Positions 1 to 35,353 of a DNA stretch of 35,353 bases are shown one piece after another. The stretch is from the IMG/VR virus record IMGVR_UViG_3300049215_000478, positions 1 to 35,353 of that record; one strand, given 5' to 3'. The position numbers and the translations under genes were made by a program. Origin of the DNA: a virus. Below the pieces are notes generated by a model. That model saw only the letters and a list, made by a program, of their open reading frames with translations. It ran no database searches and was not told where the DNA came from. Within the stretch, counting starts at the first letter, position 1. The number at the start of each line of letters is the position of its first letter.

Positions 1-32
1 ACATTTAATGACAGTCAGTATAGAAGCAATAT
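1..32. repeat. Terminal direct repeat identical to 35322..35353, indicating a circular or terminally redundant genome closure
   Basis: ACATTTAATGACAGTCAGTATAGAAGCAATAT is present at both window ends; unit length 35321 bp. Confidence 0.95.
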
Positions 33-47
33 TTTTTTTGTAAATTA

Positions 48-278
48 TTAATTATTATTTGATTTAGATATTATTTCATTAACGATATTTAATAAGTATG
101 CAGATTTAGGATATTCCTTCTGTACTAACTCGATTACAGGCTCTAATAAAGATAGTAAATGTATGAGTTGCGCAATAACAAAGTTATTAGCTTCTCCTAC
201 TTTTATTATCTCTATGGCCAGTTCTTCAAGCTTATTCAATACAGACTCAATTATTTGCTGCAATATCGCATCCATCAT
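48..278 (-). CDS. hypothetical early protein (76 aa)
   Basis: ORF is packed head-to-tail with the upstream gene (ATGA-type overlap at 278); no recognisable motif. Confidence 0.6.
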   Translation of the reverse strand: MMDAILQQIIESVLNKLEELAIEIIKVGEANNFVIAQLIHLLSLLEPVIELVQKEYPKSAYLLNIVNEIISKSNNN

Positions 279-553
279 TACTCCTTTTCATTAAATACTT
301 GATTAGATATTTCTACTAGTTCATCTAAGAATGTTTTCATATATCTTTTATAATCTTCCATTCTAAAAACAGCCATACATGCCTTGGAAGAAGTACACTC
401 TTCTACATTACCTTTATGCACATCTTTTAGATGATTTTCATATTTAAGTATTTGATCGTATGCATAAGCTGCAGTTTTTTTATAATCTTCTTGCAACTGT
501 ATAAGTTCATTAATTAATCCACCTATTTTATCCATCCTAGACATCTTAGACAT
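278..553 (-). CDS. hypothetical early protein (91 aa)
   Basis: ORF lies in the minus-strand early operon directly downstream of ssb. Confidence 0.6.
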   Translation of the reverse strand: MSKMSRMDKIGGLINELIQLQEDYKKTAAYAYDQILKYENHLKDVHKGNVEECTSSKACMAVFRMEDYKRYMKTFLDELVEISNQVFNEKE

Positions 554-575
554 TATTATCTTTCATGGTTTCTAA

Positions 576-1007
576 TTAAAATGGTAAATCATCAACTTTA
601 TTCTTTTTAGGAAAATCCATCTTCATAAAATCATTTACATCAACCGCTCTAAGAGATGGTTTGGTTTGTTGTGTTTTCTCATTGATTAACATAACAACAG
701 ATGCTTCAACTACTGTTTTATATCTATCTTTACCAGTTTCTTTATCAGTCCATTTTTCAGACTTCAATCTACCTTCCACAAACAATTCATCATTTTCTTG
801 CAATGAGGATGCCTCAGAAGCAATGAACTCTTTATTCCATACATTAACATCTATGAAACATACTTCTTTCTTCTCTTGCCCATCCTTGAACTTATAGGAA
901 TGTTCTACCATCATATTAAGTTTACAAATTTTCATTCCATCTTTTATTTCACGGATTTCAGAATCTCTTGTTAATTTCCCAATCAAAATAACTTTATTTA
1001 GATTCAT
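576..1007 (-). CDS. ssb: single-stranded DNA-binding protein
   Basis: N-terminal OB-fold pattern MNLNKVILIGKLTRD..., a disordered tail, and the canonical acidic C-terminal tip DDLPF. Confidence 0.9.
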   Translation of the reverse strand: MNLNKVILIGKLTRDSEIREIKDGMKICKLNMMVEHSYKFKDGQEKKEVCFIDVNVWNKEFIASEASSLQENDELFVEGRLKSEKWTDKETGKDRYKTVVEASVVMLINEKTQQTKPSLRAVDVNDFMKMDFPKKNKVDDLPF

Positions 1008-1467
1008 TTATTATGCCTTCCTTAAATTTTTGTATTTCTTTAATTAATTCTTCATCCGAAGGAGCATTTAAATATTCCGAAAGTACCAAAACAGCATGTT
1101 GTAAACCGTGAGTACTTAAATTTGGAAGTTGATTATTTAACTGCCATATCAAAAGACGAGCTGATTTATGTTTATTTAGCATCTCTTCTTGAAAATCTTT
1201 ACACCAATCCAAAAAAGCTCCCATTTGAAGCAAAGAAGATGTTATCGTAAGTATTAATTCATATTGTTGTTTTTTAGATAATTCAATTTTATGAATAGCT
1301 AAATCACTTAACTCAAGAAGTGCATCACTTAAAATTTTGGATTCTTTATTTATATGTTCAACAAGAGGCTGCAAAATAGAAAAACTTGCAACTCCTTTAT
1401 CCAAAGTTTTTTCAAAAAAATCTTTAAGTTCTTTCATTTGTTCATTCGTATGTTCATTTATTTTCAT
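994..1467 (-). CDS. hypothetical early protein (157 aa)
   Basis: ORF overlaps both neighbours in an operon-like manner. Confidence 0.65.
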   Translation of the reverse strand: MKINEHTNEQMKELKDFFEKTLDKGVASFSILQPLVEHINKESKILSDALLELSDLAIHKIELSKKQQYELILTITSSLLQMGAFLDWCKDFQEEMLNKHKSARLLIWQLNNQLPNLSTHGLQHAVLVLSEYLNAPSDEELIKEIQKFKEGIINESK

Positions 1468-1618
1468 TATTTACCCCATCAATTTTTTTTAATGCTGATT
1501 CTGCTTCTTCTCTTAAAATTTTATCCAAACGCTCTGTTATTTTTGCCTTAAACCCAGGAATGTTTAACAAACTCATTACAAAAGCTTTATTTTCTTCTAG
1601 CCATTCTCTATCACTCAT
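1454..1618 (-). CDS. small hypothetical protein (54 aa, below the ORF-track cutoff)
   Basis: ATG at 1618 overlaps the upstream stop (ATGAGTGA). It translates to MSDREWLEENKAFVMSLLNIPGFKAKITERLDKILREEAESALKKIDGVNNENK and fills an otherwise empty gap. Confidence 0.5.
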   Translation of the reverse strand: MSDREWLEENKAFVMSLLNIPGFKAKITERLDKILREEAESALKKIDGVNNENK

Positions 1619-2267
1619 TTACAAGATCCTTTTTAATTAATTCAAAATCTTTAACTCTAATATCTTCTATTGCTTCAATTTGATATTCGTTTATTAATTC
1701 ATTCCAAACTTCAAGAGCACGCTCAGGAGATTTATTCTTAATGGAAGTTAGAAGATTTTTAATAATAGTTATTTGATTGGAATCAATAGGTTTGTTTTGT
1801 TGTTCTTCTATATGTTTTTGTTCTTCCACGCCGTCATCATCAAATTCTTCAGTAGGAATAGCACATAGATTGAGAACCGCATATCTTTTCATGTAAGTTA
1901 AAGCTGCGCCTTTACCTTGAGATCCTGGCTTTTCAGATTCCAAAAGACATTTATCCTGAATGTATTGGCCCGAAATAACATGCGTAAGTCTAGTAACAAG
2001 AAATTCTAAACCCTCTTCCCATTCTCGGTTATGCCAAATAGCTATCTTTCTCTTCCATAAAGATTTTTGTACAGCCTCATAAATTTCTTCCAACTTGGCA
2101 TATTTCGATTTATTGTGGGTATTTATTCCACTTTTTCCAGTAGGTTTAAAATCCCAACAAGCTTCAATAAATGCTTCACCAAATTGTCTAATATCATCAG
2201 ATTGGGAACGAGAATTACTTCTAGTCCATTCTATTGGCCAATCTAATCGTTCTTCTTTATTCTCCAT
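1611..2267 (-). CDS. ERF-family single-strand annealing protein (paralog 1)
   Basis: Erf-like core: NKSKYAKLEEIYEAV..., then GQGKGAALTYMKRYAVLNLCAIPTEEFDDDG (compare P22 Erf SYARKY..GLFGIDD..D.D). Confidence 0.75.
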   Translation of the reverse strand: MENKEERLDWPIEWTRSNSRSQSDDIRQFGEAFIEACWDFKPTGKSGINTHNKSKYAKLEEIYEAVQKSLWKRKIAIWHNREWEEGLEFLVTRLTHVISGQYIQDKCLLESEKPGSQGKGAALTYMKRYAVLNLCAIPTEEFDDDGVEEQKHIEEQQNKPIDSNQITIIKNLLTSIKNKSPERALEVWNELINEYQIEAIEDIRVKDFELIKKDLVNE

Positions 2268-2688
2268 TTTTATCTGCCTCTTCTTTCATTTTTTGTACGA
2301 ATTCAGAATATCCATCTATGCCCTTTAAAGAAGCTTCTATTCCTTCACGGGAAAATTTTATAAATCTGATTGAAGGATCATCCTCATCTATCTCATATTT
2401 TTCGCTTAATTTAAGCATTTGCTCTAAAAGGTTATGTGTAGGTCCAATCTTTTGTATCACATCTACACATGCAACTATCAACGGTAAAAACATATGAATG
2501 CTTGCAAATAAGTCACACGACGCTTCATATGTTTTTTCATCGGTTTTATTTTCAGACATCTTAAGATTCAGTAAACTATCTGCTATTTCATTTTCGAGTT
2601 CGGTTGCTCTATTGGTTAAAGAATTTATAACTTCGAATGTTTTTTCTGTTTCTTTTTCGTTATATCTTTTTTTCTTATTGAAGAACAT
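2257..2688 (-). CDS. hypothetical early protein (143 aa from ATG 2688)
   Basis: The track ORF 2257..2769 overlaps the HTH gene. The internal ATG at 2688 has a GGAGAAA RBS 7 nt upstream and overlaps the HTH stop by 14 nt. Confidence 0.6.
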   Translation of the reverse strand: MFFNKKKRYNEKETEKTFEVINSLTNRATELENEIADSLLNLKMSENKTDEKTYEASCDLFASIHMFLPLIVACVDVIQKIGPTHNLLEQMLKLSEKYEIDEDDPSIRFIKFSREGIEASLKGIDGYSEFVQKMKEEADKNGE

Positions 2689-2884
2689 TTTGATGTTTCT
2701 CCACAAAATCTTTAATTTTTCTAAGAGTTCTATAAGAAAGTTTTCTCTCATTTTCAGTTCCAGTATCATAAATTTTTATCATTGTATAATACCCTATCAT
2801 GATTTCCCGACAAAGTTCTGCCATGGAAAGAAGTCTTTTTTCTTTAATTGCCTTCATTTTTTCTACATATTCTTTAACGTTCAT
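2675..2884 (-). CDS. Cro/CI-type helix-turn-helix transcriptional regulator
   Basis: 69 aa with the HTH-like segment LSMAELCREIMIGYYTMIKIYDTG. It is the first gene leftward of the divergent control region. Confidence 0.65.
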   Translation of the reverse strand: MNVKEYVEKMKAIKEKRLLSMAELCREIMIGYYTMIKIYDTGTENERKLSYRTLRKIKDFVEKHQNVLQ

Positions 2885-2949
2885 ATTAATTCCTTCATGT
2901 TGTTATTGGTTAATATATGTTATATTATTTTAATCTTGGTGTAAAGGGA

Positions 2950-2991
2950 TTGACAATAATATTTTATTAATTAATATATTTATATTAATTA
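2950..2991 (+). promoter_or_regulatory. Rightward early promoter with an overlapping palindromic operator
   Basis: TTGACA (2950..2955), 16 nt spacer, TAATAT (2972..2977). An inverted repeat TAATTAATATA-TT-TATATTAATTA (2968..2991) covers the -10. Confidence 0.55.
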
Positions 2992-3014
2992 TAATAACAG
3001 TTGAAAGGGACCAA

Positions 3015-3257
3015 ATGAATAACTATACATTTAAAAGAACTAAACATAAAAATTGGGAAATATACGAAGCATTTAAAGATGGAAAAAAACTTTATATAAA
3101 AATTCAAAAAACAGAAAAAGGATACAGACACGTTTCTGTAAATACTTATTCTTTAATGGGTTTAACTAATTTTTTTGACACATTAGAAGAATGCGCAATT
3201 TTTACGCGCACAAGAAAAGATAATTTCATAAAAAATAACGTGATTATAATACAATAG
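3015..3257 (+). CDS. hypothetical protein, tandem paralog A (80 aa)
   Basis: Begins MNNYTFKRTKHKNWEIYEAFKDGKKLYIKIQKTEKGYRHV...FDTLEECA; clear paralog of the next gene. Confidence 0.7.
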   Translation: MNNYTFKRTKHKNWEIYEAFKDGKKLYIKIQKTEKGYRHVSVNTYSLMGLTNFFDTLEECAIFTRTRKDNFIKNNVIIIQ

Positions 3258-3268
3258 TAAGGAATCAA

Positions 3269-3529
3269 ATGAATAACTATACATTTAAAAGAAATAAGAA
3301 ATATAACCAAGAAATATATACCGTGTTTCAAGACGGAGAAAGTCTTCCTATTGAAATCTTAAAAGATGACAAAGGTTATCGTGAAGTTATTATTAGTAAT
3401 GCTTCAGCAAAGGTTATGAGCAAATATTTTGATACTATGGAAGAATGTGCCCAGGCAGCTTATGAAGCAAATAAAGCTGCTTTTGATAAAGCCGTTAATG
3501 ATGGCCGTATAAAAATCATAAAATTTTAA
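3269..3529 (+). CDS. hypothetical protein, tandem paralog B (86 aa)
   Basis: Begins MNNYTFKRNKKYNQEIYTVFQDGESLPIEILKDDKGYREV...FDTMEECA. Confidence 0.7.
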   Translation: MNNYTFKRNKKYNQEIYTVFQDGESLPIEILKDDKGYREVIISNASAKVMSKYFDTMEECAQAAYEANKAAFDKAVNDGRIKIIKF

Positions 3530-3552
3530 AATCTAATTAAAGGAGAATAATA

Positions 3553-3867
3553 ATGGATGCAATAAAAAAATTAGTAACCGAATTAGATCAGCAAATAGCT
3601 AAAACTTATGATGAATATGTTCAACTTCATGAAGAATTAAATCCTCATAGAGGTAAACCTATAGATGAAACCAATCTTCAGGAAGTTAATAGAATATTAA
3701 AAGAAATACAGGAAAAATTTTCACAACTTTATCCTGCTTATCATTTTATAGCTTTTAGATATCAACAAGCTATTAATGCTACTAATTCATATAATGACTT
3801 TGTAGAAACACTTAAAAAAGTTGGAGCAAAAGAAGATTCTTCAGCTGATAAGGTTTTAAATGCTTAA
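3553..3867 (+). CDS. hypothetical protein (104 aa)
   Basis: AAGGAG RBS upstream of the ATG; helical, charged sequence. Confidence 0.65.
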   Translation: MDAIKKLVTELDQQIAKTYDEYVQLHEELNPHRGKPIDETNLQEVNRILKEIQEKFSQLYPAYHFIAFRYQQAINATNSYNDFVETLKKVGAKEDSSADKVLNA

Positions 3868-4045
3868 TATTATACTAATTATTTTATCATTATTTCTGGC
3901 TGGTCAATTAGGATTCAGCCTAGGAGTATGGTATTGGAATAGACAAATAGATAAAACCGTATTGCAATGGTTAAAAACAGAAAATCTAGAAGATCATCCA
4001 TCTTTAAAAAGAATATATGAAAGATTAAGTAAAAAAATTAATTAA
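3860..4045 (+). CDS. small membrane protein (61 aa, one N-terminal TM helix)
   Basis: Hydrophobic N-terminus MLNIILIILSLFLAGQLGFSLGVWYW followed by a charged tail. Confidence 0.6.
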   Translation: MLNIILIILSLFLAGQLGFSLGVWYWNRQIDKTVLQWLKTENLEDHPSLKRIYERLSKKIN

Positions 4046-4061
4046 TAAAGAAAGAATAGTA

Positions 4062-4742
4062 ATGGAAGCAAGGAGATATAGATCTGAAGAAATAAATCTG
4101 ATAATGGGCGCATTGGCTAAAGCACAAGGTTCATACAAACCTCTTATTGCAAACGAGGATTTCGCAGGACGCAAGTATTCCAATCTTCAAGCTATAAGAG
4201 AAGCCACACGTGATTCATTGTCAGCAAACGCATTAGCATTTTACCAATACATAGAGTTATTGGATGAAGGAAGTGGAGCAGCTTTGCTTCATACCATTTT
4301 GGGACATGAGAGTGGACAGTGGATATCAAGTTGCGCCAGAGTTATTAAATGTAAAAACCAACGGGATACTTCCAACAGCTATGAGATAGAAAAACGGGTG
4401 CATGCATTAATGGTACTTGGAATAGCTCCTTCAGAAAATGATCCTATTTGTTTTGATGATAATGGAGAAGCTTTGGCAGAACAGGCTTTAGTAGAAACTT
4501 TTAGAAAACCTATGGATTCCAAAAAAGAAGAACTTAATAGGGATAATGTAATAAATAAAACAGAATATAATGAACTTATGATAGAGCTTGATGGATATCC
4601 TGATATAGCAAAAGACATTATGCAGGTTTATGAAATACAAACTATAGCCGATTTACCACGAGAAGAGTATCATAAAGTTAGAGCTAAAATTCTTAAAATA
4701 AAAAGAAATATAGAAGAATTTGAAAGAAAAAGGGCACGATGA
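4062..4742 (+). CDS. ERF-family single-strand annealing protein (paralog 2)
   Basis: LIMGALAKAQGSYKPL..GRKYSNLQAIREATRDSLSANALAF...LHTILGHESGQWIS...HALMVLGIAPSENDPICFDDNGE matches the Erf pattern. Confidence 0.75.
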   Translation: MEARRYRSEEINLIMGALAKAQGSYKPLIANEDFAGRKYSNLQAIREATRDSLSANALAFYQYIELLDEGSGAALLHTILGHESGQWISSCARVIKCKNQRDTSNSYEIEKRVHALMVLGIAPSENDPICFDDNGEALAEQALVETFRKPMDSKKEELNRDNVINKTEYNELMIELDGYPDIAKDIMQVYEIQTIADLPREEYHKVRAKILKIKRNIEEFERKRAR

Positions 4743-4942
4743 ATAAAGAAGAATTAATAAATTATGTTAAAGATCAGATTCATCTTGGTATTCGAGATGC
4801 TTTATCGGAATTATCTAAAAAAGGAATCCATGTACACGTAGAAGGACCTTTAAAATTTACTATTACCGTAGATAATATGGAAATTAATCCTGATTTATTT
4901 GAAAACAATGAAGAAGTTTTAAAAAAATTAAGTGATAAATAA
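4739..4942 (+). CDS. hypothetical protein (67 aa)
   Basis: ATGA overlap with the erf-like gene. Confidence 0.6.
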   Translation: MNKEELINYVKDQIHLGIRDALSELSKKGIHVHVEGPLKFTITVDNMEINPDLFENNEEVLKKLSDK

Positions 4943-5115
4943 TGAAAAAAGAGTGTAAATGTAAGCCATTTTGTATGGGGCCTAAATATTGCGGAGCAAA
5001 ATACAATACCATGGTTATTCATAAAGATGAAAATGGTAAACCTACTTGGTTTAGACAAAAAAGTTCAGATTGTTCTTCTCCCGAATGGGAAAAAATTGTT
5101 ATTCCAAAAAAATAG
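4942..5115 (+). CDS. small Cys-rich protein (57 aa, below the ORF-track cutoff)
   Basis: TAATG overlap with the previous gene. Translates to MKKECKCKPFCMGPKYCGAKYNTMVIHKDENGKPTWFRQKSSDCSSPEWEKIVIPKK and ends just before a terminator hairpin. Confidence 0.5.
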   Translation: MKKECKCKPFCMGPKYCGAKYNTMVIHKDENGKPTWFRQKSSDCSSPEWEKIVIPKK

Positions 5116-5156
5116 AAACTTTTGGTGAACATTGCGTTACTGATTCCCAAAAAATA

Positions 5157-5183
5157 CCACCCTGTATCTCTCCTATAGGGTGG
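5157..5183. terminator. Bidirectional hairpin between convergent transcription units
   Basis: CCACCCT(GTA)...(TAT)AGGGTGG stem. It sits between the end of the plus arm (5115) and the end of the minus late operon (5238). Confidence 0.6.
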
Positions 5184-5237
5184 TAAAATTCTATATATTT
5201 TTAGATTTTTTACAAGTTATATTCTCGTTGTCATGAA

Positions 5238-5423
5238 TTATTCTACATAGATAGGATAATATTTAATCCTATTATTTCGAATTCTGACAGGCATCCAAAT
5301 AACAATTGTTTTTTCACAATTCAATTCTCTAAGAGTTTCCACAGAAGGTCCTTCATCTCTAAATTTAAGCGGATTGTTACACCCGCTTAAAAAAAGAGTG
5401 AGGACCAATAAAAATTTTTTCAC
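5238..5423 (-). CDS. small lipoprotein (61 aa, GTG start)
   Basis: Signal plus lipobox MKKFLLVLTLFLSGC; AAGGAG RBS upstream of the GTG. Confidence 0.65.
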   Translation of the reverse strand: MKKFLLVLTLFLSGCNNPLKFRDEGPSVETLRELNCEKTIVIWMPVRIRNNRIKYYPIYVE

Positions 5424-5541
5424 TACTCTCCTTTGACATAACTAATGTTATCAGACAGTTACCTCTCCACATCCTCGATTCTATTTGTTAATAGATAGCA
5501 TTTATTTCTTATTGTAATCATAACGTTACATCCAGTAACGT

Positions 5542-5913
5542 TTAGTCTCTTAAACTTACTTTAAGTAGATTACTGTAATGCAGATTATTACGGATATGGA
5601 TCGGCATATGGAATGGTTTATCCAGTAAATCAAAAAATTGTTTAGCTTCTTTCCAACATTTACGTGCTTTATCATTATAAACCTCAACAAGCCGTTCATG
5701 ATGGTCTAAGTATTCACCAAGCTCATCAGAGTTCATTAAATGAAACGGTTTATACTGTTTTAATTCTTCAGGCATCGCAAACCTAGGAAGCTTACAGTGA
5801 TAAGTATAATCATCAAAAATAGTATAAAAATCATTACTAAATATTATATTTTTATTAACTGCGTTCAGGTTGAATGCTAATAGCAGTAATAGTGTCGTTA
5901 AATATTTAATCAT
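5542..5913 (-). CDS. secreted hypothetical protein (123 aa)
   Basis: N-terminal signal-like MIKYLTTLLLLLAFNLNA. Followed by hairpin AACGTTAC-n5-GTAACGTT at 5521..5541. Confidence 0.65.
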   Translation of the reverse strand: MIKYLTTLLLLLAFNLNAVNKNIIFSNDFYTIFDDYTYHCKLPRFAMPEELKQYKPFHLMNSDELGEYLDHHERLVEVYNDKARKCWKEAKQFFDLLDKPFHMPIHIRNNLHYSNLLKVSLRD

Positions 5914-5941
5914 GTTAAACTTTCAAGTGTTATTAATTGTT

Positions 5942-5991
5942 AAGGGTTAAAGACTATAAAATAATACAAAATTTAAAAATCTTTAACCCTT
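5942..5991 (-). terminator. Long-stem hairpin downstream of the last fibre gene
   Basis: AAGGGTTAAAGA (5942..5953) pairs with TCTTTAACCCTT (5980..5991), a 12-bp stem. There is no clear U-run, so function is uncertain. Confidence 0.4.
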
Positions 5992-5996
5992 TTAAA

Positions 5997-6857
5997 TTAA
6001 GCTACACGGAATCCACAGAATAAAGTTCTTCTTACCGTAGAACTTCCTGCTATTGTCACAGTTTTGGTACTACTTGATACTGCTACAGATATTAATGCTG
6101 TATCACTAGCTGTCATAGGCACTAAAAAAGATGATCCTAATGTTACAGCACTTGATCCAGCATTTTGAGTAGCAAATGGATTCACATAATTAAAATAATA
6201 TGTTTGAGCAGTAGTAACTAATTCCGTCACGCCTGAAGTATGCCCTGAAGCTAAATTGGTAAATGTTACTTGCCAGCTAAAATAATATAATCCTGTACTT
6301 GGAGCAGTATAAGTAAAAGTTCCAGTATTATAATTACTTCCATTGTTAGAAGCAGTTTGATTACACGCTAATGTAACAAAAGTTCCATCTCCTGTAGCAT
6401 TAGTTGTATCAGCATCTTTATAAGCTACAAACTGTGTTGTAAATCCACCAGCTGCTGCTTGATAGGTAGGTGCTACGCCAGCACCATTGCTTGTTAAAAC
6501 TTGCCCACTAGTGCCAGCGCTTGTTGTTACTAACCGAGTTCCATCATAATAAACAACGCCATCTGTAGTAGCCATGCTTGTAGCATTGGTACCACCGTTA
6601 GCTATCGATACCGGAGTGCTTAAAGCATAAGAAAGGGTTGTTGAGTTTGTAGTTATAGCTAAACCTGTTCCAGCGGCTGGGGTAATAAATGAAGGATCAT
6701 TGGAAGTTTTACCAACTAAAACTTGTCCATCAGTTGCTGCACCCGTTACACCTACTGCACTTGTTCCTTCTCCTAGTAATACTCCATGAGCAGTAAACGT
6801 TTGAGCACCAGTCCCACCTTCTACAACGGGAATCGGGGACTTTTCTTTATACGCCAT
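5997..6857 (-). CDS. tail fibre protein with C-terminal C1q/TNF-like globular domain
   Basis: N-terminal fibre repeats (GGTGA..GVLLG.G....G..GQVLVG....P.F). C-terminus NGSNYNTGTFTYTAPSTGLYYFSWQVTF ... TLFCGFRVA matches the gC1q pattern N.G..Y....G.F.....G.Y.F ... FSGFL. Confidence 0.75.
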   Translation of the reverse strand: MAYKEKSPIPVVEGGTGAQTFTAHGVLLGEGTSAVGVTGAATDGQVLVGKTSNDPSFITPAAGTGLAITTNSTTLSYALSTPVSIANGGTNATSMATTDGVVYYDGTRLVTTSAGTSGQVLTSNGAGVAPTYQAAAGGFTTQFVAYKDADTTNATGDGTFVTLACNQTASNNGSNYNTGTFTYTAPSTGLYYFSWQVTFTNLASGHTSGVTELVTTAQTYYFNYVNPFATQNAGSSAVTLGSSFLVPMTASDTALISVAVSSSTKTVTIAGSSTVRRTLFCGFRVA

Positions 6858-6866
6858 TATAATCTC

Positions 6867-8483
6867 CTAGAAAATTTGATATGTGGAACCATCAAAAAGA
6901 ACCTGAACCGATTGAAAGTTCGTGTTCATTACAAAAGTTGTGGCTCCATCTATATTCACAACTCCACCAACCGTTGTAACCGTTATATTATGTGTTGCAG
7001 CAGAGCCTGTACTATCTTTAACTATAAATACTCTTCCAGTTGCAGGCGCATTAGGTAGATTTATTTGAATCGCCCCACCCGAACAATCAACTCCAAGAAA
7101 ATCATCACCCGCAGCCACAACATATGGTGTTGTATTAACTAGGGTATAAGTTAGGGTTGTTGTTCCTGTTGCTGCTATGGTTATCGTATTAGCACCCGGA
7201 GTAACAGTTATTCCAGTACCAGCAGTTATAGTTGCAGTTCCAAGTTGATCTGATGCCATAGTAACAACTTTGGCTACAGAGCCTACGTTAACCCCATCTA
7301 TTCCACAAATAAAAGCTTTAGCTAATTGTTGAGTACCAGTTCCCGTAGCAAATCCTATTCTTAGGGTATTGGATTCACCAAGCACACCAAGATTATGCAT
7401 TAAAATATTACTGGATTCATTTGTAGTATAATTGTCACCACTTTGGTGTCCCAAAATTAAATTGCTATCACCAGAAACCAAATTTTTTGCTACTTGATAC
7501 CCAAAAAAATTGTTGTTGGTTAAAGTAGTTCCTGCAAGTCCCGATTGGTTTCCAATGGCGTTATTTTTTGTGCCTGTCGTTAAGGCTCTCAAAACCTGGT
7601 AACCATGACCATTATTGTCATTTGCAGCTATCGATGCTGTTGGATTTGCAATATCTGAGCCTATCCAAGCACATCTATCACCAAAGTTATGTATAAAACT
7701 TATACCTGCATATTCAATATAACCTGTAAGTAAATTAGAAGTAGAATTAGAAAGTTTTATACTACCTGTGGTTAAGGTAGCATCTCCAGTTGTAAGAGTT
7801 AATGCATTAGAACCTGTAATACTTGCTAGATCACCAAGTGTAATAGCATTGTTTAGATCTATGTGAATAGTATTACCTGATCCCGAAGTATTAATATCAC
7901 GAGCAGCTGTACCACCAAATACATTTAATACGCCAGCAGCTGGAGTAGCTGTTCCACTATCGGTTGGAAATGATTCTCCAACGCCTCCAGAAGTGGCTAT
8001 ACTAATGCTTCCTGCTCCATTGGTAATAGAAATTCCAGTTCCAGCTGTTAATGTTGCTAGGACAGGATTGGTTCCAGTAGATCCAATAGGAAGCTGACCA
8101 TTTGTTGCTACTCCCAAGCTACTTATGGATCCAAGTATATTTCCTAAAAGTAGGCTATGGTTTGTTGTTCCTGTTACGTTTATATGGATTGTGTTTCCAG
8201 AACCTGTTGTTCCTATACTATTTCCACCAAATACATTAAGTATTCCAGCGGCTGGTGTAGCAGTTCCACTATCAGTGGGAAATGATTCAGGAATAGTTCC
8301 ACCAATAGAAATGGTTAGGGTATGAGTAGCAGGATTACCTGTAACAGTAACTGAACCTGAACCTAATATATTTATATTATTTGCAGCATCTGGACCAACA
8401 GGTAGTCCATTATTACCCGTTAAAAATTGTACTACGGTAAATGGAGGAAATACTCTATTGTTTAATACATAGACTTGTGACAT
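6867..8483 (-). CDS. tail fibre/spike protein (538 aa) with internal duplication
   Basis: Gly/Thr/Asn-rich. ESFPTDSGTATPAAG(I/V)LNVFGG...GSGNTIHI occurs twice, alongside G..GQLPIG...P.LATLTAGTGISI fibre motifs. Confidence 0.8.
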   Translation of the reverse strand: MSQVYVLNNRVFPPFTVVQFLTGNNGLPVGPDAANNINILGSGSVTVTGNPATHTLTISIGGTIPESFPTDSGTATPAAGILNVFGGNSIGTTGSGNTIHINVTGTTNHSLLLGNILGSISSLGVATNGQLPIGSTGTNPVLATLTAGTGISITNGAGSISIATSGGVGESFPTDSGTATPAAGVLNVFGGTAARDINTSGSGNTIHIDLNNAITLGDLASITGSNALTLTTGDATLTTGSIKLSNSTSNLLTGYIEYAGISFIHNFGDRCAWIGSDIANPTASIAANDNNGHGYQVLRALTTGTKNNAIGNQSGLAGTTLTNNNFFGYQVAKNLVSGDSNLILGHQSGDNYTTNESSNILMHNLGVLGESNTLRIGFATGTGTQQLAKAFICGIDGVNVGSVAKVVTMASDQLGTATITAGTGITVTPGANTITIAATGTTTLTYTLVNTTPYVVAAGDDFLGVDCSGGAIQINLPNAPATGRVFIVKDSTGSAATHNITVTTVGGVVNIDGATTFVMNTNFQSVQVLFDGSTYQIF

Positions 8484-8492
8484 CGTTCCTCC

Positions 8493-8843
8493 TTAAACCT
8501 GAGAAGCATAAATAACTGTTACGTATACATTACCAGTTGCAGGAAGAGAACTTTCTGCTTTTACATAAACTCTTGTATTTGCTGGTTGTTCTAAAAGTCC
8601 AGCCATATCGGCTTTGTTCATTCCAAAATCATAAAGACAAGCACTATTGGCAGCTATAACATCTTTATCATTAACTCCATTAAAAGAAATGAGAAGAGGT
8701 TCATCCATCAAATTTGTAATTTTTAATATACGGATTGGATTGCTAAAAGGATTTCCAACTGCTGCATAGCTAGCTGAAACAGAAGCAAAGCCTAAAGATC
8801 TTAGATCTTCAAAGGCTACACGGACAGCACTGACTAAATTCAT
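8493..8843 (-). CDS. structural protein, paralog of 8853..9179 (116 aa)
   Basis: AGGAG RBS. Shares with its neighbour the pattern ...I.I.N....P/A..IS..G.ND...IAAN...... Confidence 0.7.
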   Translation of the reverse strand: MNLVSAVRVAFEDLRSLGFASVSASYAAVGNPFSNPIRILKITNLMDEPLLISFNGVNDKDVIAANSACLYDFGMNKADMAGLLEQPANTRVYVKAESSLPATGNVYVTVIYASQV

Positions 8844-8852
8844 TACTTTCTC

Positions 8853-9179
8853 CTATACATAGTAACCAGACAAGGCGATAGTTCCTGCTCCAGCAGTTCC
8901 TTTTAAATAAACAATTGTTCTAGCATTAAATTGAGCTACTTTTGCATTGGGAAGTGAATTAGTCTGTGAAGGCAATTCAAATGTTGTATTTGCTGCAATA
9001 TATTCATTGTCATTAATCCCATCATAACTAATTGTGATAGCTTTATTGGAATCATTAACTATACGTAGAAAAAAAACTGGATGAGCAAAACCCGATGAAT
9101 TAATAGCTTGATAACTTCCTGTAACAGAAGCTGAACTAAAAGTAGCCAAAACTAATGCTTTTACTGAATTCTGGGCCAT
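8853..9179 (-). CDS. structural protein, paralog of 8493..8843 (108 aa)
   Basis: AAGGAG RBS; FLRIVNDSNKAITISYDGINDNEYIAANTTF versus RILKITNLMDEPLLISFNGVNDKDVIAANSAC. Confidence 0.7.
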   Translation of the reverse strand: MAQNSVKALVLATFSSASVTGSYQAINSSGFAHPVFFLRIVNDSNKAITISYDGINDNEYIAANTTFELPSQTNSLPNAKVAQFNARTIVYLKGTAGAGTIALSGYYV

Positions 9180-9194
9180 AATATTCTCCTTTTA

Positions 9195-9233
9195 AGAATA
9201 AAGCATAGCTTCCCAACCATCAGGAAGCCATGC
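9195..9233 (-). terminator. Rho-independent-like terminator after the repeat fibre gene
   Basis: On the minus strand, GCATGGCTTCC-n9-GGAAGCTATGC (one mismatch) is followed by TTTATTCTT. Confidence 0.55.
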
Positions 9234-9255
9234 TCAAGTAGCAGTAATGAATATT

Positions 9256-11193
9256 TTATGAAATTACCCAGAATGTAATTATTACATTATCACCAGCACC
9301 TAGTGCTCCTGCTCCATTATTTTTTAGAGTAACAGCCAATGAACTAGCTCCTACTACAACACCGTTTATACCTACAGCAGCATTATTGGTTGAAGCATTA
9401 AGGTTATATGCTGAAACCAATATTCCTGAAGTTGTAGTAACAGTACTATTAGAAATCGTTACCACTTGAGTAGAACCTGAAGCTGTTGTTAATCCTGTAA
9501 TAGTTACAACTCCAACTCTACTGTTTAATGTAGGAGATGTTGAAGCTCCACTAGAAGTAGCAGGAACCATAGAGACATCACCAGCAGCACTTAGGGCTAC
9601 TCCACCACTACCAGCTTGAACTGTTGTAGCTGATGTTGTATTTGTGGAACCTACGGTAACAGCTTTAACTCCAGCACCTGTACCCAAGTTAACCGTTGTA
9701 GCAGCAGCATCTGCGGATATATTAACCGCACCTGTACCAGAAGCAAGTGTCATCGCTCCATTAGTAGAAGTTAAAGTTAGAGCGCCTGAACCTGATTGTA
9801 TTGCTGTTGATGAAGTAGTATTTGTAGAACCAACAGTTAAAGTTTTAGCTCCAGCGCCTGTTGCTAAATTAACCGTAGTAGCAGCTGCATCAGCAGATAT
9901 ATTCACTGCACCAGTTCCTGAGGCTAATGTCATTGCACCATTAGTTGATGTCAAAGTTAAAACACCTGAACCTGATTGTATTGCAGTAGATGAAGTTGAA
10001 TTTGTAGAACCCAATGTAACAGCTTTAGCGGCAGCTCCAGTACCTAAACTAATTGTAGTGGCTGAAGCATCCGTAGATACACCAAGATTACCTGTACCAC
10101 TATTTATTGTTAGAGCACCATTAGTAGCTGTAACATTCAATGCTCCTGATCCACTTTGTACGGTGGTTGCAGAGGTTGTGTTGGTTGATCCTACGGTTAC
10201 GGTTTTTGCAGCACCGCCTGTACCAAGATTTACTGTTGTAGCAGCTGCATCATTGGATATATTCAATGCACCAGTTCCTGAAGCTAATGTCATAGCACCA
10301 TTGGTTGCTGTAATATTTAAAGCTCCTGAACCAGATTGAACTGTAGTAGCTGAAGTAGTATTTGTGCTTCCTAAAGTAACAGTTTTAACTCCAGCGCCTG
10401 TAGCTAAATTAACGGTATTTGTTGTAGCATCAGTAGAAACTCCAACTGTTCCTGTTCCGCTATTGATTGTTACTGCACCATTAGCGGCTGTAAAGCTATA
10501 ACCACCTGTTCCTACTGTTGATGTTAATCCGCCAGCTGCATTGGATGCTGTTAGATTAATGGCTGTCGCAGCTGCTTTTCCACCATTAAGTGTTATACCG
10601 CCAGCAGAAGATACAAGATCAACTGAAGCAACGCCAGTACCTTGAGCAGATTGAATAAGTATGGTTTCACTAGTTCCACCATTAGCAAGAAGAGTAATGG
10701 CACCAGCAGCATTATTAGTAGAAGTCAAACTAATAGAAGCTGTATCGGAAATATCAACGTCTCCAGTAAATGTTGTATTTCCTGTTACTGCCAAATCACC
10801 GCCAAGTGTTAGATTTCCTGTTAATCCCATATTTCCAACAAAAGTGGAAGCTCCAGCTACCAATGTTCCAAATGTAGCTGTACCAGCTGTCGCTGTGATA
10901 TTACCAGCGGTAACTGTTAAATTTCCAGCTGTTATTGTTTCGTTTCCTGGATTAATTGTTAAAGATGTAAGAGTTGTAGCTCCACCGCTAGTAGAAGTCC
11001 AAGTATTAGTACCAGTAGAATTTTTACATAAAATAAAATAAGATCCTGAACTTTCATTAACCCAAATTGTACCGAGTTCTGCTGTATCGGCAGTTGTAGG
11101 GTCACGTTGCATTACAATTGGTTCTTGTTGAAGACCAGCTTGAGGATTTGGATATCCATATAAAGTATTACGTCTATTTGTAGTTGTAGGCAT
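9256..11193 (-). CDS. tail fibre protein with 60-aa tandem repeats (645 aa from ATG 11193)
   Basis: AAGGAG sits 5 nt before the ATG at 11193; the track start 11241 lacks an RBS. The protein is Gly/Thr/Ala/Ser/Asn-rich with about 5 copies of a 60-aa unit. Confidence 0.85.
   Translation of the reverse strand: MPTTTNRRNTLYGYPNPQAGLQQEPIVMQRDPTTADTAELGTIWVNESSGSYFILCKNSTGTNTWTSTSGGATTLTSLTINPGNETITAGNLTVTAGNITATAGTATFGTLVAGASTFVGNMGLTGNLTLGGDLAVTGNTTFTGDVDISDTASISLTSTNNAAGAITLLANGGTSETILIQSAQGTGVASVDLVSSAGGITLNGGKAAATAINLTASNAAGGLTSTVGTGGYSFTAANGAVTINSGTGTVGVSTDATTNTVNLATGAGVKTVTLGSTNTTSATTVQSGSGALNITATNGAMTLASGTGALNISNDAAATTVNLGTGGAAKTVTVGSTNTTSATTVQSGSGALNVTATNGALTINSGTGNLGVSTDASATTISLGTGAAAKAVTLGSTNSTSSTAIQSGSGVLTLTSTNGAMTLASGTGAVNISADAAATTVNLATGAGAKTLTVGSTNTTSSTAIQSGSGALTLTSTNGAMTLASGTGAVNISADAAATTVNLGTGAGVKAVTVGSTNTTSATTVQAGSGGVALSAAGDVSMVPATSSGASTSPTLNSRVGVVTITGLTTASGSTQVVTISNSTVTTTSGILVSAYNLNASTNNAAVGINGVVVGASSLAVTLKNNGAGALGAGDNVIITFWVIS
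9598..10485. repeat. Coding tandem repeat, about 4.9 copies of 180 bp
   Basis: Unit is TTVNL(A/G)TGAG.K.VT.GSTNTTS.T..QSGSGAL..T.TNGAMTLASGTGA.NIS.DAAA. It recurs with an exact 60-aa period (TVNL at aa 276, 336, 396, 456, 516 of the track ORF). Confidence 0.9.
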
Positions 11194-11330
11194 ACTAACT
11201 CCTTTAAAAATAATTAATTTATTTTCACTATAGTTAGTCATTATTTAGAGAAGCAATTATCTAGAGCTATTTGTGTACACAAACCTTTTATGATATTTTG
11301 AAAATACTGTGGGAAATTCATGGGAATTTC

Positions 11331-11510
11331 ATGGGAAAATATAAAAGATTAGGCAGGAAAAGACTTGCCATAGATATACCTGAACAAATACATCAGGATA
11401 TGAAGTATTGTGCTAAGATCAGAAATATTACTCTAACTAGATGGGTACTTCGAGCATGTTATTTCAAGTTAAAACAAGAAAGAATGTTAGAAGACAAAAT
11501 AAATCTATAA
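11331..11510 (+). CDS. ribbon-helix-helix (Arc/CopG-like) regulator (59 aa from ATG 11331)
   Basis: KRLAIDIPEQIHQDMKYCAKIRNITLTRWVLRA fits a beta-strand plus two helices. The track start 11271 is a TTG with no RBS. Confidence 0.55.
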   Translation: MGKYKRLGRKRLAIDIPEQIHQDMKYCAKIRNITLTRWVLRACYFKLKQERMLEDKINL

Positions 11511-11535
11511 TAGAAAATATTTTTATTTTACCCCT

Positions 11536-11579
11536 TGATTTTTATTTTTATTAGTATATATATTATATATAATATATAT
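11536..11579 (+). promoter_or_regulatory. Promoter with a perfect 24-bp palindrome
   Basis: TTGATT (11536..11541), 17 nt spacer, TATATT (11559..11564). ATATATATTATATATAATATATAT (11556..11579) equals its own reverse complement. Confidence 0.5.
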
Positions 11580-11605
11580 GAATCATAAAAATGTCGGGGG
11601 GCATT

Positions 11606-11908
11606 ATGGATATAATCAAAAGAGATGAATTATGGCAAGTTGCCGCTAAAGAAGCTTTCAAAGCTCAACAGTTTGCTAAAGAGGCTGAAAAAGCAAAAGA
11701 TCTAGCATTTAAGACTTTAAAAGACTTAACTCAAGATACTCCATCAAAGGGTGGCGGATTTGTTTATTCTTTTAATACAAGAAAAGGTACAATTGATTAT
11801 GAAAAAATTGTAAAAACCTTTTTAGATCTTAAAGAATCAGAATTAGAAGTTTTTAGAAAAGAAGATTCCAAAGCTTGGAAGCTTGAAATGCAATTGATGG
11901 AGGAATAA
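11606..11908 (+). CDS. hypothetical protein (100 aa; alternative start 11591)
   Basis: The G-rich RBS GGGGGG lies 4 nt before the ATG at 11606; charged helical N-terminus. Confidence 0.6.
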   Translation: MDIIKRDELWQVAAKEAFKAQQFAKEAEKAKDLAFKTLKDLTQDTPSKGGGFVYSFNTRKGTIDYEKIVKTFLDLKESELEVFRKEDSKAWKLEMQLMEE

Positions 11909-12024
11909 TGTTATATCAAATTTTAGATGTTGCTATACCAGTTGTTTTATATTTTGGATCCTATTTATTAATGTTCTGGTTTTGTTGGAAAATTATAGAA
12001 TGCGTAATTGAAATGTTTCTATAA
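11908..12024 (+). CDS. small hydrophobic membrane peptide (38 aa, below the ORF-track cutoff)
   Basis: GGAGGAATAATG gives a strong RBS with a TAATG overlap. Translates to MLYQILDVAIPVVLYFGSYLLMFWFCWKIIECVIEMFL. Confidence 0.5.
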   Translation: MLYQILDVAIPVVLYFGSYLLMFWFCWKIIECVIEMFL

Positions 12025-13368
12025 TTTTTCAGAACCTCGTTTAATAATTGTAAGTTTTATAGGTTTGGTTTGTTTTGGTTGGTTTTTATTTGCAAATGCA
12101 TCTAATTGACGGATATTTTTTGCAGCCTGTGTAACGTTACCCATTGCAGCACTTTTAAATAAATCACCATATATTTTTTGAGCTTGTGGGCTTCTGGAAA
12201 CTAAACTAAAAAATTTCTGAAGTTCACGTGTTCCTAAAAGCGTTCCACCAACTCCAGCAATATAAGGAGCAGCTTTTAGTGTTAAAGCTTTATGAGCAAG
12301 ACTATAACCAATTCCACCTAATCCTATTTTAACTAATGGATTTTTGGCTAGATCTTTGAGTCCTGTATGTTGGTCAAAGAATTCGCCTATTTTACGAGAT
12401 TCTGCAAGAGCACTAAAGGTTTGTTTTGCAGATTCCCAATTATTTAAAAATTGTGGATTATGTTTTCCATATTCTTTTAAAGGGGATTGAACTGCTTTGA
12501 CAAGTTCTTCCATCCTTTTTTTATTTTCACCATATGCTGAACCAAACCAAGAATTGTAATCTTTTTCTAAATCTACCAATTTTTTAACAGGGATTGGTTT
12601 GTTTGTTTTGGTTAGATTTTCAGCTGATTTTAGTCGGGCTTCTATAAATTCTTTGCCTTTAAAATCTCTATCTTTAAGATCATCTATCATTCTTTTAGTA
12701 GTCTGTCTTAAAATTCTAGGATTAACTGTGGTTGTTTCGGGTACTGCTTTTTTAGCTGTATCATAATATTTTTCCATAGCATTTCTTACTTGCGATCTAC
12801 CACCATATAAGGAAGCTATTAATCCTGTACCTACATTAGCCAAGGCTTGTGTTGTTGGACTACCACCTAAATATTTAGCAGCTTCGGCAGCTCCTTTTCC
12901 TAATGCGATAGTTCCTAAAGTTCTAAGTAAAGATCCTCCGCCTGTAAAAACTGCAGATAATCCTGTTCCTAAAACATCCTGAATAAATTCTTCTTTAGGA
13001 TCCTCGGCTTTTAAATATTCCGAACCTTTTTTGCCTGTTAAAAGTTCTGCTATGGGTTCGGTTATGTTTTGTCTTACGTCTTCTATTGTTTGAAGAAAAG
13101 GAAGTTTAGTTGGTAATGGGGATTCTTGTCCTGTGCCTTTTTGGATTAAATAATTCAATCCGCTTAAACCAAGATTGGCTAATTCTCCAGGTAATCCAAG
13201 TGTATATTCAGCAGCTCTAGCTCCTGTTCTATGTAAAAATCTTTCCGTGGGTGTATAATCTTCATCCAATAATTCAGAAGGTGCCGCTTTGGTAAGTTTT
13301 AAATCTTTTGTAGGTTCATCGGGTATAGAAGAAACTCTGGTTAATTTTATTGGGCGTACTGCTTCCAT
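12019..13368 (-). CDS. internal virion / ejection-like protein (449 aa)
   Basis: Position after the nozzle-like gene, as in T7-type gene order. Gly/Ala/Lys-rich with hydrophobic GxxxG-like stretches. Confidence 0.55.
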   Translation of the reverse strand: MEAVRPIKLTRVSSIPDEPTKDLKLTKAAPSELLDEDYTPTERFLHRTGARAAEYTLGLPGELANLGLSGLNYLIQKGTGQESPLPTKLPFLQTIEDVRQNITEPIAELLTGKKGSEYLKAEDPKEEFIQDVLGTGLSAVFTGGGSLLRTLGTIALGKGAAEAAKYLGGSPTTQALANVGTGLIASLYGGRSQVRNAMEKYYDTAKKAVPETTTVNPRILRQTTKRMIDDLKDRDFKGKEFIEARLKSAENLTKTNKPIPVKKLVDLEKDYNSWFGSAYGENKKRMEELVKAVQSPLKEYGKHNPQFLNNWESAKQTFSALAESRKIGEFFDQHTGLKDLAKNPLVKIGLGGIGYSLAHKALTLKAAPYIAGVGGTLLGTRELQKFFSLVSRSPQAQKIYGDLFKSAAMGNVTQAAKNIRQLDAFANKNQPKQTKPIKLTIIKRGSEKL

Positions 13369-14378
13369 CCTCCATCCTTTCTTTTTACATAGATTTGGCC
13401 TCTAACTCTCTTATAAAAATTGCCTTCTTCATCTTTTGCCATATCTCCTTCTCCTAATTCTTCAAAAGAAGGAACAGCATTTTCAGAAGTTTGATCCGTT
13501 GCCCTATTAAGAACATTTATAGATTCTTCCTCTAATTTATCTAATTCGGGTCTAGCACGTTCTCTAATTTGATCGTAAATATCAGGAGGAATAACACCTT
13601 TATTTTCTTTTATTATTTGTGCTCTAACATTATTTTTAATAACTTCCGCTTGATCGGCCAGCATATTCATCTTGGAAATAGCTATTATTGCTTCAGGAGT
13701 ATTCCACAAAGTAGGAAGAGAACGCTGAAAAGTTTGTTCTAGAAAATTTGTAAGTCTTCCTGTTCCAAAAGCAGAAGTAGCATTCTGTCCTAATCTAGCC
13801 ATAAGCTTTGTAGCTAAAGCAGTAGAAAAATTTTGATTAAAGCCTTCAAGTCCTACCGCAGAAAGAAATTGATACATTGGGCCTGCTCGCAAACCTTCAT
13901 CACCTTTAGTCTCTGCTAATTGAATTATAGCTTTATAATCTTTTATATTTTTTTCAGCAGCTTCGGCTTTCTCTATAAACGGCTTAGAAAAATCTCTAAC
14001 ATCTTTACTTACTTCACGGGCTTCTTTAGCTCTTTTGATATCTAAAGCTTCTCTTTGTCTTCTTTCAGCAGGTGAAATAAGAGCATTTGCCATTTCTTCG
14101 GCTTGTTCTGGAGTTATTTGTTGTCCACCTTCTTTACCTGGTTGACTACCTTGGGTTTGTGCAGCAGCTTTTTGTAAATCAGGAGCAAGTCCTGAAACAA
14201 ATTTAGCATTGGATGGTCCAAGCCTGGGAGTTAATAATGTTTCTAGATCTCTTCTTTTAAGTTCTTCAACTTTCTTCTGAGCTAAAATATCTAAAGCTTG
14301 GTTTAATGGCTGCGCTATACCAGTTCCTAAGGCAGCTCCAAGAGAAGGTGCTAAACTACCTAATTTATACGTTGGCAT
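13347..14378 (-). CDS. internal virion-like protein (343 aa)
   Basis: GGAGG RBS; Ala/Glu/Lys-rich helical protein in a run of overlapping late genes. Confidence 0.55.
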   Translation of the reverse strand: MPTYKLGSLAPSLGAALGTGIAQPLNQALDILAQKKVEELKRRDLETLLTPRLGPSNAKFVSGLAPDLQKAAAQTQGSQPGKEGGQQITPEQAEEMANALISPAERRQREALDIKRAKEAREVSKDVRDFSKPFIEKAEAAEKNIKDYKAIIQLAETKGDEGLRAGPMYQFLSAVGLEGFNQNFSTALATKLMARLGQNATSAFGTGRLTNFLEQTFQRSLPTLWNTPEAIIAISKMNMLADQAEVIKNNVRAQIIKENKGVIPPDIYDQIRERARPELDKLEEESINVLNRATDQTSENAVPSFEELGEGDMAKDEEGNFYKRVRGQIYVKRKDGGWKQYAQ

Positions 14379-14928
14379 TTTGTCCTCCTTGTGGTTTCTT
14401 TAAGCCAGAAAGTATTTCTAAAATAGATCCTATGCCTTGAGGAATAGCGCTCCATCCTCCAGTTAATCCTGCTCCAAGTGCACCCATTCCAAGTCTTCCT
14501 AATGTAGGTAAAATTTGTTGGAATAATCCTGGTTCACCTTGAGTTTGATAACTTTCATATTGTGGTTGTAGGCCCATCCCTAAAAGTTGAAGCATTTGAG
14601 AAATATTTTGTTGACCAAATTGAGCTTCTTGCGCTGCAAGTTCGGATTCTAAACCAGCACGTCCTTGACTTAACTGACTTGCAAAAGCTGGTGAACTTAA
14701 AGCATTATTACCTAAAGAAGAAAATCTTTCTGCAATAGATGGTATACCTTGTTGTTCAAATCTATTTATGGCTCGTTGAGCAATAGGTTGAAATCCTGCT
14801 GTAGGATTTTGAAGACCCGCAGCACCCATTCCAAGTAATTGATTTAATGCGCTTTGTTGTTGCGGTGTAAATCTTTGTATTTGTTGTACTTTTGGAGCGC
14901 TTCCAAATAACAAACTTCCAAGTGCCAT
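14365..14928 (-). CDS. Gly/Gln-rich internal virion-like protein (187 aa)
   Basis: AGGAG RBS; low-complexity Q/G/L/A composition (LLGMGAAGLQNP, LGMGALGAGLTGG). Confidence 0.55.
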   Translation of the reverse strand: MALGSLLFGSAPKVQQIQRFTPQQQSALNQLLGMGAAGLQNPTAGFQPIAQRAINRFEQQGIPSIAERFSSLGNNALSSPAFASQLSQGRAGLESELAAQEAQFGQQNISQMLQLLGMGLQPQYESYQTQGEPGLFQQILPTLGRLGMGALGAGLTGGWSAIPQGIGSILEILSGLKKPQGGQNANV

Positions 14929-14936
14929 TTATACTC

Positions 14937-15467
14937 CTAATTTTTTACATATTCCAATACTACATATGAGTCAGTGAATGTAACTCCACTATTATTATTT
15001 ACTATAACCTGTGTATTGGTCACATTCACACCAATATTATTATTTGCTGCTCCACCAAAAGTAATAGGATATCCAACTAAAGTATTAGTATTAGTTGCAG
15101 CCCCTCCTATAAACAACCATTTCCATGTATTAGTAACAGTTAATCCATGATTTGCTGGAGTTATTCCTGGACCCAATGGCCCAACATTAACCACTTCTAT
15201 AAAACATGCACGAAGATCCAATTGGCTTGACGAATTTGGGTTGAACAATAGTTTACCACTGACAAATTCTTCCGTTAAATACATGCCCGATATTTTGTTA
15301 TTTAAACAAATAGCATGGTTGTTTACTTCTTGAGTAAGTTTTACTATCAATTCCTTAAATTCTGTAGAATTTACATCAGTTTGATAAATTCTACTTACAT
15401 CAAATACTGGAGTTTGTTGGACATAATTTCCTGTGTTTGGTTGTTGGTTTGTTATATATCCAGCCAT
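14937..15467 (-). CDS. structural protein (176 aa from ATG 15467)
   Basis: GGAGTAATATG: the RBS and ATG at 15467 lie immediately after the upstream stop. The track start 15500 is a TTG inside the upstream gene. Confidence 0.65.
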   Translation of the reverse strand: MAGYITNQQPNTGNYVQQTPVFDVSRIYQTDVNSTEFKELIVKLTQEVNNHAICLNNKISGMYLTEEFVSGKLLFNPNSSSQLDLRACFIEVVNVGPLGPGITPANHGLTVTNTWKWLFIGGAATNTNTLVGYPITFGGAANNNIGVNVTNTQVIVNNNSGVTFTDSYVVLEYVKN

Positions 15468-15468
15468 A

Positions 15469-17742
15469 TTACTCCAATCTGTAAGAGGTTGGTTGAGCAA
15501 ATATTACTATTGCATGAAGTTGAAAATCTTCTAAAGCTGGACCTGATAAAGATACGGACATATCAGGATTTATTGTTTTGGTTATGTCCATCATCTGTTC
15601 ATCCGACATGGAAAGTAAGAATGATATGCATTCTCCCTGAGCATTAAAGTAAACAGGATGCCAAAGTCTTACAGCACTGACTTCAAGAGGAATGGTTGGG
15701 TATGGGAAAGTATCGAGGGTTTGAGTTCCTATTAACATCCCAGTTCCCATTGGACCTCCAGCAGTAATCATAGAAGTGCCTGAAGTAGATACAAAGAAAT
15801 CTACATTAATTTGACCCACATCAGTCTTATCAACCATGAAATCTATTTTGGAAACCGCTGCATTTCTGCCCTGTTTTAGATAAAAATTATAATCTTTGGT
15901 TTGAATATAGAGATTACTTACTCGCGCTATCAAACCACCACCAGCATAAGTTCCTTGGATTGTTACATTGGAATCAGGATAGACGATAGTAAAAGTATTG
16001 GTTGTAACAGATGTAACTTTAAAAACTTTGTAATTAAGAAGAGTTAAATTATCAGCTGGATCAGTAGACTGAGTGATTCCAGTTAATAAAACAAATTGTC
16101 CTATTCTTAAATTATTATTTATACAGGTAATAGTTATTACATTATTTGCACCCGCACTCATATCGGTTATCTGTAAAACTGCTGCATTGGTGGCAGCTTC
16201 GGCATCTACAATAAATGTATATCCTTCTTGGTTTCCCGCTATAATTTCTAATGCTCGGGATTGAATAAATCCACTATCCCAGCTAACTGGATCATCCCAA
16301 GTAATAACTTGTGAATCCCATGTTATACCAACAGATGGTTGGTAATATCCAAATGCAGTAATCGAATCTTCATTAAATGCCCAGCTTCCTGTTTTATAGT
16401 TATAAACCAATACTCGGCTAGGGAATTTGAAATCAGCAGTTGCATCGGTTCCAGGAAAAGTCCAATATACCATTTCCACATTATAATCACGGATACCATA
16501 AACTCTAAAAATACCATCATCTGAGTTATGGATATCAAATACAGTGTCGGGGATAAGTTGGTCTATACGATCAACATTTACCCCTGAACAGGCATGAATA
16601 CCCACATTTCCAATTCCTATGGCTACTTTATCGAATGGGACAATAGAGAACGTGGATTCTGCTCCAAGCTCTGTATTAATTTGTTGCCAAGTAAATGGAT
16701 AGGCTTGGTTACCCGTATAAACCAGTTCCCAAGTAGAACGTTCAAAATAAACTATTAATCTATCTTTAACGAATTCAGCAGTTACAATTGCTTCTGTAGT
16801 AGCACAATCTATAGCGTTACCTCTTCCAGGAATATCTTGTCTCCAAGCTTGTGTATCTAGAGGAGATCCTACTTGACTATATCTGGCTCGGTTTGGGTAT
16901 TGTGTTCCTGGAGAACCGCTTCCTTCCCAAGTATTCAAAGCAATAAGTCTATTCTTAAAAGGTACAAGGATTCTTGCACTATTCAAAAAATTTGTACCAT
17001 CTATAGGCGGCCTAAAATTATCCCATTTATTATTAAAGAAAGTACGCATGAAATTAGGTTCATTTTCATTAAAATTTGTAACGAAAAAGACCTTATCAGA
17101 AGCATTAGTTCCAGTCCAAGTAGTAGTCCAGAAGAATTCTGAATCAGTACCTGTCCAGATCGAAGCATTAGCCGTCATTTCTCCGCTTAATCTATCCCAT
17201 CCTGAACTATAACCATATGCAAAACTAGTATCAAATCCTATAATAGTCTCATTATTAACATTAATATTCTCAAAGGTTCTAAGTCCCATTACTGGCAAAG
17301 CTGGATAAAAATAAACATCAGTCATTATAAAACTACTTTGAATTACAACATTTCCACTATTATCATAAGTGGCGGCTGCCATTGAACCATCGCTTCTAAG
17401 CATTGTAGTAGATGCTAAAGTATTGACTGTGAATACAGTTGTTCCAATTGAAAATGCTTGTCCTATAGCACGAGCTACAATAACAGCTGGAGTAGAATGC
17501 ATGGGAGTAGTTCCAGTAAAGTTTCCTCCACCATCGGTAGTTCCAATTTTTATCCTAAATCTGGAAAGTAGAGAACTATCTCCAAGCCAAAGCGATCCGA
17601 ATCTTTTTCTTACACGGCCACGGAACACATAAGCATTAGTTAATTGTTGGAATGCTTGTTCAGGGATTGCCCAAGGACGGTAATTTGTTTGTATACCGCT
17701 ATTCGTATCATAAGGCCCTATAAAAAATCGATCCATTGCCAT
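15469..17742 (-). CDS. large tail protein (757 aa), nozzle / tail-tubular-B-like by size and position
   Basis: Largest late ORF, located between head/adaptor genes and internal-virion-like genes. The call rests on synteny, not on a motif. Confidence 0.55.
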   Translation of the reverse strand: MAMDRFFIGPYDTNSGIQTNYRPWAIPEQAFQQLTNAYVFRGRVRKRFGSLWLGDSSLLSRFRIKIGTTDGGGNFTGTTPMHSTPAVIVARAIGQAFSIGTTVFTVNTLASTTMLRSDGSMAAATYDNSGNVVIQSSFIMTDVYFYPALPVMGLRTFENINVNNETIIGFDTSFAYGYSSGWDRLSGEMTANASIWTGTDSEFFWTTTWTGTNASDKVFFVTNFNENEPNFMRTFFNNKWDNFRPPIDGTNFLNSARILVPFKNRLIALNTWEGSGSPGTQYPNRARYSQVGSPLDTQAWRQDIPGRGNAIDCATTEAIVTAEFVKDRLIVYFERSTWELVYTGNQAYPFTWQQINTELGAESTFSIVPFDKVAIGIGNVGIHACSGVNVDRIDQLIPDTVFDIHNSDDGIFRVYGIRDYNVEMVYWTFPGTDATADFKFPSRVLVYNYKTGSWAFNEDSITAFGYYQPSVGITWDSQVITWDDPVSWDSGFIQSRALEIIAGNQEGYTFIVDAEAATNAAVLQITDMSAGANNVITITCINNNLRIGQFVLLTGITQSTDPADNLTLLNYKVFKVTSVTTNTFTIVYPDSNVTIQGTYAGGGLIARVSNLYIQTKDYNFYLKQGRNAAVSKIDFMVDKTDVGQINVDFFVSTSGTSMITAGGPMGTGMLIGTQTLDTFPYPTIPLEVSAVRLWHPVYFNAQGECISFLLSMSDEQMMDITKTINPDMSVSLSGPALEDFQLHAIVIFAQPTSYRLE

Positions 17743-17743
17743 T

Positions 17744-18382
17744 TTATATTCCTATCGCAAACCAAAGAAATGTAGCATTAGTTGTTCCTGGATCTGAAGT
17801 TCTTACACTAAATCCTGTATAACTATAAGTAGTAACAACCATAAAACTAGTAGTAGTACTGCTATTGTTAACTCTAGTAACATTTACTGTTCCTACAAAT
17901 GGATTAGAAAATCCAGGGAAGTTATTTGCACCACCGCTTCCCGTATTCCCATAAACTATACTTGCAGTTTGGCCAGCGCCAGTTGAATTTTGTCCACCTA
18001 TGATTTTTAATCCCGAAGGTAAAAAGGTCCAAAAAGTTGAGCCTGTTACGTTAGATGTATAATTAAATCCTGTGATTGGGAAAGGATTTGCAGTTCCTCT
18101 TGCCATCCAAATATCGGGTATCGAAACTGTAGGAGCACCCAAGCCAGGATTAACTGGTGTAAATGCAGCATTTTGATCGAATAATCCTATTTCATTCATT
18201 AAAAATGTAGGAACGCTGCTTTGAAGAGGAAAAGTAATTTTATTATGTTTACCTTGGCCTGAAACATTGTAATCTACGTGATCTTGAACAAATGCAGTAG
18301 CAATAGTACTAAAGTTATCATTTATTTGATCCCTAGTTTGACCTAATGTTTGACCAGCGAGAGGTACATTATTTAGTGCCAT
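17744..18382 (-). CDS. tail-associated structural protein (212 aa)
   Basis: AAGGAG RBS. N-terminus MALNNVPLAGQTLGQTRDQINDNFSTIATAFVQDH resembles N-termini common in phage tail proteins. Confidence 0.55.
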   Translation of the reverse strand: MALNNVPLAGQTLGQTRDQINDNFSTIATAFVQDHVDYNVSGQGKHNKITFPLQSSVPTFLMNEIGLFDQNAAFTPVNPGLGAPTVSIPDIWMARGTANPFPITGFNYTSNVTGSTFWTFLPSGLKIIGGQNSTGAGQTASIVYGNTGSGGANNFPGFSNPFVGTVNVTRVNNSSTTTSFMVVTTYSYTGFSVRTSDPGTTNATFLWFAIGI

Positions 18383-18391
18383 TCTATCTCC

Positions 18392-19402
18392 TTAGTAAGG
18401 CCATCCACCAGGGCCAAACCAACCAAAACCATAGTTTTTACCCTGCGTATATATTGTAACCGTACGTTCATTAGCTTGAGTACATAAAGTAGCTCTTAGA
18501 ACCAATCGTTCCTGTTCTTTAAATTCAGGTAAAATAAGTTGCACTGAATCTAAATCCATTTGATCTTCAAATCTTTTTTTAGCAGCTCCATATGCAATAT
18601 ACTGCCACCATTGTTCTATTTGAGGTACATCGGCACTATTAATAAGTTCAGTAGGCCGAATATCGGCTTCAAATTGAATAGAATAAACTTTGTCTGGAAC
18701 AGGTCGTATAGTGAATTTATTATCATAAAACAGAACCGCTAGTGGTTTACCTGGTTGATATGAAATATTTTCTACGTAAATAATAGCAAGTGGCTGTGTA
18801 GCATTTGGAAAATTAAGGGTAAATGCTCCTGTAATATAATTTATTTGGCCGTAAGGTGAAGGAAGGGTTTGTGGTTGGTTAGGTAAACCTAATGCTCCAG
18901 TAGTATTAGAAACAGGATAATCCACAATAATCATTGCTTCGCCTGAATTATCCAAACATGTAAATATCACATTATTTTGAAGCATGGGATGACCTACAAC
19001 AGTCCCAGTAAATGTGCCAGTCGTATTATCACCTCTAAGATTCGTATCTGCAATTGTATTAGTTTGGGGATAATATCCGTAGAAGACTTCACGCCATTGA
19101 GTATAAAAACCTTGTATACCAGCCAAAAAAACAGGGGCATGTACAGCTGCATATCTATTTTTAAAATTGTACAAAGGATCAAGAGGATCAGTTGTATTAG
19201 TTTGATAAACATCAACGTTTGGTTGTGTATAAAAGGTAAGTAATGTTCGAAGTGGAAAAAGTCTTAATTGTTCTGGAAAATCATACAAAATAAACGTATT
19301 AATATATTGATCGAGTTCAGCATCGGTCATTTGCGAATCAGAAGGAGTTCGCGTTAATCGACGAACCTTGTCTCTTATCGCTTGCAGAGTGGAATTAGCC
19401 AT
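18392..19402 (-). CDS. structural protein (336 aa), possible head-tail adaptor
   Basis: Position in the late operon; N-terminus STLQAIRDKVRRLTRTPSDSQMTDAELDQYIN. Confidence 0.45.
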   Translation of the reverse strand: MANSTLQAIRDKVRRLTRTPSDSQMTDAELDQYINTFILYDFPEQLRLFPLRTLLTFYTQPNVDVYQTNTTDPLDPLYNFKNRYAAVHAPVFLAGIQGFYTQWREVFYGYYPQTNTIADTNLRGDNTTGTFTGTVVGHPMLQNNVIFTCLDNSGEAMIIVDYPVSNTTGALGLPNQPQTLPSPYGQINYITGAFTLNFPNATQPLAIIYVENISYQPGKPLAVLFYDNKFTIRPVPDKVYSIQFEADIRPTELINSADVPQIEQWWQYIAYGAAKKRFEDQMDLDSVQLILPEFKEQERLVLRATLCTQANERTVTIYTQGKNYGFGWFGPGGWPY

Positions 19403-19442
19403 TACTTACCTTTCACTTTTTTTTCTACTTTACCACTACTTA

Positions 19443-19841
19443 TTATGGATAAGGAAGAACATTTTGAGTCGCCATTGTCAAAATATCGTTTACTTCTCCT
19501 ACAGGCACAACTTGAGCTGGTGTACCATAGTTTCCAGGATTTCTTGGAGGTATGGCAAACGCATCAAAATTTGTTGTATCAATAGGCATAGTAAACTGAG
19601 TATCATTAACGACCGTGATAGGTCCTTCTAATTGATTAGCTTGTGTCATTCCAAATCCATTGGGAATTATTAATCTAACAGTTAATCCAGTTGAATATTG
19701 ATGATCTCCTGGATTAATCCCATCAAAAGTAGTAGTAATCAATGCCTGTTCAGCTTGAGTAATTGATAAAATGTTACGCATTGCCCGCTGAAAGGTTGGA
19801 AACTGTACTGCATAATAATTTTGGGTATTTGGAGTTGTCAT
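19443..19841 (-). CDS. small structural protein with a beta-barrel domain shared with 20414..21418
   Basis: GLTVRLIIPNGFGMTQANQLEGPITVVNDTQFTMPIDTTNFDAF...PAQVVPVGE parallels the C-terminal half of the 334-aa protein. Confidence 0.65.
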   Translation of the reverse strand: MTTPNTQNYYAVQFPTFQRAMRNILSITQAEQALITTTFDGINPGDHQYSTGLTVRLIIPNGFGMTQANQLEGPITVVNDTQFTMPIDTTNFDAFAIPPRNPGNYGTPAQVVPVGEVNDILTMATQNVLPYP

Positions 19842-19848
19842 AGCTTCC

Positions 19849-20358
19849 TTATGGAGTCATGGTCACTTCAACAATATCAGCAGGTCTCATATCGCCTTCA
19901 TCATCCATAAAATCTAATGAATGGAACGCATATCTATGAATTTTTCTCGCTGCTTGCATGTTATAATGCCTTAGTTTTCCATCTTTACTAGCAAGACGTG
20001 GATCAGCAGCTCCCATTCTCATGCCTTGTTCACCAAATTCGCCTCTCATATGCTGATATTCTTTGTAATAGCAGTTATTATTTAGATGACGAGCCACTCC
20101 TCTTGGAATTGTATAACGTTCACCATCACAAAGTTCATAAAATTGCATATCTTCGCCAGGATAAATTTTGTAACTAAATGATACACAACCTTTTCCACCA
20201 GCAGATGCCCTACATTCCAAATTTTGGAAAACTCCAGTTACCTTTTCTGAATCATAATCCTTCAAGTTTCGTACATAACGTTCGAATTCTTCTTTACTTA
20301 TTTTCTTGGGATTAATTTGTTGGGTTGGGTTTGGTTTTTTTGTTTCAGTCTTACTCAT
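19849..20358 (-). CDS. structural/hypothetical protein (169 aa from ATG 20358)
   Basis: AAGGAA RBS before the ATG at 20358. The track's N-terminal extension is encoded by the hairpin ATGGAGAG-n14-CTCTCCAT (20371..20400). Confidence 0.6.
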   Translation of the reverse strand: MSKTETKKPNPTQQINPKKISKEEFERYVRNLKDYDSEKVTGVFQNLECRASAGGKGCVSFSYKIYPGEDMQFYELCDGERYTIPRGVARHLNNNCYYKEYQHMRGEFGEQGMRMGAADPRLASKDGKLRHYNMQAARKIHRYAFHSLDFMDDEGDMRPADIVEVTMTP

Positions 20359-20413
20359 AATATTCCTTTTTTTAAGATGGAGAGCAGAAATAACTCCACT
20401 CTCCATAATATCT

Positions 20414-21418
20414 TTAAACGTTAAATGATTTACCAGCTACCCAGTCAATAACATCGTTTGTAACACCAGCAGGTGAACCTGTACCTGCTTGAAGTTGGAT
20501 TCCAAAGAATCCTGTGTTAACAGTAGAATCGCCAAGTATATTAGCGCCATTATTAAGAGCTGTAGCAGTGCTTTCACCAATAGGTACAACTTGAGCTGGA
20601 GTAAATCCAGGATCAGTTGTAAGAGGGAAAGCAAATGCAGTAAATCCTGATGTATCAATATCAACTGTAATTGTATTGGTTACACCATCGGCATCGGCTT
20701 GGTTGATAGCTACAATGTTGCCACTTAAACCATCAAGCTGAGTCATACCGAAAGCAACGGAAGATACGGTTGGAATAACGAATCTTACGTTTTGACCTAC
20801 AGTGAATTGATGTGTAACAGAAAGAGTCACAATAGCTTGAGTAGCTTGTGAAATCTTTGTAATTGTTCTTACAGGAGGATAGAACAATGGATTATAAGGA
20901 ATTCTTCTAAATGTACCTGCACCTGGGTTAGCATTCGCAATTTGAGCCATATACGCTAAAGTAAAACTTACACCAGCGCTTAAAGCACCTATTGTGAAAT
21001 CTAAACCACCAAGTTGAAGAGCACCAACAGTTGAGAATATACGAACTATATCTCCATTATTTAATGAAGAAGTATTAGCTGTATTAACAACTGGAGGGTT
21101 ACCGTTAGTTATTCCGCTAAGAGATAATGAAGGTCCAGGAATGTTAACGGAAGTATCAATTAAATAAAATCCTGAATTAGCAGCAATTTGGCCTACCTGC
21201 AAAGCATTTGTGGCAGCGGTTTTGGTATAAATTGTACCTCTACCTTGCGTCATACCTCTTTGCCAATAGAATTCTGCACCTGTACCAGCGCCTGCGGCAT
21301 AAGAAACCGTACGGTTCTTAACCCACATCCAATCAACACCACTAGGAAGTTGAATTTGTTGTGCTGCGCCTGTTGAAGTAAATGTACCTTGATTGGTACC
21401 GCTAAAAACAACGCTCAT
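20414..21418 (-). CDS. abundant-looking head-associated protein (334 aa), possible decoration or second capsid component
   Basis: Lies immediately downstream of the capsid gene with a strong AAGGAG RBS. C-terminal domain: THQFTVGQNVRFVIPTVSSVAFGMTQLDGLSGNIVAIN...ITVDIDTSGFTAF. Confidence 0.6.
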   Translation of the reverse strand: MSVVFSGTNQGTFTSTGAAQQIQLPSGVDWMWVKNRTVSYAAGAGTGAEFYWQRGMTQGRGTIYTKTAATNALQVGQIAANSGFYLIDTSVNIPGPSLSLSGITNGNPPVVNTANTSSLNNGDIVRIFSTVGALQLGGLDFTIGALSAGVSFTLAYMAQIANANPGAGTFRRIPYNPLFYPPVRTITKISQATQAIVTLSVTHQFTVGQNVRFVIPTVSSVAFGMTQLDGLSGNIVAINQADADGVTNTITVDIDTSGFTAFAFPLTTDPGFTPAQVVPIGESTATALNNGANILGDSTVNTGFFGIQLQAGTGSPAGVTNDVIDWVAGKSFNV

Positions 21419-21427
21419 GTATTCTCC

Positions 21428-22063
21428 TTATCTTAGGGTTGCACGCATATTTGTGATCCATAAATCATTTAACACACGTGGAGTTTCTGCAAAAACATAA
21501 CCTATTGTTACGTTTTGAAATAATGGATCAGAGAATACTGGAGGACGATATAAGAAACGTGCAGAATAGTTATCTTGTTCAACACATGCTAGAGCTTCCA
21601 TACCTTGTACGAAGATATTGAATACATCGTTTCCTAGTAATGAAGCATTCGGAGTTACGCTGCCCACGCTGGAAAGCATGAATCTAACGTTATTGCATGA
21701 ACCCCACTCACTTCTCAAAACTCTATTATCATTAGGATAATTCCATTTGGATATGAATCCATTAATGTTATTCAAATCCTTAGATAATCTAGTATGACCT
21801 AAAGCTAGGTAAGCATCACGGACTGGACCTGTACCGAATTTGTCTTCACCACCGATGGTATCAAGTATCATCCAAGCATCATTTGTTAATAATGCAGATG
21901 TTACGTTATCTATATCGGAAAGTGAAAGATCCGTTGGTATATCACCGTTATTTCCACCCGTACAATTGTAGATCGAAGCTGTCGAAGCTAGCATATCACG
22001 AGTTAGTTGGTCTTCAGTCATTCGAAGTGAAAGACCTAAAAGCTCAGCTGTTTCATTTAATAC
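21428..22063 (-). CDS. major capsid protein, exon 2 (211 codons)
   Basis: Starts VLNETAELLGLSLRMTEDQLTRDML, the segment that follows the exon 1 end in intact HK97-fold/N4-gp56-like capsid proteins. The track's M is a TTG belonging to the insert. Confidence 0.8.
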   Translation of the reverse strand, partial: VLNETAELLGLSLRMTEDQLTRDMLASTASIYNCTGGNNGDIPTDLSLSDIDNVTSALLTNDAWMILDTIGGEDKFGTGPVRDAYLALGHTRLSKDLNNINGFISKWNYPNDNRVLRSEWGSCNNVRFMLSSVGSVTPNASLLGNDVFNIFVQGMEALACVEQDNYSARFLYRPPVFSDPLFQNVTIGYVFAETPRVLNDLWITNMRATLR

Positions 22064-22458
22064 CAATCTGTTACTTTTATGACCTATTTCTAGGCGGGGA
22101 AGCCTATTGCACTTCCCTCATTGTGTTTCCACAATGTTCAGAGCACCGAATCTCACATTGCCGTGAGTCTTCTCGCTTGCTACGTTCAGGCTGACTAGGG
22201 TAAAAAGCTATCCATTCTTTAGTTTTTATATCTCTCATCCAGATGATATTTTCATTTATATTAATCCAACATACCCATTCAGATATATTAGTATCATCTT
22301 TTGTAGGATTTCGATTCGATAAAATATTGCCTTCCATAATTTCTTTTTTAATGTATTCGCTTTTTTTAAACCACATATCTTGCCCCTTGTTACCTTCAAC
22401 TTAATGGTTAGGCTTCCAAGTCTATCAGAGAAGATTTATAGACCCCATATTTTTGTTT
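22064..22458 (-). mobile_element. Putative group I self-splicing intron interrupting the major capsid gene
   Basis: Exon 1 ends in U. GACCCU (22464..22459) pairs with GGGGUC (22446..22441), forming P1 with a U.G wobble. The insert ends in G (22064). Removal joins CCU|GUA in frame. GNRA-capped helices lie at 22119..22136 and 22083..22094. Confidence 0.75.
22104..22376 (-). CDS. intron-borne ORF (90 aa), function unknown
   Basis: AAGGGG RBS 6 nt before the ATG. It sits in the AU-rich middle of the insert and its 3' end runs into the structured core. No GIY-YIG, HNH, LAGLIDADG or His-Cys box motif is visible. Confidence 0.5.
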   Translation of the reverse strand: MWFKKSEYIKKEIMEGNILSNRNPTKDDTNISEWVCWININENIIWMRDIKTKEWIAFYPSQPERSKREDSRQCEIRCSEHCGNTMREVQ

Positions 22459-22767
22459 AGGGTCTTGGTTTTGAAGGGTTACTTGTTGGTTTATAGCTAC
22501 ATAGAGTCCATAAAAGGACATTGTAGCGTCTATATCAACACGATTAAGCGGAGTTGCAGGAGGAGTTGCTCCTGAAGGCCCTAATGGAACTGGTGCTGTT
22601 GGCAATCTGTCATAACGGGCCATTCTTAAAGTTCGACCGCCCTTGGCTGGAAGACGTTTTGGCAATGCGCCTAGCTTATGAATCAAGTTAGGAGTTCTAA
22701 CTGATAAAAGCACATCATCAAAAGTTTGTTGCACAGGGGCAGGTAACGTTGTAGGTGTAGTTATCAT
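22459..22767 (-). CDS. major capsid protein, exon 1 (103 codons)
   Basis: GGGAG RBS 7 nt before the ATG at 22767. MITTPTTLPAPVQQTFDDVLLSVRTPNLIHKLGALPKRLPAKGGRTLRMARYDRL...TLQNQDP matches the N-terminus of N4-gp56-type capsid proteins. Confidence 0.8.
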
Positions 22768-22966
22768 ACACGTACTCCCAAAAATACAAACAATTAATAA
22801 TTTGAACACTGTGAGCTAGGCGAACACTCATACAGCCTATGAGCTGGCGATGGCTCAATACAGCCTTGGGGTGACGAGTCCCATACAGTCGAATTTTTTG
22901 AGATGGTGAATCTCGATACAACCAAAAAAAGTATATTAAGGGAAAGTCGTAAGAAGCAAGAAATAA

Positions 22967-23272
22967 TTAGAGAGATTAAGTAAAGATGAATTATATCGCC
23001 TCTACGTTACTTCATCCAAAGAAGATGGTGAAAATGACCGACAAATTCTAGTAAAAGAATTATTTAGCAAACGACTTAAATATTTAATTCCTTCTAGCAA
23101 TATAGATGGTCGTCAACGCAACGATAAAAAACAACTTAGAGTATATATACTGCCTCCAATTGAAGTAGCCAGAAAAGAATTCTGCAAATCTTATAGATGC
23201 AATTATGAATTGTTATTTGGGACAAACAAAGCAAATGATGAGTCAAGTGAGACGGACCATGAGTCAAGTTAG
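22967..23272 (+). pseudogene. Start-less 101-codon frame resembling the C-terminal tail of P4/D5/VapE-type primase-helicases
   Basis: Open from the TAA at 22964 to the TAG at 23270 with no ATG/GTG. Translates to ...DELYRLYVTSSKEDGEND..LVKELFSKRLKYL...GRQRNDKKQLRVYILPPIEVARKEFCKSY.... Recognition is from memory only. Confidence 0.3.
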
Positions 23273-23505
23273 TATATTTTACAAAACATGCACGTAGAGC
23301 TAGATGTTCCGAGTGAGCCAGGTGAGACATGGTTAGTTAAAGTTTTATTTTTGTTATAGCTATTATTGAGAGACGTAACAAATATAATTTTATTTTAATT
23401 TTTTTAACACGACTCACTCAACTCACTTGGAACAAGACGCTACTAATCGTGGTTTTCAAATATAAACACCTTGACTCGCAACTTAACTCACCCGACTCAC
23501 TTATA
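23237..23505. repeat. Long imperfect inverted repeat (arms about 95-100 bp) around an AT-rich core
   Basis: GTTCCGAGTGAGCCAGGTGAGAC (23306..23328) matches the reverse complement of 23411..23433 at 17/23. GAGTCAAGTTAGTATATTT (23261..23279) matches the reverse complement of 23458..23479. The core 23341..23405 is about 80 percent AT. Confidence 0.7.
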
Positions 23506-23561
23506 TTTTGTACAGTTAAATTATTGATAGAAAGCGAAGTTCGGAATTTTATAGATAGGAG

Positions 23562-23597
23562 AGGGCCATAAAAGAGCTACACAAAAAAAATGGCCCT
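23562..23597 (-). terminator. Hairpin after the scaffold gene
   Basis: AGGGCCAT / ATGGCCCT form an 8-bp stem with a T-rich loop on the minus strand, 19 nt after the stop at 23616. Confidence 0.45.
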
Positions 23598-23615
23598 TAC
23601 CCAATGAAGATTTTC

Positions 23616-24350
23616 TTAACCCATTTTATATTGGTTAACTCTTTTCATTATCTCATCTCTTTGTTCTTTTGTTAATACTCTGCGATCGTAATCTCCAAGC
23701 CTAGCAAGAGGAGTATCGGCTGTTTGTGCATCACTGGAAGCAGCAGATCTTGGCTTAACTTTATTTTCTTCTATTTTACGATTTTCTTGGGCATAAACAT
23801 CTTGAGAGCCCATACCATATTTTAAAAAGTCGTATGCCGCATCACAACGATCTGAGATATCTGGATTAGACATAATGGATTTATAAACTGCTGGTTTACT
23901 TTTTTGAAGACGTAACAAATTTTCTTCGTTTACTACTGTATCAAAATCATTATATTTAGCTTTTGCTTTAATTTCAGCAAGCGAAACTTCATAACGATAA
24001 TGCATTTCATCTAACTTTTTTTTGTTTTCATCATTCTGTTTTTTTAAGGCTCTATAATGTTTTTTATAATCTTTGCCTTCAATAAAACTATCGTCACTGA
24101 TTCCAATATCATCATCCTCAATCTGAATCTTTTGAGAAGGTTGGTTTTGATTATACATATTAGACCGCAAGATCTGCTCAAGTTCATTAGCTCTTTTTTC
24201 GGCATCTAATCGTGCACGTTCAGCTGCTTCAGCACGTTCACGCATTGCCCGAAAATTTTGTTCTTTTGCAGATTCTGTTGGTTGTTGTTCTGGTTTTGTT
24301 TCTACTTGTGCTTCTTGGGAATAAGTATTGGTTTCCATTTCATTCAACAT
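23616..24350 (-). CDS. scaffolding-like protein (244 aa)
   Basis: Highly charged, coiled-coil-like sequence (RERAEAAERARLDAEKRANELEQ), positioned upstream of the capsid gene. Confidence 0.55.
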   Translation of the reverse strand: MLNEMETNTYSQEAQVETKPEQQPTESAKEQNFRAMRERAEAAERARLDAEKRANELEQILRSNMYNQNQPSQKIQIEDDDIGISDDSFIEGKDYKKHYRALKKQNDENKKKLDEMHYRYEVSLAEIKAKAKYNDFDTVVNEENLLRLQKSKPAVYKSIMSNPDISDRCDAAYDFLKYGMGSQDVYAQENRKIEENKVKPRSAASSDAQTADTPLARLGDYDRRVLTKEQRDEIMKRVNQYKMG

Positions 24351-24853
24351 TCATTTTCCTTACTTATTTTTATTACTGCATCTACTTTTTCGCCATTTTC
24401 ATGCTTTACCCACTCTAACAGTTCTCCAGATTCCATCAAAATGACGAACTTGGTTAAATCTGAACATTCTTTATCTACTAGATATTTATGTTTATTTCGA
24501 AGTATATGATAATACAAAATTATATCGGGAATCGACCATAAAAATTCTAAATGATCGCTATTATTATGATATTTCCATACACATTGTTTGTAAGTAGGCG
24601 TTGGACAGGATCTTCTGGCAAATATAAGCGTACGTGGCGTATCTCCAAATCTCTCTTTTTTAATAAGCATAACTACATAAAAGTTACGGTTGGTATAAAG
24701 AGGTTTGGTTTTTGCTTCAGTAATGGTGTTATAAATTTTTCGGAGTATATCGGGTTCCATTTCACGTCGGTATTCAATAACATCCGATTCCAATTCTAGG
24801 TTCTTAGATTGATGATCTAAGAGTTGTTGCCCATATGTTTTCTTATCAGTCAT
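24344..24853 (-). CDS. hypothetical head-module protein (169 aa)
   Basis: 7-nt overlap with the scaffold gene; no motif recognised. Confidence 0.6.
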   Translation of the reverse strand: MTDKKTYGQQLLDHQSKNLELESDVIEYRREMEPDILRKIYNTITEAKTKPLYTNRNFYVVMLIKKERFGDTPRTLIFARRSCPTPTYKQCVWKYHNNSDHLEFLWSIPDIILYYHILRNKHKYLVDKECSDLTKFVILMESGELLEWVKHENGEKVDAVIKISKENEC

Positions 24854-24876
24854 TTATTCGTTTCTTTCTAATAAAA

Positions 24877-24896
24877 TCCCCCTACTTATAGGGGGA
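24877..24896 (-). terminator. Rho-independent-like terminator bounding the plus-strand moron
   Basis: On the minus strand, TCCCCCTA-TAAG-TAGGGGGA is followed by TTTTAT. Confidence 0.6.
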
Positions 24897-24991
24897 CTCA
24901 GGAAGAGCAAAGGATTGGTAATGAGTACACACAAATAAACTTTAAATTATCTATTTATTAAATACCTAATTTTTTTTAATAAAATAATTAT

Positions 24992-25020
24992 TTGACTGTT
25001 ATAAAATAAATCTTTAATAT
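24992..25020 (+). promoter_or_regulatory. Sigma70-like promoter of the DapF-like cassette
   Basis: TTGACT (24992..24997), 17 nt spacer, TAATAT (25015..25020). The ATG lies only 8 nt after the -10 and there is no SD. Confidence 0.6.
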
Positions 25021-25028
25021 TAAAGATT

Positions 25029-25895
25029 ATGGCACAACAAGAAAATCTAATTCCATGTTACAAAGCACATGGATGTCAAAACACGTTTATACTTATCGAT
25101 TTATTGGAAAATCCTTATCTTTATAATCCTACTTTTATAGATAAAGTTCATAAAATTTTAATTAAAGAAGAGTGTGATGATGCTTTGATTCTGTTGCCTT
25201 TATTTGTTGATAAAGATAATAGAATCATAATCCAAATGATAGTACTCGAGCCTGATAAATCCATAGCCTTTTTTTGTGGCAATGCTTCCAGGGTTGTAGC
25301 TAAATATCTACATCATAAATGTAACTTTTCTACCAACAAATTTGCACTTCATTCTTTAAGTGGAGACCATGATTTGTTCGTAGATAATGATAATTATGGA
25401 GTAAACATGCTCGCTACTACATTTAATCCTTTTCATAATAGTGTAGTAAACAAAGCATCGGATCATTTTAAGGAACGTAATGGTTTTTTTATCTCTGATT
25501 TTTCAAATGTCAGTTGGTATTTCACTCAAACCTGCGAGCCTCATTTAATTACTTTTTCTGATCTTCCTGTAGAACAGTTCGTTGATATAGGAATCCTTCT
25601 TAATACTCAAAAGAGGGATATATTTCCCAAAGGTATAAATATTAACCATGTAAGAATAATAAATAATTCAACAATTCAAGTTATTACTTACGAACGCGGT
25701 GTTAATCGTATAACTAAAGCTTGTGGAACAGGTGCTACATCCAGTGCAGTTCTTGCATACAGGCTCGGTCTTATATCTTCTTTTGAAGTAAATGTTAGGA
25801 TGCTGGGCGGTAACTTAAAAATAAAATGTGAAGATGACTATTCTCTTATGATTGGATCTGCTGAGATAAATCTTAATAATCCAATATATATATAA
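25029..25895 (+). CDS. diaminopimelate-epimerase-like (DapF-fold) two-cysteine PLP-independent epimerase/racemase
   Basis: YKAHGCQNTFILID (compare KMHG.GNDF..VD), FFCGNASRVVAKYL (Cys83), EPHLITF, VITYERGVNRITKACGTGATSSAV (Cys232). Both catalytic Cys motifs are retained. Confidence 0.8.
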   Translation: MAQQENLIPCYKAHGCQNTFILIDLLENPYLYNPTFIDKVHKILIKEECDDALILLPLFVDKDNRIIIQMIVLEPDKSIAFFCGNASRVVAKYLHHKCNFSTNKFALHSLSGDHDLFVDNDNYGVNMLATTFNPFHNSVVNKASDHFKERNGFFISDFSNVSWYFTQTCEPHLITFSDLPVEQFVDIGILLNTQKRDIFPKGININHVRIINNSTIQVITYERGVNRITKACGTGATSSAVLAYRLGLISSFEVNVRMLGGNLKIKCEDDYSLMIGSAEINLNNPIYI

Positions 25896-25903
25896 GGTAG
25901 ATC

Positions 25904-26866
25904 ATGAAATTACGTTCAATGATAGCAAGTAGCTATATGTTTTTTGCTGCGCTAAATGCAACATATACAGATGTCTCATTCAATTTTTCAAAGTTGAATT
26001 CGGATGCTTATAAACTTGCAATGAGAATGCAAAGAGCTGATAACAAAAAAGAAACAATACAATTTGTTTTTATTCCAATGGCTACAATAACTGCCAATGA
26101 TTCAGATTTTTATGAATACGCTAAATCCATGATAACCAAAAGAAGTCATGAGATCAGTGTTGTAGATATTTGGCCGCTAAATGGACAAGTAACTAAAAAT
26201 ATTGTTAACAGTTTATTCCCTTATTCTAAAACAGATAAAAGTTATCAATCTCTGCAAGATCAGGCAGAAGAAATGATAAATGTTAATGGGACCAGGCTAT
26301 TCGTTCTGGATTTGAAGAATAATAACCGAAAGTATAATGATTACAATCAGATTAAAGAATCTGAAGAGATTGTTCAGAAATTCTTGAGATCGCCTTCCAA
26401 AAGACGTCCTATCCATGACTTTTTAGATAAATACAAAATAGAGTTCTTTATTCGTGAAGGTTTATTGAAATCTAAACTTATAAATGATGTGTTTACCAAT
26501 GTTCAAGCTCAATATTTTGATGGATGTAGCAGTGGAAGAATGCTTCTTTGTGAGCTTTGTGAATTCATTATGAATGGTTTTAAACGTGGATATATTGTAA
26601 GCATGTTATCTCCTAAATATAAAACAATACTTTCATTACATCCTTCTGAATATTTTGCCCATATTTCTAATAAAACTGATTTCAACATGGATTTAACTAA
26701 TATTTTAGATTTGGCAAAAATTAATACTGCATATTCTCCGCTTTACAAAGATTTATATGGAAAAGATGGTTTATATTATAAAACCATTTCTTCTTTTTTT
26801 AGATCAAATCATTATTTCAATGATGTTACTGAGATTTCACGTATAGAAGTTGGAAATATTAATTAA
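25904..26866 (+). CDS. secreted/exported hypothetical protein (320 aa)
   Basis: Signal-like MKLRSMIASSYMFFAALNA; starts 8 nt after the DapF-like stop; very AT-rich. Confidence 0.65.
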   Translation: MKLRSMIASSYMFFAALNATYTDVSFNFSKLNSDAYKLAMRMQRADNKKETIQFVFIPMATITANDSDFYEYAKSMITKRSHEISVVDIWPLNGQVTKNIVNSLFPYSKTDKSYQSLQDQAEEMINVNGTRLFVLDLKNNNRKYNDYNQIKESEEIVQKFLRSPSKRRPIHDFLDKYKIEFFIREGLLKSKLINDVFTNVQAQYFDGCSSGRMLLCELCEFIMNGFKRGYIVSMLSPKYKTILSLHPSEYFAHISNKTDFNMDLTNILDLAKINTAYSPLYKDLYGKDGLYYKTISSFFRSNHYFNDVTEISRIEVGNIN

Positions 26867-26870
26867 ATAA

Positions 26871-26897
26871 TAAGGGCCTCTGTTTAGGAGGCCCTTA
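26871..26897. terminator. Hairpin closing the plus-strand moron (bidirectional position)
   Basis: TAAGGGCCTC-n7-GAGGCCCTTA, a 10-bp GC-rich stem 5 nt after the stop at 26866. Confidence 0.65.
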
Positions 26898-26944
26898 TAT
26901 CAGTATCAGCCAATTTGCAAACAGAAAGAGAATAATAGATATTT

Positions 26945-27058
26945 TTATTTTGGAGTATAGCCACCCCATTCACCTTTATCCCATCCTGGATCTAATTCAC
27001 ATTTAGTGGATGAAATAAAAGAAATAAATAAAAAGATAGCAATAAAGATCTTTTTCAT
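26945..27058 (-). CDS. possible small secreted peptide (37 aa)
   Basis: AGGAAAG upstream of the ATG; MKKIFIAIFLFISFISSTKCELDPGWDKGEWGGYTPK. Short, so weak. Confidence 0.3.
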   Translation of the reverse strand: MKKIFIAIFLFISFISSTKCELDPGWDKGEWGGYTPK

Positions 27059-27140
27059 TTTCTTTCCTTTTCAAAAATTAATATTACAAAAATAATAAGG
27101 CCTACCAATACATATGGTAGTAAATAACCTATTAACGAGT

Positions 27141-27410
27141 TCATTTCTTTTTCTTTTTGGGAACCTTGGCACCAACTTTTCTAGCTTCACTTAAAGCTAT
27201 GGCTACTGCTTGTTTTCTACTTTTAACTTTAGGCCCTTTTTTAGATCCACTATGAAGCTTGCCTTCTTTGTATTCTCTAAGAACCTTTTCAACTTTGGTT
27301 TTGGGTTTGGTTTTTTTCTTTTCAAGTTTCTTTATTTTTTTATGGATACCTGGAGATACTTTTTCTTCCAAGTAATCCTCTTCACGATGAGAAATTTTTC
27401 TTTTAGCCAT
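27141..27410 (-). CDS. Lys-rich basic protein (89 aa)
   Basis: EYKEGKLHSGSKKGPKVKSRKQAVAIALSEARKVGAK resembles a widespread small bacterial/phage protein family; poly-K tail. Confidence 0.65.
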   Translation of the reverse strand: MAKRKISHREEDYLEEKVSPGIHKKIKKLEKKKTKPKTKVEKVLREYKEGKLHSGSKKGPKVKSRKQAVAIALSEARKVGAKVPKKKKK

Positions 27411-27479
27411 GGTAAAACCTTACTTACATTTACCCATGTGGAACTTGCCACATTTACTACATTTTTTCATATTATTCCT

Positions 27480-27800
27480 TTATCTAATTATTGCGTGATG
27501 TTCACGCGCCATTTTACGTTTTTTAAGTTCAGGATATTTTCTATAAACAGCTGATTTTATACCTTCTGGATTAGGTGCATAGTGTGCTCTAGCCAATGCA
27601 TTTCGTGCACGGGCTAGAGTATTTATAGGAAATGAAAATTTGCTAGCACCGCCAGATTTTCCAGCAAATTCTTTAGGACTTACTGTTTTATATTTTCCAG
27701 CAGATGATGATCCTTTATGGGATCTCATTTTAGATTCGGCGCCTTTGGGCACTTTGACACCTTTAGCTACCGTTACTTTCTTAGCCATTACTTTCTCCAA
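27480..27800 (-). CDS. basic protein (106 aa)
   Basis: GGAGAAAG RBS; motif FPINTLARARNALARAHYAPNPEG. Confidence 0.65.
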   Translation of the reverse strand: MEKVMAKKVTVAKGVKVPKGAESKMRSHKGSSSAGKYKTVSPKEFAGKSGGASKFSFPINTLARARNALARAHYAPNPEGIKSAVYRKYPELKKRKMAREHHAIIR

Positions 27801-27815
27801 AAATAAAGGGAAAGG

Positions 27816-27845
27816 GGAGTAGCGGCCTTTCCCTTGACTATTATT
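27816..27845 (-). terminator. Intra-operon terminator/attenuator hairpin
   Basis: On the minus strand, AAGGGAAAGG-n10-CCTTTCCCTT is followed by TATTTTT, then an RBS. Confidence 0.55.
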
Positions 27846-27991
27846 GAGCAGTCGATGAATCCCTAAACCATTCCTTAATCAATTTCTCCGATGGTTTCGG
27901 TTCAGGTTTCTGCCTTTGATCTTTAGGTATGTTTAATATTTTATAAGCTATGTTCATAGCTTGTTTATTAGGTCTAATTGATCCAGGCATA
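27842..27991 (-). CDS. small hypothetical protein (49 aa, below the ORF-track cutoff)
   Basis: AAGGTG RBS; MPGSIRPNKQAMNIAYKILNIPKDQRQKPEPKPSEKLIKEWFRDSSTAQ. Confidence 0.45.
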
Positions 27992-27998
27992 ATACACC

Positions 27999-28364
27999 TT
28001 AGTATTTCTTAGGATTCATTTCACGGCCAAGATCATTATAATCTTCGTGAAGTTGTTTTTGTGAACCGCTAAATAGGTCATCAACCATACCCATATGAGT
28101 ATTGTAAGCTGTTGGCCAATAAGTATCTATTACATGCTGTGGAAGTAATGCTGGTGCTTTGTGATCTTCATGAATCAATGCGTGATCCATAGCCTTTTGT
28201 TTTTTAGATTCTTCGTGTCCAGCGTATTGATCTTTCATTGTTCTCATTCCATGAACAACATTAGGAACTGGAGAATGATGTTTAACTCCACCTCTTTCAT
28301 ATTTTTCCATTCCCATGTGCTCAGAATGACGAGCTTTTTTGGATTGGTGGTATCGTTTTGCCAT
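27999..28364 (-). CDS. His-rich basic protein (121 aa)
   Basis: AAGGAG RBS; 13 His residues; first gene after portal. Confidence 0.65.
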   Translation of the reverse strand: MAKRYHQSKKARHSEHMGMEKYERGGVKHHSPVPNVVHGMRTMKDQYAGHEESKKQKAMDHALIHEDHKAPALLPQHVIDTYWPTAYNTHMGMVDDLFSGSQKQLHEDYNDLGREMNPKKY

Positions 28365-28426
28365 TGTCGGCTCCTTTTGTTAGAAACTGCAAGCCCAATC
28401 GGTCTCGAACTTGCAAGGGTTACCCT

Positions 28427-30466
28427 CTATCTAACCGCTTCAGAACCACTCTGAAAAGGCTGAGGATATATTTTATTCCTACTTGCTTCTTGTGCACTTA
28501 ACATCTGCTTTAAAGACAGGATGGTCTGTAACTGATTCATATCAATGCTCTCTATCTCTTTAATAGCTTTCGCTAGATTCAATAGAGCTAATTGATCGTC
28601 TTTAACAGCAGCTGCTTTGCGTTCTTGAGCTAATGCCCTATTCTCTTCTATTCTACTGTATCGCTCCGCACCTAATCCCTGATCTGCTATTGCTCGAGAT
28701 TGTGCTAGTTGTGTTCTAGCTGCCTGTTCCTGCATGGATACTTGAGCTTGAGCTTGCTGCATTTGTTGTTGTTGTTGTTGTTGTTGTTCTATTTCTTTCA
28801 TGATTCTGGTTTTGTTTTGGATTGTAGATGCTTCAAGGATCGAGGATGCTGGAAGAGGAACTCCAAGTTGTTGGAGTTGAACCATCTGTGCAAACTGCAT
28901 CTGTTTTTGGGACTCGGTATCAAAACCAAGCTCAACCATACAATGATATTTACCAAAAGCCTTATTATAGAACAATGGAGCAGGTTCCTCGCCTTCCAGT
29001 AACGCCTTAATCTTTCCAGGAGTGTAGTTATTCTTAACTACCTTCATTACTAACTCTCCGAGAAGAATACATGAGTTATCAAGCCTATCAAAAAGCGGTT
29101 GCAGGGTTGTGAGTCCTGCGCCTTGTCTGAGAGCTGAAAGGATGCCTGCTTTGTCATCCAAAGCGCTACCCATAAGTTCTTCATTTATACCCGATACAAA
29201 ATTCATTTCTTTTGAGAAAGTATCCTGTAATTGGAAGAAATATTGCGGGATTGAAGGAGGTGCTATCTGCTGGATATCAGTCATAGCCGCAGAATCTTTC
29301 AGGGGGATAATCCTACCCTGTCCCGTCTGGAACAAATGTTTAACATCTATTACTGCCGACTCTTTAAATATCCATCCACTATTAACAACAGATTCTGCGG
29401 CATCAGCTGAAAGTATCACCCGTCGGTTATATAACATCTGTGGGTCACGTAATGAACGACACACCCCTTGAATTCTGCTATAAAAATAAGGAAGCATCGG
29501 ATTATAATAACCGATCACTGGCACGAATGGAAAACAGTCTATGGCTAACGGCTGCATCCCATCATAAAAAACTTTATCTTGAACCATTATCGCAAGTCTA
29601 ACGGTTGGAATATTCTGTTCCATCAAGGTAACTTGGGGATAATGAGCCAAGAACAACTTAATATCTTCATCATCTTGATTCGTGATCTCAAACGTTTCCC
29701 CGCTCACCTTATCTATTAATAATTTTTGCTTACGATATGACCGATAGTAATATTCGTCGTACGCTAAACGATTTTGTTGTGTCTGCCCGTAACTTTCTGC
29801 CATGTACTGAAAACGACCGTCTCGGCCTGTCCCTGTCGGGTTTCCAGGTAGTTTCATTACCTCGTCATAATGATCTGGTAATAAGGCTGCCGCAGCAGTG
29901 TGGGATAAATAACTGCGGCGCCACACAAAGGAACAATCACTAAGATCGGGTTTCTTAAAATAAGGATCAATAAAAAAGGAGGAATAATAACAGTTATCAA
30001 CTTTTATATCGCCATTAACAGGATCGCTTTGATAATCCATGTAAACATGAAGAAGGTTTAAACCTGTGATACATGCGCCTTGGTGAAAGGCATCTGAGAT
30101 AGTATTATAGACACCTTCGCGTTTATAAATACCGAGTAAAATTTTTGTCCATTGATCGGCTGTAGCTTGATCGCCATTCTCAACAGGAACCACGATGGTG
30201 GATTTTCTGTTTCTGCGTTGGTAGCCAGAGATCATATTACAAAGCGGTCTTGTCCTATTAAAGTACCAAGAACCTCTATTATTATTAGGCAGCATTTGAT
30301 TTAGGTCTGCCATTAAAGAAGTGTCTCCGCTTTCAAGACGAGCATCAAGAGTAGCTTCTGTCCAGAATACTTGCCAAATAGCCTGATTAGCTGTGTAATC
30401 AGCATCTATTTTCTTTTTAATCGCTCCATATGAATCAACAAGATATTCAGGCGGCCGCATCAACAT
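28427..30466 (-). CDS. portal protein (679 aa)
   Basis: Size and position downstream of the large terminase; Q-rich coiled C-terminal extension. The call rests on synteny and length. Confidence 0.7.
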   Translation of the reverse strand: MLMRPPEYLVDSYGAIKKKIDADYTANQAIWQVFWTEATLDARLESGDTSLMADLNQMLPNNNRGSWYFNRTRPLCNMISGYQRRNRKSTIVVPVENGDQATADQWTKILLGIYKREGVYNTISDAFHQGACITGLNLLHVYMDYQSDPVNGDIKVDNCYYSSFFIDPYFKKPDLSDCSFVWRRSYLSHTAAAALLPDHYDEVMKLPGNPTGTGRDGRFQYMAESYGQTQQNRLAYDEYYYRSYRKQKLLIDKVSGETFEITNQDDEDIKLFLAHYPQVTLMEQNIPTVRLAIMVQDKVFYDGMQPLAIDCFPFVPVIGYYNPMLPYFYSRIQGVCRSLRDPQMLYNRRVILSADAAESVVNSGWIFKESAVIDVKHLFQTGQGRIIPLKDSAAMTDIQQIAPPSIPQYFFQLQDTFSKEMNFVSGINEELMGSALDDKAGILSALRQGAGLTTLQPLFDRLDNSCILLGELVMKVVKNNYTPGKIKALLEGEEPAPLFYNKAFGKYHCMVELGFDTESQKQMQFAQMVQLQQLGVPLPASSILEASTIQNKTRIMKEIEQQQQQQQQMQQAQAQVSMQEQAARTQLAQSRAIADQGLGAERYSRIEENRALAQERKAAAVKDDQLALLNLAKAIKEIESIDMNQLQTILSLKQMLSAQEASRNKIYPQPFQSGSEAVR
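28763..28786. repeat. (TTG)8 / (CAA)8 trinucleotide microsatellite inside the portal gene
   Basis: Eight perfect TTG units; encodes Q8 within EQQQQQQQQMQQAQAQ. Confidence 0.95.
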
Positions 30467-30486
30467 TACTTAATCCTTTTTATAAA

Positions 30487-30522
30487 CCTGGGTAAGAACG
30501 ATCTAACTCATTTTTACCCAGG
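30487..30522 (-). terminator. Hairpin upstream of portal
   Basis: CCTGGGTAA / TTACCCAGG form a 9-bp stem, followed on the minus strand by TTTATAAAAAGGA (RBS) and the portal ATG. Confidence 0.45.
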
Positions 30523-30576
30523 AGGACTTCTAAATGAATAAAAATATCGAATAAATTTTAGAACTAATTTTGATAT

Positions 30577-30594
30577 GGAAACAAGTTTTATTTA
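30577..30594. repeat. 18-nt direct repeat, copy 1 (GGAAACAAGTTTTATTTA)
   Basis: Identical to 31004..31021. Both copies lie 0-2 nt past a minus-strand stop codon. Confidence 0.9.
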
Positions 30595-30596
30595 AA

Positions 30597-30782
30597 TTAT
30601 TCAGATTTATATCGTTGCATTCTCACCGTTCTACCTGAATTTATCATCTTAAATTTATCAGATGAGAAAAAATTTAAGATGTTAGGAACCTTAATATTTA
30701 AAAGAATTCCACTAAATCTAAAGGGATAGAATTCCTTTACCCATTTACGGCTCACCTTAATAAAACGTTGGCGCCTAGTCAT
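30597..30782 (-). CDS. small basic hypothetical protein (61 aa)
   Basis: 8-nt overlap with the upstream gene. Confidence 0.5.
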   Translation of the reverse strand: MTRRQRFIKVSRKWVKEFYPFRFSGILLNIKVPNILNFFSSDKFKMINSGRTVRMQRYKSE

Positions 30783-30984
30783 GCTTTTCCATTTTCTCTA
30801 AAATCCATTTAAACATTTCTACACAACAAGAAATACAAATAACAAATTCTTGATTTGGAGAATTTGGAACATAGATAAAAAAATTGTCATCTAATGGTAT
30901 TTCCTGTTCAATAACTTTGTCATTCCATTGGAATATCATTTGATGATGCTTCTTATCAATTTTACATTTATAACATACAGCCAT
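30775..30984 (-). CDS. zinc-ribbon-like small protein (69 aa)
   Basis: CYKC ... CISCC cysteine pairs. Confidence 0.55.
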   Translation of the reverse strand: MAVCYKCKIDKKHHQMIFQWNDKVIEQEIPLDDNFFIYVPNSPNQEFVICISCCVEMFKWILEKMEKHD

Positions 30985-31003
30985 TTTTTACCTACTTAAT
31001 CGC

Positions 31004-31021
31004 GGAAACAAGTTTTATTTA
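31004..31021. repeat. 18-nt direct repeat, copy 2 (GGAAACAAGTTTTATTTA)
   Basis: Identical to 30577..30594. Confidence 0.9.
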
Positions 31022-31252
31022 TTAAATTGATCCATCTTTAATTTCATGGCCCTGATAAGTTAATTCTGAATTATTACAAGCTTCTATGAATCCATTAATA
31101 AATTCTGTAGTTATCATGGATTCATCTTCTGTACTTTCTATATAAGAAAAAGTGGGAAAATATCCAAGAGTCCAATAATCTATTGCATATTCAGGACAAC
31201 GAGGTCTAAATATTATATTATTATTATCTATATCTATCATATCTTGGATCAT
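31022..31252 (-). CDS. hypothetical protein (about 76 aa; start uncertain, 31252 or 31240)
   Basis: The track ORF begins 92 nt inside terL; internal ATGs near the terL stop are more plausible. Confidence 0.5.
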   Translation of the reverse strand: MIQDMIDIDNNNIIFRPRCPEYAIDYWTLGYFPTFSYIESTEDESMITTEFINGFIEACNNSELTYQGHEIKDGSI

Positions 31253-32597
31253 CCCTAAAAAATCTCGGTAAATTAGAATTATTGCCATAAAGAGCCTCGG
31301 CTTTCTTACGCTCAAACTCTTCAGGAGTTAATCCACGTTTGGTTTTATGAAGAGATAGACAGAGTATTCTGAGAGCGTCTGCATAATGCGAAGCCCAATT
31401 ATGAACTGGTTTTGGTTTATAAATCTGTTTTTGTTCGTCCCATTCTTTTCTATAGTTCTCTAGAGCATTTATCAAAGATTTACATTTTAGTTCATCTATC
31501 CAGAACTTAGCAAAATGGGTCCACACATTCTCTATGCCATCGATAATAGGAACCTGATCCACAAGCGAGAACTCTAAACCTAATTGTCTAGCCTTTTCAT
31601 AACGGGTTACAGCGCCTCCACCCCATTCCCTGACCTTTATATCATGTGGAGCATAATGAGCACCGTATTTGTAAGGCTTGTCTTGGATTATCTTTGCATA
31701 ATGATCTAAGCCTAAGTTAGTGTTTGAATAACAGTCTATTATCCGTATTCCAACAGTCCCTTCTCCGACAAGTTGATACCAGATTATGGTCGTAGGATCG
31801 TTTACCCCGATGTCCCAACTTGTATAAGTAAGCAGTCCAGGCTCCCAAGGTACGGTTGTTATTTGGCCTTTAAGCTTTAATTGATCTAAATGCGGACCAA
31901 ACCATGAACCAGTTATACCTCTCTCAAAACTACATTCATATTCCTGCAAATAAAGACCTTCTTCCATCTGGGCACGTTCTTGGTTAAGTGCTTCTTCGGG
32001 AATATGATGGATCTCACTGGTCTTTTGTAATACTACCTTCCAATCAGGAAGCTCTTGAGCAAGTTTATACAAATGGTAAAAATGATTCTTTCCTCTAGGC
32101 GTACCAACTATTAGGCACCACCCCGAGTTCGCAGCCAAAATAGGGCGGATAAATGAGTAAACTTCAGGATTCATCAAAGAGAATTCTGAAAGGATTACTG
32201 CATAAGGATTAGTTCCTACAAGTGAAGTGTTATAAGTATCACCACCAAGACATTGAAGTAATGATCCATTCTTGAATCGTATCTTCATCTCGGCTTGGTT
32301 TATACCTTCCACCATCTGCATGGGAAGGAAATCCAAAAAAGGCATCGAATCAATAGTAATAGCATCGAAAATGGCACGTCTTGCCTGAGAATAAGTAGGC
32401 AAGACGTAGAATACTAAACAGGTCTTTTTTAAACATTGTCGGATGGCTAGATTCCAGCCCAGAATATCTTTTCCACTTCTGCGCGGGGCACAATACAGGA
32501 CACGTTTATATTCTCCTGTATCAATCGCATCGAAGATCTCTTCTTGATACCATCTAAGTCTAAATTTATCTAATGTTACCTGAACTTCAACATTCAT
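31224..32597 (-). CDS. terL: terminase large subunit
   Basis: Walker A-like CAPRRSGKD, Walker B-like AVILSEF, GTPRG. Nuclease half WDIGVNDPTTIIW ... HNWASHYADALR. Confidence 0.92.
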   Translation of the reverse strand: MNVEVQVTLDKFRLRWYQEEIFDAIDTGEYKRVLYCAPRRSGKDILGWNLAIRQCLKKTCLVFYVLPTYSQARRAIFDAITIDSMPFLDFLPMQMVEGINQAEMKIRFKNGSLLQCLGGDTYNTSLVGTNPYAVILSEFSLMNPEVYSFIRPILAANSGWCLIVGTPRGKNHFYHLYKLAQELPDWKVVLQKTSEIHHIPEEALNQERAQMEEGLYLQEYECSFERGITGSWFGPHLDQLKLKGQITTVPWEPGLLTYTSWDIGVNDPTTIIWYQLVGEGTVGIRIIDCYSNTNLGLDHYAKIIQDKPYKYGAHYAPHDIKVREWGGGAVTRYEKARQLGLEFSLVDQVPIIDGIENVWTHFAKFWIDELKCKSLINALENYRKEWDEQKQIYKPKPVHNWASHYADALRILCLSLHKTKRGLTPEEFERKKAEALYGNNSNLPRFFRDDPRYDRYR

Positions 32598-32907
32598 TAG
32601 TTACTTTTTCTTTTCTCAGCTTCCGCATTTGATTAGCTTTATTAAAAAGTTTTTGTTGTTCTTTAATGCCCTCATCATCAGTTTCTTCTTCAATATCTAA
32701 ATCTATGGGTTCTGTAACTTTGGTTACGCCATTATTCATCCATTCTTCATAATGACCTTCGCAGAAATAATGTACTTCTACGGGATACTCGCCGCGGGGG
32801 CGCAATAAATGTGTCGCCACGTCATCAGGGCAGCTCTCGCATTGCAGTTTATGGTCCTGAAACTTAACCAACAATTCCAAATATTTTTGTTCATTTTTTA
32901 TTATCAT
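32587..32907 (-). CDS. hypothetical Cys/His-containing protein (106 aa)
   Basis: CESCPDD...HYFCEGH may be a zinc-binding site; acidic then basic tail. Confidence 0.55.
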   Translation of the reverse strand: MIIKNEQKYLELLVKFQDHKLQCESCPDDVATHLLRPRGEYPVEVHYFCEGHYEEWMNNGVTKVTEPIDLDIEEETDDEGIKEQQKLFNKANQMRKLRKEKVTNEC

Positions 32908-33274
32908 TGTTCTTCCTTGGTTGTTCTGTTTGGTTTTGTTGTAGTTCTATTCTAAAAGGTGAGGATGATTTAGTTTCTTTATGTTTATACGAACGAGGTT
33001 GAGTTATACGCAACGATTTTATGTTTTCCTTATATTGAGCTACCTCATCCTCTAAAGATTTAATACGGAGCGTTTTTATTCGTATTTCTTTTTCAAGCTC
33101 CCCAACCTTGTAGTTATAAACAGCCTTGGATTCTTCCACCAAAGAAAGAGTAGATTCTAACTGCTTCTCCAAATCCATTATTTCTTTGTGAAGTTTCATC
33201 TCACTATCAACAAAATTTTGTGTGTTTCTTTCCAACTTTTTATGACATTTTCCGTGCAACCATTTACTTAACAT
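32891..33274 (-). CDS. coiled-coil hypothetical protein (127 aa)
   Basis: Heptad-like charged sequence. Confidence 0.55.
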   Translation of the reverse strand: MLSKWLHGKCHKKLERNTQNFVDSEMKLHKEIMDLEKQLESTLSLVEESKAVYNYKVGELEKEIRIKTLRIKSLEDEVAQYKENIKSLRITQPRSYKHKETKSSSPFRIELQQNQTEQPRKNNDNKK

Positions 33275-33761
33275 TCTCTATCTTCCTTTTCAACTCTTCC
33301 GCATTATCAACATCAGGTTTATGCAAATGTATGTTAAACGTACTCGCAGTACTACCTTCATCTTTTTTAAGTTCAGAATGATACTTATTAACGTCATGCC
33401 ATTCTGGATCTAAAACATGCATATCTCTATAAGCACTATCCTTATCCAATTCTTTTTCCATAGAACGTACTTTTCTATTACATGAAATCAAAAGCTTCAT
33501 ATTTTGATAAGCTTCTCCAATATCTGGGTATTGTTTAGTCCAATCATATAAAGTTTGTCTTGGTATTTTATACTTCATACAAAACTGTAACACTTCAATA
33601 GACTTCTTATTTTCAGCCCATTTGAGCATGGTATAGATTAATCGCTTGCGCCAATCATCCCTTCCAGGGTATAATTGCAGGGTTTCCTTGTCTAGAAAGT
33701 CCATCCAAGTACGGCCATTTGATATTTCATTTACATCGGTGTTACGTTTAGTTATTTTCAC
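33264..33761 (-). CDS. terminase small-subunit-like HTH protein (165 aa)
   Basis: HTH-like FCMKYKIPRQTLYDWTKQYPDIGEAY; lies upstream of terL. Confidence 0.45.
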   Translation of the reverse strand: MKITKRNTDVNEISNGRTWMDFLDKETLQLYPGRDDWRKRLIYTMLKWAENKKSIEVLQFCMKYKIPRQTLYDWTKQYPDIGEAYQNMKLLISCNRKVRSMEKELDKDSAYRDMHVLDPEWHDVNKYHSELKKDEGSTASTFNIHLHKPDVDNAEELKRKIENVK

Positions 33762-33762
33762 T

Positions 33763-34155
33763 TCATTCCACTTCTTTTATTAATATTTCTGTTCTCGGGT
33801 TATTATCATACACCTTCATAGCAGTGAGTATCGATATAATTTTATCATCGGTAATAATAACATCTTTCATGGAATCCAAAACAAATTTGCATAGATTATC
33901 AAGATCGGGTCGGTTGGCATGGTATGGGTTCTTGGTTCTATCTTTGACCGATCTTGGAATAGGCATGAAAAAAGTTAAGTCCATTGAGATAGATTTTCCA
34001 AAAAGGGGTTCATCATTGTGTTGCTGTTGTAAATATATACCGAATAACACTTTTTCTTTTTTTTGGTTATCAAAGAAGGTTTTCTCATTCAAGTGTGGTC
34101 TTTGCCAAGGAATAGGCTTTAGGTTAACCACATACATCTTCATTCGTAATGCCAT
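33763..34155 (-). CDS. rusA: RusA-family Holliday junction resolvase
   Basis: RPDLDNLCKFVLDSMKDVIITDDKII matches the RusA catalytic Asp motif; about 130 aa. Confidence 0.8.
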   Translation of the reverse strand: MALRMKMYVVNLKPIPWQRPHLNEKTFFDNQKKEKVLFGIYLQQQHNDEPLFGKSISMDLTFFMPIPRSVKDRTKNPYHANRPDLDNLCKFVLDSMKDVIITDDKIISILTAMKVYDNNPRTEILIKEVE

Positions 34156-34157
34156 TA

Positions 34158-35150
34158 CTACTTTCCTTTCATTAAAATGCTCATAAATTCATTGGCTCTT
34201 GGTGCCATTGTCTTTGTATTAGCAATCTCCTTGATTTTATCACCATCAAATCCATAATCAATCTTTGGCTGCTTAGCGCGTTCCGCTACAGCAGCCTGTT
34301 GGCTACGCATTTTTTCAACTGTAGATACAGGCTTTTCCTCACCTTTTTGGAATCCTGTAGCGCTACAACCTGAGAGTAAGTCACTGGCTTTCTTATTGCC
34401 AATATATTTTAAAAACTTGAATGGATGTTTAACATTCTTTTTCTGTTTATGGTATTCCTCAATGGCATACACAAGCGCTGCTTGTGGTAATGCCATTAAC
34501 TCTTCTTTCTCGTTTTGATTAAAAACCAAACCCAAACCAACCAAACCATCAACCAGTTCTTTACCAGTATTCCCCATTTTACTCTTCCCTTTTTGGAAAA
34601 AACTACTAAACAAACCCATAACCTGGTTAACCAAACCACTACTAGTATTATTACTTATACTAGTATCTTGGTTTGTTTGTTTGTTTTTATATATATTCTT
34701 ATATTCCTTAGTGTATAGTGTAACATTTTGCTGCTGGCCAAGACCCAGAGCTATTTTTAGAATGTTCTCTTTTTGTTGGTTTTTGAAGGGGTAAGCCAAG
34801 GCCTTAAAGAACCTCTTAAGAAGACAAACAACCCAATTCTTATCAAACCATTCCGATATCTCATAAACACATGAACTCATCCATTGCTTTGTCTTACGTA
34901 TCAAGCCATCTTCTTCCATTTGACGTAGAACACGGTTAACCTGTTGTCTGCAACAACCTATTAGATCAGCTAAACGCTGCTGAGAAGGCCTGTTTTTATG
35001 ATATCTCTGCCTATTCCAGATAAGAAGATTAAAGACCTCTTTAAAGATCCTACTCTTAGAGTCCAGATATTTTACAATATTTGTAATAACTTCTGTATTT
35101 GGTATGAAATTAAGGGAAGAAAATTCTTGATTAATATTAGAAATTAGCAT
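34158..35150 (-). CDS. replication initiator-like protein with N-terminal winged HTH
   Basis: SQQRLADLIGCCRQQVNRVLRQMEEDGLIRK; a low-complexity linker encoded by repeat-rich DNA; position beside rusA/ssb/erf. Confidence 0.55.
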   Translation of the reverse strand: MLISNINQEFSSLNFIPNTEVITNIVKYLDSKSRIFKEVFNLLIWNRQRYHKNRPSQQRLADLIGCCRQQVNRVLRQMEEDGLIRKTKQWMSSCVYEISEWFDKNWVVCLLKRFFKALAYPFKNQQKENILKIALGLGQQQNVTLYTKEYKNIYKNKQTNQDTSISNNTSSGLVNQVMGLFSSFFQKGKSKMGNTGKELVDGLVGLGLVFNQNEKEELMALPQAALVYAIEEYHKQKKNVKHPFKFLKYIGNKKASDLLSGCSATGFQKGEEKPVSTVEKMRSQQAAVAERAKQPKIDYGFDGDKIKEIANTKTMAPRANEFMSILMKGK

Positions 35151-35233
35151 ATTATAGAATCTCCTCCTTGAATAAGGATCTCATTCTTTGAATTTCCTTT
35201 TGGAGATTTTAAATATGATGCGGGGGTTTTCAT
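35144..35233 (-). CDS. possible 29-aa leader ORF
   Basis: AAGGAG lies 4 nt before the ATG at 35233. The stop overlaps the initiator start (ATGCTAA). Very short, so weak. Confidence 0.3.
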   Translation of the reverse strand: MKTPASYLKSPKGNSKNEILIQGGDSIIC

Positions 35234-35321
35234 AGAACTCCTTATGTTTTGAATTACTCAACCCTTTCCTGGCCTGATAAACGAGAAAATGGTGAAGGTA
35301 AATTTCAAAAAGTTAAAACTT

Positions 35322-35353
35322 ACATTTAATGACAGTCAGTATAGAAGCAATAT
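35322..35353. repeat. Terminal direct repeat identical to 1..32
   Basis: Exact 32-nt match to the window start. Confidence 0.95.

Follow-up and report, generated by a model that had tools for sequence, protein, structure and literature searches.

Group I introns have already been found to interrupt phage capsid genes. The mycobacteriophage LittleE (Cluster J) contains a capsid-gene group I intron that is spliced efficiently, as judged by RT-PCR, and carries a LAGLIDADG open reading frame (ORF) on its bottom strand, and an ORF-less relative of this intron with a length of 265 nt resides in a tail gene of BAKA/Optimus (PMC3706429). Another capsid-gene group I intron, that of the lactococcal phage Tuc2009, is cited in a passage of the same report (PMC3706429). 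The introns in the td, nrdB and nrdD genes of T4 and those of Staphylococcus phages of the Twort and K groups represent classical group I introns of subgroup IA2 (PMC11835236, together with general background), and the Jug jumbo phages harbor many compact group I introns (~206 nt) whose splicing is supported by metatranscriptomes (PMC12880540). The intron described here adds another case to the capsid-gene introns documented for LittleE and Tuc2009. It lies in a stretch of viral DNA of 35,353 nt, which was analysed as a whole and is referred to as the window. Our results make it very likely that the insert in question is a group I intron that sits in a late gene with high expression, encoding the major capsid protein of an uncultivated tailed phage. 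Its catalytic activity, its splicing efficiency and its independence from protein cofactors are properties that we infer from the sequence.

The window contains an ordinary structural module, comprising genes for the large terminase, the portal, the capsid and the tail, all on the minus strand. Its N4-gp56-type major capsid gene is split by an insert of 395 nt (22458..22064, minus strand), which starts with AAACAAAAAUAU and ends with ...AACAGAUUG. Exon 1 (22459..22767, minus strand; MITTPTT...QNQDP, 103 codons), delimited by its sequence, the profile TIGR04387 and intron-less relatives, begins with an ATG at 22767 and has the 3' end ...CAA GAC CCU; the GTG at 22809, where the listed ORF begins, is an unlikely start. 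The exon-1 frame reads 16 unrelated codons (KQKYGVYKSSLIDLEA) into the insert and then reaches a UAA, which falls within the P4-P5 domain of the intron. Exon 2 (21428..22063, minus strand; VLNETAELLG...MRATLR, 211 codons plus stop), delimited by its sequence and TIGR04387, opens with the codons GUA UUA AAU (VLNE...) at 22063 and has its stop at 21428; the junction shows neither a Shine-Dalgarno sequence of its own nor a credible start codon. Both exons are intact and free of frameshifts and stops.

Conceptual excision of 22458..22064 yields a gene of 945 nt encoding 314 aa. The ligated exons read ...CAAGACCCT|GTATTAAATG..., with GAC CCU|GUA UUA in frame, and the predicted junction peptide ...QNQDPVLNETAELLG... 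spans QNQDP-VLNETAELLGLSLR. The spliced product aligns without interruption to TIGR04387 from position 1 to position 318 of its 324 (119.6 bits, the cut-off being 60 bits; E=1.7e-34) and scores 22.9 bits with Pfam Phage_capsid_4, under the cut-off of 27. Of the 80 related loci retrieved by scanning viral contigs, 45 have a capsid gene without an insert. These 45 relatives are 58-95% (mostly 84-95%) identical and equal in length, with the junction ...QNQDP|VLNE... in the protein and ...CAA GAY CCN|GTN YTN AAY GAA... in the DNA. The uninterrupted form of this site is CAAGAYCCNGTNYTNAAYGAA, and L008, an intron-less relative, has the junction CAAGACCCT|GTATTGAAT in its DNA. Given that colinear intron-less relatives of the same length show the matching junction, the insertion is real, as are its exact boundaries. 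The original prediction had described a capsid frame that breaks off after 16 unrelated codons and a stop, which agrees with the coordinates and the translation, and had proposed that excision would fuse CCU|GUA in frame to restore a 314-aa protein. The latter is borne out by the 45 colinear relatives and by the alignment to the capsid profile, which it had suggested as a check for a gap-free junction and which runs through in one stretch.

The insert is a member of a family with more than 100 copies in viral contigs. Its 5' part (nt ~10-82) and its 3' part (nt ~265-395) recur in capsid-gene inserts of relatives, which occupy at least eight sites in this gene, after residues 11, 78, 96, 98, 103, 118, 180 and 299, as mapped by their exons against intron-less references. 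Some capsid genes contain two or three inserts. By size, the inserts form groups of ~200 nt (without an ORF), 290-460 nt and 750-1030 nt. An exact 20-mer comprising P7 and P3' (GAACGTAGCAAGCGAGAAGA) is present in 102 viral-contig stretches, with at most three copies per contig, and around it P8, P9, P9.1 and P9.2 vary freely. Within the window, the family model described below detects no second copy; a candidate 5'-core motif at ~20451 was rejected as a chance match with three mismatches in normal coding sequence, the gene concerned ending normally.

Both ends of the insert show the features expected of group I splice sites. The last six nucleotides of exon 1, GACCCU (22464..22459), pair with GGGGUC (22446..22441) to form P1, with a U.G pair at the cleavage site. 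GGGGUC corresponds to nt 13-18 of the insert, preceded by 12 nt, and belongs to a segment (22441..22451, minus strand) that combines the internal guide sequence with the P10 partner, as identified from the sequence and from its change with the site in relatives. P10 is formed by GUAUU of exon 2 and AAUAU (22451..22447), and the insert has the 3' terminus ...GAUUG, with the omega-G at 22064. An exon 1 ending in U, a P1 helix starting 12 nt inside the insert and a terminal G had all been predicted, and all can be verified in the sequence.

The same rules apply throughout the family. Each insertion site has a U as the final nucleotide of the 5' exon, and the terminal 5-8 nt of this exon pair with a guide that is specific to the site and lies a few nucleotides inside the insert, placing a U.G pair at the junction. 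The eight sites thus present eight exon/guide pairs: CGCCU and GGGCG after residue 11, UGUGGAU and GUCCACA after residue 78, AGCAGGU and GCCUGCU after residue 96, UACCCU and GGGGUA after residue 98, GACCCU and GGGGUC after residue 103 (the window's copy), GAGGAU and GUCCUC after residue 118, AUUCGGU and GCCGAAU after residue 180, and GUGCCU and GGGCAC after residue 299. P10 likewise varies with the site in relatives (GUGCA/UGCAU, UACAU/AUGUA, AGAA/UUCU, AUAG/CUAU) and is weak at site 118. Nearly all delimited inserts of the family have a final G; in L066_C and L056_C2, the 3' boundary is not fixed to the base.

Between these ends, a complete group I core can be assigned. The 5' strand of P3, UCUUCUC (22428..22434, minus strand), pairs with GAGAAGA at 22174..22168. 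It is followed by the P4-P5 domain (22386..22420, minus strand), with P4 formed by CUUG/CAAG and P5 by GCCU/AGGU with the loop AACCAUUAAGUUGA (within 22413-22392), joined by GAA (J4/5) and AA (J5/4); in the site-96 copies, P4 reads GGUG/CACU. P6 (22188..22385, minus strand) has an outer stem GGGC/GCCU, an inner stem GAU/GUC and a loop of 181 nt that holds most of the intron ORF and is closed by a stem of GGU..AAAAAGC and GCUUUUUACC (22372..22359 with 22208..22199). The 3' part of the core (22140..22187, minus strand), comprising J6/7, P7, J7/3, P3', P8, J8/7 and P7', was assigned by covariation and the family model. Here, P7 pairs GAACGUAGCA (J6/7 plus 5' strand, 22187-22178) with UGCUCU (22145-22140) in the order A:U, bulged C, G:C (22183 with 22141), bulged U (22182), A:U, G:C, C:G, A:U; J7/3 is AGC, P3' is GAGAAGA, P8 is CUCAC-GGCAAU-GUGAG (22152..22167, minus strand) and J8/7 is AUUCGG. 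The 3' peripheral domain (22064..22136, minus strand) contains P9 (CAUUGUG-GAAA-CACAAUG), P9.1 (GGGAAG/CUUCCC), P9.2 (CCUA-GAAA-UAGG) and a conserved tail, UCAUAAAAGUAACAGAUUG, that leads to the omega-G. P2 and P7.1/P7.2 are absent, P3 begins only 6 nt after P1, the gap between P7 and P3' measures 3 nt, and J3/4 is unusually long (7 nt). The missing P2 and the length of J3/4 are points that speak against a group I assignment.

Folding the insert as a single sequence (z=-3.4) yields P1, P4, P5, P6, P8, P9, P9.1 and P9.2 as well as the stem closing the ORF loop. GC content is 0.49 in the 3' third compared with 0.25 in the middle, as the original prediction had noted in calling the 3' third richer in GC. 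The four short helices that it had listed there are present; they correspond to P8, P9, P9.1 and P9.2 and covary across relatives. Covariation over 69 distinct relatives adds P3, P4, P5, P6 and the P7 pseudoknot to that list.

Comparative analysis supports this fold. RNAalifold, applied to 34 compact cores aligned with MAFFT, in which only the P6 loop of the window's copy had been removed, predicted P3, P4, P5, P6 and P8 de novo, with compensatory changes in 19 of the 25 predicted pairs. When the full structure including the P7 pseudoknot was imposed on the MAFFT alignment, 88% of the cells were paired, compared with 37-48% in slid controls, and 37 of 49 pairs showed double changes. We then used a covariance model built from 33 copies, leaving out the window's sequence (family model R1), which detected 80 full-length copies among 100 loci. 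In the alignment of 69 distinct copies to this model, P3-P9.2 were paired in 96.0% of the cells (37-51% in slid controls), with double-sided changes in 41 of 47 pairs, a result matched by none of 500 shuffles. Across the two alignments, P3 was paired in 99.2-99.6% of the cells, with compensatory changes in all seven pairs; the P9-P9.2 domain was paired in 94-96% of the cells of the 69 copies, again with compensatory changes. P7 was 100% paired in the 69 copies, with four covarying pairs; since P7 is absent from the model, this pairing was not fitted by the alignment. Its G:C pair and the adjacent A:U pair are invariant in all 69 copies, with a bulge 5' of the G, and the pair flanking the bulge covaries (A:U, G:C, C:G, U:A). 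P3 and P7 cross, forming the group I pseudoknot. On the window, R1 matches are confined to the insert, in two halves flanking the ORF loop: a 3' half from P7 to the tail (22068-22255; 76.6 bits, E=1.8e-19) and a 5' half from P3 to P6 (22337-22441; 40.0 bits, E=1.3e-9). A covariance model thus hits the insert and its core is foldable, two points on which the original prediction had staked its reading. Its assignment to group I is upheld by P1, the omega-G and P10, by the covariation of P3-P9.2 and by the R1 match, and splicing itself is predicted from these features.

The P7 helix of this subfamily deserves a separate comment. It has an extra bulged U adjoining the presumed guanosine-binding G:C pair, which is a departure from the textbook P7 and sets it apart from a sister subfamily. 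P7 reads ACG-U-AGCA/UGCUC in the window's copy versus ACGACUA/UAGUC in the sister subfamily, a contrast that amounts to two compensatory pair swaps and one additional bulged U. As the variant is conserved across the whole subfamily of 102 stretches, it does not represent decay of the window's copy, and its conservation in more than 100 copies argues, without amounting to proof, that the extra bulge would be tolerated.

The search with the Rfam group I model that the original prediction had recommended did not turn out as envisaged. Rfam gave nothing on the whole window at gathering thresholds (50 bits for RF00028, the group I model), and in sensitive mode on 21900-22600 it returned only chance matches to snoRNA and lncRNA families, with no RF00028 match at E<=10; the window's copy is thus unmatched by RF00028 at any threshold. 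The same model gave no match on four compact ORF-less family members, and restricting the search space to 291 nt did not make it detect a compact copy from the subfamily to which the window's intron belongs. Moreover, Rfam reported no group I match on Staphylococcus and Mammaliicoccus phage loci, and RF00028 was blind to the intron-like intervening sequence, with a td-like core, in the RNR gene of Staphylococcus phage PT1-1. Because the model misses both the compact relatives and the PT1-1 sequence, its silence reflects a limit of its sensitivity; a score above its threshold helps to detect group I introns but does not define them. A bridge to RF00028 is provided by L079, an insert at capsid site 180, which matches the model end to end (85.3 bits, E=1.6e-20), has a guide sequence as in the family member L075, and shares its P9-P9.2 domain and tail with the window's copy. 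Similarly, J6/7-P7 (..ACGACUA..) and J8/7-P7' (..AUGCGAUAGUC..) of the sister subfamily are near the RF00028 consensus. Searches of GenBank phages with the gene and its insert by blastn found no relatives, returning only P5-module matches of 26-27 nt to intervening sequences of staphylococcal phages, and a host search in reference genomes yielded only two metagenome bins with relatives, an unreliable indication of the host.

The original prediction also placed an ORF in the AU-rich middle of the insert, and an ORF of 90 aa (22104..22376, minus strand, stop codon included) is indeed present, mostly within the P6 loop. Its AUG directly follows AAGGGGCAAGAU, with an SD-like AAGGGG that is also part of P4'/P6, and its product starts with MWFKK.... 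The frame then continues through P7, P3', P8, P7' and P9 to a stop in the P9.1 loop, so that the tail of the product (QPERSKREDSRQCEIRCSEHCGNTMREVQ) is core-encoded and reads ...CEIRCSEHCGNTMR. In its loop portion, the frame has no stop in 61 codons, compared with four and nine in the other frames, and it stays open in only 28 of 20,000 shuffles. As the loop frame is open far beyond what shuffles produce, the ORF is probably a real coding sequence. Its product has no match in Pfam, NCBIfam and PHROGs, finds only itself among 5.8 billion proteins and resembles none of the other cargo ORFs of the family. It is not a homing endonuclease. Since the ribosome-binding site and the 3' third of the ORF overlap ribozyme helices, its translation and the folding of the ribozyme should be mutually exclusive on one RNA molecule.

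This arrangement recurs in ~80 distinct copies of the subfamily, in which an ORF starts from one fixed position in the P6 loop, behind an SD-like GGGG supplied by the P4'/P6 strand, and extends in frame through the core. As the ORFs run in frame through P7-P9, they share a constant tail encoded by the catalytic core, which contains Cys and His residues (..QPERSKRED..[P8 insert]..MRCSEHCGNT..); P8 often contains in-frame coding inserts in sister copies. The N-terminal parts of the cargo are highly diverse (64 clusters from 78 sequences) and include DUF551 domains, CxxC..CxxC modules and sequences without relatives. DUF551 (PF04448) is detected in four cargo ORFs of sister copies at 23-37 bits, with no match for the ORF of the window, and a literature search found no report linking group I introns with DUF551. 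It is tempting to speculate that the family carries diverse small accessory genes fused to the ribozyme and is more than a vehicle for selfish endonucleases, a tentative idea that we consider somewhat less probable than its opposite. If it were true, nucleotides of the core would be under dual selection for ribozyme and protein, and splicing of the capsid mRNA would compete with translation of the cargo for each transcript, providing a timing or dosage switch late in infection.

Long copies of the intron, at site 103 and other capsid sites, carry a different cargo. Their P6 loops contain a single-motif LAGLIDADG ORF of 159-178 aa in antisense orientation, which scores 21-22 bits against PF00961, just below the cut-off of 23.1, and the sense-strand "ORFs" of these copies were dismissed as antisense shadows of the opposite-strand LAGLIDADG genes. 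In L065, L106 and L183, a double-motif LAGLIDADG ORF is located on the sense strand (30-35 bits). A search of both strands of the window's copy revealed no LAGLIDADG ORF. Given that it lacks a homing endonuclease gene, the window's copy probably depends for its spread on passive transfer or on assistance in trans by sister copies that encode LAGLIDADG proteins.

Based on these features, the following splicing pathway can be envisaged. The capsid pre-mRNA would be transcribed across the intron, and GACCCU of exon 1 would form P1 with the guide GGGGUC, thereby setting the U.G pair at the cleavage site. The core would fold into P3-P4-P5-P6 and P7-P3'-P8, linked by the P3/P7 pseudoknot and braced by P9, P9.1 and P9.2, with the P5 module as the probable receptor of the GAAA loop of P9. 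Using the G:C pair of P7 as its binding site, a free guanosine would attack the 5' splice site, after which the terminal G (22064) would take the same pocket, with P10 (GUAUU/AAUAU) holding exon 2. Ligation of the exons (...GAC CCU|GUA UUA...) would then generate an mRNA for the 314-aa capsid protein.

Among the other explanations, the one with most in its favor, though improbable, is that the insert is a decayed, splicing-dead remnant of a group I intron; the phage genome would then be defective or mis-assembled, and its capsid gene a pseudogene. Loss of the homing endonuclease gene from the window's copy, the silence of RF00028 and a J8/7 that reads AUUCGG instead of the AUGCGG found in most of the subfamily would all fit this scenario. 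However, the AUUCG variant of J8/7 is shared with the sister copies L064_D and L072_D, all invariant and nearly invariant core positions of the family are kept, and helices P1 through P9.2 can all form. The exons, too, argue against decay, as they are 84-95% identical to most uninterrupted relatives without frameshifts or stops, and the remaining structural module looks intact.

Insertions of endonuclease genes without an intron are known to split phage nrd genes. By analogy, a free-standing gene might have divided the capsid gene into halves that yield two separate polypeptides without any RNA splicing, in line with the presence of an ORF between the halves and with the nominal TTG start listed for the second one. 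Yet, this TTG is formed by the three terminal bases of the insert, with no Shine-Dalgarno sequence ahead of it, exon 2 resumes exactly at the next residue of the uninterrupted proteins, and the ends of the insert pair with both exons and change with the site, for which a mere protein split gives no reason; we therefore regard this scenario as very improbable. Even less probable is an element of another kind, such as a group II intron, an intein, a transposon or MITE, or a translational bypass like that of T4 gene 60, although all of these are able to interrupt phage genes. An intein was rejected because the insert is out of frame and the exon frame stops after 16 codons. The length of only 395 nt, with neither domain V nor a reverse transcriptase, and the lack of any group II family in the sensitive Rfam scan speak against a group II intron, while the absence of terminal inverted repeats and of a target-site duplication speaks against a transposon or MITE. 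Translational bypass, finally, would require a hop about eightfold longer than the known one, between take-off and landing codons that do not match.

With a group I intron at this place, the phage would rely on RNA self-splicing to make its capsid protein, of which each virion needs hundreds of subunits, and the efficiency of splicing would therefore set the burst size. The lineage also has practical consequences: as the Rfam model misses it, automated annotation can be expected to report two broken "capsid fragments" and a hypothetical protein. The family model, in combination with the junction rules, would allow the correct annotation of the capsid gene and other genes in this group of uncultivated phages of ~35-40 kb. 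Moreover, the family provides a natural experiment on mobility, with one ribozyme scaffold at no fewer than eight sites in a 945-nt gene and the guide alone changed, and it may exemplify protein-coding sequence that overlaps a ribozyme core.

Compared with the systems described above, the family resembles the Jug introns in the abundance of short introns and in the interruption of essential genes; among the relatives of the window, a single contig contains as many as three copies and a single capsid gene two or three inserts. The Jug introns interrupt both structural and replication genes, in phages of 360-400 kb as opposed to ~35-40 kb here, and were detected with published subtype models, whereas the window's family is invisible to RF00028 except for the related L079. 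As in T4 and the staphylococcal phages, the intron resides in a phage protein-coding gene, from which it is predicted to be spliced, with its ORF looped out from a peripheral helix. Its P5 module and its P9 with the GAAA cap agree with the intervening sequence in the RNR gene of PT1-1 at 25 of 26 nt. In contrast to the T4 and staphylococcal introns, however, it lacks P2 and P7.1/P7.2, has spacers of only 6 nt between P1 and P3 and 3 nt between P7 and P3', and has the additional helices P9.1 and P9.2, and the endonucleases of its family are of the LAGLIDADG type rather than GIY-YIG or HNH. The LittleE intron is similar in its location in the major capsid gene of a tailed phage, in an exon 1 that ends in U and in an intron that ends in G, and its bottom-strand LAGLIDADG arrangement is that of the long sister copies at site 103. 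Both the LittleE intron and the window's copy have short ORF-less relatives, those of LittleE being located in other structural genes. The two systems come from unrelated hosts and phages, and their likeness is one of layout. Unlike the LittleE intron, the window's copy has no endonuclease gene but a sense-strand gene of 90 aa fused to its core, and its family has come to occupy eight or more sites within a single capsid gene.

The intron family to which the window's intron belongs occupies at least eight insertion sites within one 945-nt capsid gene, after residues 11, 78, 96, 98, 103, 118, 180 and 299 across the relatives (capsid-gene loci L023-L080). Examples are the copies at 1953-2167 and 2243-3000 in L064, at 696-896 and 942-1167 in L080 and at 916-1741 and 2327-2525 in L069. 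Some of the capsid genes in this set contain two or three introns each. A single ribozyme scaffold is retargeted through a change of its guide sequence only.

Members of the family also differ in the coding sequences they carry. In approximately 80 distinct copies of one subfamily (L083-L184), an ORF begins at a single, constant position within P6 (CAAGGGGCAAGAUUAUG), and the ORF of the window's intron (22376..22104, minus strand) is of the same kind. The subfamily ORFs read the catalytic core in frame, which yields a constant tail (..QPERSKRED..MRCSEHCGNTVRDK). Their N-terminal cargo is highly varied, with 78 sequences falling into 64 clusters; DUF551 domains (Pfam scores of 23-37 bits) and CxxC..CxxC modules are among them. 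In addition, in-frame Cys-rich coding inserts are frequent in P8. No publication connecting DUF551 with group I introns came up in our literature search.

A different arrangement is found in long sister copies of 750-830 nt (e.g., L073, 2249-3000; L072, 2245-3000; L055, 2187-3000; L051, 1273-2040), whose P6 loop encodes, in antisense orientation, a single-motif LAGLIDADG protein of 159-178 aa (LAYLAGIIDGEGCF). The 3' end of this gene overlaps P4'/P5/P6, and the apparent sense-strand ORFs of these copies were dismissed as its antisense shadows. In L065 (867-1897), L106 and L183, double-motif LAGLIDADG ORFs lie on the sense strand and start in the P1 loop.

In the window itself, the exon-1 frame extends 16 codons into the intron (22411..22458, minus strand), crossing the guide sequence, P3 and P4, and stops at a UAA codon (22411-22409) within P5. 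Unless RNA folding is coordinated with translation, ribosomes trailing the polymerase would therefore unwind the ribozyme's 5' half.

The 5' core motif of the family has a second match in the window, with three mismatches, at ~20437-20451 (minus strand), inside the end of a 334-aa ORF (20414..21418). We rejected a second intron copy at this position in favor of a chance match, because the ORF ends normally and the family model has no match there. Upstream of the capsid gene lies a stretch of ~800 nt (22810..23615) that is AT-rich (GC 0.27-0.34 over 22900-23200) and has no ORF exceeding 67 aa. Rfam and the intron family model both give no hit in it; it could represent a late promoter/regulatory region or carry small genes.

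Among reference genomes, close relatives of the capsid protein (89-93% identity) occur only in two unrelated metagenome bins, a Bacteroidales MAG (L185, CBFIII010000046.1) and a Saccharibacteria MAG (L186, CAIUOC010000037.1). The two contigs are probably phage contigs swept into these bins, so that neither bin provides a reliable host.

Outside the capsid gene, the ribonucleotide reductase alpha gene of Staphylococcus phage PT1-1 (L001, PP212900.1) is split by an intervening sequence (1464-2378) that contains an ORF and has a td-like core (AAUCUAUCUAAACGG...CCGUGCUAAAU). The observation also covers a stretch of Mammaliicoccus phage phi116 (L002, around 1480-1740). The PT1-1 element lacks annotation in its record and is not matched by the Rfam model RF00028. 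It shares with the window's intron a P5 module and a GAAA-capped P9 hairpin.

Follow-up and report, generated by a model that had tools for sequence, protein, structure and literature searches.

What is a gene for a diaminopimelate (DAP) epimerase-like enzyme doing among the virion genes of a phage, read in the opposite direction to them, and what could it and the gene behind it bring to the infected cell? The window (the whole stretch of DNA analysed, 35,353 nucleotides) is the complete 35.3-kb genome of an uncultured, podovirus-like phage, the 32-bp direct terminal repeat indicating that the contig is a complete circular assembly. Its portal protein is at most 24.5% identical to those of phage isolates, and megablast with 12 kb of sequence retrieved no close phage relative from GenBank. 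Most of the phage genes match no family; we identified two Erf-like genes, an SSB and an O-like/HTH protein, and recognized neither an integrase nor a repressor among them. At gathering thresholds Rfam has no match anywhere in the window; near the capsid-gene insertion there is none even at E ≤ 1.

The original prediction placed a plus-strand unit antisense between minus-strand virion genes, and this arrangement is confirmed. The two plus-strand ORFs, gene 1 (25029-25895, 288 aa) and ORF2 (25904-26866, 320 aa), are flanked by the minus-strand genes g169 (24344-24853) and g89 (27141-27410), with the portal, terminase and capsid genes close by. The left anchor, g169, is 30-62% identical across relatives and is followed by g244 and then the capsid gene; the right anchor, g89 (DUF6496, PF20106), is conserved across relatives and lies downstream of portal, g121, g49 and g106. 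In relatives whose portals are 50-80% identical, the genes run portal-g121-g49-(g106)-g89-gap-g169-g244-capsid, and among the closer ones the gap between g89 and g169 varies from 138 to 2936 bp, being 2287 bp here and only 138-155 bp in L021, L023, L027 and L080. The empty slots of relatives contain only a hairpin, and the filled ones contain unrelated antisense ORFs encoding signal-peptide proteins; DapF or ORF2 was found in none of the 80 related phage loci. The slot of the window also holds a small cargo ORF of 37 aa (MKKIFIAIFLFISFISSTKC...; 26945-27058, minus strand), with a signal-peptide-like N-terminus and the orientation of the virion genes. The g89-g169 interval is a variable cargo hotspot, or moron slot, into which the two genes are inserted.

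The cassette is present in one phage contig only, and its GC content (29-31%) is below that of the neighbouring portal region (~40%), as would be expected from an assembly chimera or bacterial contamination. We hold this explanation to be extremely improbable, given a 6.6-kb Logan contig (L001, from ERR9963788) that was assembled independently by another pipeline and covers both junctions at 100% identity; the small ORF is gene-called in it as well. Besides, the insertion falls exactly where relatives also hold cargo, the GC3 of the two cargo genes (0.21 and 0.22) fits the range of the phage genes (0.13-0.34), and identity to the closest bacterial homologues, in the alignments made by the search tools, reaches just 44% for DapF and 31% for ORF2, so that the cassette is no fragment of a known bacterium assembled along with the phage.

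The unit had been described as a self-contained moron, bracketed by two strong hairpins and equipped with a near-consensus promoter. Both hairpins are indeed more stable than shuffled sequences, but their T-tails lie on the minus strand. The left one (24877-24896; ΔG −19.3 kcal/mol on the minus strand, z = −3.9 vs shuffles) consists of CCCCC-loop-GGGGG with a minus-strand T-run behind it, and stands 24 nt ahead of where g169 starts, at the left edge of the slot. As hairpins of this same type, C5-loop-G5 with a T-run, are also found between g89 and g169 in cargo-free relatives (after g89 in the empty- or small-slot relatives L021/L023, L022, L011 and L080), it is probably a native phage inter-operon terminator or leader hairpin, outside the inserted unit. 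The right one (26871-26897; ΔG −21.0 kcal/mol and z = −5.1 on the plus strand, −18.2 kcal/mol and z = −4.2 on the minus strand, vs shuffles), with a 12-bp stem starting 5 nt past the ORF2 stop, has an A-run ahead of it, a U-rich minus-strand tail and, on the plus strand, no U-run behind it; it likely acts as a stop in both directions and would better suit the minus-strand transcripts coming from g89 and the small ORF. A further terminator-like hairpin on the minus strand (27102-27120, 6-bp stem and T-run) lies just past the g89 stop, at the right edge of the slot. The region has four terminator-like sites, all of them scored on the minus strand, and a plus-strand U-tract is absent at both 24877-24896 and 26871-26897.

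The promoter candidate, a sigma-70-like TTGACT-17-TAATAT (24992-25020, plus strand), is well placed, with a match to the consensus at 9 of 12 positions only. It is not above chance, since 10 sites of this 9/12 type are observed in the 3.2-kb region compared to 17.0 ± 3.4 in shuffles, and the term near-consensus was too strong. The ATG comes 8 nt past the end of its −10 element, which would make the predicted gene 1 mRNA leaderless or nearly so, and no Shine-Dalgarno sequence is present ahead of gene 1. With respect to the cargo genes of relatives, the window alone has the TTGACT element, and the upstream motifs of those genes, ...TAACCAC... and AGGATTT-N3-ATG, are absent from the DapF cassette. 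The unit is inserted antisense cargo and in this respect a moron in the sense of Hendrix; the promoter and the plus-strand terminator that would make it self-contained lack statistical support.

Phage morons are independent transcription units placed between conserved phage genes (PMC3594210), and the present unit resembles them as extra antisense DNA between genes that are neighbours in relatives, with a candidate promoter, a trailing hairpin and a slot whose cargo varies; it differs from them in that the cargo is a two-gene metabolic module and not a single surface, toxin or exclusion gene. We infer for this pair a promoter and a time of expression of its own: transcription would probably start at the weak sigma-70-like element, run antisense to the virion genes and independently of the late operon, and stop at the hairpin past ORF2.

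Gene 1 belongs to the DapF family of PLP-independent two-cysteine epimerases. The Pfam search that had been suggested for it gave 86.1 bits with PF01678 (cut-off 34.7), in two DAP_epimerase stretches, and TIGR00652 matches residues 11-280 with 147.4 bits (cut-off 114.65). Its nearest homologues, at 38-44% identity, form with it a clade from environmental Chlamydiales, KSB3 and Verrucomicrobia, which includes proteins that NCBI names DapF and whose TIGR00652 scores of 126-147 bits all exceed the NCBI DapF equivalog cut-off. The model for the bifunctional Chlamydiaceae enzyme, NF038284, scores 64.4 bits with the phage protein and 50-85 bits with clade members, below its cut-off of 350. No PHROG family matches gene 1, and no PADLOC defence model matches DapF, ORF2, g169 or g89.

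Like canonical DapF from E. coli and H. influenzae, the phage protein has two DAP_epimerase domains with the cysteines in the CGN and CGT/SGA loops. Cys83 (FFCGN), Cys232 (ACGTGA), GCQNTF and EPH were all found at the residues originally given. C83, C232, H172 and E222, corresponding to C73, C217, H159 and E208 of canonical DapF, are invariant in the clade, and the proximal site is kept throughout (N11, G74, N75, G218 and S/T219 becoming N18, G84, N85, G233 and T234). The description of a full DapF signature nevertheless went too far: EPH stands where canonical DapF has NPH, and inspection of the DAP-binding residues gave a divided picture, with the distal ligands N190, R209 and E208 kept as N204, R223 and E222 whereas N64, N157 and Q44 are replaced by E74, E170 and D51/A52. 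These replacements are clade-wide (N64 to E or G, N157 to E, Q44 to D or A), and position 157 is replaced likewise in 115 of the 124 aligned sequences from the clade and outgroups. With only ~25% identity to canonical DapFs, a phage-borne gene and a pairing with ORF2, the protein is, as judged from its sequence, an atypical DapF; its clade is divergent, and the distal pocket there has been remodelled and become more acidic.

The same alignment bears on whether the cassette is functionless hitch-hiking DNA heading for decay. Such a fate would suit a single occurrence, the lack of a significant promoter and the missing Shine-Dalgarno sequence ahead of gene 1. It appears very improbable in view of the coding sequences: neither ORF is truncated, each protein has every family-invariant residue, base composition is phage-like, and at 75 clade-conserved columns the phage DapF shows 6 deviations, all conservative and inside the clade range. 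The predicted catalytic apparatus of the enzyme is intact and gives no sign of decay; of the enzymatically competent DapF originally proposed, predicted competence stands, and identity with canonical DapF does not.

The second gene had been left uninterpreted, and we observed that it encodes the conserved partner of this DapF clade. ORF2 starts 8 nt past gene 1, its ATG being preceded by AAGG at a distance of 7 nt. A DapF homologue directly adjoins an ORF2-family gene in 17 of 17 non-redundant bacterial loci (one being cut by a contig end and one split into two ORFs), in most of them with a spacing of 8-16 nt or an overlap, and ORF2 is present in 17 of the 20 loci of this DapF clade. The bacterial locus L096 has the same DapF-then-ORF2 order and 8-nt spacing as the phage, and in a neighbour-joining tree the phage DapF clusters with the ORF2-linked bacterial DapFs. 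Pairwise identities of DapF and ORF2 do not correlate significantly (r = 0.27, p = 0.17), a comparison that says little either way, all pairs being about equally distant. Since ORF2 adjoins the DapF homologue in all 17 bacterial loci, the phage has captured whole a conserved two-gene bacterial module, and this strict pairing argues that the two proteins work together.

The ORF2 family comprises 146 representative clusters. Of its polar and aromatic residues, ten are invariant and two nearly so. The invariant ones are D88, D136, Y144, E185, G186, K189, C216, E220, K227 and Y281, spaced as E185-G186-x-x-K189 and C216-x3-E220, and all are in the phage copy, whose closest bacterial homologue is 31% identical. 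ORF2 has no match in Pfam, NCBIfam, PHROG, PADLOC or PDB sequences. An AlphaFold2 model built from 55 sequences is confident (pLDDT 92.6, pTM 0.91), compared to a pLDDT of only 47 for an earlier model from 3 sequences, and Foldseek found no fold match to it (best E 0.064 in PDB and 0.08 in BFVD, TM ~0.12).

Of two identities considered for ORF2, one was rejected and the other looks unlikely. A 70-residue local alignment with PTP-like phytases of the 'tyrosine phosphatase II superfamily' (4tvv, 7sdd) aligns D88..N93 and VLDxK..Y..I of ORF2 with ..DVYGGN.. and VLDLRQESHGY; this profile-vs-PDB match is not significant (E 0.54), ORF2 has no CX5R, Foldseek shows no phosphatase fold, and none of 55 ORF2 members matches the Pfam PTP-like phytase family. 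As for the chlamydial neighbour of dapF, we assume the C. trachomatis gene to be CT430 and the gene beside it CT429. The latter encodes a 329-aa protein specific to Chlamydiales, with a match to Protochlamydia at 8e-96 and a stated known conserved domain (PMC1403754; PMC3931295; PMC6426960). Compared by description, ORF2 is unlikely to be CT429, which is highly conserved and has a known domain, whereas ORF2 is fast-evolving and matches no Pfam family.

The N-terminus of the phage ORF2 is signal- or anchor-like, though weakly hydrophobic (KD 1.68). Hydrophobic N-termini are also found in its nearest relatives (P0122, P0123, P0124, P0126, P0127, P0129, P0133 and P0140), and those of near relatives often end ...M-E/Q, resembling the cargo proteins of related phages. 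ORF2 might accordingly be the actual cargo, exported or membrane-anchored and acting in lysogenic conversion or exclusion, just as the same slot in relatives carries antisense signal-peptide proteins, with the epimerase gene merely co-transferred because the two genes were adjacent in the donor. We regard this as improbable: most members of the ORF2 family are without a hydrophobic N-terminus, the DapF gene is fully intact with every catalytic residue retained, and the DapF-ORF2 pairing in bacteria is strict.

Which reaction the epimerase would catalyse is addressed by its distal pocket and by the bacterial neighbourhood of the module. In canonical DapF, N64, N157, N190 and R209 hold the distal carboxylate, and Q44 and E208 the amine (PMC8225329, citing Pillai 2006). 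With three of these six ligands replaced, including two of the three distal Asn, binding of a distal carboxylate should weaken. Amino-acid transporters often adjoin the bacterial module, with Na_Ala_symp in 6 loci (directly upstream in L002, L093, L101, L102 and L103) and AA_permease in 3. ArgR is carried in two loci: L099 has an ORF2-DapF-AA_permease-ArgR operon, and L090 has ArgR and AA_permease near the module. An SBP_bac_3 gene is near the module in L091, and a NhaC-type transporter in L085. The frequency of importer neighbours suggests salvage of an imported amino acid over a biosynthetic DAP step. This setting differs from that of E. coli dapF, whose context is presumably dapF-yigA-xerC.

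A racemase or epimerase of a substrate other than DAP, for example a basic amino acid (Arg, Orn, Lys) or alanine/glutamate, is a possible, though less than even, reading of the pair; together with ORF2 it would convert, in two steps, an amino acid taken up by the cell, and the phage copy would then rewire amino-acid or D-amino-acid metabolism. The original prediction had allowed for a different substrate, and the transporters and ArgR linked to the module in the loci listed above strengthen that alternative, as do the acidic residues D51, E74 and E170 lying exactly at the canonical distal carboxylate/amine site (residue roles from PMC8225329). Precedents exist on the DapF fold: DcsC, an O-ureido-serine racemase (7vdy), and PddB, a 2,4-diaminobutyrate racemase (PMC8225329), share with the phage protein the fold, the two-cysteine chemistry and a substituted distal site. 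PddB is reported to be non-equivalent at all three distal Asn positions, with Arg209 among the differences discussed (PMC8225329); this clade keeps R209 and N190. DcsC and PddB are encoded in antibiotic or polymer biosynthetic clusters, unlike this clade, which lies beside ORF2 and transporters. The bifunctional DapF/glutamate racemase of C. trachomatis, which resembles the phage protein as a PVC-group DapF with a remodelled pocket and both Cys, the His and the Glu, offers a further precedent, for glutamate racemization and for pocket remodelling that broadens or changes the substrate (PMC5885031). The pockets themselves differ, N63 being kept and V145 present in the C. trachomatis enzyme (PMC5885031) where this clade has E at both positions.

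Against a substrate other than DAP, the equivalents of R209, E208 and N190, residues that likewise hold DAP at its distal end, are strictly conserved, and the clade lies above the curated DapF equivalog threshold. On the grounds of that cut-off, of the DapF names given by NCBI and of the DapF homologue reported in Parachlamydia (PMC5885031), we read the enzyme in terms of DAP and the cell wall. Conversion of LL- to meso-DAP is put forward here as a proposal, because DcsC matched the phage protein (1.8e-13) about as well as the solved DapFs did (2e-15 to 1e-13). The literature searched yielded no characterized member of the clade.

DapF is a non-standard phage cargo, as had been surmised. Besides the missing PHROG family, pattern scans of the 2.9 M contigs of IMG/VR revealed no member of the DapF clade, and scans with the ORF2 alignment revealed no other viral carrier. 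GenBank phage records gave 20 DapF matches, all at ≤30% identity over the full length; these are no evidence of a phage DapF family, most being unannotated contigs or bacterial (Salmonella) WGS records. Within the data searched, the cassette occurs in one phage genome only.

The explanation that we favour, with a confidence somewhat better than even, is a bacterial operon captured in a moron slot, which would add capacity for D- or meso-configured amino acids for the cell wall, with meso-DAP as the leading candidate. The two genes would have been taken as a unit from a bacterial chromosome into the g89-g169 slot. The product of gene 1 would be a cofactor-independent epimerase in which C83 and C232 invert the alpha-carbon of an amino acid, and ORF2, the near-constant companion of this DapF clade in bacteria, would work on that same pool of metabolite, with the transporter found beside the bacterial module being supplied by the host. 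What the enzyme acts on and what the phage gains we infer: the infected or lysogenized cell would most likely gain a D- or meso-configured amino acid for its cell wall, the leading candidate being made from LL-DAP.

Going further, one may tentatively see in DapF-like and ORF2, usually with an importer, an undescribed two-enzyme module that makes a D- or meso-form from an imported amino acid other than DAP and is widespread among Chlamydiales-like bacteria and others that probably live with hosts. ORF2 would then have an enzyme fold not seen before, and the phage copy would show that the pair is portable and useful on its own. The phage may infect such a lineage, as the cargo and the cargo-like signal peptides resemble proteins of those bacteria; we would rate this whole picture as possible and speculative. 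To our knowledge, the phages described for chlamydiae are Microviridae only, and tailed phages of the lineage are essentially unknown.

Phage auxiliary genes acting on the stereochemistry of peptidoglycan precursors or D-amino acids are essentially undescribed. Should the pair consist of an ordinary DapF and a bystander neighbour, it would merely be an unusual moron cargo; an active epimerase would show that this step of cell-wall or amino-acid metabolism in the host is open to tuning by phages. The cassette also draws attention to a conserved and uncharacterized bacterial pair, a divergent DapF clade with ORF2, usually linked to amino-acid transporters in Chlamydiales-like organisms, in a setting of long-standing gaps in the D-amino-acid and DAP supply of these organisms, MurI and Alr being missing in many PVC bacteria (PMC5885031), and it offers biochemists this pair as a small, clonable two-gene unit.

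The window bears an exact 32-bp direct repeat at its ends (1-32 and 35322-35353) and is thus read as complete, a circularly closed assembly of ~35.3 kb, from a phage whose portal is at most 24.5% identical to that of isolates and in which no integrase gene was recognised. Two plus-strand ORFs separated by 8 nt, gene 1 (25029-25895, 288 aa) and ORF2 (25904-26866, 320 aa), lie between the minus-strand phage genes g169 (24344-24853) and g89 (27141-27410), beyond which are found the portal gene (phrog_156, E 1.3e-75), the large terminase and the capsid gene. Scanning IMG/VR with the portal protein gave 80 related loci (49-80% identity), and tblastn with the window proteins revealed a conserved gene order: terminase, portal, g121, g49, (g106), g89, gap, g169, g244, capsid. 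The g89-g169 gap measures 138-155 bp in four relatives (L021, L023, L027 and L080), 0.45-2.9 kb in other close relatives and 2287 bp in the window. Filled slots in the relatives contain unrelated ORFs, mostly antisense, whose products start with signal peptides (e.g. MKKxLLLSLLxSSxFSMEL); HMM searches detected neither DapF nor ORF2 in the 80 loci, and pattern scans with the clade alignments across the whole of IMG/VR found neither the DapF clade of gene 1 nor ORF2 elsewhere. A chimeric assembly is unlikely, since an independently assembled 6.6-kb Logan contig (ERR9963788) spans both junctions at 100% identity and the GC3 values of the cargo genes (0.21 and 0.22) lie inside the 0.13-0.34 span of the remaining phage genes.

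The original prediction described this unit as bracketed by two strong hairpins and driven by its own near-consensus promoter. Both hairpins are present and far more stable than shuffled sequences (26871-26897, plus strand, dG -21.0 kcal/mol, z-score -5.1; 24877-24896, minus strand, dG -19.3 kcal/mol, z-score -3.9), but on the plus strand no U-run follows either of them, and each of the region's four terminator-like sites scores on the minus strand. The empty slots of relatives contain a C-rich/G-rich hairpin with a T-run; as the left hairpin is of the same type and lies 24 nt before g169, we read it as native phage sequence outside the mobile unit. The promoter claim was not confirmed as worded: the candidate (TTGACT-17-TAATAT, 24992-25020, plus strand) matches at 9 of 12 positions, and promoter-like sites are fewer in the region (10) than in shuffles (17.0 +/- 3.4), so that it is plausible from its position alone. 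Its -10 element ends 8 nt upstream of the gene 1 ATG, with no Shine-Dalgarno sequence ahead of the gene; if this promoter is used, the mRNA would be nearly leaderless. The slot also holds a second, separate piece of cargo, a minus-strand ORF of 37 aa (26945-27058; MKKIFIAIFLFISFISSTKCELDPGWDKGEWGGYTPK) with a signal-peptide-like N-terminus, bounded by the 26871-26897 hairpin and by a minus-strand terminator-like hairpin at 27102-27120.

In eight relatives (L006, L008, L012, L013, L016, L020, L024 and L035), the slot cargo is a family of antisense ORFs whose signal peptides end in ...S/F-S-M-E/Q-L and which share two upstream motifs, TAACCAC at a distance of ~55 nt and AGGATTTnnA ahead of the ATG. 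Among the closest homologues of the phage ORF2, hydrophobic N-termini show similar endings (...A/S-M-E/Q), a likeness that is possibly a clue to the host lineage.

Elsewhere in the genome, the minus-strand capsid gene (exon 1, 22767-22459; exon 2, 22063-21428) is interrupted by a 395-nt insert (22064-22458), not a multiple of 3, which splits residues contiguous in relatives (..QNQDP|VLNETAEL..), contains an ORF of 90 aa (22104-22376) and is more stably folded than shuffled sequence (dG -88.3, z -2.8). It matches none of the Rfam intron models and is probably an unclassified self-splicing intron. The capsid gene is split at other positions in L022, L058, L061 and L064, where it has one or two inserts of 0.2-1 kb, and the large-terminase gene by ~0.76 kb in L008 and L021, a pattern suggesting that structural genes in this group of phages often harbour introns, inteins or homing elements. 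A stretch of ~850 nt (22810-23615) that separates g244 from the start of the capsid gene holds no ORF with a family match; the corresponding gap in relatives is 300-540 nt. The genome also encodes two Erf-like single-strand annealing proteins (1611-2267, minus strand; 4062-4742, plus strand) and an SSB (576-1007).

The gene 1 product scores above cut-off against Pfam PF01678 (86 bits, two domains) and the NCBI DapF equivalog TIGR00652 (147.4 bits; cut-off 114.65), and below it against the Chlamydiaceae bifunctional model (64 bits; cut-off 350). Alignments with DapFs of known structure and with Salmonella DapF show that C73, C217, H159, E208, R209, N190 and N11 are kept (C83, C232, H172, E222, R223, N204 and N18 in gene 1), and that N64, N157 and Q44 are changed (E74, E170 and D51/A52). 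According to PMC8225329, the distal carboxylate of DAP receives hydrogen bonds from N64, N157 and N190 and a salt bridge from R209, and the distal amine is held by E208 and Q44. Judged by these roles, the catalytic machinery and proximal site are intact and half of the distal-site ligands altered, two of them to glutamate. The proposal of a DapF-like moron is thus partly supported: it stands as regards a DapF-family cargo with intact catalytic residues, but its full DapF signature is an overstatement. The altered pattern is not peculiar to the phage copy: position 157 is E, and position 64 E or G, in 115 of 124 aligned sequences each. The nearest proteins (38-44% identity), annotated as DapF in 'Candidatus Vecturithrix' (KSB3), Chlamydiales, Chlamydiota and Verrucomicrobia MAGs, clear the equivalog cut-off only modestly (126-136 bits). 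Gene 1 departs from its clade at 6 of 75 clade-conserved columns, always conservatively, and is not in decay. On a neighbour-joining tree it falls among bacterial DapFs linked to ORF2, together with the KSB3 group; a Chlamydiales clade, likewise ORF2-linked, is sister to this assemblage.

ORF2 has no match in Pfam, NCBIfam, PHROGs, PADLOC or PDB sequences. A word-based search returned two homologues, both immediately 3' of a DapF homologue, and an exhaustive profile search a family of 146 representative clusters. Ten residues invariant in a 55-sequence alignment (D88, D136, Y144, E185, G186, K189, C216, E220, K227 and Y281) resemble an active site. The AlphaFold2 model from this alignment (pLDDT 92.6, pTM 0.91) gave no Foldseek fold match (best E 0.064 in PDB, with TM 0.12, and best E 0.08 in BFVD). 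PTP-like phytases (PDB 4tvv, 7sdd) were considered for residues ~86-150 (window 26159-26353) and rejected (non-significant E of 0.54, no CX5R loop, no fold match); this local alignment pairs the invariant D..N and VLDxK..Y motifs of ORF2. A signal- or anchor-like N-terminus is found in the phage ORF2 and its nearest relatives, and most family members lack this hydrophobic segment. It is possible, but less likely, that ORF2 would be the selected, exported cargo, akin to the signal-peptide proteins in relatives' slots.

A DapF homologue directly adjoins the ORF2-family gene in all 17 non-redundant bacterial loci examined (L002, L085, L086, L089, L090, L091, L092, L093, L096, L099, L101-L106 and L111), either as DapF then ORF2, 8-16 nt apart as in the phage, or as ORF2 then DapF, mostly overlapping. 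Conversely, 17 of 20 loci of the DapF clade have ORF2 (absent from L003, L097 and L107), and none was found at canonical-type DapF loci from the same metagenome scan; these neighbourhoods mark ORF2 as a conserved partner of the clade. Amino-acid transporters recur beside the pair: Na_Ala_symp at six loci, AA_permease at three, two of these with ArgR, and NhaC-type and SBP_bac_3 proteins at one each; the L099 operon reads ORF2-DapF-permease-ArgR. Ankyrin and WD40 proteins near some pairs hint at host-associated bacteria. In L089 (4925-5867; OY969428.1, a 1.73-Mb MAG chromosome), ORF2 is preceded by a DapF homologue in two overlapping ORFs (4925-5308 and 5280-5867), which reflect either an assembly frameshift error or decay of the DapF gene into a pseudogene next to an ORF2 that is intact.

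What can be concluded robustly is that a conserved bacterial two-gene module was captured by the phage, which carries it in its moron slot, in antisense orientation relative to the virion genes. Its function as a DAP epimerase is slightly favoured, given the curated-model score, the conservation of R209, E208 and N190, and a clade that is apparently the DapF of Chlamydiales-like organisms. The acidic distal pocket, the strict pairing with an enzyme-like ORF2 and the transporter/ArgR context suggest instead that the module may act on another substrate, converting an imported amino acid, with precedents in DcsC, PddB and the chlamydial Glu-racemising DapF. Note that the match of gene 1 to the O-ureido-serine racemase DcsC (1.8e-13) is nearly on a par with its matches to solved DapFs (2e-15 to 1e-13), and that the C. 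trachomatis bifunctional enzyme has another pocket, with N63 kept and V145 (PMC5885031), unlike the gene 1 clade.

Morons or auxiliary genes in phage structural regions are an already-known kind of element, and the novelty lies in the cargo: gene 1 belongs to no PHROG family, no other viral contig was found carrying the pair, and the literature searched contained no report of a phage DapF. A by-product of the analysis, moderately interesting and accessible to experiment, is the module itself, in which a DapF-like epimerase, ORF2 and a transporter go together; it is widespread, and its partner protein has an unrecognised fold.
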